Positions 1 to 64,000 of a stretch of DNA of 64,000 nt are shown in pieces. The DNA comes from Octopus vulgaris (lineage: Eukaryota), in the NCBI GenBank assembly GCA_951406725.2, contig OX597821.1:66774001-66838000 (forward strand), written 5' to 3'. Position 1 is the first letter of the stretch. The number at the start of each line of letters is the position of its first letter. The position numbers and the translations under genes are program-made. The notes under the pieces are model-generated. The model saw nothing but the letters and a program-made list of their open reading frames with translations. It was not told the origin of the DNA and searched no databases.

Positions 1-1143
1 ATGATCTGTCACAAACTGCGTGGTCTCGGCATAGGCGGGAAACTTGGAGAGTGGCTGCACAACTTCCTAAAAGACAGAAAACAGGCAGTTGTGAGCAATG
101 GAGCCACCTCCAAGGAAACGCAAATAACAAGCGGTGTCCCACAGGGCACTGTCTTGGGGCCACTGATGTTCATAGTGGCCCTTTCAGACATGCCTTCAGT
201 TGCTACGATGACCACCCTTGCTAGCTATGCAGATGACACAAAAGTCTCCCACGCAATACAAAACCCTGAAAATATTGCGCATCTGCAACATGAGCTGGAC
301 ACAATATACAGGTGGGCTGAGGACAACAACATGCAGTTTAATGCAGGTAAGTTCCAGGCCCTGCGCTACTGGCACACAAAGGTAAATGACGTGAAGACTG
401 GATACACTGGCCCAGGAAGAATTGCAATCCCTGAGTCAAAATCAGTGCGTGACCTGGGCATTGACATGAGCAATGATGCATCTTTCCAAATGCATATTGC
501 TAATCTGGTGATAAAATGCAGACTGCTAGCTGGATGGATTCTCCGAACTTTCAGAACAAGAGAGAAGGAGACACTGATGGTCCTATGGAAAACATTCGTC
601 CTCAGCCGCTTGGACTACTGCTCCCAAATTTGGTCACCACACAATATAAAACAAACAGCAGAACTCGAAGCAACTCAGAGAAGCTACACAAAGAAAATCG
701 TCTCAATGCAAAATGTGAGCTACAGGGAAAGACTGAAGGTATTAAACCTTTTCTCCCTGGAGCGGATGCGGGAGAGATATGCAGTGATATACATCTGGAA
801 AATCCTGGAGGGTCTTGTCCCAAACTTTGGCATTCAAAGTTACTCCAATCGCAGAACGGGGCGCCGCTGCGTGGTGCCAAGGATTCCAACATCACCATCA
901 AAATACAGGTCCAGATACTGCAACAGCTTGGGTTTCAGAGGACCACAGCTCTTTAACATCCTCCCTAAATGCCTGAGAGACTTACATGGTGTGGATGTGG
1001 GTTTCTTTAAAACTAAACTGGATCTCTTCTTGTTGGGAGTCCCAGATGAACCTACCTCACGACAGGAGACACAGATGCGGGTAGCAGCATCGAACTCCCT
1101 TGTTGATCAAGTGCCACGTATCAGAGGTGGATTCACAAACTAG
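1..1143 (+). CDS. Non-LTR retrotransposon ORF2 C-terminal part (reverse transcriptase), CR1-group LINE; the 5' part probably lies outside the window
   Basis: Open 380-aa frame with RT motifs SGVPQGTVLGP and YADDTK, plus CR1-type downstream motifs (WAEDNNMQFNAGK, SRLDYCSQIWSPH, LFSLERMRERY). It begins just after where the DFxKAFD motif would be, so M1 is probably internal. Confidence 0.92.
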   Translation: MICHKLRGLGIGGKLGEWLHNFLKDRKQAVVSNGATSKETQITSGVPQGTVLGPLMFIVALSDMPSVATMTTLASYADDTKVSHAIQNPENIAHLQHELDTIYRWAEDNNMQFNAGKFQALRYWHTKVNDVKTGYTGPGRIAIPESKSVRDLGIDMSNDASFQMHIANLVIKCRLLAGWILRTFRTREKETLMVLWKTFVLSRLDYCSQIWSPHNIKQTAELEATQRSYTKKIVSMQNVSYRERLKVLNLFSLERMRERYAVIYIWKILEGLVPNFGIQSYSNRRTGRRCVVPRIPTSPSKYRSRYCNSLGFRGPQLFNILPKCLRDLHGVDVGFFKTKLDLFLLGVPDEPTSRQETQMRVAASNSLVDQVPRIRGGFTN

Positions 1144-1216
1144 TGTAGCTCATTCAGCGGTGGTGCCCCAGCATGGCCGCGGCCTTCGGGCTAAAACATT
1201 TTTAAGGATTTAAGGA
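1..1216 (+). mobile_element. CR1-group LINE 3' portion with short 3'UTR and (TTTAAGGA)2 tail, abutting (TA)n
   Basis: ORF stop at 1141-1143; UTR motif GGTGGTGCCCCAGCATGGCCGCGGCCTTCGGGCTAAAAC (1159-1197); TTTAAGGA twice (1201-1216). Confidence 0.85.
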
Positions 1217-1257
1217 TATATATATATATATATATATTATATTTATATATATATTTG

Positions 1258-1290
<33 letters not shown>

Positions 1291-2607
1291 TATACATATG
1301 TATATGTATATATATATATATATGTATGTATATATATATGACATTTCCAGGATTCAAGAGAATCAGGTACTTAAATAGTGAAAGCACCAAGGTCAGGTCG
1401 GGGTAGCGCTATCGTGTACAAACAATATATAAGGACAAATACATCCTCATTAAAGTAAACACGGATTTGTTGGGTCGATAAGGCCATTCAGCACTGTATA
1501 CCTGTTCTTGAGAATTTCCAATGAATTCTTACCCGTTTTCACCTGATGGAAACGGTATTTTTCATGATGTAACACTCCTGTTCCGCCATAAAGAAAACAT
1601 GTCTGAAACAAGTGTAGTGAACCACAATCCATCTGTTGTTATTGATTATGGAAATATTTCATTTAATTTTTTCTTCAGTTGTTTTTCTTCTTAATTAATA
1701 TCCACATTAATTTTACTCTTAATTAGAAAAGTCGAAAATACATTTTGTGATGGTACTAACCATCACAAAATGTATTTCATGATAAAATTATTCTATGATT
1801 TTTCTACCTCATTTTATTTTCCTGAGCAGTTTCTGATTATGCAGCAAAATGTTGTTTCCTATAGTTTATTATTAATTCTTGCAGTTAAATGTATACACCT
1901 ACACAGACACAATATATTATATACCTACAGAGATTTACATAATAGTTAAACACATAAGCGCGTTCTTCCTCTGCTTTGCAGGTGCATGAAAAAAGAACGA
2001 AGATGATATTTGTCTGACTGTTTTGCCGTTTGTTGACAACTTGCTTTCCCAATCAAGACCACAGATTATTTATCAATTATATAAACTAGTAAGACAAAGA
2101 ACTATTACATCAGTGCATAACATTTTTTGCATAAGTGTCGTTTCGACATATTGTAAATAACAAAAGAATGCCTATGTTATATGCAACAATAGTGAATAAG
2201 AAATAGCCATTAGAAAACTTTTACCTGTAAGAATAAATAACAAGAAGGTGAACATATTTCTTACTCTTCATAATCCCAAACGCTCTTTCATTGATCATTC
2301 TCTCAGAAATTCCTTAACGTGTACGCTCCCTCCAAAATAATATATATCGATATGCTCTCAGAATACCATCAACCATTCCAGTTACTTATGCCCCGTAATC
2401 TTCATCTAAGACTGCTCTTTCCCTTATTTTTCCCTCTTTTATCCCTTTTTGGGGGACAAGACCTTTATTAAAATTAAATTCATAAATATTGTGTTGTTGG
2501 CTATATAAATTTCTTTTGATTTTGCTAAGATGATACTTTTTACTGTTTTACAAAACCATAAGGATAATCACGTTTTTAATGATACCCTCAACTAATTCTG
2601 GAACTTA

Positions 2608-2772
2608 AGCGTAGGCGTAGCTGTGTGGTATGTAGCTTGCTTACGAACCACATGGCTCCGGGTTCAGTCCCTCTGCGTGGCACCTTGGGCAGCTGTCTTC
2701 TACTGTAGCCTCGGGACGACCAAAGACTTGTGAGTGGATTTGGTAGACGGAAACTCAAAGAAGCCTCTCGTA

Positions 2773-2826
<54 letters not shown>

Positions 2827-3074
2827 TATGTGTGTGTGTGTGTATGTGTGTGTGTGTTTATGTTTGTGTATGTGTGTTTGTCCCCCCAGCATCGCTTGAC
2901 AACCGATGCTGATGTGTTTACGTCCTCGTAACTTAGCAGTTCAGCAAAATAACCGATAGAATAAGTACTAGGTTTACAAAGAATTAGTCCTGGGGTTTGT
3001 TTTGCTCTATTAAAGGCGGTGCTCCAGCATGGGAACAGTCACATGACTGAAACAAGTAAAAGAGTAAATGAGAG
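2608..3074 (+). mobile_element. tRNA-derived SINE family A, full length, with internal (TA)n(TG)n
   Basis: A-box-like TAGCTGTGTGG, B-box-like GGTTCAGTCCC, ACCTTGGGCAG segment, and tail GGCGGTGCTCCAGCATGG..CAGTCACATGACTGAAACAAGTAAAAGAG. About 13 homologous copies in the window. Confidence 0.85.
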
Positions 3075-3249
3075 TTACTTTTCACCATTTAAACGACTAT
3101 CATGTAAACAAAATCAGTAACAAAGACTGTCTCCAGTTACTGTCACCAAATGAATCTTTCTCTTTCTCGGATATCGTAGTAGCTTATTCCGATAAAATTT
3201 ACTGAAGAACATTGTTTTGTTTATGGTTTTCCCAAAAGGAACTCTCTCT

Positions 3250-5350
3250 TGATTATTTTTATTACATATAGAAATGATGTACCCATGAGATTGCTTCCTG
3301 AAAATATGGCTTACAGCACTGGATGGAATATTCATCGCATGCTTTCATCGCCTATTCGCAAACCTCATCCCTGTCCATGAGTTTGATAAACATGAATATA
3401 ATTTCCAATGAAAGCAGGATATCTACTAAATTGAAAAAATAAAAGAAAACTTATTTTCGATATCTTGTATCATTTGGAAAATGATAAACCCTTGGATTAC
3501 TTAAACTTTTGAGATAATTTCATGGAAAAGCTTTCAATGGAACATTCCGTTATGCAAACATTATAGAATGCAGAAAGAGGTTTGTTAGTTTTATACACAA
3601 TTTGTAAACTAATTGCTAAAATAGAAGAAAATGTTCGAAACTTTAGTGTTTGTCTATTTTGCTCTTACTGCACATCACACTATTCAATTGTCAGAGACTT
3701 GAGTAACAAAGGAACCGACAGTTCGCTCAATTCCTTTAATTAAGTCCACTGTTGGCAGAAGAATCGATAGGGAGGTCCAGAACATTGAAGAGGAATGCCC
3801 AGTTCAATTCAATCCAAGTATATTTTGTTACATCTATAAGAATCTAATTTAAAAGATGACGGTCTTCTCGCGGCTTCTGTGAGATTCTGAAGCGAGTACA
3901 AATTAAAGGAGGAAATGTAATTTGCTCATAAGATTAAAATGGAATGGTAAAGGACTAACTATTTATTTATAATTGGATTTACGTAAGCGTAAGCGTGAGC
4001 AATAATCTAAGGGAAAATATAATTTATTGTAGAACTAACAGTTCTACTGATACAGTTGAACAACACAAAGAATTCATCACTCATATGAGATAAGTTTTAC
4101 ATTCCGTCTCACAGGGAGCGCCTAAGTAGCAAAAATCTTAGGAGTGCATGTTCGTAATTCGCTTTCACTTGTCATAAGTTCTGAAAACTTCATCAAATTC
4201 CATGCCCTGCAAGATAGCTTGTAATAGTATACGTATGAAGAAAATAATGAAGAATTCCTGAAATGCTGGTATATAATTTCTCTCGTGTCTTATAAGGAGC
4301 CTCGAGGAAGAATTGTTGGCGCTGTGACAGAAAATATTTTTGGTAAGTATATTCTGAAAAATTAATTTATTAAACAAAATTTGATGGCTCAAGAGACAGT
4401 AATCTCATGGATAAATCGAAGCTATTGGTTCTGCTGCTGAATATCTCAGTTTAGTTTTAGCAAACTAATACATCGAGATTTTTATGATATCCAAACTTGA
4501 AGATGATCATAGAAGAACCGGAAGACGATTACCTTGACATTAAAGCAAAACAACTCAAGCAGACATAAAATGATATACGCGCAAGATTTAATAACCTGTT
4601 ACACCTCGTTATTTTGTATTGAATTTTGAATCCATTTGAAGTCCCCCACCCCCAGTTTGAAGCCGAAATTCAATAGATTTTGATTGATCTTGAGACTCAT
4701 AGAACTGAATGCTATCAGTTCAGTCAGTTCAGTTCCAAAAAATATTTGAATCAATACTGAGTTGCCAAATAAATTTACCGTATTATTGAGAAAAGCTGGA
4801 AAATTCTGCATTACCTTTGTATAAACATACTTGCTTGAACGCATGCTCAGAAGAATGGTTTCATTTTCAAAATCCAGAAATATAATAAATATTAGTTTCA
4901 AATTTTGGCACAAGACCAGCAATACCAGTAAAGTGAAAAGTCAATTACATCGATCCCAGTTCTCAACTAGTATTTATTCTATCGACACCAACACTGATGA
5001 AATGCGAGGTTGACCTCGAACTAATTTGAACATTTTGATTCTGCCAGATCGCCGCCTTGGAAACACAATACTGCGACACAAGAGACTGGCTTCGAATATT
5101 ACCCTCCAATTTCGAAACACTTATCATGGAAATCCCAAGGACACGAAGCTCAAGAACTGCATCAGATGTGACCGTGGTGATTTTCATTTACTAATTTTTT
5201 CAACAGTTTTTAGAGCATTTCAAAATATTCGCAGTTTTGGGGGTTCAACATGTATTATACTCTGTCTGTTCGTGATTTACTGAAGAGATGAATGGAAATA
5301 ATTTCCAAACCTTGTTTTAAAGAGGGCCCTGCTCAGGAACCTGAGAACAC
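3250..5350 (+). pseudogene. Highly decayed hAT (Buster/Charlie-type) transposase fossil, interrupted by a SINE fragment near 4960-5030
   Basis: Collinear degenerate peptides read across stops and frameshifts: KYG (~3302), IISNES (~3400), DKPLDY (~3483), IPLIKSTVGRRID (~3730), EEM*FA (~3910), ILNPF (~4622), KFCITFV*TYLLER (~4801), DRGDFHLL (~5170). They match the order of Buster motifs as I recall them (IPLSNxTVxRRID, WILNPF, FPSSYLVERGFS, RGDLRL). Confidence 0.62.
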
Positions 5351-5903
5351 CTTCTAAAGAGATCATCGGCAAAATTGGTCGTAATTGGCGGATCGGAAAG
5401 ATAAAGTAGCCTGCTGAATCCAGAATGATCTTTCAAGAAAAAATATGAATTGATACACTAAAATATACAAGTGTCTATTTTGATTTATACAAGGTAATTG
5501 TATTAAATATTTTGTATTTTATAAACATGTAGAATTTATTCAGTGCCTGTTTATTTAACAATTATTTTGTTTGTGTTGTTGTATAGTTTATACAGTTCTA
5601 TGTTTTAAATTTAAAAACTGTGACACGAACGTTGACACAAAATAATTAGAGCTCAGTTAGAATGTAAGAAACTTTGGTTCAAAGCGGAGGATAAAGATTT
5701 CCTAAACATGCTCACTGAAACAATGCTCAAACGAATGACGTGGGGTCGAATAATTGAGAAGAATGCTTAAAATATTTACTGCATGTAAGAATTTACATGC
5801 ACTGGTGAGCGAAGCTGTTCTGCAATTTTCTGGTAAAATATATAAATTCTTACTAAAGAAGTAAAATCATCAAACACATTTTATTTCATATATATATATA
5901 TAC

Positions 5904-6005
<102 letters not shown>

Positions 6006-6019
6006 TATATATATGGAAG

Positions 6020-7900
6020 CACTTACTACAACTAAAACCGACAAAGACCTGACAATCAAAGAAGCAGACAAAGGTAGTGCTTCAGTCCTGATGGACACAG
6101 GATACTATAAAAACCTAGCATTGTCCACACTATGAAAAAGTTGCAAATTATAGACAGCAAAAAAGCATTAAAAGATCTTGCATCTTTAATACTCAAACAT
6201 GGAAAAGGCAAGAAAAAGAAAATAACACAAACTTTAAATGCAAGCCAAGCCTTTTCTATGACCACCCACCAAATCCTCAAGAGTCAAATAATTACTAATG
6301 CCTGCAAATCAAATCCAGCTCTATACATAAATATCCCAACACCAGAAGACTTGAAATGAAGGCCGATTATAGCGAGCCCAGCCGGTGAAATACACCGCCT
6401 AAGCAACGTTCTGGATATACTATTGAAACCTTTCCTCAGATACATTAAAAGTTTCATTAGAGATGACCTGAAAATGCCAGAGCATCTACCAAATACCACA
6501 ACTAAGACGCACTATTAGTCTCCTTCGATGTTATCCACCTTTACACTAACATTCCACATGGCTACGGAATAGAGGCAATAAAATTCTGGTTAGAAAAATA
6601 CACCGAACTTATTCCGGACCGACTCAGACTTTTGTCATTGAATCCCTGAAGTTCGTCCTAGAAAACAATTATTTCCTATTCGATGCAACCTACTACCGCC
6701 AAAAATGCGGTATTGCGATTGGAACAAAATCAGTGCTTGTCCTTGCGAACCTAATAATGGGTTTCTTTGAATCTATCCTATATGAACTTTCGCCCCAAAC
6801 ATTAGGATCTCCATTCTACCAGTTTATAAGATAAAACTGGAAGAGGTATCTAAACGATTGTTTTATCATCTGGATAAACTTCTGGATTTCAAATCCACAC
6901 TGAACAATATAAACTCCAAAATTCAATTTACAATGGAATATAGCAAGGAACAGCTCCCATTTCTGGACATTTCGATTATTAAAAAATCTAACATGCAAAT
7001 TGCATCTGACATCTACTACAAACCAACAGACTCAAATCCGTATCTCATTTTCAGCTCATGCCATCCTAAACACACCAGAATACATATCTCAATCAATTCA
7101 GCAAAAAGGATCTGTACAATTTTATCTGACAAAACCACTCGGGAACTTCACCTACAAGACCTCAAAATAACTCTCATAGAACGTCAATACCCAACCGCAC
7201 TTATAGACCATGCAATTACACGTGCCAAGAAATTGGACACAAAGACACTAAGGACAACAAAACAAAACACCACACCTTGGTTTAAATCATTTCCATACAT
7301 ATCAACCCACAACTCCAGAATTAATGAAGCATACAACACAATTATACAAAATCTCCCCCTGGTCACTCAAGACCCGAAAATGTACAACACCCTAAATGCA
7401 CAAATGAAAAAGCAACACAAATCACTAAAGAGACTCCTAACAACTGCAAAACTATATTCAATACATACGATACCAACAGTTAAAAAATACCTACGACCTA
7501 ATTGTGGTACATACCCATACCTAACTGAAGGCTCGGAATTCACATTTCACCAAGGAGAAAAATTCTCAATTAAGACCAACTTCACATGTACTTCCCAGAA
7601 CCTTATCTATGTCCTAACCTGCTCAGGTTGTGGTCACAATTATGTGGGCTAAAGGCGCCTTACTTTGAAATGCAGAGTCACATTGCATAAAGAACAGATT
7701 AGTTCTCTTCAATACAGGCAGATAACCCTCAACGAACATATCGACAGATGCACAAGAAGTAAAACACCGAATTTCCATATCTTTCCATTATACCAATGCA
7801 AAGATTCAATCTCCTTACTAGATCGCCTAAACAAGGAAAACCTGTTCATACAAAAGAACAGACCACACCACACTTTAATATACAAACTTGTCTAACATTA
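6020..7900 (+). mobile_element. Penelope-like element (PLE), 5'-truncated and frameshifted: RT plus GIY-YIG endonuclease
   Basis: IKEADKGSASVLMD, RPIIASPAG, LVSFDVIHLYTNIP, GIAIGTK..LANLIMG, WKRYLNDCF (decayed YxDD), IQFTMEYSKEQLPFLDI, YYKPTD, and NLIYVLTCSGCGHNYVG (GIY-YIG with CxxC). Flanked by (TA)n. Confidence 0.9.
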
Positions 7901-8102
7901 CGTATTACTCTTTCAACAATTATACTGTGGTGTCAGTTGCCCCCCTTGCCACATGTTGCCTCTCTTTGTCCACTCTCTAGAATTATTCTTACTTTTCAAG
8001 CATCTAAAATGGAGAGACCCCTTTGCCACAAGAATTGAATATTTCACAATTATCCCTTAAAAAGCTAATTTAAATAGTGTTGGATATAACGATATCCATA
8101 AA

Positions 8103-8163
<61 letters not shown>

Positions 8164-8453
8164 ACATTTCTTTATAAAAAGGTATTAAACTTTGTGAAAC
8201 GAAGGCATTTCTCTTCCAGTTTTTATTTAATTTTTCCACATATTTTCAACACATAATTTTTCCTCGCGGCGTATACTGAATCTCCAGTATTTTTGGTCCT
8301 TTTATAGTTTAATATTTCTACTATATATATATATATACTAATATATATATACACTAATATACACACGCACACATACATATATACTACATATATAGATACA
8401 AACGTACATACATGCATATATACATATTTATGTGTGACATTCATTCATACTTG

Positions 8454-8487
<34 letters not shown>

Positions 8488-9759
8488 GCTGTAAAAATAA
8501 ATGTATATATGTATCTCCTTCTGTCTGTGAGTATATATATATATACCGAGAGAGAGAGAGAGAGAGAGAGAAGGGGAGATATGCACACTCATGAACACGC
8601 ACAGATACATCTTATCTGGTATCTAGTAGATTTTTCAGATGGTTACTGTTTCGGTCAGGAATAACTCTTTACTCTTTGACATCGTTGCTTTTTGAACAAC
8701 AAAGGCTTCTATATTTTTCCATTAAAAATTATGTAAAAAATAAAAGAAAATTATAGTGATATCAACGCATATCTGTGGTTGTTCGAAAAGCTTAAATGAA
8801 TCTGCCAGCATCAACTTTAATGTTCCTCAGAGATCACGCAGCGATGGCTTACTTAAATTTACTTAATATTGGTCGTCCTTTTGGTTTGATACTATCCAAC
8901 CCGTCAGCTTCGACTTTCTGTGTTCCTATATACTAAAAGAAAGAGTCTTTGAAGAATCTCAGTATGGGGAGCTAACAAAAGGCTCGCAGCTGGATCTGAG
9001 ACAATTCCTACAGTGTTCAGCATTACTGTTAGGAATACAGATACACTATAGAGTGAAACACGACAGGACTTCTCTAATATCCTGACGTAAGTCTAGAACA
9101 CTTTGGTAATTCGTGTTCTTTCACAGTTGGAATGCGATGAGAAACAAATGTACGTTGAATAAAGAATTCTTTAGTTAGAAGCCGAGTGTTTTTTTGTAAT
9201 GGATCTTCTCTTTACAGTGTGACAGAAAAATGTTGTTGTAATTACAGATGGTGTTTGGCCGTTTATACTTAAGTCTATCTGTGTATTGACAATGCTATTC
9301 AAATATGTTCATTCATTCGTTAAAGTGTACACACACATACACACACACACACACACACACAATGTACATATAGAGAGAATGAAAGAGGAAAGAGGAGGAA
9401 GCTTTCCGCCAAAGACCATAGTGATCGCATTGACACATGGAATTGCATAAAAGACATATTATGGAATTTATATCCCAGCCCCCTTCCCACATGTATGCAA
9501 GTACGTGTGTGCGTATGTGTGTGTACTGTGTATGTGTGCGCACGCATATGTGTGTGTATGTACTTATATATATATACATACACAGAGACACTGAGACACG
9601 TATATGTTACGTACGTGTGTATATATATTCATACATATACATATATATATACATATATACATATATATACATATATTTATACATATATACATATATAGAG
9701 AGAAAGCGACAGAGAGAGAAAGACAGACAGATAGAAACAGAAACAGACAGACACACAGA

Positions 9760-9780
9760 CAGATAGACAGATAGATAAAT

Positions 9781-9823
<43 letters not shown>

Positions 9824-9840
9824 TAGATAGATAGATAGAC

Positions 9841-9910
<70 letters not shown>

Positions 9911-9912
9911 GT
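9760..9912. repeat. (TA)n plus (GATA)n microsatellite
   Basis: Direct inspection. Confidence 0.95.
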
Positions 9913-9987
9913 AGTTCCATTTATCCGAATTCAAATCATATTCTTATTTCTTTCGTTTCCAGATTGCTACCAAAATACAAAGAAAAC

Positions 9988-10040
<53 letters not shown>

Positions 10041-10371
10041 ATATAGAAATAGGGAGAGGGCGAGATCGCGTGTATTATGTATTTATTCGATCACAAAGAA
10101 TGAACGACCAAATTTCCCTTAATAACTTGACAGTAATCTTACACAAGCCAAGAGACAAAGAATAACGTAGTTCTAGATAAATCAAATAAACGGTTGATCA
10201 TAATTCGAATGCTTAGATGATAGGTTTGTTCTGTTAAGTTTCAATTGGGTCTGAATTACAATAACAACCAGCTCATTATTGTTTTGTACCCGAATCAAAA
10301 AAAATTCAACAGTTGCAATCCTATCCCCCAGACTTCAAAGCAGTAAATAATTAAATGGATGAAAGTATATC

Positions 10372-10579
10372 CAGTAGAACCTCGGTTTACGAACAACTCT
10401 GATCACAAATAAATCATGCTTTATCTCCTGTCTTTCTCATATTCATTTAATACTGCAATATCTCGGTTTACGAATGCCTCTGATCACGAATAAAACGTGC
10501 TTTATATATATATATATATATATAATATAAAGCACGATTTATTCGCGATCAGAGTTGTTCGAAAACCGAGGTACTACTG
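10372..10579. mobile_element. MITE with ~50-bp TIRs and CAGT termini (pogo/Tigger-like)
   Basis: CAGTAGAACCTCGGTTTACGAACAACTCTGATCACAAATAAATCATGCTTTA matches the reverse complement of 10528-10579. A partial third TIR copy lies at ~10461-10504, and TA follows the right end. Confidence 0.75.
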
Positions 10580-10640
10580 TAATTCAATTGATACCACATC
10601 AGGCTCCAAGCATTACTGCCGTTTTGATATTTATTGTCGA

Positions 10641-10952
10641 GTGAAGGTGTATGGCTTAGTGGTTAGGGTATTAAGCTCACGATTGTAAAATCATGCGTTC
10701 GATATCCGGTGACACGTTGCGTTCTTGTGCAAGATACTTCCTCTCACGTTGCTCCAGTTCACTCAGCTGGCAGCAATGAGCTGTACATTTCCAACGATCA
10801 TCCTTTGTCACATTTTCTGTCACGATGAATCTCCCCGAGAACTAAACGTGTCTTTGGAATGCTCAGTCACTTGCCTGTTAATTTCTCGAGTAGGCTGTTC
10901 CATTGATCGGTTAGGCTTGAACCTACGTCGTCGTAATAGGCAGAGTACCAGT
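10641..10952 (+). mobile_element. tRNA-derived SINE (head D + tail X)
   Basis: TGGCTTAGTGGTTAGGG A box and GTTCGATATCC B box. The head is shared with the 29544 copy; the tail (GAATCTCCCCGAGAACTA...CGTCGTCGTAA) is shared with the 25835 and 53800 copies. Confidence 0.75.
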
Positions 10953-11099
10953 ACACACATTGAACCAGACTCAAATCAGAAACCGTCTCAGGAATTTTGT
11001 GTATTCAGCATATTCTTATATTCTTAAACCCATCACCTTTGGCTATCTTACTCCACTCTTCTTGACACTGAGCTCTCTTTTCTACTCATCTCTAATTGG

Positions 11100-11697
11100 A
11101 TCGTTGCTTTTTTTTCTCATTATTTCATACATCACCTTGATATTACATAATGTTTCCCTGAGGGAAGGTATTCCTGCCCCGAGTTTTGTTGCTTTTGAAT
11201 TGTCATCGGTGCTTCAGTAATTGGGTTTTTTACCTCCTCGCAGACCCGATTTTACCTCTGAAAAATGAAGGTCCATATTATTCTGGCATCTACCTTTTGA
11301 ACTGTCCAACATAAGAGACCCAGCAGGAGTGTCAACTCATCTGGTTTAACTCTCAATGTTGTGAAACACATGTAACACACAGGCTACTTCACCCCAACAC
11401 AGAGAGGGAGAGAGAGAGAGCAAACCCTGTTTGTATCTAGCATAGAGACACATAAGATAGCGATTATTATTTTTGCTGTTCTGGTTTTCTATGTTGTCTC
11501 TCACATCTGCAAATTTACATTTAAGATTCAAATTCCTCAACAGCTTTATGCATTGATCTATAACCCTCTGGGATCCGAGGAATTAAACAGTGCAACAGGA
11601 GGTGGTCTGTTTCTTAGAGCGTTACGTGACATGGTGGGCATATCGCAACTCATGATTTCTCTACTGGGTCTGCTTTGGAAGTCCCTCAGTCTGGTAT
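11100..11697 (-). pseudogene. Possible decayed PLE GIY-YIG region
   Basis: The minus strand reads HSCWVSYVGQFKR near 11335-11295, resembling CxxxYVGQT. It ends at a TA microsatellite. Confidence 0.35.
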
Positions 11698-11820
11698 ATA
11701 TATATATATATCGTCGTCGTCGTATATATATATATATCATATACACACACACACACACTCACATATATACATATAAACTAGATAGATAAATAAATAAATA
11801 GCTAGACGGTTACATACATA

Positions 11821-12348
<528 letters not shown>

Positions 12349-12450
12349 CGTTCACTACTTTGTGATTATACAATGGAAAAGGGAGAGCAGTTAAATGACA
12401 AGAGCAACATGATGCGAACATTTCTTCTCTTGGTATCGTTATTTGACGCT

Positions 12451-12688
12451 AAGGCGGCGAGCTGGCAGAATCATTAGCACGCCGAGCGAAGCGCTTAGCG
12501 GTATTCCGTCTGCCACTACGTTCTGAGTTCAAATTCCGCCGAGGTCGACTTTGCTTTTCATCCTCTCGGGGTCGATTAAATAAGTACCAGGTACGCACTG
12601 GGGTCGATATAATCAACTTAATCCGCTTGTCTGCCCTGGTTTGTCTTCTCTGTTTGTAGCCCCTTGTGGGTAGTAAAGAAATAGGTAT
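12451..12688 (+). mobile_element. tRNA-derived SINE family B, monomer
   Basis: GGCGGCGAGCTGGCAGAATCATTAGC head, GAGTTCAAATTCC B box, central TTTCATCCTCTCGGGGTCGATTAAATAAGTACCAG, and tail ending GTAAAGAAATAGGTAT. Confidence 0.85.
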
Positions 12689-13239
12689 CCTTATTCGACG
12701 CGTTATAAAAGGAGATACTTAAACAGTTGGTATATGCAGTGATAGAGATTTCAATCCCATACGTGTTCTATTTCTTAATACTTTACCGAAATTCTGTTTA
12801 TACTTGAATTACGTTTTGATAGGAAAATTCCATTAATATTGTTCCTACTGAATTGAGACAAGTTATTTAACAATAGTAAAGTTGGTTATTTTTGTTTTGT
12901 TTTATATGTTTACCCCAGAGCAGTCCTTCCTATGATCAGAAATTACGAAGATGATTCATTTTTGACCTTAAACTTAAAACATTACAATGAAATGTAACAC
13001 GCTAGACATTTTCAGTCATATTTTCAAATGATTTTTGTGTGATTCTTTTTTTTCTTACTTTTAAATTGCTAAAACCTTCAAAATGTGACGTTAAGTAGAA
13101 GTCATGTTTAACACTATTGTCTGGCCCTTGGGTGACGTTAGTGAAGAGAATTCTGCATCGGCCTTCGATCTCGGGATAAAGTCTTCCTCATTCCAGCCCT
13201 TCAGTCTCGGAAGCTATTAAAGAAAGCGAGTGTCCATGT

Positions 13240-13670
13240 GCATGTATATATGTATGTGTGCGTAGGCGAATGTCTATGTGTGTGTGTATGTGTGTATGTA
13301 TGCGTGTGTGTGTGCGTGACTGTATGTATGTTTGTGAATGTGAGTGTATGTGTGTTCGTGTGTGTATAGTTGTTCATGTGTGTGTGGGGGGGGACTATGT
13401 GTGTGAGGGTGTGTGTGTGGCTGTGTGTGTATGTGTGTGAATGTGTGTATGTGTGTGAGTGTGTATGAGTGTGTGTGTGTGTGTGAGTGTATGTAAATGT
13501 GTGAGTGTGTGTCTGAGAGTCTGTGTGTGAGTGTTTGAGTGTGGATGTGTGTGTGTATGTGTGTGAGTGAGTGAGAGTAATTGCGTGAGTGTGTGAGTGT
13601 TCGTGTGCGTGAGTGTGTGCGTATATGTGTGTGCGTGTGTGTGTGAGTATATGGATGGATGTGTGTCTGC
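13240..13670. repeat. Degenerate (TG)n/(TGAG)n microsatellite
   Basis: Direct inspection; it explains the His/Thr-rich ORF 13201-13704. Confidence 0.9.
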
Positions 13671-13949
13671 TTAGGAATATATTGCTTATAATGTCGTTAT
13701 GCATTGTTTAATATTCTGAAGTCGGCTCATAATTAATATAAGACAAATAAATTATGTCTGGTTGCTGTACGCACCTTTGTTAAATATGATTCCACTATTG
13801 CAACCAGAATATTTCCACAATAAAGACAACACAATACACGCATTGCAAATGAACCTAGACTGAAATATAGCAAGAAGACTATACAAATGGATAATGCGAG
13901 CTGTCAGGCCTGCACTTGAAGCACAGCTGTGTTGAATTAGTGTGTTACG

Positions 13950-14530
13950 AAGGCGACGAGCTGGCAGAAACGTTAGCACGCCGGCCGAAGTGCTTAGCGG
14001 TATTTCGTCTGCCGCTACGTTCTGAGCACAAATTCTGTCGAGGTCGACTTTGCCTTTCATCCTTTCGGGGTCGATTAAATAAGTACCAGTTACGCACTGC
14101 GGTCGATGTAATTGACTTAATCCGTTTGTCTGTCCCTGTTTGTCCTCTCTGTGCTTAACCCATTGTGGGTAGTAAAGAAATAGGGATTTCGTCTGCCGCT
14201 ACGTTCTGAGTTCAAATTCCGCTAAGGTCGACTTTGACTTTCACCCTTTTCCGGTCGATTAAATAAATACTAGTTACGCACTGGGGTCGATGTAATCGAC
14301 TTAATCCGTTTGTCTGTCCTTGTTTGTCCTTTCTGTGTTTAACGCCGTGTGGGTAGTAAAGAAATAGAAATAGCTATTTCGTCTTCCGTTACGTTCTGAT
14401 TTCAAATTCCGCCGAGGTCGACTTTGCCTTTCATCCTTTCGGGGTTGATAAATTAAGTACCAGTGATGTCAATGTAATCGATTAGTCTCCTCCTGCCAAA
14501 ACTTCATGTCTTGTGCCTATAATAGAAAGG
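13950..14530 (+). mobile_element. SINE family B, trimeric (one head plus three ~185-bp body units)
   Basis: Body restarts at 14000, 14184 and 14374. The last unit has an alternative tail (CTTGTGCCTATAATAGAAAGG). Confidence 0.85.
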
Positions 14531-15159
14531 CTTATCCGTGTCAAGTCGTTACTTTCAATAACCGTCCTCGTTGTTGTAACACATTAGAATAAATGAGTAA
14601 CAAAGGTTCATAAATTTTCATTACATTAGCAAATATGCAGTTATTTTTCTTAAAATAGGTTAAAAATAATAACCATAATTTAACATAAATCGTTAATTTT
14701 TAAACTTTTGGCATCGCTACTCATCAATACAAGTTTCAAATTTTCTAGAAGTTGGTAATTAAATAATGAGATAAGAATCTATAACACCAAGGATGGTCAT
14801 CTAGATTTTTGCAAGGAAATTATGTAGTTTCCATAAAGCAGTCTTCATTAGCATATTTTAATAAATTGCGCCGAACGAAAATACACTGAATACACAGCCA
14901 GCAATTGCGACTAGTTGCGCTGTCTGTAGGCATTACCTGAAGACTGATTTCAAATTACTTTGACTTACAGGAATGAATTTATTGTGGTCTTGTAGCTACC
15001 GATATATTCTCTGCGTTATAATCACGCCGATATAAATTTTGCTTTTTCCCGTTTCGCAATCGTCGAATTACTTCGAATCCAAGATGGTGGATTGGTGGAA
15101 TTGAATTGCAAGAATGTGGATTCTGATTCCTTGTGGTATTTCTCGCTTAAATTTTTATC

Positions 15160-15545
15160 TTTTATTCTTTACTTCTTTCAAACATTAGACAGGAGCCATG
15201 CTGGAGAGCACCCTCAACGTATTTTAGTCGAATAGATCGATCCCAATACTTTCTTTAAAGCCTAGTACTTATTATATCGGTCTCTTTTGTCGAACCGCAA
15301 GGGTGCAAGGACATAAACACACGAACATCGGTTGTCAAGCGGTAGTGGCGGGACAAACATAGACACAACACACACACATATGTATATGTCTACCAAATCC
15401 ACTCGCGTCTATCGAATCCTTTCACGGGGTTTTTGTTGGCCTGAGGCTACAGTAGAAGACATATGCCCAAGGTTCCACGCAGAGGGACTGAACCCGGAAC
15501 CATGTGGTTGGTATGCAAACTTCTTACCACACAGCACGTCTGCGT
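15160..15545 (-). mobile_element. SINE family A (diverged)
   Basis: Homology to family A head and tail. Confidence 0.8.
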
Positions 15546-17167
15546 TTCTTTGGGTTGGCCTAATTCGTTTTAGACTTAATCCGTCACCCAGTTTAACACC
15601 ATCACCCTTGCATGTTGAGTGCGTTTCGCCGTGTCTACTCTGCTGCAAACATTAAGGTCAAGTCTGTCTCCGGCTTGAGAACCACTTTCTCACTCAGCCA
15701 CACCACCTTGAATGTGCTCTAAAGGAAAATAGATATGCCCTTTCCTCCTTACACTAATATAAAATGAATAACTTTTCTCTCATGTTTTATGGGCACATTT
15801 TCGTTATACAACTCAGCAGACCTCTTGTTTGCAAATTGCGTTGAGTAAGATTTTATACTTAAAACGAAATCGATGCGTTTGAGACGAACAGTTAAGAAGA
15901 TCTTAGGCTTCCAAACTCTCTTTATTTTTGATAACATTATATATTATATATTCATGCAGGGCTAGCAGGTTGAGTTGCGTTCCACTCAAATGCATCATTT
16001 TCCATTTACATTCCATTTTCATTTTACTACCAACCAAATATAAACGTTTTCGGTTCAAACATCTCCGACTTTCACCTTAACATCAAAGAGGGAGATAGAG
16101 TTCAAATGTAAGAAATAAAATCGTTATATAAATTCTCTCTTGAAAATCAGGATAAATAAAAGAGATATTAAAGATATTTAAAACTTTAATATTCATAAAA
16201 CATACGATATCAATCGAATTTAAAGTGATATATTGCATTTTGCAAAGCTTATGTGTCTTAAAATCATCTAATGGATATAAAATGTATACATATATATATC
16301 CTCATTTACATCGATTTGTTGAGAATAGTTTGAAATATATTTTAAAAATGTTTTCAATCGCGTAATTGTTGCTTTGATAAACATAATGGCATCGTTTATA
16401 CTTCAGTTTAGCCAGGAAATATACAAATTATCACAGTAATTTATACATAAACACATAGGTATAGGCAAGTATATATATATATATAGAAATATAAATATGT
16501 ACATACATACACATATACATAAATGCGTGCGCGCACGCAAACAAACGTGCATTGAAACATACGTAGTTGCGTGAACATACAATTTTATACAGCCATAGAG
16601 GTGTACATACATACATGCACACATAAATATATGCAAAATATTTACCTTCCATTTTAAAGCGTAAATTTATATAGAAATACACATAAAACTCTCTTTCTCC
16701 CTCTGTATATATATATATATGAATTGATATATTGCCTTATATATATATATATATATATATGTATATACAGAGAAAGAGGAAGAGAGAGCTAGAGAAAAAT
16801 ATATATATTAAATATATCATACATATACATGAATGTATATAATTATGTATATATATATATGTGTGTGTGTGAGTGGGGGAGTGTACATATATGTATGCAT
16901 TACTCCTACACACACTCACGTATATATACATGGGAAGAAAGAATGGAATGGAAACAGAGAGAGAGAGAGAGAGAGAGAGAAAATGAATGATATATATTCT
17001 CTCAAAATTCATGATCCACACAGTCGTTACACAGAATCTAGAGCTCCAATGATATTCCAGTAGTCCGAAATTTACCGTATAGCAAGCATTTCCCTGTACC
17101 GACTGAGTCTGGTGTCATCTGTGGACAAATACACTTTGAAATATATATTCAGTACTCTTCTTCTTCC

Positions 17168-17257
<90 letters not shown>

Positions 17258-17967
17258 ATACACTCACATTTGTCGCTTTCAGCCAATTAAATTAGAAAAG
17301 TACTCAATTGTGTTCCATCTCACTTGTTTCATCTTCCGATAACAGCAACTCACGCGCATATGGCCGTATCTGAAGTATTGCTAGGGTCGTCAAGGGAGGC
17401 TAGCCGGGGCAGTGTCCCAGTCAGTCCCCGTCTCTACGAGATGCTTCCTCATCTGCTGTGATCATGTGGCATATGACCGGCCAAAACAAGCCATCAATAC
17501 CATCTGCATGTCCAGAGAAGAGGTCTGCTCGTTCATGTTGTGTATGTACCTTAAACGATGCAATGATGTCAGTCGACACTGAGGGCAGATACTAACTTGC
17601 ATTTACAACCAGTTTAAGATCTCCTGTATAAACATATCTATGTTGCAGAGTCTGTTATCGTCACTCCATGTCAATGTTATGCTGTTAACAAGGGGAACAA
17701 ATATGTGTGACACTATGCTCCTACGGTATAGGTTTGGTCTCTTCACATTGTTCATGTTACCTGCTATTATATAAGAAATTGTAACTGTTTCTAATTTTAC
17801 AGGAGTTTAAAGTCGACAATGATATGGCTGTTACTTGATAGTAAGACTTGTGTGGAGCAGTATTTTTGCGACCCACTCTATTTTGTGGTGGGTCGAACGA
17901 GAGTATATTGTATATGTAATCCTTTATACTGGTTACATAGAGAACCACTAAATGCGATGACATAATA

Positions 17968-18532
17968 TACTCTTTACTCCTTTCTCTCTTACTCTTTTAC
18001 TTGTTTCTGTCATTTGACTGTGGTCATGCTTGAGCACCGCCTTTAGTCGAGCAAATCGACTCCAGGACTTCTTCATTGGAAGCCTAGTACTTATTCTATC
18101 GGTCTCTTTTGCAGAACCGCTAAGTTACGGGGGCGTAAATACACCAGCATCGGTTGTCAAGTGATGTCAAGCTTTGGTCGGCCCGAGGCTATAGTAGAAG
18201 ACACTCGCCCCAGGTGCCACGCAGTGGGAATTAACCCAGAACCATGTGGTTGGTAAGCATGCTACTTAACACACAGCCACTCCTGTGCCTATGGACAAAA
18301 TCAAATATAATTCCTGTAGCAAACTAATAAGAGACTGAGTACACATACATGCACATAAATAAATGATGGATTCCCACGCAGCTTCCGACTACCAAATTGA
18401 AAAAAATCAAAGCATTAGTCAGCCTATACGATATTAAAAGACACTTACCCAAGATGCTTCGCAGTGGGATTGAACCCGAAACAACGTTGTTGCTAAACCA
18501 ACTACTTAACTACACAGCCATACCTACGCCCA
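17968..18532 (-). mobile_element. SINE family A with internal deletion (17968-18292) plus a diverged 5' half (18365-18532)
   Basis: Homology to family A. Confidence 0.78.
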
Positions 18533-18611
18533 TAAGGTGAAAATTAATGCAGAATCATAAAGAACGTTAAGTCAATTCATGGACAATTAAATGGTGCATG
18601 GACGCCAGTAT

Positions 18612-19176
18612 TTTACTGGTACTAATTTTATCGACACCGAAAGGCTGAAAGGCAAAGTCGACCTCTGCGGAATTTGAACTCAGAACGTAACGGCAGGTGA
18701 AATACCGCTCAGCATTTCGCCCGGCGTGCCAAAGATTCTGCCAGCTAGATGCTTTCTTTTCGTGTTCCTAAATCATATTATTTTCTACTCTAGGCACCAG
18801 ACCCGAATTTTGGGGGAGGGTCCAGTGGATTAGATAAAAACCCAGTACGCAACTGGTATTTAATTTATCGACCTCGAAAGGATGAAAGGCAAAGTTGACC
18901 TCGGCGGAATTTGAACTCAGAACGTAACGACAGACGAAATGCCTATTTCTTTACTACCCACAAGGGGTTAAACATAGAGAGGACAAGCAAGGACAGACAA
19001 ACGTATTAAGTCGATTATATCGACCCCAGTGCGTAACTGGTACTTATTTAATCGACCCCGAAAGGGTGAAAGTCAAAGTCGAATTCGGCGGAATTTGAAC
19101 TCAGAACGTAACGGCAGACGATATATCGCTGAGCATTTTGCCCGGCGTGCTAACGTTTCTACCAGCTCGCCTCCTT
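18612..19176 (-). mobile_element. SINE family B partial monomer (18612-18752) and dimer (18780-19176)
   Basis: Dimer junction GACGAAATGC|CTATTTCT at 18942/18943; the terminal unit carries the alternative tail. Confidence 0.82.
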
Positions 19177-19989
19177 ATTTTCGAGTTCCTAAATCATATA
19201 GCAATAACAAAGAATCACCTACCCTCCCGCTAAATTATGGTATCATCCAATTTCATAGAAATCTCTTCAATGTTGCCATGACTTTGGGAACTCAATACGG
19301 AGAGCACAAATAAAATTAATAATCTACAATAAAGCATTAGTAAGCATTAGTACAAATTACGATGATGGCAGTGAACAACACTTGTATTCCGAAAATGCTT
19401 CGATAATCCTATTTCCTTAAGAGTAAAGAAGCATTGGATAGATTTGGAACTTTTAGTTAGACAAGCAATGATTGCGGACTGCGAAAGAAACCAGAGAAAG
19501 CTTCATCATAGAGACGGTAGAGACATGTGAGAGAAGAAAGAACCGGGACATTCCTTTGCAGCATCAATGTTGCTCCGCATTACAGGAAGAAGCGATTTTA
19601 TCGGAAGTTGTCATAACGATTTTGATCTTTAGTCGATGCCGGGTAACTGGAAAGTTTTGCTATGTAAATATAGACGCTAACGTAATACTCACAATTCCTT
19701 GCATAAATCATGGTATTGTCTTTGCAAATACGCTTACAGGATAAATTTACGAACAAACTAAAAATGATTGAATACCTGACCAACAGCAAATATATTGTAT
19801 GAATTAGATCGGGCTTCTTCACATTTTATTACCAAAAGTTTAATGCCATGAATAACATATTTAATGATGAGACTTTCGCTATAGTTTCCGAAAGCAGTTA
19901 GGTCGTATGCATTACTCATTGAAATATAAAGCACATAAATCCTTATTTAAATATATATTTATACACATATATATATAGTATGTATGAAA

Positions 19990-19994
<5 letters not shown>

Positions 19995-20079
<85 letters not shown>

Positions 20080-20168
20080 GTATATATATGTATATATATA
20101 TGTATATATATATGTATATATATATGTATATATATAGATATATATAGATATATATGTATATATATTTG

Positions 20169-20215
<47 letters not shown>

Positions 20216-20465
20216 GTGTATACATATATGTATATATATGTATATATATATGTATATATATATATATGTATATATGTGTGTATATATATATGTATATACA
20301 TATATATATGCATATATATAGGCATATATATATATATGTATATACATATGTATGTACATATATATATATATGCATATGTAAATATTTGCATATACATATA
20401 TTATACATATATGTACATTCATGCATACATACACTCACATATTTATATGTACATGCATATATATT
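19995..20465. repeat. Long (TA)n / (TATATG)-type microsatellite
   Basis: Direct inspection. Confidence 0.95.
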
Positions 20466-21092
20466 TCAGTGCATATATCTCAACACCGATTATGTTCTTC
20501 GTTGTCCTCCACGTCAGCCGAAGTATTATTGATTCAATATAACAGCATATGAGTAAGATATATAATCTTACTGTAAACATTCCTTAATTGATGACGCCAA
20601 GTATTAACGGTCCTTTCTTTGTCGCTATAAATATTGCATCCAATAACACCCAGCATAAACACTTTACTAATTCCTCTTTACTAAATAGAGCCTTGGGGAG
20701 AAGATAAAAATTCCATACAAATGTTAAAAGTAAATGATATAGAATGATGTATTGTTTAAATAATATTTAATTAAATTGTTTTACTCGTAGATATCAAGTA
20801 AATTAAATGAAACCAAGGTAGGTGGCTATCATGTTCTCTGCGTGTTGTGTCATTGCGAGGTGATGTGTTAGGTCTGTTCCTTTTTATGTGAACATGTGTT
20901 CAGGCGATTTAAATTAATTAATTAAGTGTACAAAATTAAACTGATGAGTTACGAGTTAGCTTTTAAAACATTAACGAATTTTCTATTTTAATTATAGCAA
21001 ACCTTCTTCGGAAAACGCATATGTAACTGTTTATATGTTTCTGCTTTTGTATGTGTGTTTGTGTCAGAGTGAGGAAAACAGAAAGAAATAAG

Positions 21093-21123
<31 letters not shown>

Positions 21124-21699
21124 CGTGGAGAAATAAAGACTAATTGAATCCTACTTGGAAAGTAAGGAAAATTTTATTGCTTTAAAACAATTAGAATCGA
21201 AACGCTTCTAAATAACATACGAAAATAGAATGCTTTCTTACTGAAAACATTTTTGAACAAGATATAAAAACAGAAGAAAGTTCTCATAATTGCAAATCGT
21301 TTTTATATTTTCTTTAGTTGATCCTTAATGCATTAACTTGTGCATTGTATTTCATCTTATGTTTCATCACCGTCCTCTTCTTCAACAGCTGTACAGATCA
21401 TGGGCCACGATATTATCCTAAATCATGGCTGTGTTACTAAGACTAAGCTACAGAAAAGAAGAAAAAAAAAACGTAAAACCCCCCAAAAGCGAAAGAACTC
21501 TAGAGCAGTGTCACAATCATCGGAAAATGTTTAACCTCTGAACAGCACATAACAATTTAAAAAGTATTCTGCATTGTACTCCATACCTATTACCATTTTA
21601 CTCCATACCTCAATTCAATTCTGATCTGTCTTTTGATGTGTCTGTGTGGGTGTGCGCGCGCTACTGTATGTGTACATAAATATGGATATACATACATAT

Positions 21700-21960
<261 letters not shown>

Positions 21961-22178
21961 ATTTTTGTATTTTGTATTTAACACACACACCGATTCGATT
22001 TCTATTCACTTACGTATTTTTTCTAAATAAATAAATGAATGGAAATTTAACCTGTGAGTGTATTAAATAATAAGGCACTAAAAGAGAATGACTCTCCCAC
22101 ACACAGTGATATACATGTGTAGGTATGGATATATATATATAAATATATATATATATAAAATCAAAATAAGCAACAAGG

Positions 22179-22213
<35 letters not shown>

Positions 22214-22215
<2 letters not shown>

Positions 22216-22642
22216 GGGTTATTCAAAAAGAACGAACCGATTTCATTACGCAATATTTCAATAAGGAAAATCAATAGAAAACTCAAGTTAAGTCACAAGT
22301 ATTTACTCACAATCACCTTTTATTTCCTGTCTTGCAAGTGCTCAACGTGACCGCCACCTGCAGCAAGAGTAACATCAATGCGATAAGAGAATTCCTCCCA
22401 GGCGCGTATCAGCATATCATGATCCACTGAAGTTGATCGCTGTTGTTATTCGATGTTTACGATTTTTTTCTTGTGGGGATATGTAAAACATCGCGTTTAT
22501 GCTCCACCGCTACTCACTAACCCCGATGACCTTAAACATCGAATAACAACAGTACTCAACTCATTGGATTGTGATATGCTGATACGCGTCTCCGAGGACT
22601 TCCCTTATCGCGCTGATGTTGCCCGTGCTGCAGGTGGTTTGC
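22214..22642. mobile_element. Tc1/mariner-derived non-autonomous element built from inverted transposase 3' ends
   Basis: TA|CAGGGTTATTCAAAAAG terminus. The + strand encodes FFLWGYVKHRVY...DLKHRI...DMLIRV...YRADVARAAGG (Tc1-type C-terminus). 22350-22458 is an inverted copy of ~22533-22640. Confidence 0.75.
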
Positions 22643-23455
22643 CATACACACATATATAGGAGTACATACACACATATACGCATTTGATCGGCTTATGCTC
22701 AGTTGATGTATCAAAATCGTGTCCCAGATTCATCGATCAATTTGAGGCCCTCTTACACGACACTTGCCTATTGTTTAGTTCAGTGTCACCAAGCTCAAAA
22801 CTTCATGTTTCTCAAAGGGTTTTGTGAATCATGTAGTCTTATCTGCGCTCATCTACAATTCTCGTATTTATCCAGGTAAAACATTATTGACGTTAGTAAA
22901 CGCTTTCTTACTCACATAACTACAGATTTTCTCCGTATTTAGTTTATATTCAGAGTGCTTAAGATAACAGGAAATTATTCCTCAGTGCAACGCAGATAAA
23001 ATAAAATAATAAAATGACATGCAATAAAATGAATATTACAAAACTTACCTAACAAAAATGAATTGTAGTTCTCTTTACACAAATGATATAATACTTCTAT
23101 GAACAGAGATTTAAATATGCTATTCAAACATATTCGTTGTTCGTTTGTGTGTTTATCTATGTATTTATCAATTTCAGTTGCGAGATATTAAATCACCATA
23201 CATACGAAAAATCTTATAACTATAACAAAATGTAAATTACATGAAATTTTAGATACATATCACATAAACATACACTCATATAAGCTTACACTTAGAAACA
23301 GGAACGAACTCACGCGCGCACACATATGCAAGTATAGTCGCACATAAATAGTTGCGCAAAAGATATTCAATTCTCATAACACCTAATAAATACACTATAC
23401 ACGTGCACGTGTGAAAATTAAATGTGTATGACTGCATGTAGTATATTAATGTTCG

Positions 23456-23459
<4 letters not shown>

Positions 23460-23487
<28 letters not shown>

Positions 23488-23491
23488 TCTA

Positions 23492-23522
<31 letters not shown>

Positions 23523-23547
23523 CAGCGTTTATCTATCTACATATCTG

Positions 23548-23619
<72 letters not shown>

Positions 23620-23776
23620 CATATCTCTCTCTCTCTCTATCTATCTACATATCTACATATCTAACTATCTATCTACATATCTATCTATTATATATCTATT
23701 TATCTATCTATCTACCTATCTATCTATCTATCTATCTATCTATCAATCTATCTATCTATCTATCTATCTATCTATA

Positions 23777-23810
<34 letters not shown>

Positions 23811-23815
23811 CTCTG

Positions 23816-23876
<61 letters not shown>

Positions 23877-23892
23877 ATCTATCTACCTATCA

Positions 23893-23939
<47 letters not shown>

Positions 23940-23940
23940 A

Positions 23941-23988
<48 letters not shown>

Positions 23989-24035
23989 GTCTATCTATCT
24001 ATCTAAATATCTATCTACATATCTACATATATATG
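23460..24035. repeat. Long (TATC)n microsatellite
   Basis: Direct inspection; it explains the YLSI-repeat ORFs. Confidence 0.95.
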
Positions 24036-24840
24036 TTTATTCCTTGCTCGCTATATCAGTATATGTGTCGGTGGGTGTTTATACTCATAAACATGCATGC
24101 ACACCACACACACACACTCGCAGTCCATACACCCGCACATGCTTCCCCTCCATACACACAAACACACACATGCACGCATGCAATAATATATTAACTCTGA
24201 ACGTTATTTGAATATGATAGACTTGTCATTCTGTTTCATGAAAAGAAAAAAAAAAACAGAATCTTGTCGCATTCAGTGGTTATCCAAAATTACTACTCCA
24301 AGAGAAGAAGAACAACAAAAATATACGTATGTATATATGTATGTGTATATGTATGCGTATGCGTATGTGTGAATGTTTGTAAAAAGCGAAAACCATATTT
24401 TTTTCTACGTTAAAGATACGTTAAAATTCATTATAATATATATGAGATATGAGCGATGCTTGAATAGAAAACACTTTCCACCTACATCGCAACAGCATTT
24501 GTAAAATATATTTTAAACGAAGCAAGAAAGTCAACAATAACAGTTACAGCAGCAGCAGCCGCAGCAGCAGTGGCAACTCTCAAATTCGTATATTTTATGT
24601 TTCAATAGAACGGTTAAAAAGAATGAAGCATTTGACAATTGAATTAGAATTTCAGTAAATTAGAATATAAGAAAACACATTTGATGACAATCATGCGGAT
24701 ACGAAGGATGAGGAATTTTCTTGCGTTTCATTTGTTCGTTTCTATGTGGATTTAAATAAAGAAAAAAGAGACAATCTCTGATGTAAAACAACACACCAAA
24801 TGGTTTCTTCAATGCTTTCAGTTATTACATAGATGTATAG

Positions 24841-25060
24841 AAGGCGGTGGGTGTGATGGCGGAACGGTTAGCACGCCCAGTAAAATATCAAGCGGCATTC
24901 CGTCTATCTTTATGGTCTGGGTTCAAAACCCGCCAGGTCGTCATTGCATTTCATCATCTTTCGGAGTCGATAAAATAAGTACCAATTGAACACTGGAATC
25001 GATGTTCTTGACTTATCTCCTCCCCAAATTGCTGACGTTGTGGTAAATCTTGAAACCGTT
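24841..25060 (+). mobile_element. SINE family B, diverged
   Basis: Head, B box and GTCGATAAAATAAGTACCA core. Confidence 0.7.
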
Positions 25061-25277
25061 ATATAGATCTATAGATGTGTTCGTAAGTATTCGAGTGACT
25101 TATTTGCCGGTGTGTAATTATTCTTCTATTTTTGTATATGGGCTTATGTGTATGTCTGCGTGACTTTGCTTATACTTGCAATACAAGCTTTTAATATACA
25201 AGAACCTTACATTATAAACATTGCTTTTATTGTTATCAGGTTCAAATCAACCGTTGTCTACAAAACCGATTATTTAC

Positions 25278-25314
<37 letters not shown>

Positions 25315-25316
<2 letters not shown>

Positions 25317-25731
25317 TTCATTCTTTCATTTGTTTTAGTCATTTGACTGCGGCCGTGGTGTGGTACCGCCTTTAATAGACCAAATCGACCCCAGGACTTA
25401 TTCTTTTTAAGCCTAGTACTTATTCTATCGGTGTCTTACCGAACCGCTAAGTGGCGGGGATATAAACACACCAGCATCGGTTGTCAAGCTATGTTGGGGA
25501 GACAAACTCAGACACACAAACATATACATACACACGCACACGCACACACATATATATACATATATATATGAGGGGCTTCTTTCAGTTTCCGTCTACCAAA
25601 TCCACTCGCAAGGCTTTGGGAGGCCCGAGGCTATAGTAGAAGACACTTGCCCAAGGTGCCACGCAGTGGTACTGAACCCGGAACCATGTGGTTCGTAAGC
25701 AAGCTACTTACCACACAGCCACTCCTGCGTA
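25315..25731 (-). mobile_element. SINE family A, full length
   Basis: Homology to family A. Confidence 0.87.
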
Positions 25732-25834
25732 TATATATATATACACACAATCGATAGGAACAATCAAAATTTACTCGGAGATATTTCTATGTACAATTTA
25801 TACAATAGCAGCCAATACCGATCTATATTTACCA

Positions 25835-26170
25835 ATGTGGAAGCGCGGTTTGGATTTCAAACCGGATATTATGAGTGTTTATAGAGCGAAAACACCTAAA
25901 GCTCCATGAGGCTCCGGCAGGGCTGGTGGTGAACCCTGATGTATTCCTTCACAACAACTTTCTCTCACTCTTTCTTCCTGTTTCTGTTGTACCTGTATTT
26001 CAAGGGACCATCCTTGTCGCCCTGTGTCACGCTGAATCTCCCCGAGAACTACGTTAAGTGTACACGTCTCTATGGAGCGCTCAGCAACTTGCACGTTAAT
26101 TTCACAAGCAAGCGCTGTTCCGTTGATCGGATCAACTGGAACACACGTCTTCGTAACCGTCGGAGTGCCA
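25835..26170 (+). mobile_element. tRNA-derived SINE (head C + tail X)
   Basis: GAGCGAAAACACCTAAAGCTCC body shared with 29798 and 53800; tail X shared with 10641. Confidence 0.78.
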
Positions 26171-26384
26171 CGACGACGGCAATGAAGAGCCACTAAGTGT
26201 GGAAAGAGTTTGGATCCAAAAGTAATAATACTGCTTTAGGAATGAAGTATTGAATATTGTTGCCTTTCGTAGAATATTTATTGTGATATGGAAACAGCTG
26301 GCATCCCTTGTCCATAAGTCTGATGAATCATGATTAAAACTAATGGAATTTCAGTTCATCGATTGTTTGAATAAATTAATAGTA

Positions 26385-26798
26385 TAGGCATAGGAGTGGC
26401 TGTGTGGTAAGTAGCTTGCTTACGAACCACATGGTTCCGGGTTCAGTCCCACTGCGTGGCACCTTGGGCAAGTGTCTTCTACTATAGCCACGGGTCGACC
26501 AAAGCCTTGTGAGTGGATTTGGTAGACGGAAACTGAAAGAAGCCCGTCGTATATATGTATATATACATATGTATGTGTGTGTGTATATGTTTGCGTGTCT
26601 GTGTTTGTCCCCCTAACATTGCTTAACAGCCGATGCTGGTGTGTTTACGTCCCCGTACCTAGCAGTTAGGCAAAAGAGACCGATAGAATAAGTACTAGGC
26701 TTACAAAGAATAAGTCCTGGGAGCGATTTGGTCGACTAAAGGCGGTGCTCCAGCATGGCCACAGTCAAATAACAAAAACAAGTAAAAGAGTAAAAGAG
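26385..26798 (+). mobile_element. SINE family A, full length, near consensus
   Basis: TGGCTGTGTGG A box, GGTTCAGTCCC B box, internal TA/TG run, LINE-like tail and (GTAAAAGA)2. Confidence 0.9.
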
Positions 26799-27576
26799 AG
26801 AGAGAGAGAGATAGTATCTTGAATAAAACCTAAGTTAATGAGCTGCTTGAATCATTAGCTCGCCGGTCAAAATACTGAGCGGCATCTCTTCTGGGCTTAT
26901 GTTCTGAGTTCAAATTCCGCTGAGGCTGACTTTTCCAATCGGTGTCCATGAAATACGTTGCAATAAATCATTGGGTTCCAAGCTAAATCCCTCCACTTAA
27001 AATTGCCTGTCTCGTGCCAAAAACAGAAAGAGTAATTGTTTGTTAAGAAAGTGTGAGTGAAATTTTAAGGGAATTTATGCATATTAAAGTATGTTAAATT
27101 TTGCTCTGTTACCACAAAGCCGTTCGTCGTTCACCATCCATTCAAAAATGCCCAGCAGCCACAACAAAACGAAGCAGTCGTCCAGCTGCCGACTCCTAAG
27201 GATTCGAACTTACGAAGGGCATCAAATTATAAACATTATTTAATAATGGGGATGAAACATTTTATGGTTTCAAGATTGCCACGTCACTGAGCAACATAAC
27301 ATCAAGAAAATAATGCGCGGTGTTATGCCTGTGGAACAATTCGCAATGCAGGACACAGTCCCAAAATGTGACTATAAATACGAAAACCATAAACATACAC
27401 ACACACACACTCTGTCGCTTTAAAGAAATTAATGTTAACCAGCGAAAGTTTTGTATGTTACTATTAACATGTTAAACTGAAATGGAACTCATTGTTTATA
27501 CATATATATGTATGTGTATATCTCTATCTGTATATGTGTGTGCGTGTGTCGGTGTGTTGTGTAAAATATATGCATG

Positions 27577-27637
<61 letters not shown>

Positions 27638-27726
27638 AAGTAAATATATATATACACACACATGCATTTATGTATATATATATATATATATATATATGTT
27701 TATATATATATATATACAATATATAT

Positions 27727-27762
<36 letters not shown>

Positions 27763-28266
27763 TTTCAGTCTCTTATTGCACAAAATCCTGCATATGCAAT
27801 AATCTATTTATTTAAATTCAAGTTCCTAAAATTATTAGCTTCTTCAAACAAACTAAATATAAAGGCTTCTTCTTCAGAAAAAAAAAAAAAATTCCAAGAT
27901 AATGATTTCGTTACATATATTCTCAAATTCTTACATTATAAATTAAAAAGCATACAAATTATTACTTTACCTAAGGCAAATTTATGGTTTAACGATTCTT
28001 TTTTTTTTTTTTTTCTCCTTTCCATATTGAAAAATATTCGAATATCTTGGTTTCGGCGATTTGCATTTCCCACTCACGATGTTTGTTGTGTTAGCAATTT
28101 TAGCAAAATTAAATCTTTCTCATTACCGCATGAGCTCAAAATACAATTATGGAACGTTATTATGTCGATAGACGAGATATATTAGTAAGGAAATGGCACA
28201 CATGCGAAAACGAAGATCATGTTTTCCTGTTCTTCTCCTTCTAGCGTTGCTATTGCTGCTACTGCA

Positions 28267-29165
28267 AAGGCGGCGAGCTGACAGAGTGGTTTAGCAAACA
28301 GGATATTGAACTTAGTGGCATTATGTCTGCCTTTACGTTCTGAGTTCAACTTCCGCCGAGGTTCGACTTTGCTTTCTATCCCTCCGGGATCTATAAATGT
28401 GAGCATCAATGGATCAATGGGTTCAACGTAAGCGATTGACCTCCCTGCCAAAATTCCAGGCTGTGTGCTTATATAAGAAAGTGTCATTAATACTAAGTCT
28501 TTATGCTGGTTGTACAAAATAATAGTAATGTTCTCTGATTTGGGCAATTTTGAAGGGATGGGGAATAATCGATACCATCGACTCCAGTAGTAGACTGGTA
28601 TTTTATTTTATTGAACCGGAGGAATGAAAGACAAAGTCTACTGCGGCTGCATAGGAACAACTCACAATGGTTTCAAATATTGGCACTGAGCCACCATTTG
28701 TACGATAAGGGGCAAGTCGATTACATCGACCCCAGTGTTCAACTAGGACTTAATCTAGCGATCCTGAAAGGATGTGTGATAAAACAGACCTCAGCAAAAT
28801 TTGGACTCGGTGTGTAAAGACCCAGAAGAAATGCAGGCTAAGCATTTATTAGATTCGAAAACGATTCTACCAGAATACTGCCTTAATAATTCTTCCTAAT
28901 TTTTGACAAAAGGCCAGAAAGTTTGAAAGGATATGGAAATTGATTAAAACGATCACATCGCTCGGCTGGTATTTATTTTATCGACACAGAAAGGATGAAA
29001 GACAAAGTCTATCTCAGCGGTATTTGAACTCCCACCACCGGTAATAATAAAAATAATAGTGATAACAAAACAGTTTCATAATTTGGCACAAGATCAGCAC
29101 TTTTATCTGGAGAGGCTTAATCGATTACATTGACACCAATTCTTGATCGATAATTAATTTTATCG
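28267..29165. mobile_element. Cluster of old SINE B copies: one on + (28267-28485) and about four head-to-tail fragments on - (28530-29165)
   Basis: Repeated degenerate CTGGTATTTATTTTATCGAC..GAAAGGATGAAAGACAAAGTC core. Confidence 0.65.
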
Positions 29166-29543
29166 TCTTGGTAGAGGTTGTTATTTCCAACAGGTGGAGC
29201 GACTGTTGGAAATATTGAGCTAACAACAAAGGAACTTCTGTCAGTGGGAGGCTTTTGTACAAAGGTATGCAAAATCAGATTTTACCTCGACTTAAGTATC
29301 GCCATCAACAGTAAACACTGCATACACTTCTTTGATTAATAGATGATGATAGCACTAAGTTTACTACAGATCTGGCAGAAAACTTCATACTTCATACATG
29401 ACGGTTCAACAAAACCTTTGTGTGTCATAGATACATCTACTTTACCATGTCTCTGCCACTCTTTACATCTCATAAAACTTGTTGTTTACATGCGCTAACA
29501 CACTGAGTAGTTGAGACATTAAGGTCGTTATTATATTGCTGAG

Positions 29544-29794
29544 TGGAGGCGCGTGGCTTAGGGGTTAGGGTGTCAGCATCATGATCGTAAGATTGCAGTT
29601 TCGATTCCTGGAGCGGGCGACGGGTTGTGTTCTCGAGCAAAACACTTCATTTCACGTCGCTCCAGTCCACTCAGCTGGAAAAATGAGTAACGCTGCGCTG
29701 GACTGGCGTCCCGTCCAGCTGGGGAATACATACGGCATTGAAACCGGGGAACCGAGCCCATGAGCCTGGCTAGGCTATAAAAGGGCACATTTAT
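29544..29794 (+). mobile_element. tRNA-derived SINE (head D + tail Y)
   Basis: GTGGCTTAGGGGTTAGGG and TTTCGATTCC boxes; tail GACTGGCGTCCCGTCCAGCTGGGG...CCCATGAGCCTGGCTAGGC. Confidence 0.8.
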
Positions 29795-29797
29795 AAG

Positions 29798-30113
29798 AAG
29801 GCGCAATGGCCCAGTGGTAAGGGCAGTTGACTCGCGGTCGGAGGATCGCGCTTTGATTCTCAGACCGGGCGTTGTGTGTGCTTATTGAGCGAAAACACCT
29901 AAAGCGCCACGAGACTCCGGCAGGTGGTAGTGGCGATCCCTATTGTACTCTTTCCCCCAACTTTCTCTCACACTTTCTTCCTGCCTCTTGAGAAAGGCTG
30001 TGATGGACTGGCGTTCCGTCCAGCTGGAGGGAACACATACGCCACAGAAACCGGGAAACCGGGCCCATGAGCCTGGCTAGGCTTGAAAAAGTGTGCATAA
30101 ATAAATAAATAAA
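29798..30113 (+). mobile_element. tRNA-derived SINE (head C + tail Y) with (AAAT)n tail
   Basis: GGCGCAATGGCCCAGTGGTAAGGGC head; the same tail Y as the adjacent copy. Confidence 0.82.
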
Positions 30114-31786
30114 TTATATTGCTGAAACTAAAATCTTTCCGGAAGGTATGTCATTATAGAAAATCACATTAAAAATCTACAAAGAATCGTTGTCCTGGCT
30201 TTACTTCAGAGATGGCACTGATATTAGATTTTATTTTTCACCAAGCAAAGATGACTCTGTTTGATTCACGTGGGCGTACACACACACACACACTGGCTGC
30301 ACGGACGCACGCGCACACACACGCACACATGTACACCAAAACACACTCACACACGCATGAACGCACAGACATTCAGGAAGGGCACGCCATGTTTGTCACA
30401 TGTTACTAGATGCCGTAGCAGAAACACTGAAATAGATGAGATATATTTCCCGGATTATTTGACTAATTTCAAATATTCCAAATGAATGATGACACGAAAA
30501 GCAAGATAATAAAAGATCATATCAGAATTATTATTCATAACGCACTAATTAGAATAAATACATTCCTAACGGCTAACCAAATGTTCAGCTAATAATCAGC
30601 TTTTATAATGGTCATCAGCACATATGCTATTATCGCCATCTCTTTCGGATTGAAACAAACGATTAATTATCTCTAAGTCGGTCGACTGGGCTAGAAATGT
30701 GTGACAAAGTGACGGAATAGAACCTAAAAATTACACATAAATGGGTGACTGTCGCATAAATGAGAGTATTTTTATTATCTCCTCAACTATTTATGAGATT
30801 TATAGGCTATTAGGTTCTTTGGATTAGGAATGAAAAACTCATACTAATGGAGATTCTATGATATATTTTTATAAAATAATTAGGTTTCAGAACATGTATT
30901 TTATTATAGTATTTATTAAATGGCGCAGGCAAATCTCTCGATCGTAAAGGGAAATGGAGGAACTGACCGGACATAAGCAAGAAAGATGGTCTCGACAAAT
31001 ATTTTCCGCTCAGATAAAACTGATACCAGTGCTATCTGTGGGTGTCTTTCTCTAGCACTGTTTCGCTTTCTCTCGCACTGTCTGCCTCTCCCACTTTCTC
31101 CTCTCTTTCTTTCTTTCGGAAAGAGAAAAGAGGAAACTGATGTTTCAGATAGCAAACAGCAATAATAAATATTTAATTCTATATTGTGATTGTCCCTAGG
31201 GTATTTATAATATTATATATGTAATTTAATCTGTTTGGTTTATGACATGCAATTAATAAGAATTCTGTTAATGAAAAGTACGATTATTGCGATAATAAGA
31301 GAATTATGGTTGTCATGGTCATCAAGGTGGAACTATACAAATATGAGGATGGGGACGGAGAGGAAGAAAACTACGACGAACTCTACATAATATGATATAA
31401 ATACTGAAATGCTGCCAATTTTTATTTGATTGATTTTATAATGAATACATATCAGTGGTACTTGATGTTAAGTCAGAGGTTAGCGCTGGTCGAGCCGTAA
31501 TTTGACGAAAAGCGTTCTAACTATGACTATCTCGTTACATTTTCAGACATGATATATCTGCAATTGCACTTTCATATGTTATTACTAGCATTTCGAGCAA
31601 CCGTGTATACGTATTCCCTATAGCTTGAATACATGTTGTCGTTTTTACTTTCTGAGTTCATTTCCCACTGAAGTCAAATGTGCCAATCGTCCACCAGGGG
31701 CCGATAAAATAGCATACATGGGGGTGATCGCTTCGTATATTCGACTTATCTTGAAATTGCTAGCCTTGTGTCTAAATCAGAAACTA

Positions 31787-32357
31787 TTTAGTTGTCCGGA
31801 AAGTTCGTGCCGATTTTTAATGGAAAGAAAAAGGTCAATAAATACTTGCCATTACATTTTTTATCAGCCAAGTATGAACTATTTTGTTGCACAATGCGTC
31901 TCCATCTTTCCTTTAACTTGAAAATATCCTCTTCCCAGAATTGAGGTGGTTTCATGGCAAAGAATTCATCAAGGTATCTTTTTACGTCATCCAAGGAATT
32001 GAAATTTTTACCATTATGACTATTTTGCATAAGACTATTCTGAATAAGAGGAAATCTGAAGGAGCAACATCTGGTGAATATGGAGGGTGGGGTAACACAT
32101 CCCAGCCCAGCTGCGGCAATTTTTGTCTGGTTCCCAAAGCATCAAGTGCCGAAAATGAACTTTCTTACCTTCCACTTTAAAGGTTTACAGAATTAACACA
32201 GGTTATAGGAACATAAATCTTCTTCCACGAAAATATAGCTTCAGCTGTGCTCTAAATGGAGGTGTAGTCAAATCCTATTTTATGAACTCAATCATGTTAT
32301 AAAATAAGTCTAAATGTCAGCTACTATAAATCGGCACGAACTTTCCGGAAAACCCAA
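31787..32357 (-). mobile_element. Internally deleted mariner element with ~30-bp TIRs and TA flanks
   Basis: TIRs TTTAGTTGTCCGGAAAGTTCGTGCCGATTT and AAATCGGCACGAACTTTCCGGAAAACCCAA. The minus strand encodes WDVLPHPPYSPDVAPSDFLLF and ...FWEEDIFKLKERWRRIV (mariner YSPDLAP region and C-terminus). Confidence 0.88.
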
Positions 32358-32674
32358 TATTAGTAATTTATGTTTTGATATACTTGTTATTGTTACTATT
32401 GTTATCGGTTAAGGAATATTGCATTTATTCGACACTGAGACTTGATCGAAACAACCTATGATTAATGACATAACTGTTTCCTCTCACTCGGAAGCAGTGC
32501 ATTGTCGAATGCGTCGGACGACTTTAAAGACGACAGTATGTGATTTGCAGGCGACCCGACCGCTATCTCTATCCCTTCGAATGACCATCACTCTCTTTCA
32601 CTAGTTGATGCTATCGTAGTATACTATTGTTTGGTTGGTAAAAAATATTGCTGATAATGCTGCTTATATTAGTT

Positions 32675-32882
32675 CTAAGTTTTGGCATAGAGCCAGCAAG
32701 TTCGGGATAGGGGTTAGGTTGACTATATCGACTCCAGGTCTCGGCTGGTACTAATTTTATCGACCCCGGAGGATGAAACGCAAAGTTGACCTCGGTGGAA
32801 TTTGAACTCAGATCGTAATGGCGGACGAAATGTGGTTAAGTATTTTGCCCAGTGTGCTAACGATTCTGCCAGCTCGCCGCCC
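32675..32882 (-). mobile_element. SINE family B monomer with alternative tail
   Basis: Homology to family B head and core. Confidence 0.78.
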
Positions 32883-33864
32883 AAAAGTAATGCTGTTTTT
32901 TTTTTACTCTGTTTTGTTGTTTTTGTGGGTTACATCAGAAACCTTACCCGTCATTTGAAAGAGTATAACCAAGGAAATCCAATCATTTGCTCAAAGCATA
33001 ATATAAATTGTAGTGATCGAATCACCAATAATTGAATTCAATTCGTACATAAGAAAAGGAAAATAGAACTACTGAGAGTACTGAAAGTTAATTTCGTTGG
33101 GTCATGTATTCAGAATCAAGGACGGTAGGCTATTGGAAGGAACAATAAAGTGGAAAGGTTACTCTGCCCTATACTGGGAAGATCTAAGCTGAATAAGCAA
33201 ATTGTGTTAAAGATTATCTCCACGTGAGATAACGACATGTGTCAGGCAAATTATTCATCAGTCAAAAGCAGGTTTGGTGTCATGTAAAAGAAATGGTAGT
33301 CGAGGACAGAATTGGTGATACGCAAGGTAAACGACAACTCAGAGGTAGTTCTGACATCATGCAAAAAGATGGCAGTCCTGAGGTAGTCAGGTCTCCGCTT
33401 GGAGCTACTGGTAACATGTAACCCAGTACAACCTGTTACACGGTCGGGTCGTTGGCGTCTAAACTGGCAACCCCACCAAGATTTCTTGGTGAGGAGGGTG
33501 ATTTGGACACCCAGCAGGACTAAAAACAAAACCTGTCAAAGGGCAGAGGAACTCTCTCATGAGTCAATGGTCATCCAAAAAATCCGGTAGACATAATATC
33601 AAACAAAATACATAACAGGCAGAAGCAAACTGAGACAATCATATATATTACCAGTATGCCGCTGGTTTGTCATAGAAAGAGATGGCGGGCAAGAGGCAAC
33701 CTAGCAATATACATATAAGAGTCTGAGGCAGACTTGCTGTAACGCAAAATAAATGGCAATCTAAAAGCAGATGTAATGTCATGCAAAAATACTGAGAGTT
33801 TAGAAGCAGGCCGGGAGATACGTAAAGCACAAAATAGTTTAGGCGTGTGTGTGCGTGCATTGGT

Positions 33865-34057
33865 TTCTTTGTGGTTGTCTCCCATCACCACTAAACAAAT
33901 GGCGTTGCAGTATTTACGTCCCCGTAACTTAATGGTTCGGCAAACGAAACCGATAGAAAAATGTCCTGGCGTCGATTCGTTCGACTAAAATTTCTGCGAG
34001 GCTGTGATTCAGCATGGCTGCAGTTTAATGACTGAAACAAGTAGAAGATGAAAGATA
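33865..34057 (+). mobile_element. SINE family A 3' half, diverged
   Basis: TTTACGTCCCCGTAACTT ... CAGCATGGCTGCAGTTTAATGACTGAAACAAG. Confidence 0.7.
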
Positions 34058-34104
34058 AACGGTTCTTTAAGACAGAAGGTTTGGAATTTTATAGAAATTT
34101 GTTT

Positions 34105-34697
34105 AAGGTGGCGAGTTGGTAGAATCATTAGCACGCCGGGCGGAATGCTTTGTGGTATTTCGTCTGCCATTACGTTCTGAGTTCACATTCTGCCGAGGTC
34201 GACTTTGCCTTTCATCCTTTCGAGATCGATTAAATAAGTACCAGTTACGCACTGGGGTCGATATAACCTACTTAATCCGTTTGTCTGTCCTTGTTTGTCC
34301 CCTCTGTGTTTAGCTCCTTGTGGGTAGTAAAGAAATAGGAATTTCGTCTGCCGTTACGTTCTGAGTTAAAATTCCGCCGAGGTCAACTTTGATTTTCATC
34401 CTTTCGGGGTCGATTAAATAAGTACCAGTTACGCACTGGAGTCGATGTAATCGACTTAATCCTTTTGTCTGTCCTGTGTGTGTTTAGCACCTTGTGGGTA
34501 GTAAAGAAATAGGTATTTTGTCTGCCGCTACGTTCTGAGTTCAGATTCCGCTAAGGTCGACTTTGCCTTTCATCCTTTCGGGGTCGATTAAATAAGTACC
34601 AGTTACGCACTGGGGTAGATATAATCGACTTAATCCGTTTGTCTGTCCTTGTTTGTCCCATCTGTGTGTAGCCCCTTGTGGGCAGTAAAGAAATAAG
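34105..34697 (+). mobile_element. SINE family B, trimeric
   Basis: Body units start at 34155, 34339 and 34513; the second and third each follow GTAAAGAAATAG. Confidence 0.88.
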
Positions 34698-35572
34698 AAA
34701 TTTGTTTATTTCAAGCAGGTCCAGACATCATTTAGAAGCTCCTCCTCTTTTTGAGTGAAACACTTGTTATTGAACCTGAAATAACGAAGGTTAAAAACGT
34801 AATACAACAGTGATACGAATTCACATAGACCTAACGTAACGTATTCTTGTAATAGTGAAGATCATGAAATAACAGTTCTGGTGATTCGCTGATTGTAATA
34901 TTATTGCTACAGCTAACATAGATATAGTGTGTGTAGATAGTGTTATAAGGAGAATAATAGAATTATTACTAAATTAAAATTATGATAATAATCTGAAATA
35001 GCACAAACCACAGCAATAAACAAGAAGCGCTCACACGCAGACTGACCTACACGCAATCACATACAAAACAGATATTTACAGGCGCACACACTCAAACATA
35101 CGTCGACGCACAAATAACAGAAGAAAAATGAAAGTAAGAATTTCTGTTTAGTTATATAGGTGTTGCAGGAATATACGTTTATCGGTAGTTCTCCATTGAT
35201 TTTATCTAATTTCCGTTTCTGTAGACACGAAATAAGATTTTCATAAAATCGCCATCTTATTTTATTGCTTTCCATTATTTCAACTGTTTTGCTAGACACT
35301 GGACACGGGAGGGAGAGAAAGAGTGAAATGGGTACAGAGAGAGAGAGAGAGAGAGAGAGTGAAAGAGGGAGAGAGAGAGTGGATGAGATACATTGGTGGT
35401 GGTGGTGGTGGTGGTGGCGGGGTTCTTTTATCACTATTTCAAGCAGAGAGTATTGTGTGTTCTAGATATATCGGACTATTAACTTCGTCCATTCAGTGTA
35501 GAGATGCACTTCATTTTGATTTCATGTATTTCATGATCGCTTTCTGTATTTACACGTACACAAACACTCACT

Positions 35573-35638
<66 letters not shown>

Positions 35639-35702
35639 GCACTCACACACTCAAAGAAAGAAACACGCATACACATATAACCACACACAACCAAACACAT
35701 GT

Positions 35703-36110
35703 ATACGTTTGTGGCTGTGTGGTAAGTAGCTTGCTTACCAACCATATAGTTCCGTGTTCAGCTCCACTGCGTGGAACCTTGGGCAAGTGTCTTCTACTAT
35801 AGGCTCGGGCCGACCAAAGCCTTGTGAATTGATTTGGTAGACGGAAACTGAAAGAAGCCCGTCGTATATATATATGTATATATATATATGTGTGTGTCTG
35901 TTTATGTGTTTGTGTTTCTTCCCCCAACATCGCTTGACAACCGATGCTGGTGTGTTTGCGTTCCCGTACCTTAGCGGTTCGGTAAAATAGACCGATAGAA
36001 TAAGTACTAGGCTTCCAAAGAATAAGACCTGGGGTTGACTTGCTCGACTGAAGGCGGTGCTCCAACACGGACGTAATCAAATTACTGAAACACGTAAAAG
36101 AGTAAAGAAT
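35703..36110 (+). mobile_element. SINE family A, full length
   Basis: Homology to family A. Confidence 0.85.
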
Positions 36111-36131
36111 ATATATACATATGTCTGTCTG

Positions 36132-36193
<62 letters not shown>

Positions 36194-36539
36194 ACATGCA
36201 TTTATGTAAATTTAAATGAAACCCGAAAGAAAAGAGCTGAGGGTAATTAGAATGCTCCACGTGTAAGATCTATAAAGTTCTCGATGGAAAAAAGGCCACG
36301 AATATTAACTCTTTCAGATCATTTGCATAATAAATATATGTTGTACAAATTTATTCAGCTTTCCAAAATAGGAACATGCTTATAGAAGTCTTTATTCCTC
36401 TAACAGAGCGTTAAGTTATGGTAACCTGATGCTCGCCCGCTCTTGACGATAGTGCACGTTTATAAACTGATTAATTGCATACTAGCATTAAAAGTGCATG
36501 TAGCTATTATGTATATATATATATATATATATATATGTC

Positions 36540-36714
36540 TGTGTGTGTGTTTCTGCGTCTGTGTTTGTCTCACCAACATCGCTTGACAACCGATGCTGGT
36601 GTGTTTACGTCCCCGTAACTTGGCACCCAAGGGGCCACGCAGTGCGACTGGGTACGGAACCATAAGTCTGGTCCGTAAGCAAGCTACTTACCACACGGCC
36701 ACTCCTACGCCTAT
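36540..36714. mobile_element. Rearranged SINE A: + strand middle fused to - strand head
   Basis: ...GTGTTTACGTCCCCGTAACTT (+) is followed directly by CCCAAGG...AAGCTACTTACCACACGGCCACTCCTACGCCTAT (- head). Confidence 0.7.
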
Positions 36715-36724
36715 GTTCATGTAG

Positions 36725-36804
<80 letters not shown>

Positions 36805-37416
36805 GCATTGTTGGAGATATGCAGCATATCATAAATTTAATACACATTAAAATTCATGGAAACGCCCCAAACTTGTCCATAGTCAAACAGCTGCAACAAG
36901 TAAAAGGTTAAATGGACAGAAAAAAACATCTATGATTTATTTTAAATATTTCATGCATGTACGAGGGCGTTTTGTGTGCTCAGATTGAAAAAGAAAATCA
37001 ATGTGGAGAAGCGGTTTGTCTTTTTGAAAAAATATTACTGCAATTGCAGCTTGTCTGGGAGTGTGCTAAAAAAACCAAAAGATCACAACAGTTTGAAGTT
37101 AAAAACGCAAATGTCAAAATATATGCAGAATATTTAAATGTCATATACTAGTTGCAATGAATTTTTCCTTTTCCAAAGATGCGGGAAAATGATTGCAATT
37201 TTATTTGTTATTTCATCAAACGCGGAGAAAACAGCCAGTGCCATCGTTGTGATATCTTTCTCACTATTCGATATCAATGAAACTATATTCAATCGAAAGT
37301 TGTGTATCTTAATGGCTTGTAGAAAAAGCGTGAGCAGAGAGGTGGGAACAACAAAATGATATAGTTCTAGTTTGGAAAGACTGAACGGTGTTGAAGAGGA
37401 TCTTATAAATAAATAA

Positions 37417-37536
37417 TAGGCGTAGGAGTGAGTATGTGGTAAGTAGCTTACCAACCACATGGTTCCGGGTTCTGGCACATTGGCCAAGTGTCTTCTACTA
37501 TAGCTTCGGGCCGACGGAAACTGAAAGAAGCTCGTC

Positions 37537-37635
<99 letters not shown>

Positions 37636-37696
37636 TGTATGTATATATATATATATATGTATATATATATACATACATATATATATATACATACAT

Positions 37697-37734
<38 letters not shown>

Positions 37735-38680
37735 ATATGTATATATAAAAAATACAAAATGGGACAAGTACGCAAAACATCCAAACAGACGATACAAAAA
37801 ACACGGACGAGTCATTCGAAGCCTTTACTCTTCAGTCAAGAGCCGGATCATCCTCGCAATTTCGGCTGATTAATCTTGACATTGCTCCAATCTGGCCAGC
37901 CCCAAGAAAAACTAAGCTAAGGTCATTAGATTCCTTGAAAAAATTATTGAATGTATACGAAACAAGGACGGAAAAACGGACGATGTTACACGAATATAAA
38001 TACAAAAAAAAATTATAATAATAATAACAGGACATAACAACAGGCATCTTTCGACTGGAAACGAATTGAATTCAGTTGGCGTATTGAGAAGAAGCCTTTC
38101 GGCAAACGAATAGAACGATGTTACCGTACCCGTGGTCCGACGCAAAAGGGCTAGTCGGCCAGCGGTCACGTAAGAAGAGAAGAGAGAGAAAAAGAGAAGC
38201 AAAGGAATTAAGGAGGGGGAAAAGAGAGAGAAAAAGAGGAACAAAGGAATTACGAAGGAGGAGAAGAAAGAGAGCGTGTAGACCGAAGAATCAAGGATTG
38301 GCGAGAAAAAAGAAAGACAGGGACAGTGAAGAGCAAAGTAAGAAAGGCAAAGGAATTTGAGGGAGGGGGAGAGAGAGTGTGTTGAAGTCGTACAAAGTTT
38401 AGTGAAATGTGTACTTGCATATAAGAGAACAAAGTGTACGTACGCCGCTATATATATATATATATAAGATGTTTATGTGTCTGTCTTGGTCCCCCCAACT
38501 TCGCTTAACAACCGATGCTGGTGTGTATACGTCCTCGTCACTTACCGGTTCGGCAAGAGAGACCGATGGAATAATTACATGGCTTCCAAAGAATAAGTCC
38601 TGGGGTCGATTTGCTCGGCTAACGGCGGTGCTCCAGCATGGCCACAGTCAAATGACTGAAAGAAGTAAAAGACGAAAAAA
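37417..38680 (+). mobile_element. SINE A split by a ~700-bp unrelated insertion (~37745-38450) inside its internal microsatellite
   Basis: 5' half at 37417-37540, 3' half at 38470-38680, with TA runs on both sides of the insert. Confidence 0.72.
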
Positions 38681-39553
38681 AAAATTATAAAAATGAAAAG
38701 GAGAAAGTACTAATGTATGGAGTACAAAATTACGGAAGGAGATACTCCTTTCAGATTGTGAGGTATTTTCGTGAACATTTAGCCCTCTTCTGAGGACAAG
38801 GTTCAAATATTCACGGAGAGAATGTCTCTGTGCCACCTAGCAGGGATACTGAGTAACATACTTTTATTTTATGCGTTTGATCCACTAATTTTTAACGAAG
38901 CTCGTTTTGCACTGAAAATGGACATGTATTTGAAAGCAGTTTATTTGGATAAGATTATGTTCACGTAAATATCTGAAAATATTCTCCCTGCATACACATA
39001 CAAACGCACAAACACACACATAGATACATGCGTGCATTTATATGTGTATATAAAATTGCGTGTGCGCGTGTAATGCTGACTGTATTTAATATACTATTTT
39101 CTGGTATTTTAAACATGTTAGTCCCTTGCTACACTGAATTTCATCTGCGAGCGAGCGCAAAGGATCTCTAGGCATGTTATGTCAAAATTTGCCTGAAGAT
39201 CCTGTGCACATACCGGTAAAATTCAGAGTAGCGAGAACTGCAACCAAAATAACACACACACACGTACGTATATATGTAAAGATATATGTATATATACAAA
39301 TATGTGTGTGATTGTGTGTACGTTTGTCTATTATATTGATACACTTGTGAAGAAGTTTTAGTTTGTGGCACTTTCAGTAATAGTCGCTAAGTTTATAACA
39401 CTTATTACATAAAATTTAAAACTTCTTAATTTTGACTATGACGTCATTCAAAAAATTGGTGCATTCCGTTCTACAGATCAGCTATGTATGTACGAATATA
39501 TGTGTACACACACACACACACAGATATATATTTATATATAATAATAATGTATA

Positions 39554-39594
<41 letters not shown>

Positions 39595-40078
39595 CTGTTT
39601 GCAATATAATTCTAAGGAATTCTCGATTGAGCGTTCGGGGCGATTGCAACCGCTATCAAAGTATATTTTATTGCTTTGTAAAAGCATTGGAGTATTTTAG
39701 CTCCTCCTTCTAGCAATGTAGGTGTTATTCATGCCGTTAGTCAAGTTTAGTTGACGGCTATAAATTTCCTTTACGGTAAAATATTGCAAAGGGCTGTCTT
39801 TATTAATTTTTTGTATAAACATTAGCGATCTGCTAAATCATCCACAGATTTTTAAGCTGAATATATATATACACTCATAGGCAAGTGAACCCGGAAGCAA
39901 CCGAACGATCTGGCCATGCAGAAGATGACTACAGAAATAGCCCCAAACGAAGAAATTCTCGGTTCGGTGTTCGGTCCGATTGCTGCCCCTATCAGAGCAT
40001 ATGTTATGTGCTTTGTAACAGCAGTTGAGCATTCTAGCTCCTATTTCTAGCAATGTAGGTGTTATTCACATCCTTAGT

Positions 40079-40125
<47 letters not shown>

Positions 40126-41289
40126 CAACATGAGTGTAGGACAAAACCCTTCTGATCTTGACAAAAATGTCTGCATTTTTTTTCTAAAATTCAATTCTCA
40201 TGATGACAACGATGATGATAAATGAGATTGAGTTTTTGCAGATGGTGGTTGTAAGATTTGTTGCTAGTGATGGTGATTGTGATAGTGATGATGATGATGG
40301 TGGTGATGGTGGTGATGGTGGCGGTGGTGAAGTTGACGATGATGATTATGATGACGACGATGATTTTGAATGGTTTTGACTTGTAAAACACATTTCATGA
40401 AGTAAATGCCTTCCTATTTATGTTAGAATTCAGAAAATATGTACATTGAATAGCAAAGTCTATTGTGTTCTGTTATTTTATTCTACTTATCCATTTTCGA
40501 TTAAATAAATTTTTGCATATTTAGAAATTGGAATTTTGCAAAATATATTTTTTCACAAACGCGATTTCCGTTTTCTATTGGCATTTAAATAAAAGAAAAG
40601 AAAAAGATGAAAATATTTGGCAGTTGGCTCAAACATGTCAAAAGACCTTCTAGGATTAACTTTATAGGCTGGTTGAAAATTTCCGACGCATGCGTAAATG
40701 ACCGAACGAGTTTTAAAACATCCTGAATATTGGCGTTGATGTGTGTGGTGTGGGACGGGGTGTCAATTTATTTTCAAAATTCAAATTTTAGAAAAATATT
40801 TTTTTTTTTCAGAGTATCATAATCTTTGTATTTTTCTACACGGAATACCACCAAAATTTGTCAAAAAATGAAAAATTAAAAAATTGGGTTGGGGTGGGGA
40901 TTTAAATTTTGAAATGCCGATCTTTTGTCAGAATCGCAATCGCTGATGCCGAAATCGTCGAAATCAGTAAAAACACAAGGAAACCTTGTGTTTATTGTAG
41001 ACCTCTGCCAAAAGTATAACTGAAGGGGATTTGTCCTCTTTCGCACTTTAGCTTAGGAAGTTCGTCCGAGGGGTTTTACAGAGGGATTGTTGGCCTAGGA
41101 AGTTTTCTCCGAACCCCCAAACTACATGTCTGCTAATAATAAATGTTCATAGAAATATCTATACAGATATCATCAACAGCAGATAATTTTGTTAAAACGA
41201 AACCGACAATACAAGATGGATCGAAGTTCCCTTCTTATATTTTTCAGTATCCTACATGTACATTGTTTCAGTTCATCTGTATACCTAGA

Positions 41290-41630
41290 CGCAGGCGTAT
41301 CTGTGTGGCAAGAAGCTTACTTCACAACTACATGTATCCAACTTCAGTCCCACTGTGTGACACCTTTTACTATAGCCACGATGCGAACAAACTCTTGTGA
41401 GCGGATTTGGTAAACAAAAACTAGTCTTTAAAAAGAAATAAGTCCTGGGGTCGCTTTAGTCGAGAAAATTGACCCCAGGAATTATTCTTTGTAAGCCTAG
41501 TACTTATTCTATCGGTTCTTTTTGCCGAACTGCTACGTTACAGGGAGGTAAATACACCAGCATCGGTTGTCAAGCGATGCTGGAGGGGGACAAACACAGA
41601 CATACAAATACACACACACACACACACACT

Positions 41631-41694
<64 letters not shown>

Positions 41695-41957
41695 TCTGCT
41701 CGCTTAGCCAGCGGGGTGGCGTCACTTGAAGGCTAAAACAATGCGAAGCGCATTGTGACCAGCGATGTGTAGCAACATCTGATAGCCTGGTCGGTCACGG
41801 TGATCACGGTGATATACATATATATACGACAGGCTTCTTTCAGTTTCCGGCTACCAAATCTACTCGCTTTGTTCGACTAAAACCCTTCAAGGCAGTGCCC
41901 TAGCATGGCTGCAGTCAAATGACTGAAACAAGTAAAAGAATAAAAATATAAAAGAAT
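41290..41957. mobile_element. Nested SINE A complex with an inverted internal segment and a second small insertion
   Basis: + head and + tail flank a - strand SINE A middle, bounded by TCGCTTT at 41451-41457 and 41864-41870. Confidence 0.72.
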
Positions 41958-43215
41958 ACCGAAGTATTACCATCTCGACTGAGGAATATTTTATCCGTTC
42001 AGTACCTAATATTTAGTGTAGTAATTATTTCATCTACGGTGTCCAGCAAATATTGGTTCTCGAATTTTCCATAAAGTGTTCCCATTCCCACCCAAAGCCT
42101 TTTGTATTTTGTACCACACGAGTTGCTTCATTTTTCTTCGTTTTTCTTTTTGGTTCCTAGAAATCAAGAAAATTTATTATTAATGCTAGCATTAATCATC
42201 CTATAATGAATATAAAATCATTTCTACTTTAGCCACGTGACTAGTCAAAAGTAATTAGCGGATGTAATCCAAACGTGAACCATGAAGCTGTTACGGATTT
42301 GTGTTTTCTATGGCTTCGTAGGAATTCACAACGCGTATATATATTTGTAAACACTTCTCTAAATTCCTCTCAAACGTCACCACCAATTCAGCACTCATTT
42401 AAATAGAATTTAAATAACACGATAACAAATTAAGACATTTTATACTCTTACGCAACTCATCGTAATTCCAAGTAGAGTGTTGTAAAGATGGCTACTTAAT
42501 CATGGCTCCTATTTTAACTTCTGATCACGTCAGATGCTTGCTATAAACTACATCACGTTTCAGGATTTTACTCTTTAATTGCATACAACTGAAAGAACAT
42601 AGAAACTCGGTGTTTTCAACAGAACTCATCAAGTTTCTGCCGTTTATGTAAGGATTCCGATTCCATAATAACTTGTATTTCTTTTATTTGCAATATTTTG
42701 TCAACATTAATTTACAGAAAGAAATCAAGGAACGCGTATTAGGTGTGTTAAATAGCCATAGCTATTACAGCTGCATGAATGGCAGCATTAACTCTCGTAA
42801 TACCAGAAATCTTAGAGATGCTGCTGTTAATAATGTTACTGTCAGTGATGTTGCTACTGTTCTTGTCCATAATAATGCATGTGATGATGATAATCATCAT
42901 CGTAAAGATACTCATTGGAGATCTTGTTAATGCCAGTGATAATTATGATAATGATCAACTTCCTGGTTATAATGACAATAATTCTATCAATAAACATATT
43001 TTATCACGTGTTCCATTAAGATCACAATGATGTTAACAGCATTTCGCCCTTCTTTACTTTCTGAGTTCAAAATCTGTTGAGGCCGACTTTGCGTTTCATC
43101 AATACGTGATCGCTAAAATGAGTTACCCCAACCCATCATAACATGCACACACAATTTCCTGTTTGAAGCTATAGTAGAAAGGATTATTATTATTGTTATT
43201 ATTATTATTATTATT

Positions 43216-45046
43216 CAGTAGTTTTATTTTTATAGCGTGCTTTCACTTCACTACCGAGCGCAGCTCTGTGTGCCTTAGGTATGTGCTGTGATTTGTTGTG
43301 ATGCTCTGATGGTTATTGTATGGAAAGTGTTCTGCGTAGGATGTGTGCAGTGCCTAGTAGTGAAATTTTCTGTATGTTATATATGTTTGTAAGTTCTGGT
43401 GTTTTGGTTATGTATTTGTCTGAATATTTTTTTATCATGCCTAATGCACCTACTATGATAGGAATTGTTTCTGTTTTCAGATTCCACATTCTAGTTACCT
43501 CTATTTCCAGGTCTTTGTATTTTGAGAGTTTCTCCATTTCTTTTAGAGACACGTTATCATCTGCCGGTATTGATACATCAATTAGAAAGCATTTTTTTTC
43601 TTCATGATCTCTGACAACTATATCTGGTCTGTTGGCCTTAATTTCTCTATCTGTGTGTATCGGCATATCCCAAAGTATGGTTGCTTTCTCGTTTTCTGTT
43701 ACCTTTTCTGGTGTGTGCCTATACCATCTTTTTTCTGTTGTTATTCCATAATGTTGGCATAGCTTTCAATGTATGTAGGTTCCAACTCTGTCATGTCTGT
43801 GAATATATTCCTTCTTAGCCAGGACTGGGCAGCCAGGGATAATATGATTTATTGTTTCTTGTCCATCTCCACATACCATGCAGTTACTTGTTATATTTCT
43901 TTTCATTACATGTTTTTGGTAATTTCAGGTGGGGAGGCTTTGGTCTTGTGCTGCAATTAAAAATCCCTCTGTCTCTGCTTTTAGTCCTGAGCTTCTCAAC
44001 CATGGCTGGGATTTTTCTTTGTCTATTTCTTTTGCGTTTAGTTTAGTCCAGTATTTACCATGAAGGGGCTTTTCTTGCCTTCGTTTTATCATGGTTCGTT
44101 GCTGTTTTATAGCTTTTGTTGTTTCTTCATCTTCTTCTTCTTCTTCATATTTATTAGGTGGTATGATTTCTTGTTTGTATTTGTCAGCTTCCTTAAATAC
44201 TGAAAACGGTTTTTTGTTTTGCTCGTGTTTTGCCGCTATTCGTATCAGTTTTCCTTCCTTCTAAAGTAGATATTTTTGCAGTCCTATGGTGGTTATTTTA
44301 TAGTAGTTTTCCAGCTATATAAGGCCTCTACCACCTTCTATACGTTGTATATATAGTCTTTCTATGTCAGATTTTGGGGGATGCATCCTAGATCCTGTCA
44401 TTATTTTTCTTGTTTTCCTATCTATTTTGGTCAGTTCATTTAGTGTCCAGTTAAGGATATTGTAGCTGTAACTTATAACTGGGACAGCTAAAGTGTTAAT
44501 ACCTATTATCTTGTTTTTAGCATTGAGCTCTGTTTTTAGTATTGTTCTAACTCGTCTATAATATTCTTTTTTTATTTTCTCTTTCATTTGTGTGTATTGT
44601 GTCTTATCTAGTTCATGGATGGCTTTGGTCTAATTCTTTTATTTCATTGGTTTTATCTAGTGTGATGTTGTTACTCTTAACTAGTTTTCCTCTTTTCAGG
44701 GTTACTTTGGCGCATTTTTCTAATCCAAATTTCATATCTATTTCTTTGGTAAATCCATGAACTGCCTTTAATAGTGTTTCCAGCTGTTTGTCATTTGCAG
44801 CATATAGTTTTAGGTCATCCATATATAAAAGTTGGCTGATCGTTTTGCCGTAACATTTATATCCGCATCCAGTTCTATTTAGCATATCAGATAGAGGTGA
44901 CAGTGCCAAGCAGAAAAGGAGTGGAGAGAGCGTGTCTCCCTGGAATATTCCTCTACTAATGGGGATGGCTTTGGTTTTCATGAGTTCCTCTTTTGTTTGG
45001 AGCTGTAGCACTGCTTGCCATTATTCATAGAGTGCCCTATGAATTT
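43216..45046 (-). mobile_element. R4/Dong-type non-LTR retrotransposon (RT, CCHC knuckle, restriction-like endonuclease), 5'-truncated and frameshifted, in (TAA)n
   Basis: GIFQGDTLSPLLF and LLYMDDLKLY (RT); GGRGLI; CMVCGDGQETINHIIPGCPVLAKKEYIHRHD (zinc knuckle plus RHD); RPDIVV..LIDVSIP..KLSKYKDL..IVGALG (PD-D/ExK RLE). TAA repeats on both sides. Confidence 0.92.
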
Positions 45047-45159
45047 CATTATTATTATTATTATTGTTGTTGTTGTTGTTGTCGTTGCTGTTGTTGTTGT
45101 TGTAGTTGCTGTTGTTGTTGTTGTTGTTGTTATCATCAGCATCAGTATTATCATTATCA

Positions 45160-45478
45160 TGTGATACATTTTCACAGCTTACTTTGGTGGGTATGATGGA
45201 AAATGTCAGCTGTCCAGAGACAGTAGACTAAGGTGACAATTGTTTACTCGTTATGCTTCAAGAACTCTACGAAGAATTCTTGCAGTTCAAAGCAATGCTG
45301 ATTTTTGTAGGTGTTCTACCTTCACACTTGCACCAATCTTTTTCAGCAATGCTGGTATCTGCGTGGTGATACTTCCAAGTGCACCAATTACTATTGGTAT
45401 CACACCTACTCTCCGTATTTCCCACTTTAAATCGTCATAGTTGTCCACAACCTTCGTATTTCCCACTTTAAATCATCA
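45160..45478 (-). mobile_element. Second R4/Dong-type 3' fragment from a different subfamily
   Basis: YDDLKWEIRRVGVIPIVIGALGSITTQIP...VEHLQKSALL*TARILRRVLEA*. Confidence 0.8.
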
Positions 45479-45484
45479 TTGTTG

Positions 45485-45486
45485 TA

Positions 45487-45570
<84 letters not shown>

Positions 45571-45755
45571 TATTGTATTTGCACATCTTCTAACGCTGGA
45601 GATGCACTACGGTGCCAGCTGTTCACTACCCGTGAACTAAGGTAACATCCCATATTTTTCGAGCACCATCAGGAGTATTCGAGCGGTTCCAAGCAGTGCT
45701 GTTTTCTGCAAGTGATCCACCCTTATTGCAGCCCCTATTTGCTCCATGTAGTTAC

Positions 45756-45821
<66 letters not shown>

Positions 45822-45822
45822 C

Positions 45823-45908
<86 letters not shown>

Positions 45909-45925
45909 CATCATTATTATTATTA
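45485..45925. repeat. (TAT)n/(TAA)n microsatellite tracts
   Basis: Direct inspection; they explain the poly-I, poly-Y and poly-N ORFs. Confidence 0.95.
45575..45752 (-). mobile_element. Third R4/Dong-type 3' fragment between long (TAT)n runs
   Basis: EQIGAAIRVDHLQKTALLGTARILLMVLEK. Confidence 0.78.
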
Positions 45926-45929
45926 TGTG

Positions 45930-47100
45930 TGTTTCTCTGACCGAGAACGTTCAGAAAATGAGTATAACAGTCGACCTGAAAATCCTCCAAATCAGATGTT
46001 CAAATATACTCGCATCGATGTTCAGAAATATTTGGAGGAGATCATCATGTCCACCCATCTCATTATCAACAGAATATTCAGTCATTTAACCGGCCAGATT
46101 GTACAAGCTGTAGAGCACAGTGAGTGTCTCGAAATATTTCATATGATAAAGGCTCAACCTAGGTCCATACTTAATCCAGGATTGGAACATGGGCAAAAAG
46201 ACAAGTACAAAAGTTAACTTCCATGTTCATTATCGTCTTTATCCTGAAATTTTTGCAGATGTTTGTCGCAACTTCGGTACCTTCAGAGTCCTTTGTAATT
46301 GTCATAAACAGCAGATAAATTGGGCCGGCAGCACCATCTTTCTCTCAAGAACAAACGTGTGAGAATAATATCTAACAGCCTTAATTTTTCGTAGAAAAAT
46401 GCAATTCAGTTAGACATTAGAACCCTACTAAAGCAATATCAAAAATAATATACTCTTTTCTGAACTTCCAGGAGCGTCTTTCTTTCTGCTCATTTCTAAG
46501 TGAGAGTGGTAACAACACGCGACCACTTCTGAGTTTGTGTTCACTTGGAGGTCTGCTCTGAATCAGATCCCAAGAAGCTCAACCAGACTCTCGACCCAGT
46601 TGCAGAATCCACTATCTCGGTAGAGTTTCTTCATCAGATAATAATTTCAGGTATATTGACTGGTTCCGGTTAAAAATGTTCATACTATCTGTCGCTGGTT
46701 TTCAAAGTAGTTCTGACCGTCATGAGTACCACTGTCTCCGGCCATTGGCATGTGCTTTCATAGCTTTTCTATATCTCAGTTCTAGTGGGATTCTTTTCAA
46801 CATGTCCATCCTCCGAAGGAAAGGCTTCGGGGCGACAACAAACTTAAGATATGAAAAGGGACATCATCATTGAAACATGTATGTAATACAAAATGGTTCT
46901 TATTGTTTAGCTTAACTCCTGACCAGTTGCAGCTCTTGATTGTAGAGATACAAAGATTGAGGTCATGAATAAAACTGGAGAGCTGAATGAGGCAAAAGTT
47001 GACCTGCTGCATGCTTTAAACTGATCGATGCCAGATCTAGTGCGAAATCCTATCTAAGATATATCACGAGGTGGGGCTTGTAGGTGAGAAATCTGCCTAT
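45930..47100 (-). pseudogene. Heavily decayed L1/Tx1-like RT remnant
   Basis: Collinear minus-strand peptides DQFKACSR (~LDQEKAFDRV), SGVKLN, CPFSYLKFVVAPKPFLRR (~GCPLSPLLYVLALEPFLRR) and AHANG (~AYADD). Confidence 0.42.
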
Positions 47101-48289
47101 AAGGGTACCTGTTTGAGCAACAGGCGACTGTCAAGTTAAGGGCTAACACCTTTACGATAGTCTTTAAATACATTTCCGTTTAGTAGAGTTAAAAGCAATG
47201 AAACATCTAAGTACAGAAACTTTTTGGTGTTCTAAACCATTTCGCCAGACTTTTGCTCACTTCACTACTCTAAGTGATCTTAGTCTACAGACGTCTGCTA
47301 TACGCAGCTGTCAAAACAGGCACAAACAAGTCTGACATTCAGCAGTAAAACTCGTAGGAGAAACCATTTATTAGCGACAACTTACCAGAACCGCTATCCC
47401 AACATTTACCGTCTGACATTCTAACAATTCTGCAAGTAAACCGCTTTGGGTTGGTACTTCTATTCGTCGACCTCGAAACGTGGCAATGCTAACCTGAACT
47501 CAGTGGAACTTGAACTCATAACGATGTGAGTCGAAACAAGTACCTTGAAACATCTCATTTAACGTTCTAATGACTCTGTCAATTTGCCGCCTTTTATTAT
47601 TGGTTATGATTAAGATTCTGGAATGAGTAGATTTTGCTGTTCACTAACATTTCTTGCGTTTAATACGTTTCTGTCATACTTGTCTTCCTATTTCTGCCTG
47701 AAAAATTAGCCATTTCTTGTATATTGATAGATTTATTAACAACTTATGAATGACCGACTCTTCTTTAAAATATTGTAACTGATGAAAACAAAAGCGTGTC
47801 TTTCATTTAGCTATTTCTATGCTAACTAGGAGTAAATTTTGAGATGCCAGATCCAGCATAAAGTCTTTAAAAGGTCGTCAATTTCATTTTTTTAACGTTG
47901 CAAAACATCATTAAAAGACAAAATAGTAGACTAGACATGATGTACAGATTAAAGGTGCATTGATCAAGCTATGGGGGACGAAACAAAGACATGTTTTATT
48001 ACAAAAGCCAAACGAATTGAGAAATATGAGTGCAGAAAATGCGGATGTGAAGAGAATCGAATATTTTCACCTAAGAAAACTCAATGCTTCAGAAACTTGA
48101 TCGATGAAGACTTTGATCTTACAATCAAATCCAGAAATAGGCATTTAGTGTCGAATTGTTATCTAAGACATTTCTGTTAATTTCAGAAGTGACATTATGT
48201 GGATTGAAGAAGTAGAAGATAAATTCGAAATGAAGTATAAATTAAAGTGATAAAACTTAGACAATAAATATGAAAGAAGAAATATTGGC

Positions 48290-48470
48290 TTCCGATTTTG
48301 ACGAAGAGGGTAAATCGATTACATCAACCTAGTGCTCAACTGGTATTTATTCTATCAACCCGAAAGGATGAAAGGCCAAGCTAATCTTGACGGAATAGAA
48401 CGAAAAGATGGATGAAATGCGGATGAGCATTTTGCCGGGCGCGCTAACGGTTCTGCAAGATCACCGCGTT
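48290..48470 (-). mobile_element. SINE family B, diverged
   Basis: Core and head homology. Confidence 0.65.
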
Positions 48471-50946
48471 TGAAGAACAAATATCGACGGATATTATCAC
48501 TCGTTGCTCTAATGACTCTTCGGATTCGCCGTTTCGCAAATAATTCCAAGATATAGAAGAGAAATACATAAATGTGTTTAAAATATCATGTATGTCTTTC
48601 AAGTTGAAGTAATGATGAGATTTCATGTAGAAATGCAGGTATGTCTAAATAGTTCACGAGCATGCTTTGCAAGAACGTTCGAACCCACTGCGCGACACCT
48701 TGGTGCATTCTCCTCTCATACAGTCCTCGATCGACCGCGAGTGATTGTTGGTAGATGCGACTTGTATGGTGGCCACTCGAAAATGCCGTTGCACTTCTAG
48801 AATTATATTCTTAGATCGCGACTGAAATTCAGAACTTCACATGCAACAAAGTTTTGGATCGTTTTGCTCTGTTCGGGATATCTAGAGTCGGCAAGGCCGG
48901 CCTCTGCTTAGCCTGCTCCTCTTTGTAGGCATTGGTAGATAGGGAGGGTTTATGCTCGGATTGCTCCTCCAAGTCTAGCTACCTTCCAAGACAACCGAAC
49001 ACAGACCACCCACTCAGCTATGCAAGCATTGTAGCTGTGGATAGACGAGTACCTTCTCTAAGAGATATACTTACGAAAAGATCAATATGTACCTCACTCC
49101 CAGTGGTCTCACAGGAAGCATCACTGAATTTCTAACACCCCGGATTATTAACAGATGTTCGTCGGCAATACCTGAAGTTCATCCACCGTTTTGCCATGCG
49201 TTTGTTTTGCCTTACTTGGTTTCTGTAAATCTCCTAACTAGCTGAACCAGGGGTAGTATTAATTTGTTGCTCGGTTTAACTGCAACGTCCGACACATAGG
49301 TGTTTTTATCACAGTCCATTCTATGGCAATTATTCAAGACATGTTCTTGGTCTAGAGATAAATTTCTCTTTTTTGCCTAACAGACAAAATTCTTGAAAAG
49401 CCTATAACATTCCCTTTCTTCCATCAATAGCGTCATTAAAAAAAAAAAGAGAGCTGTGAAAGAAGATATACATCATATAAAGACGAATTTCTGAACAGAA
49501 ATTCGGTTAAGATAGGCACGTTGTCTGCTTTTTTAGAGAGACATTATATAATATGACCACCTTGGTTGTTACGAGCGAGTGTTTGTGCAAAAAGATATAT
49601 GCAATGAAATATTTATGCATTGAAAGAAAAGTGAGAGTGGTCATTGTATTTTTTAAATAGAAAAATGAGAAAGAAGAATGAACTGCTAGGAAAAGAGGGA
49701 AATTAAGAAGAATATTTGTTCCATTAAAAAGGAACAAAGCTATTCCGTCTCAATATTGAACACAAAGTGAAGTTTAGCAATAAACCTTCGCAGTATTATT
49801 GGGAAACAATAAATTGTGCATGGAAAGTAATCTTGTGAACTCTGGGAAAAAAGCAAAAACAAAAAAAAAAACTATAAAAAAAAACTCACTGCAAAATCGC
49901 TCGGCAGGTTTCTTTTCACTTAGTATAAAAGAGAGAAATATTTACTAGCTTAGATCAAAGAAGAAATAGCGAGCACAATATCATGAAAACAATTTAGAGG
50001 ATTGGAAATGATGTTATATTAAAAGCTATACTGTACTACGTATTTTATCTATAGATTTTTTTAAGCAACATTCTTTTAGACAGATGTAAACACCTTGGCT
50101 TTATATACGATATCTTTGCAGTGAGGAAAATGAGAGATCAATCGTTCTAGATTCAAACTTATGCTGGTATTTCATTAGTGACTCATAACTCCCTCAAAGT
50201 TAGCTTATAAATCCACCATTACTAAGGACCTGGGTACATTGAATACACCAGTTTTTTTTTGGCAGCTAGTATGATAAATACATTATTATTGCATTAGGAG
50301 TGTTTTGTTTCAATTCTTCTCCGTTCTACAGAATACAGCTATCGATTATCAACCGAGACTATATGGAGAGATCAGTGTAAACACCTGGGCTTTAAATAAA
50401 ATATATTCTTGTACAGAAAAATACAGACAAGCCTGCACGGTTGTATTTGTAACTCTTAAAATAAGGTTATTACTTTAAAACAAGCTTGAGTGTAAGGACG
50501 GAACATATATGGATGGGGTGACTTTATACAGAGAGTTCAGCCTATGGATTTCCTCAACCAGTAGTTGAAAAGACCGATAGACGAATTTCGAAGTCCCACT
50601 CAACTTCATCGATTTATAATTACAGAATTATTATGTAGTTCTGTATAGGGCTGAGGGAAAATATTACCATATCAATAATCATATTTATTAGTCGAAATAT
50701 CTGATAAAGATGTGGAACAGTGTGTCCGATTTATCTAACACCAAAGAAATAGTAAGAGTTTTATTTCTTAAGCCATATCTTTCTAGATAATAGAAAAGAG
50801 CACTCAGGACCTTATCATCCCCTAACTCAAAATTGAAACCAATCTCTTTGATCCATTTTATTTTTTGTACACGATGGTACTCTCTAGAAAACAAGATATC
50901 TACAACATTCTATATTTACTTTTGGCTACATATCTATAGATATGTT

Positions 50947-51362
50947 CCTATTTCTTTATTGTCCACAAGGGGCTAAACATAGAGGGATAAAACAAGGACA
51001 AAGGTATTAAATCGATAACATCGACCCCAGTACGTAACTTGTACTTAATTTATCGACCCCGAAAGGATGGAAGGCAAAGTCGACCTCGGCGGAATTTGAA
51101 CTCAGAACGTAGCGGCAGACGAAATACCTATTTCTTTACTACTCTCAAGGGACTAAACACAGAGAGGACAAACAAGGACAGACATACGGATTAAGTCGAT
51201 TATATCGACCACAGTGCGTAACTGGTACTTATTTAATCGACCCCGAAAGTATGAAAGGCAAAGTCGACCTCGGCGGAATTTGAACTGAGAACGTAGCGGC
51301 AGACGGAATACCACGAAGCATTTCGTCCGGCGTGCTAACGATTCTGCCAGCTCGCCGCCTTC
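50947..51362 (-). mobile_element. SINE family B, dimer
   Basis: Junction GACGAAATAC|CTATTTCT at 51127/51128. Confidence 0.87.
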
Positions 51363-51371
51363 TACATATCT

Positions 51372-51775
51372 ATCATCATCATCATTGTTCGACCGTGGTC
51401 GAGATAATGGAATTTACTATGTTACGCCAGACTTCACGGTCCATCATAGCATTACGGAGGTCCTGTTGGTGGATGCCTGTATCCCTGGAGATTACATCAG
51501 GGTAGGAGAGTGTGCGCCCTCTGGTATTGCGAGTAGATGGCCTCCAGAGGAGAAGAGTAGAAATTACTTCTTTTGCAGCTCTACAACAATGTCCAGCAAA
51601 CTGGACTCTCCTACCTTTCACAAGAGATGACACAGGTGGTAGTTTCCCATATATTTGCATTTTGGTTGGATGGCGCTTCCACGAGAGGTTTTGAGCTCTC
51701 ATAAGGAGGCGAATGTAGGTTCCATCCAACCGCCTCTCAAGCTTCTTTGATAACGTCCAGGTTTCTGAGCCATTC
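51372..51775 (-). mobile_element. RTE-group LINE 3' fragment with (TGA)n tail
   Basis: GSETWTLSKKLERRLDGTYIRLL...RRVQFAGHC...RGRTLSYPD...DREVWR; the stop codon merges into a TGATGATGA tail. Confidence 0.85.
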
Positions 51776-52709
51776 TGCGATACTGTATACCATTGAAAAA
51801 TAAAAAAAAGCTCGAACTAACATTCTGATATCTGATATTTCGTTTATCTGATTTGCTTTACCTTTAGATATGGTAAGTTAATGAGCAGTCTTTCTAAACA
51901 GTTAAAGAAAGTCATCAGTTGAAGGTGAACTTCTAAAACAGGATTGAAGCCAATCTGACGCTTCGTTCACCAATTCATTGTATATGAAGACAAAGCTTTC
52001 TTTATATCTGTCCATACCTAAAATGTTGGATACAAGTCTATAGATATATTTATAACATTTTTACAACATTGAAACAATATCCTATTAATACACAGGTAAT
52101 TTAAACTTAAAAACCGCATTAGTTATGCGAGAAGGAAAGCCACAGAAAACTGTTAGAATCCGTCATAAAAGATTTACAAGATATAACTATTAATATAATT
52201 AGTTATTCCAACGACGGTTATTTTAGGAGGATAGCAATGGCAAACATGACAATTAGACAATTAGGAATGATTTCTCAGTGTATGTGAAGATCAGTTAGAG
52301 AAGATAATATACACAAATAAAATTGAATATAATGTCAAATATTAAGAAATATATTTAGAAAATATTTCTGAAAGAGTGATGTGGAGAGACACAATGGTCA
52401 TATATATTTGCAAATAAGCTTCCATGAACAGCAAAATCAGCAGCAGCGAAAGGAAGCGGTTCTATTGTTAGAATTTTTGAATGCGAGAAAGCGAAAACTA
52501 TTACATGACAAAGATGTAACTAATGGGATTAATTGTTTTTATTGCTATGGTTTAGTACCAGGTCAGTCATTATGTAGACGAACGATGTTGAAAGACATTC
52601 TGGCCGTGACCATCCAGTCGTCCATCATCATCATTTCGTCTGTTGTTTTATAGCGGACTGCATTATCGAATGCGTCACTAAATTTTTTTAAAACAATAGG
52701 TTGTAATAT

Positions 52710-53120
52710 ACTCTTTTACTCTATTACTTGTTTCAGCCATTTGACTGTGGCCATGCTGGAGCACCGCCTTTTAGTCGAGCAAATCGACCCCAGGACTTAT
52801 TCTTTGTAAGCCTAGTACTTATTCTATCGGTGTCTTTTTCTGACCTGCTAAGTCACAGGGACGTCAACACACCAGCATCGGTTGTCATGCGATGTTGGTG
52901 GGGGACAAACACACACAAACACACACCAACATATATGTACATATACATATATACGGCGGGCTTCTTTCAGTTTCCGTCTACCGAATCCACTCACAAGGCT
53001 TTGGTCGGCCCGAGGCTATAGTAGAAGACACTTGCCCAAAGTGCCACGCAGTAGGGCTGAACCCTGAACCATGTGGTTGGTAAGCATGCTACTTACCACA
53101 CAGTCACTCCTACACCTATA
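52710..53120 (-). mobile_element. SINE family A, full length
   Basis: Homology to family A. Confidence 0.88.
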
Positions 53121-53799
53121 TGTCTATCGATTTATACCAAGTTGAGGGTTCATGAACAAAGCCTATTCACCAACTCGGTTTTGATCAGTTGATTACCAAT
53201 TCACCAATTTTCTATTATAGCTACCGGGGCTGAATATATGAAAACGTGAAAGCCTTTATGTATTCGCTTGATCTGACAGAAATAGACTCAAAAGCCACCC
53301 TTAATTCACACGTTACTATCTTCAAACAGCTCACTTTTATAAGATATACCTGTAGACTCATGATAAAGGCAAGAGTTTCAGAGCTGGAAACAGCTTTCAT
53401 CATAATTCACGTTTATCAGAGCTGAAAGAGGCAGAATATCAACGACGGATACTTTTTAAATATTTGATGTGGTAGATACGTTATGTCTGAAAATTAGATG
53501 ATACTATCACTGTCGGAATATATCTGGTTATAGATCTGGTCGATAGAGCTGCTCTGGGGTTAATCAACAACAACAACAACAACAACAACAATAACATCAA
53601 CGTCAACAACAGTATTGGCTTACTTGTTTAATGTTGAGAAATAACTTGAATTAAATAACATGATAGTTACAGTACTGAGTGATAAAAAAATATTTAAACA
53701 ATATGCATGAATAATTAAGCTTAAGAAAAAATACTATATATGATAGTTGCTTAAGTATAATGAATAATAAGCAGTATCATAGTAACACATGTAACATTC

Positions 53800-54158
53800 A
53801 TCGTGGCCTCCTTCGGTTACGACGACGAGGGTTCCAGTATTTCCGATCAATGGAACAGCCTTCTCGCGAAATTAACGTGCAGGTGGCTAAGCACTCCATA
53901 GAGAGGTGTACTCTTAAAGTAGTTCTCGGGGAGATTCAGCGTGACACAGAACGTATCAAGGCTGGCCCCTTTGAAATTCAGGTACAGCAGAAACAGTGGG
54001 AGAAAGTTATGGCGAAAGAGTACAATAGGGATCGCCACCGCCACCTGCCGGAATCTCGTGGAGCTTTAGGTGTTTTCACTCAATAAACACTCACAACGCC
54101 CGGTTTGGGAATCGAAAGCGGGAGTCCGCTGCCTTAACCACTGGGCCGGTGTGCTTTC
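53800..54158 (-). mobile_element. tRNA-derived SINE (head C + tail X)
   Basis: Reverse-complement homology to 25835-26170 and to the head of the 29798 copy. Confidence 0.8.
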
Positions 54159-54354
54159 ACAGATGTGGCATTAGTGAAGTAACATAATGTATTTGGAGAG
54201 TCGCTTGAGCGTTGGATGTTATAGTTTACATGTTTCTTCCACCCTTGCTCTGTTTTCAAAGTTCGCTGCGTCCGGTTTTGTGTGTCATTTGTAGTGGGAT
54301 TGCGGATAAGTTCGAAAAGATGAAGTACCAGTAATAAGTTCATCATCATCTCGT

Positions 54355-54390
<36 letters not shown>

Positions 54391-54517
54391 CTTTCTCCAT
54401 TTCTTTCTCGGTCTCTATCTATGTCTATCACTGTATGTATCTGCCTATCTCTCGATCGCTGTAATAGATGGAATATTTCTTCTCTTCTCTCACGTTCTCT
54501 CTCTCTCTTTCGCTCGC

Positions 54518-54554
<37 letters not shown>

Positions 54555-55115
54555 TTCTCCTTCTCTCTCTTCCACTCTATCCATCTAGGCATTTATCCTT
54601 CAATCGCTGGAAAAAAATGGGCTATAGTCATACATGGGAAGAGATAGGCTCCATTTGTGCTGGATGACCAAAATAATATTTATATCTCGATGCCACCACC
54701 AAAACTTGTAAAGATATTGAAGCTCTATGGCAAGAGAAATATAATTAAAAGTTATTAATTAACACGAGATTAAAATGTGTGGAATTTAGTGTGACTGTTC
54801 ATTGCCCTTTTCGAAAGCAAGGCTGCAATATGTAGAAGTTAATCATGTTCATAAAGCGATTTAGTACATACTAGACGGGAGCCAAAAGAGCATAACACTA
54901 GGTAGACCTCCAGGTTGCTTGGAATAGCAGTAAAACTTCGATCGAATCCCACTTTATTGTTTCAAAACTGAGGAAGAACGCACTGGATAATATCATCCTT
55001 CATTTACTACATCATTTCCTGGTAGCATTCAGTATAAATCTTCCAGCATTCTCAGACCTCTGGTCCTACTGATAAAATGAGCTAAAATCGCCTTGACATT
55101 CACATCATACATACA

Positions 55116-55148
<33 letters not shown>

Positions 55149-55230
55149 TTATGTACATATGTATACGTGTAGGCGTGTGTCTGTGTGCCTGTGTGCAGAT
55201 ATATTTGTATATGTTATATGTTTATATGCC

Positions 55231-55306
<76 letters not shown>

Positions 55307-56296
55307 CAGGTACAGGAAACATACGATTATACCTTGAATTAAGATAATATCATAATAATATACCACATGTTACTTATATGTATAGCTTTGTATTAAAAAT
55401 TAATAACCGATGGTAGTCAATTTTTTCTTGATCAAGAATTTCTTCGTTTTCTGTTTAATTAAAATTTGACTCCTGATAAACTCTTGTTAATTTTGGTTAT
55501 TGCCTATATCCTATGATCATAATATGCTAGCATATGTATGCCCAGGGTTGACATAGGTAATTTATACCGGTAGTAAAACGGATATCCTTATCCCTTAGAC
55601 GGTTATTCCAACCGCTAACTCTACTAGCCTTTATATTTATATATACATATTTTCTATACGCATATATATATCGTCTTCATATTTTTTCTTCTCCGATTCT
55701 ACTAAATCTGTAACCAAAATATTGTTTTCTAAATAGATGATAAAATTCATTAAGCATCATCTCCTATATTCCAATGAGAATATAATTATGTTGTGCGAGT
55801 CTTAGTTCACATTATTTTCTTTCAAAATAACTTCATTTCGCGATTGTCTTGTTTCTGCGTTTTAATTTTTTTTTCTAAATTTGAAGTAACCCGTTGACCT
55901 TTAATATTGCCAATTAGCTGCGTTGTTAGCCAGCCCGCTAGCAATTAGAGTTATATTTGGTCAGTTCTCCCGAAGAGCTGGTTTATTAAAATGAGATATC
56001 GCTAAAAACGCTATATTACGTAAAACTGTATTAGAAATTAATAGGAAATTTTTCATATATGCTGTTAATTGTGAGTTTGAACTTATGAAACGTGATATAG
56101 AAAAAGATGTTCAAAACTTTCATAGATAACTACAATGTTGGCATAGAAACTAGAAAAGATATTAGATTGGTTAACACTACTTATTGAACACTTACGGCCG
56201 TTTCGAAGTACGAATATTCTGGGCATTCGATGTGCTAAACTACAACTAAATGTGGTAGTTATATTTAATCTCTGAGCGAGAGATAAACAGTAACAG

Positions 56297-56592
56297 TACA
56301 GAATCGTAAAATATATTTGCCAACTAAACGTGGCGGTCCTACAGAGGACAGTGCTAATGTTGTTTTTAGCACCAGGAAGACATCTCCTCCAGCTGGCCAA
56401 CAGCACACAGTCTGTATCCGATTAGTATTTGCGAATGGGAGCGATGACCTCCCTCGCAAATACTAATCGGACACAGACTGTGTGTCGTTGGCCAGCTGGA
56501 GAAGATGACTTCCTGGGGCTAAAAACAAGAGTAGCATCGTTTTCTATGGGGCCGCCACATTTAGTTGGCAAATATATGTTTTACGATAAAAC
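56297..56592. mobile_element. Fold-back (palindromic) MITE-like element with ~135-bp arms and a ~7-nt loop
   Basis: TTTGCCAACTAAA...CCAGCTGGCCAAC..CACAGTCTGT..CCGATTAGTATTTGCGA is mirrored on the other side of ~56445. Confidence 0.75.
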
Positions 56593-59269
56593 TGGTATAT
56601 TATTCCCCTAAACCATTTAATGTGCTATTCGCTATTAGACAAGTTTGAACACTTGAAATTAGAGGATTATCCGGCGGATTACTGTGAAATTTCTGGAGAT
56701 ACATTTTCGCTCACAAATGTTCGAGCCCAACTGAAATATTTACATAAGGTTCCGTGTTGTGGGCAGTGACATCATTCCGGGTGACACTTGTATAGGTGTG
56801 GTAATTTGTGGTCTGCTATATAGGACTGTATAAGCTTACTGGTCAGAGAGGCGGCCAAATGAAGGATTGCCCCGGAGAACATATATTCTAGCTACGTCAC
56901 TGACTCTGGAAAGGAAAGGAATTATTATTGCAAAATGAATATCTTAATTACGGAATTATGCAATGAATAATTACAATATTCATCATCACATATTGACGGA
57001 TTGAGCTATCTTTGATTAAATTATAAACACTTCTAAAGGCATAAAATTGGTTACACCTTATGTTTAAAATAGAGCCAGTTATAAAATACATGTTGCTGAA
57101 TTCGTTGACATCTGACATTGTAGCATAACATTTTAAATAACACCTTACATGGTATACTAACACACAGCTTTTAAATGTCTAATGAATATTTTCAGACAAC
57201 AAACAACATACGACTCCACCACATTTTGGATAAGACAATCCTTCAACAGAACTGTCTTTTAGAGAAACTTGTACCAATATTCCAGGTCTGGAATAGTGGA
57301 AGTTTTACACTAATAAAATTACAAATAATAGGATCTCGCTAACTAACGTCATTTCATTTATTATTATCTCATTTGCAATTTTCACTACTGTATTAAACAC
57401 GCTATCAAACTTAATGACTTTAAGACACTTATACAGTTGCTACCAAAATTTATTATGAAAAATAGTATTGAGACATACCAAGACTTATCATGAAAAATAT
57501 TGACCAGTTAAATGCAATTATATTAAATTTAAATATAGTCAAAATTCCACAAATTTTAAGGACGGTACTGTCTTTTGTGTTATCCTCGGTAACTGCTGAG
57601 GTTTATATAGTCGATAGAGGGAAGTAAATCAAAGTTAAATTCGGCGTGATTAGAATTAATAACATAAAGGAATGTATGGTAATGCATCCGATGTTCCAAC
57701 CATTCTGTAATCTACCGCCTTTTTAACCGAAACGGTATCATGATCAAACACCTTTAACGAATGTCGATTCATATGTCGTGTTTTATGAGATTTGTCTAAT
57801 GTGTCCAGTCCAGAACTGGACTTTAACTGGTCAAAGATATTACATTGGCTTTTAACTTGCTCTTTGAAATTATTAAGGGGAAAATTACTGTTGGAGAGAA
57901 ATCAGTAATTTTGATGCTGAGCTACAAAATCAAACTAGAAATTTTAATGTATGGTATATACCACTAAATATGGAAATGATTCTGTCATTTTACAAATCAA
58001 TCTTCTGCAGACAAAATTTGATTATTTTCTCTATCTATAGACTAGCAGACATTCATTATTTGAATAGCTTGGATTATAGTCGGACTATGAACAACTATAA
58101 CTTTCCAAAGAAGAGTCCTTTCAATGTCATCGCATCTATTCTACTCAGTAAGAGTAATAAATACATATGGTGTGAATCTTTGAATTCCAGAAGATAACGG
58201 TGATATTGATTCCTATTATTAGATAGAATATGATAGAATATAAAAATATCTGCAATACATAATAGAAAAAAGACAAATGAACACTTTGGCGCATAACTAA
58301 CCATAACTTGTCGCTACTAACCACAAATCAACCATTTAAGAGTTGTCAAACGCATTCTGATAATACTATCATAGAAACAATTCATTGCACAAATAAAAGA
58401 ATTGGAGCTGCCATCACGTAATCAAGCTATCTCCCATGTCACTTCCCTCTGAAGAAAGTATTGGAATTACAGAAGCAGCTGCAAGTGTCTGAGTAGTAAT
58501 CATAGCAGAATTAGTTTCAGAAGTACTCGCCAAATTTCTTAGACAAATGACGAATCAATTTTGACCACTGATACTGATCAGCCATTTGGGATGTGTTCAC
58601 AATGGCTAACTGTATTTTTGGAAAATAAAATAAATAACAAGTTTGCGTCGGCTTTACAGAAGTATAAAAGAAGAAAACATACTTAGATAATGAAACAAGA
58701 TGAACGAGAAAGGAAGAAAAACATTTTTTTTTTCTGAATTAGGAAGATAAAGTTTGTGATGAAATTTTGTTTTAGAGCATTTTCTCGCATCATTTGAAAA
58801 ATCGTTTTCATAGCAAATCGCTGCAAGTCTCTGTTCTGTTAAATAATTACAGCAGCTCTCCCTTAAACAGAACGATAATTAAGATTACTCATCTAAATAT
58901 GATAAACACAAAATCGTCGTAAACTCAGGAGAAAGGAATATATGATCCCAAACCGTAATATAACAGAAATAACAACTATCAACGAAACACCTTATTAATT
59001 GATTTGTACTCTGTTCTTGGAGAATATAAATAAGGTGGTGAAAGGATGCATACATCCTAAACATTAGTTGTCATCCACAGAAGGTGGTGAAATACCAAAG
59101 TCGTCAGAACGTCGGATATAATTTCTTATATTCTCACTTTCAGGTCAAATGCCGCAGAGGTCAGCTTTGCCAGCCATACTTTCAGTGCCAATATGTAATG
59201 CACAAGTCAAGAGCTGAAATCTATTCTTTTTATTTATCTTCGAAAAAATAAGTTGCTCTCAGACCTGGA

Positions 59270-59530
59270 AAGAGATGGGCTCTGCGAGGCTTAACATACA
59301 CAAAACATGACATATTGAGAAATGCGCAAAGCAACTACTGCCACAATTTATAATTTTTCCATTCTATCAATGTGCCATTGGAACACCAGCACAAATTAGA
59401 TTAAATAAGGAAACCATCTTCATTGAAAAATATAAGCCAAAACTTAACCACTTCTAACATTTTTAAATAAGGAAACTCACCTCATTGAATATGAAATATA
59501 AAGCAAAATCTAACAACTTGTAACATTCTA
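59270..59530 (+). pseudogene. PLE GIY-YIG C-terminal fragment with a ~63-bp tandem duplication of the ORF end
   Basis: HIEKCAKQLLPQFIIF/FYQCAIGTPAQIRLNKETIFIEKYKPKLN* aligns by eye with HIDRCTRSKTPNFHIFPLYQCKDSISLLDRLNKENLFIQKNRP of ORF 7665-7895. Confidence 0.72.
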
Positions 59531-59844
59531 TTCCTTCTAAACCAAATCATGTTTAATTAATCAAGCCTAGTCATTCCCAACATGTTTGATTATCTCCCTT
59601 ATACCGGAAAAAATCCCTGATTACCTTCCCCTGCCTGGAACTCCATATTTCACAACATAGCGAAGACATGACACGATATAGGTAAAGAAATCTGAGAAAT
59701 TTGAAAAGAAAATACGAAACTGGTTATTTCTCCAAAATCTATGTTTCTATACGCAAAATTACCTAACATTTTTCTAACATAACGATTTAAATATATTCTT
59801 TAACCACATAACACAAATCTTCTGTAGTTTTATTCACTCTTTTT

Positions 59845-59892
<48 letters not shown>

Positions 59893-60012
59893 ACAATCAA
59901 GGAACGGCCATAATAGGCCATTCACCCACTAGAAATAACAGCCAAAGCTTCAACCGCAAATAAAAGTTAATTCTGTAAACCAGGAGAAAATTTAAAAAAC
60001 ATTTACCCTGTA

Positions 60013-60119
60013 ATTTCTTATACGATATACCGTTTCATCTGCTGATTAATGGTAAACTAACCTGATTAAATTAAATCAAGCCAATCTTCCACAGGCCCTC
60101 AGATTCATCAGTAAGAAAT
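60013..60119 (-). ncRNA. Type I hammerhead ribozyme (copy 1)
   Basis: Reverse complement of copy 2: ATTTCTTA-CTGATGA-ATCTG...CAGAT-GAAA-CGGTATATCG-TA-TAAGAAAT. Confidence 0.85.
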
Positions 60120-60869
60120 AGCCCAAGTCGGAACAGATATTTTCACGAGGCATTTCCGACTTTGCCAAGTTTATATCTGACCTAAAATTTTCAAATCGTC
60201 GCACTCGCGCCAAATTTATCGGCAGCAAATAAATATAAGCCGTCGATTCCATTACGGAATTAACCAGAAAATTCATAATTAATCAATATAGGGTGGCAAA
60301 AAAAAATTTTGTAGAATTCTTTTGCCACCAGCGGCCTAGTAGGAAAAAATTAAATAGTCATAGACCATTTTTAAGTTTAACATCAACAATCAAGGAACGG
60401 CTATAATAGGCCATTCACCCACTAGAAATAACAGCCAAAGCTTCAACCGCAAATAAAAGTTAATTCTGTAAACCAGGAGAAAATTTAAAAAACATTTACC
60501 CTGTAAATTTTCTCCTGGTTTACAGAATTAACTTTTATTTGCGGTTGAAGCTTTGGCTGTTATTTCTAGTGGGTGAATGGCCTATTATGGCCGTTCCTTG
60601 ATTGTTGATGTTAAACTTAAAAATGGTCTATGACTATTTAATTTTTTCCTACTAGGCCGCTGGTGGCAAAAGAATTCTACAAAATTTTTTTTGCCACCCT
60701 ATATTGATTAATTATGAATTTTCTGGTTAATTCCGTAATGGAATCGACGGCTTATATTTATTTGCTGCCATAAATTTGGCGCGAGTGCGACGATTTGAAA
60801 ATTTTAGGTCAGATATAAACTTGGCAAGGTCGGAAATGCCTCATGAAAATATCTGTTCCGACTTGGGCT

Positions 60870-60975
60870 ATTTCTTACTGATGAATCTGAATTTGCTGTA
60901 AGATTGGCTTGATTTAATTTAATCAGGTTAGTTTACCATTAATCAGCAGATGAAACGGTATATCGTATAAGAAAT
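60870..60975 (+). ncRNA. Type I hammerhead ribozyme (copy 2); predicted cleavage after GUA at 60967
   Basis: Stem I ATTTCTTA (60870-77) with TAAGAAAT (60968-75), 8 bp perfect. CTGATGA at 60878-84. Stem II ATCTG (60885-89) with CAGAT (60947-51). GAAA at 60952-55. Stem III CGG-TATA-TCG. U16.1-A17. Confidence 0.87.
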
Positions 60976-61194
60976 TACAGGGTAAATGTTTTTTAAATTT
61001 TCTCCTGGTTTACAGAATTAACTTTTATTTGCAGTTGAAGCTTTGGCTGTTATTTCTAGTGGGTGAATATATTATGGCCGTTCCTTGATTGTTGATGTTA
61101 AACTTAAAAATGGTCTGTGACTATTTAATTTTTTCCTACTAGGCCGCTGGTGGCAAAAGAATTCTACAAAATTTTTTTTGCCACCCTATATTGA

Positions 61195-61239
<45 letters not shown>

Positions 61240-61509
61240 CATACATACATACATACATACATACAATATACAACGTATACATACATATATATGTATATAT
61301 GTGTGCGTGTGTGTGTCACTATATACATGTGTATGTATATGTATATATTTACATATGTTGATAAACACACACACACACACACGCACACGCATGATTTGCT
61401 CTAATTTCACATAAGCATAATAATTGAAATTTTCCGTAATTGCACGCAATTACCCCGATTTCGCCGGCAAGATTTAGAAAATCTTTACTTTGATATAAAG
61501 AAAATAGGT

Positions 61510-61850
61510 CGGATTGCGGTCGAGTTTGTCATATATCATTTCGGGGTCGATAACTTAAGTACCAGTTGCGTACTGAAGTCAATCTAATCGATTGGCCCCT
61601 TCCCCAAAATTTCGGGCCTTCAGCCTAGAGTAGAAAAGAAATCAAAGCACGCTGAGCTAAATGTTTAACGACATTTTGTCCATCTTTACAATCTGAGCTC
61701 AAACTCCAACGTGGTCGAGTTTGCTTTTCATCCTTTCGAGATCTATAAAATAAATACCAATTTATAAGTACCAATTGAACACTGTGGTCGACTTAATCCT
61801 CTTACCCCCTCTTCCAAAACTGCTTTCATACGCCAAGATTTGAAAGCAAT
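61510..61850 (+). mobile_element. Two diverged SINE B fragments
   Basis: TTTCGGGGTCGATAACTTAAGTACCAG core, and tails CCCCAAAATTTCGGGCCTT..TAGAGTAGAAAAG. Confidence 0.68.
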
Positions 61851-62821
61851 ACGTTAGCTTTCAGTTCTTCTCGCTCTTTTGTTTAATTTGGGTTTCACCT
61901 CTACTTTGGGTGCTAGATAAATATTTCATATGACGGTGTGTGTAAAATACCCGCTACATATCTATTTTATTTAAAATAATGATATTTTGGGTAAATTAGC
62001 AGCATAAACAAATTAAATTAAATCTGCTGTGAATAATGTTAAATATTTTCATTTATACTGTAAATGCATATTTTTGGAGAACCAAGTTACAGAACCACCG
62101 TCATTATTGTAAAATTCAAGGACTTAATTCTGCGTTTAACAATTCTACATGTCAGTCAAAATACGACAAAACGTATCGAATATCCTCGCAACTGGATCAA
62201 CAATTTTGAAATTGTGTGGTACAAATAAATCCCAGTGGTAATCAGAATATGCTTCTTTTAACTGAACATTAACAGGTTATGCGATAAACTCGAATTCGCA
62301 GCAAACTATCCAAGCTCATTCTTCTGCAGAAAAATATTGGATTTAGAACTACATTTAGGAAGAATTGCAACATGTCGTGCAAGCAATTGTAGAGTCGATC
62401 ATTTAGTAGAAGTTATTAACAAGGAATTCCTTTATCAGCAATTGAAGCTGATTTTCTATTAAATAAAATGAGGGAACAGCTCGGCTCATTTAAAAATGTT
62501 ATTATTCCATCTTTACTAAAAGAACAAATTATAACAGATGTAACAGTACGTCTTCTCTGAATTTGGATGCGTATTCTCCTCTTTCTGTTCGATAATGCAA
62601 TAAAGTACAAAATAAATTTGTGTATCAAGATGTTTAGTATTAATATTGCATTTGGACATGAAGCAGGTTTTGAGTGGTGTGAGGTTTTAGAAATAAAAAG
62701 GAAAACTGACTTGTTATTGCAAGGCTCAGAACTTCAAAACATTCGTGACGTTAACAATTTTCTTCACAAATGAGTAAAATTAAATAATCCAAACTTGATT
62801 CTCTAAAACGTTATTGCTGCT

Positions 62822-62891
<70 letters not shown>

Positions 62892-63752
62892 AATCTATCT
62901 ATCTATCTTTCTTTCTATCTATCTAGCATACTTCCTTGCTACGGAATAATTATCTTTCAACACTGAATATCTGCTAAAAGAATCAAGTAACTGGTTTCAC
63001 TGATCAATGCAGCGGTTAGAATCATACATTAACGTACAATAATTTCAATCAATCAATCAACGAGGAAGAAGTTCTGCTGAAAATTATTCCCTTTTCAATC
63101 GTAAGATTGTTAGAGGGAAGCAACAATGTATAAAGAATACTTAGCAATTGGGACACATTAAAACCGCATTTGCGAATGGCATCTTCTTGTTTTGGCAAGA
63201 ATCATGCAAGTGAATAACTATATGCATTGCTCTCTGACGAAACTAATGAACATTATTTAACATTTATGAGGAATGTGTTAAAATAATTTGAAAACAAAAA
63301 ATTAATTTACCGCCCCAAAACTGAAATGATGGAATACTCTAGTATCTTAAAAGTATTCTATGGCTTTAACACAGAAGTTTATAAGGATTAGACATCTCTG
63401 ATAAACAAATTCTTAAAATCTATTTACAGATCGAATCTCTATAGTTCCTACGCACGAAGAACGATAAACAGAGAGACCGATATCAGTTACGAGTTTTCTA
63501 ACCTATGGCTCAGTAAAGTTTTATCGAAATAAAATTCACAAGATCAAGTATGTATATATATATATATATATATATACGTTTATATATTTGTTGTGCAAGA
63601 TTATTTTGTGACAAAAGAACTCTGGCCGAAATTAATGTAAAAAATAAATAACACTGAAGCAAAATAACACCCAAATATATAGTGCGTGTGTTTTTATTGG
63701 CTAAACTGGCAAAATGACCATTCCTAAATATAACAATATATATATATATATA

Positions 63753-64000
63753 TATTATTTTTATTTTTTATTTTATTTAGTTTCAGCTCACAAGCTGTGG
63801 CCATGCTGGGGCACCGCCATTTGGTGTTGCTACATGATTTTACTTCACGAATGCTTTTTAGCAAATGCCATCTAGTGCATGAGAGAGTTCGATGCAGCTG
63901 CCTTCATCTGCACCTCCTGCCGTGAAGTTGGTTCATCTGGGATACCTGACAAGAAGAGATCCAGTTTCATTTTAAAGACATCTATATCTACCCCATGCAG
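63753..64000 (-). mobile_element. 3' end of a second CR1-group LINE related to 1-1216; continues beyond the window
   Basis: Minus-strand LHGVDIDVFKMKLDLFLSGIPDEPTSRQEVQMKAAASNSLMH* versus LHGVDVGFFKTKLDLFLLGVPDEPTSRQETQMRVAASNSLVDQ. It has the same GGCGGTGCCCCAGCATGGCC UTR motif and an A-rich tail into (TA)n. Confidence 0.9.

Follow-up and report, generated by a model that had tools for sequence, protein, structure and literature searches.

The closest described parallels to the locus analyzed here are metazoan non-LTR retrozymes and Penelope-like elements (PLEs). Metazoan retrozymes are non-coding, low-GC units in dispersed tandem arrays, each unit carrying one type I hammerhead ribozyme, and those hammerheads that act as dimers have a palindromic stem III (PMC7229834). 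Their RNAs measure 170-400 nt (Cervera and de la Pena 2020, PMC7229834) and their units 51-972 bp (Li, Clavereau and Pollet 2026, 10.64898/2026.07.22.740005). Mobilisation of retrozymes by PLEs has already been proposed (PMC7229834; 10.64898/2026.07.22.740005). The words 'inverted', 'orientation' and 'microsatellite' are absent from the main text of PMC7229834, and the accessible text of Li et al. (10.64898/2026.07.22.740005) describes no end structure.

EN+ PLEs (Penelope/Poseidon, Neptune and Naiad) have an RT-GIY-YIG frame and a published insertion signature, in which a 5'-truncated copy stands in inverted orientation, one end alone carries a tail of 30-40 bp and (TA)n targets are favoured (PMC8557442, PMC3846280). 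The purified protein of an anole PLE cleaves and extends both strands, and it begins reverse transcription at a pair of internal sites between which the tail lies (PMC11167929). Non-autonomous PLEs of the MRC1 type in Chlamys are non-coding PLE dependants in multicopy head-to-tail insertions; they have 3' similarity to a known autonomous family and belong to a clade without canonical hammerheads (PMC8557442).

The insertion described here, found in a 64-kb stretch of DNA that was analyzed as a whole (the window), shares features with each of these systems. Like retrozymes, it is made of non-coding, low-GC tandem units that bear one type I hammerhead each, occur in dispersed arrays and have a palindromic stem III. 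It differs from them in a 57-nt insert in stem II and in its head-to-head arrays with two fixed ends inside (TA)n; its unit of 490 nt compares with the RNA and unit lengths given above. With EN+ PLEs it has in common the head-to-head inverted 5'-truncated copy, the tail at one end, the AT-rich or (TA)n target and a hammerhead about 100 nt upstream of the (here putative) RT start sites, whereas its tail measures 106 nt instead of 30-40 and the whole element is the repeat, in place of a coding frame. Like the Chlamys elements, it is non-coding, forms multicopy head-to-tail units and is likely to depend on a PLE; unlike them, it has a full hammerhead, and a partner was not found among 50 GIY-YIG loci. 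On its testable features it qualifies as a metazoan non-LTR retrozyme, and neither as an autonomous PLE nor as a pseudo-LTR (pLTR) remnant. The class and the proposed PLE link are already published; the fixed A/B ends with a 106-nt tail, the arms of one haplotype and the apparent selection on the ribozyme core are not described in the literature covered. Neither inverted or tailed retrozyme insertions nor this family are described in the literature covered, a coverage outside which subscription papers, Repbase, Dfam and supplements largely fall.

Anatomy of the locus and its family

The locus (L070) consists of a non-coding unit of about 490 bp (unit periods 487-493) in two head-to-head arms inside (TA)n. 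The left arm (59890-60510, 621 nt) comprises 1.26 units with the ribozyme on the minus strand, and the right arm (60504-61202, 699 nt) 1.42 units with the ribozyme on the plus strand. The arms join 5' to 5', overlap by 6 nt and show 9 differences across 481 nt. According to a motif scan, the whole window contains exactly two hammerheads, one per arm. The features are the following.

59310..59845, plus strand: older repeat of about 535 bp, derived from the 3'-terminal part of a PLE (last portion of the GIY-YIG frame, with its C-terminus, and 3' UTR)
59850..59890, no strand: left (TA)n target tract
59889..60510, minus strand: left arm of 1.26 units, running from an outer end at site A to an inner end 5 nt past the ribozyme cut
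59889..59898, minus strand: end site A, a fixed outer end and putative RT start (412 exact A-end+(TA) junctions genome-wide)
60013..60119, minus strand: left-arm type I hammerhead; predicted cut between 60021 and 60020
60504..60510, no strand: head-to-head junction on a short palindromic microhomology
60504..61202, plus strand: right arm of 1.42 units, with its outer end at site B
60870..60975, plus strand: right-arm type I hammerhead; predicted cut after 60967
60870-60877/60968-60975, plus strand: right-arm ribozyme, stem I
60878-60884, plus strand: right-arm ribozyme, CUGAUGA
60885-60889/60947-60951, plus strand: right-arm ribozyme, stem II with the 57-nt hairpin insert
60952-60955, plus strand: right-arm ribozyme, GAAA
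60956-60965, plus strand: right-arm ribozyme, self-complementary stem III
61042..61058 and 60552-60568, plus strand, 59930-59946 and 60423-60439, minus strand: 17-nt motif
61097..61202, plus strand: segment ending at outer end B
61193..61202, plus strand: end site B, a fixed outer end and putative RT start (816 exact B-end+(TA) junctions genome-wide)
61200..61300, no strand: right (TA)n, then (TACA)n tract

A preliminary description of this DNA had recognized an inverted unit of about 490 bp with more than one copy per arm within (TA)n, one full-core type I hammerhead with an 8-bp stem I in each arm and a single ribozyme per strand, all of which is borne out, and the hairpins it named lie where it placed them. 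It had taken the outer ends for mere permutations of the unit; they are instead two fixed, family-wide sites, and the A/B rule set out below had been overlooked. With one ribozyme per strand, this locus by itself falls outside what Li et al. call 'active'. Among the contigs listed from eight independent runs, none spans its head-to-head junction.

On the left, the insertion adjoins the older PLE-derived repeat, of which positions 59311-59448 match a PLE protein at 35% over 46 aa (tblastn, E 9e-4). This repeat, which is not homologous to the ~490-bp unit, occurs at 39 other scored loci (2141 candidates) with 88-95% identity, and its (TA)n tract was the insertion target of the retrozyme. Most of the 40 scored copies have the same start position, which hints at a fixed-length non-autonomous family. 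Elsewhere in the window, a degenerate Penelope-like RT and GIY-YIG remnant with stops and frameshifts is found at 6055-7865 (plus strand), about 50% identical to an intact 781-aa PLE family, and short tandem arrays of a 174-184-bp SINE-like repeat lie at 14002-14464, 34157-34699 and 50947-51312.

The 2.8-Gb animal assembly containing the window was searched for related insertions. A 29-nt ribozyme pattern has 805 exact copies, against 0 in a reversed control, and exact junctions of a unit end with (TA)n number 412 for the A end and 816 for the B end. The surplus of B-end matches is largely due to a sister subfamily, about 90% identical, which makes up 15 of the 20 loci chosen by their B end. 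The sample comprised ninety loci, roughly one insertion in ten, each taken with 3-7 kb of flanking sequence: the 40 best DNA matches, 30 loci drawn from the first 100 matches to the ribozyme pattern, and 20 B-end loci absent from the other lists; the end rule was established on the 70 loci preceding the B-end-picked 20. The unit is non-coding (longest ATG frame 66 codons) and has a GC content of 34.9%, below the 45-50% limit for retrozymes. The 70 loci contain 104 cut-to-cut monomers in arms of up to 9.4 units (L153), and an LTR-internal-LTR layout occurs in none of the 90. The earlier proposal of a type I hammerhead retroelement that is young and non-autonomous is confirmed; the element forms tandem arrays and is present in at least several hundred copies in two subfamilies. 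Contigs of two runs labelled as other organisms also contain the unit, X6 (organism B) over 470 nt with 6 differences and X16 (organism C) over 438 nt with 17, so the family would seem, judging from these contigs, not to be limited to one organism label.

Structure and conservation of the ribozyme

Both hammerheads are composed of an 8-bp stem I, CUGAUGA, a 5-bp stem II that encloses a hairpin insert of 57-58 nt, GAAA, stem III and a GUA cut triplet. The hammerhead regions fold better than shuffled sequences (z -3.6 and -3.3), and the monomer of another copy, folded as a circle, reaches z -4.4. Rfam models had been named beforehand as a check on the motif; Hammerhead_1 does not detect it at E<=1, a cmscan of 56000-64000 returning no hammerhead at that threshold and only microsatellite or hairpin miRNA matches, all under gathering scores. 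Likewise, none of the best 30 of 59 genome matches to RF00163 (Hammerhead_1) is this ribozyme. The stem II insert is the likely cause of the miss. In the accessible text of both retrozyme studies, a Hammerhead_1 match is not a defining feature of the class (PMC7229834; 10.64898/2026.07.22.740005).

All conserved core bases are kept in 213 of 217 ribozyme copies, a count of units found by motif rather than of independent insertions, from a search that skips badly decayed ribozymes. Position 7, which is unconstrained in hammerheads, is A in 103 copies, U in 72, G in 23 and C in 15. Between the subfamilies, one stem II pair has changed from G-C to A-U on both sides and the stem III palindrome from UAUA to UGCA with its self-complementarity kept, each of these two compensatory changes representing one event; the cut triplet may likewise vary between GUA and GUC. 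When compared with 500 shuffles, the number of pairs does not exceed the control (380/500), whereas the percentage paired and the covariation score do (0/500). Stem III is predicted to form a self-duplex of -13.6/-17.5 kcal/mol, against -0.2 for the hairpin, in keeping with dimer-acting hammerheads of retrozymes (PMC7229834). Judging from this pattern of conservation, the ribozyme appears to be under selection for catalysis. Ribozyme cleavage by the anole PLE was dispensable in vitro (PMC11167929), and in the accessible text of Li et al. eight of nine predicted Xenopus retrozymes failed to cleave (10.64898/2026.07.22.740005).

End sites, template and origin of the second arm

Outer ends fall at two sites, A and B, which lie 106 nt apart. 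Neither coincides with the ribozyme cut, and each consists of a UUGAUU..AU motif behind a hairpin. Among the 70 loci, 51 are two-armed with both ends classified, namely 48 A/B, 2 A/A and 1 B/B; three have one unclassified end and 16 are one-armed, some of which carry a small piece of the opposite end. The excess of A/B over independent choice of ends is highly significant (P 1e-11). In the subset picked by the ribozyme pattern (37 loci), 26 of the 27 classified loci are A/B, and in loci picked by their B end the opposite arm ends at A in 12 of 20 cases and at B in none. A tail of 106 nt is present at one end only in 48 of the 51 two-armed loci. All 30 inverted loci among the first 40 are head to head, and both arms exceed one unit in 18 of 47. 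The target is equally uniform, with (TA)n on both sides at 61 of 70 loci and on at least one side at all 70. The B/B insertion L042:3590-4560 has a palindrome reaching into its flanks, and represents either a genuine duplication or an assembly fold-back.

From the layout of PLE insertions and the in vitro data on the anole enzyme, we infer that A and B are two RT start sites. Our main reading, to which we assign a probability of about 75%, is that the locus is a young insertion of a non-coding retrozyme made by a borrowed PLE RT/endonuclease, which would have nicked both strands of (TA)n and reverse transcribed from A and B of one RNA. It is the insertion signature that points to a PLE RT.

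The arms of one locus differ by 0.37 per 100 nt, compared with 2.79 to the arms of other loci, and the own arm is closer than the mean in 51 of 52 two-armed loci (those sharing at least 100 nt, with L042 left out). Subfamilies are mixed in none of 48 typed loci. Monomer pairs differ by 1.1 substitutions within an arm, by a median of 0 between opposite arms and by 6.4 between loci, a similarity within insertions which argues that the arrays were made at insertion from one haplotype and not by later amplification. The shared haplotype points to a single RNA as the likely origin of both arms; one circle, a homogeneous multimer, a pair of RNAs from the same source array and fold-back would each produce such a pattern. 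Crossing of the cut site is exact in 236 of 242 copies. Ligated circles and uncut multimers agree with this, and jumping of the RT between cut ends as template is disfavoured. We put slightly better than even odds on a circular template and regard linear multimers as the lesser, though serious, possibility.

Inner ends show some preference for the vicinity of the cut and of site A. Over all 70 loci, A arms end within 30 nt past the cut in 15 of 62 cases (expected 4.2), in a window set after the first locus set had been seen. With the window fixed beforehand, 6 of 25 subfamily-2 inner ends lie just past the cut (expected 1.7, P 0.005), and in the pattern-picked subset the counts are not significant (A arms 5/33, P 0.07; B arms 1/30). 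B arms stop just before site A in 10 of 58 cases (expected 4.0, P 0.006), and the subset gives 5 of 30 (P 0.05); two primers located on the same RNA would be expected to have this effect.

The alternative that survives best retains a PLE-mobilised retrozyme and differs in how the second arm arises: a single cDNA primed at B would snap back on a hairpin and copy itself, and the endonuclease would resolve the product at A. Ideas of self-priming and EN-resolution close to this one appear in the accessible text of PMC3846280 and PMC8557442. Such a fold-back explains the shared haplotype directly. Near-perfect full-length palindromes are in excess among the A/B loci (9 of 47, expected 2.1, P 1e-4; the 47-locus counts omit L158, whose chain is interrupted by a deletion), the B arm exceeds the A arm in length in 33 of 47, and inner ends lie at most 35 nt apart on the unit in 16 of 48 (expected 6.9). 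However, most junctions connect distant unit positions, and 7 of 47 loci, the present one among them with a margin of 29 nt, have arms that could not lie wholly within each other either way round. Even so, these loci that exclude copying are fewer than the 11.8 predicted by independence (P 0.05). Against fold-back also stands the UUGAUU..AU motif after a hairpin that A and B share, as two start sites would, and a PLE has been seen in vitro to use two RT start sites and to extend both strands (PMC11167929). The palindrome excess and the small number of excluding loci suggest that fold-back may account for part of the loci; as the source of the second arm in place of priming at A and B, we consider it unlikely.

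Candidate enzyme and proposed cycle

An autonomous partner was sought in 50 GIY-YIG loci, taken from 150 scored among 6136 candidates, and none of them resembles the unit convincingly. An ORF with RT and GIY-YIG between pLTRs occurs in 0 of 90 unit loci. A relaxed hammerhead pattern gave 75 matches, against 17 in a reversed control, and 30 loci were examined; taken together, the GIY-YIG, relaxed hammerhead and RF00163 searches returned PLEs and further hammerhead repeat families, but among the loci examined no coding element related to the unit. The genome does contain intact (TA)n-targeting PLEs with an optional tail of their own. A young family with a 781-codon RT and GIY-YIG frame (L101-L113, e.g. 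L101:2745-5087) has many intact frames, lies in (TA)n and shows two alternative 3' ends about 40 nt apart, equivalent to an optional tail; no canonical hammerhead was found in this abundant 781-aa family.

At least three further hammerhead repeat families reside in (TA)n (L121, L130 and relatives; L190; L237-L259). The 17-nt motif downstream of the cut site is common to the unit and two other hammerhead families and is a candidate RT-binding site. L190, with a 564-nt period, ends in TTGTTGAT, as does site A. Two apparent chimeras, a 57-bp A-end piece beside a PLE fragment (L073) and a PLE fragment beside a ribozyme of the second family (L130), are pieces that inserted independently of each other into adjacent (TA)n tracts.

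Work on newt satellite 2 reportedly offers a lead for the idea of an snRNA-type promoter. The 17-nt motif is missing around 30 of 30 U1/U2 genes at up to 4 mismatches, and a U1/U2 upstream matrix scores no better on the unit than on shuffled sequence, but this matrix does not carry over between U1 and U2 either. Two of 15 U2 genes (L266 and L273) share an upstream sequence without the ATCAGT element, which the remaining 28 U1/U2 genes have at a distance of 57-61 nt; this shared sequence is possibly the end of a U2-targeting retroelement.

These searches also bear on the possibility that the unit is the pLTR of a coding PLE and the loci its 5'-truncated remnants, as the preliminary description had allowed should the unit occur only at the termini of coding PLEs. 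Hammerhead, tail and inverted ends are pLTR features (PMC8557442, accessible text), and animal retrozymes are related to pLTRs (10.64898/2026.07.22.740005, accessible text). Yet arms pass through as many as 9.4 perfect unit repeats (L153) uninterrupted by any ORF, in none of the 90 loci, roughly one insertion in ten, does the unit terminate a PLE frame, and in the six loci with a PLE protein match this match lies at least 650 bp away, so that this explanation is very improbable. The weakest of all, an assembly or library fold-back artefact or else a satellite or MITE amplified at the DNA level with a vestigial ribozyme, can be practically dismissed: although the L042 palindrome extends into its flanks and the junction of the present locus is without confirmation by independent contigs, the flanks are unique, the junction is different at each locus, ends A and B are unequal and the arms here show 9 differences per 481 nt, while a MITE, other DNA transposon or satellite is further contradicted by the variable interior, the lack of identical terminal inverted repeats, opposite-arm units as alike as same-arm units and a conservation pattern that follows RNA catalysis. 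The inversion, earlier suspected as a possible fold-back of the assembly, recurs across dozens of loci with different junctions and two fixed ends and is therefore no such artefact.

Under our main reading, a PLE-mobilised retrozyme primed at two sites, we infer transcription, cleavage, circles and the enzyme from the insertions themselves, and the cycle would run as follows. Arrays would be transcribed, and hammerheads, probably paired as dimers via the self-complementary stem III, would cut the transcript into monomers of about 490 nt, which may be ligated to circles. The enzyme would then prime from one nicked target strand at B and from the other strand at A. Each cDNA would cross several unit boundaries, following either a circle or a multimer that is cut in part. 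Microhomology would then link the 3' ends of both cDNAs, so that the arrays come to lie head to head and the 106-nt tail is found on one side. A more specific version, which we hold tentatively and rate somewhat below even, is that one PLE dimer primes both (TA)n strands on a single ribozyme-made circle at two fixed internal sites and rolls round it in each of the two reactions, with cleavage under selection and setting the stops of the cDNAs.

The literature leaves open which enzyme moves animal retrozymes and how PLEs make inverted, tailed insertions. The retrozyme class and its proposed PLE link being already published, the surprise is limited; this family links both questions at the level of single insertions. 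It supplies hundreds of natural insertions for testing twin priming against fold-back and circle against multimer, and a 490-nt RNA with two mapped candidate start sites that is usable in in vitro PLE assays. If the more specific version is true, these hundreds of fresh insertions would constitute an in vivo record of a two-strand PLE mechanism.

Follow-up and report, generated by a model that had tools for sequence, protein, structure and literature searches.

Penelope-like elements (PLEs) leave recognizable marks where they insert, including partial tandems, an adjacent inverted and 5'-truncated copy, a tail of 30 to 40 bp, and (TA)n targets, and Naiad elements that lack hammerheads also show inverted copies (PMC8557442). 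Palindromes at head-to-head junctions have led to the inference of self-priming on an antisense template (PMC3846280), hammerhead pairs are described on opposite strands 100 to 700 bp apart (PMC4209133), and the inverted repeats of D. virilis differ in size (PMC2377424). A PLE protein cuts and extends both target strands, and reverse transcription starts at two internal sites with a spacing that corresponds to the genomic tail (PMC11167929). In its accessible text the same study reports that ribozyme mutants leave in vitro insertion unchanged, and that no RNA-seq reads start or end at the hammerhead cut. The origin of the PLE inverted repeats and the function of the hammerhead are called unresolved in PMC8557442, and the available part of PMC8490949 contains nothing on junctions.

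Non-LTR retrozymes have been defined and tied to PLEs as their non-autonomous derivatives (PMC7229834; 10.64898/2026.07.22.740005). Their mobilization by PLEs is argued from phylogeny and co-occurrence (10.64898/2026.07.22.740005), and dimeric and trimeric RNAs are seen for axolotl retrozymes (PMC7229834; 10.64898/2026.07.22.740005). A dimer-type hammerhead design with a self-complementary helix III is also described (PMC4209133). Snap-back junctions, often following full-length cDNA, are reported for R2 (PMC11371274, PMC11331408). In the accessible text of these retrozyme sources, "inverted" does not appear in PMC7229834, and its single appearance in 10.64898/2026.07.22.740005 is within a reference title.

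Structure and surroundings of the insertion

The window (the whole 64-kb stretch of DNA that was analyzed) contains a 1.3-kb palindrome that is flanked by (TA)n tracts and consists of two head-to-head arms of one ~490-bp repeat with a hammerhead. Its features are as follows.

59850 to 59889, unstranded, left (TA)n tract, the likely target priming the left arm
59889 to 60506, minus strand, left arm, 618 bp or 1.25 units of the ribozyme repeat
60013 to 60119, minus strand, type I hammerhead of the left arm, with its core at 60111 and the predicted cut after 60021
60488 to 60503, unstranded, palindrome loop of 16 nt, in the left arm only
60504 to 60506, unstranded, TAA microhomology of 3 nt, common to both arms and the turning point
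60504 to 61202, plus strand, right arm, 699 bp or 1.4 units
60870 to 60975, plus strand, type I hammerhead of the right arm, with the CUGAUGA core at 60878 to 60884 and the predicted cut after 60967
61097 to 61202, plus strand, 3' extension ("tail") of 106 bp, at the right end only
61200 to 61235, unstranded, right (TA)n tract followed by (CATA)n, the likely target priming the right arm

Both arms are partial tandems of the ~490-bp unit, and both terminate in (TA)n, at unit positions 106 bp apart. The 3' end of the left arm is at +129 past a cut site and its 5' end is 7 nt before the next predicted cut, whereas the right arm starts 26 nt past the cut-site equivalent and ends at +235 after the cut. 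The target is a microsatellite with (TA)n on either side, within which a target-site duplication is unreadable, and the sequences flanking the palindrome are two different unique sequences. The element has no ORF of at least 150 aa, and there are no further copies of the unit within the 64-kb window, where the best other matches are 16 to 25 bp. The arms differ from each other at 8 places in ~593 aligned bp, and the first 85 bp of the palindrome stem are perfect. This anatomy, with its coordinates and 3-nt microhomology, is shown, as is the membership of the unit in an abundant tandem family, described below.

Two PLE remnants are present in the window.

59311 to 59454, plus strand, decayed C-terminal part of a GIY-YIG endonuclease ORF of PLE type, with 83% identity to P0001 over 47 aa
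~6400 to 8100, plus strand, second PLE remnant, which spans the RT thumb, the linker, and the GIY-YIG part and has (TA)n at its end near 8105

The first is a separate, older insertion immediately to the left of the (TA)n tract that borders the palindrome. The RT-endonuclease portion of the second (~6933 to 7865) aligns with P0001 over 315 aa at 51% identity, and the alignment contains one stop. P0001 itself has a weak GIY-YIG match (E 0.014, below the Pfam cut-off) and a CX4CxxC linker that belongs by inspection to the Neptune/Nematis type, which PMC8557442 names. As judged from these translated similarities, the two remnants show that PLEs are present in the host genome, which is animal-like and microsatellite-rich. 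The palindrome's unit has no similarity to the 3' ends of the two remnants (alignment scores of 26 and 21, at or below those of shuffles), and it has neither an ORF for RT and GIY-YIG domains nor, in comparison with these two remnants, pLTR homology. For 14 of 20 long window ORFs tested, Pfam returned nothing.

Several other features of the region are noted. The decayed PLE 3' end extends from 59311 to 59850 (plus strand), reaching the left (TA)n tract, and the stretch at 59687 to 59730 looks by eye like a decayed minimal hammerhead with a 5-bp stem I and one core base missing; it lies ~120 nt before the (TA)n tract, the same spacing as in the palindrome's unit. An inverted repeat at 56303 to 56587 has 127-nt arms that are 87% complementary with a 19-nt spacer, is single in the window, and is possibly a fold-back element or another turn-round insertion; a weaker inverted repeat is at 22354 to 22637. 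The inverted repeats at 25514 to 26604 and 56303 to 56587 have no hammerhead by descriptor. A SINE-like interspersed repeat of ~400 bp, which holds a CA/TA microsatellite, is also abundant (25315 to 25730, 26371 to 26800, 52711 to 53135, and others) and may be an octopus SINE; its microsatellite is internal. A second repeat family has ~184-bp tandem units in short dispersed arrays (13950 to 14530, 18600 to 19200, 34100 to 34705, and 50945 to 51370), and it too has no hammerhead by descriptor.

The ribozymes and the repeat family

The hammerheads of both arms have the CUGANGA and GAAA cores, the NUH site, and the three stems, with stem I open, that are expected of type I. The stems are of 8, 5, and 3 to 5 bp, and the predicted cut site in both is GUA (GTA in DNA). 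In the right arm, stem I is 8 bp, stem II is 5 bp with a long loop II hairpin, GAAA is at 60952 to 60955, and a self-complementary helix III is at 60955 to 60966. Two descriptor scans of the 64-kb window report the hammerheads at 60878 (plus) and 60111 (minus) and nothing else. Rfam returns no match at the gathering score in the window and no hammerhead among its 39 matches at E values of 10 or below. The CTGATGA motif by itself is at chance frequency in the window (11 seen versus 10.3 expected). Rfam miRNA matches across the palindrome were set aside as generic hairpin matches below threshold.

The hammerhead regions fold better than shuffles (z about -3), with the active fold above the minimum-energy fold by 1.8 kcal/mol in the left arm and 5.8 kcal/mol in the right. 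Loop II is very long, at ~57 nt in the unit, and helix III in its window form self-pairs over 12 bp, with a self-duplex of -13.6 kcal/mol. Each arm has exactly one intact ribozyme and halts before a second, in contrast to the two consecutive complete hammerheads by which an active non-LTR retrozyme is recognized in the accessible part of the preprint 10.64898/2026.07.22.740005.

Part of the right arm is present in 20 of 24 listed runs from 12 studies, all as contigs and none recorded as RNA. For four of these 20 runs, contigs were aligned to one unit (60716 to 61202), with 674 to 9,810 contigs aligned per run and many variants; summed depth does not equal copy number. The head-to-tail joint from 61202 to 60716 is present in all four runs, and, together with the number of contigs in each, it establishes an abundant tandem family. 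With tandem non-coding units, one hammerhead in each, and high copy number, the unit belongs to a family of the non-LTR retrozyme type. Pattern scans for the element gave 0 loci in metagenome contigs and 0 in viral contigs; the sole match in a prokaryote genome, of 26 bp in a Methanosarcina MAG, was set aside as chance.

Variation in the family falls on the free core position 7, where loose contig ends carry a different base. It also includes a linked double change at 60960 to 60961, which has matching depth in four of four runs and by inspection leaves helix III self-complementary. From these two patterns the predicted ribozyme looks to be under selection, and the variation fits a working ribozyme. 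The change at 60960 to 60961 amounts to natural covariation for a dimeric hammerhead.

The local copies carry letters that are in the minority by summed depth at 61100, 61137, 60943, and 61014, and from these shared letters we infer that both arms come from one source. The left-arm form of loop II occurs in family contigs (in loose ends), and the right-arm form is absent among the contig rows listed. A 1-nt indel at 60769, considered as a sign of two templates, was dropped, as contig clipping there makes the shares of the two forms unreadable.

Eight joints are listed among the contigs, of which one is the tandem joint and seven are same-strand skips. There is no strand-changing joint among these eight, nor among the 12 listed of 48 joints with letters between. 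With a further 36 joint rows, 206 loose ends, and 19,578 pieces outside these listings, and with rare forms dropped from contigs, this does not amount to evidence that such joints are absent. Two of the seven skips resume at 60968, the first base past the cut (one in X1 and one in both X2 and X5), with a nominal P of 0.001 to 0.006, and these joints are weak in that the short side has 20 to 25 letters, the letters between are unknown, and there are 1 to 3 nt of microhomology. The two skips, of 165 and 48 nt, are perhaps template jumps, shortened circles, or alignment effects. One loose-end consensus from X4 shows a 5' junction at which a microsatellite abuts the unit near 60755, a long way from the cut, and this junction counts against uniform ends at the cut.

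The window's own head-to-head junction is not seen among the contig joints listed, and the family is very abundant, both of which would be expected if the palindrome were an assembly artefact derived from a fold-back read or a collapsed repeat. However, contigs lose rare variants, so that absence among the listed joints weighs little, and the different unique flanks, the eight arm differences, and the termination of the arms at different unit positions are all unlike a fold-back read. An artefact is thus barely credible.

The turning point and the predicted cut

The palindrome itself, on a unit of retrozyme type, is a product of a kind already known for PLEs. An earlier, sequence-only reading of this DNA did not mention that inverted, 5'-truncated copies are an established feature of PLEs. 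That reading placed the turning point next to the predicted cut, and the left arm does follow a complete copy to 60506, 7 nt before the next cut, or 10 nt before it when the shared TAA is counted with the right arm. It also described the 16-nt loop, which is present at 60488 to 60503, and a right arm longer by about 108 bp, which measures 106 bp. Its turn-back through microhomology stands as to presence, at 60504 to 60506, but the match is of 3 nt only and is not special, because 208 of the 487 unit positions offer a fold-back primer of at least 3 bp with a loop of 30 nt or less, and the pairing probability of the TAA in the DNA ensemble of the cDNA end is low (0.002 to 0.045).

Under a uniform model, applied post hoc to a single event, the chance is 0.022 that one end falls no more than 10 nt downstream of the cut (0.055 for 26 nt), and 0.003 that both ends, if they are independent, fall within 26 nt of it. 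It is plausible from this single insertion that the cut position decides where the DNA copy turns round. We found no literature that places inversion points at the hammerhead cut, in a search mostly without subscription papers and with supplements excluded.

These values bear on the simplest alternative, an ordinary PLE-type inversion in which the cDNA or cDNAs are randomly truncated at the 5' end and joined by microhomology, with closeness to the cut arising by chance. Inverted 5'-truncated copies are common in PLEs with or without a hammerhead (PMC8557442), the same 208 of 487 positions would allow a 3-bp fold-back, ribozyme cleavage is dispensable in vitro (PMC11167929), and the feature was noticed after the fact. 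The small chances for the left end alone and for both ends together stand against it, as do, more weakly, the two contig joints that resume exactly at the cut, and we regard it as somewhat unlikely. A second alternative is that the ribozyme was folded and uncut and that RT stalled at the base of its stem I, so that the position reflects structure and not cleavage. The last base of the left arm does correspond to 60975, where stem I (60968 to 60975) has its outer end, but stem I is weak (-4.5 kcal/mol), and in each arm RT passed a hairpin of -16.5 as well as one whole ribozyme; a stall is therefore very unlikely.

The lengths of the arms are in line with run-off. If the arms are taken as products of target-primed reverse transcription, each is an antisense strand extended from its (TA)n end, and run-off on a cut-to-cut dimer RNA is expected to give 625 and 725 nt, compared to the 618 and 699 that are seen. 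Run-off at a ribozyme-made 5' end thus fits the lengths of both arms. An RNA circle as template would give no reason to stop at the observed ends, and a cut monomer RNA would yield arms without a ribozyme. Annealing of two cDNAs through TAA/TTA, with each then serving as primer on the other, would give exactly the observed junction.

In the reading that we prefer, a multimeric transcript would partly self-cleave to give a cut-to-cut dimer with one uncut ribozyme inside, and a PLE protein acting in trans would cut both (TA)n strands. RT would begin at two internal sites, at +129 and +235 after the inner ribozyme, using as template either one RNA or two RNAs of the same source. Both cDNAs would traverse the uncut ribozyme and finish at or just before the cut 5' end, with 7 and 26 nt lost, after which the cDNA 3' ends (TAA/TTA) could anneal and each prime on the other, generating both second strands and the palindrome. 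The differences between the arms would arise by later mutation. The two PLE-type ORF remnants in the window, the minority letters shared by the local copies, the signs of selection on the ribozyme, and the two weak joints at 60968 count in favor of this reading. Against it stand the presence of a single junction, with no second inversion point among the joints listed, the X4 junction near 60755, the unchanged in vitro insertion of ribozyme mutants and the lack of RNA-seq reads starting or ending at the cut (PMC11167929), the inverted copies of Naiads without hammerheads (PMC8557442), the differing sizes of D. virilis inverted repeats (PMC2377424), active folds that lie above the minimum, and the lack of a sequence link to the local PLE 3' ends. 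We advance it tentatively: a PLE protein may well have primed both strands of the (TA)n tract in a head-to-head insertion, with the cDNAs running out at the cut RNA end and annealing.

The sequence-only reading had instead proposed that a single cDNA ran off the ribozyme-made 5' end and snapped back to prime its own second strand. The run-off part agrees with both arm lengths, and snap-back is possible for the left strand, but snap-back alone is excluded: the right arm extends 106 bp past the start of the left arm and has its own (TA)n anchor, which pure snap-back could not produce unless there were a further template switch. An R2-type snap-back would make the inverted segment a copy no longer than the cDNA, whereas here it is 106 bp longer and has eight differences. 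What can be retained is a composite, in which the left cDNA, after running off at the cut end, would have folded back on itself (TAA on TTA), been extended into a sense stretch, and annealed to a second, right-primed cDNA. The junction geometry fits the left strand alone, since the loop sits in that strand and only it could snap back, and there is a precedent in R2, where snap-back follows full-length cDNA (PMC11371274). Six of nine arm-specific changes crowd into a distal stretch of 349 bp in the right arm (P 0.014, with the interval picked post hoc) and the first 85 bp of the stem are perfect, a pattern that looks as if the distal part had another template. The comparison of proximal and distal arm differences is, however, not significant (2/265 versus 6/328, P 0.31), the hairpin register has a pairing probability of at most 0.045, and the second cDNA is still required, which makes one step more than direct annealing. 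We consider this composite unlikely.

The sequence-only reading also raised, as a caveat, that the arms differ in loop II. They do, but at eight places and not in loop II alone. The eight arm-to-arm events correspond to 0.67% per copy, compared to four copy-to-copy events (0.59%) within the arms, and the caveat is weak because the differences between arms are no more than those between copies within them. The sequence differences do not separate the models. Taken jointly, the models linked to the cut are probably correct.

Implications and comparison with known systems

A unit that is short and abundant, and whose cut can be predicted precisely, is a natural ruler for whether cleavage sets the cDNA end, and a retrozyme-type repeat with PLE insertion marks gives structural support for PLE mobilization. 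It is possible, and we propose it as a conjecture, that the hammerhead sets the ends when PLEs drive retrozyme insertion, with a cut dimer RNA primed twice by a PLE dimer and the cDNA ends mutually priming. If so, no separate second-strand primer would be needed, arm lengths genome-wide would be quantized (whole units added to 129 or 235 nt, with a short trim subtracted), inversion points would accumulate just downstream of the cut, and the PLE-type hammerhead would acquire a defined job. If breakpoints prove random, the locus is an ordinary PLE-type insertion.

In L1 twin priming, reverse transcription of the RNA is primed by both target strands, and microhomology joins the two cDNAs, but the cDNAs cover different parts of the RNA and the result is an inversion without a long inverted repeat. 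At the locus described here, both cDNAs would span the same sequence and stop at almost the same point. R2 carries an HDV-like ribozyme. As may be the case for this palindrome, in R2 snap-back a cDNA 3' end primes on nearby cDNA to give an inverted segment at the 5' junction (PMC11371274, PMC11331408); R2 was studied there in an engineered system with a fixed rDNA target, and its copy cannot outrun the template, whereas the second arm here does.

The locus is like animal non-LTR retrozymes in that its tandem unit is non-coding, carries a single type I hammerhead, is low in GC, and has a high copy number (PMC7229834; 10.64898/2026.07.22.740005). It differs from those described in the accessible parts of these sources in its unit of ~490 bp, compared to RNAs of ~170 to 400 nt, in its very long loop II, and in the arrangement of its two partial tandems, which are inverted relative to each other and come with a tail. 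The resemblance to EN+ PLEs (Penelope/Poseidon, Neptune, and Naiad) extends to partial tandems, an inverted 5'-truncated copy, a head-to-head junction, an extension at one end, (TA)n, and a hammerhead ~100 to 200 nt upstream of the 3' ends (PMC8557442, PMC3846280, PMC11167929), and of these marks the inverted 5'-truncated copy adjacent at the 5' end and the microsatellite target are both present here. It departs from them in having no ORF and a one-sided extension of 106 bp as opposed to a PLE tail of 30 to 40 bp, and in a junction that adjoins the ribozyme cut, an arrangement unreported in the accessible text of PMC8557442, PMC3846280, and PMC11167929.
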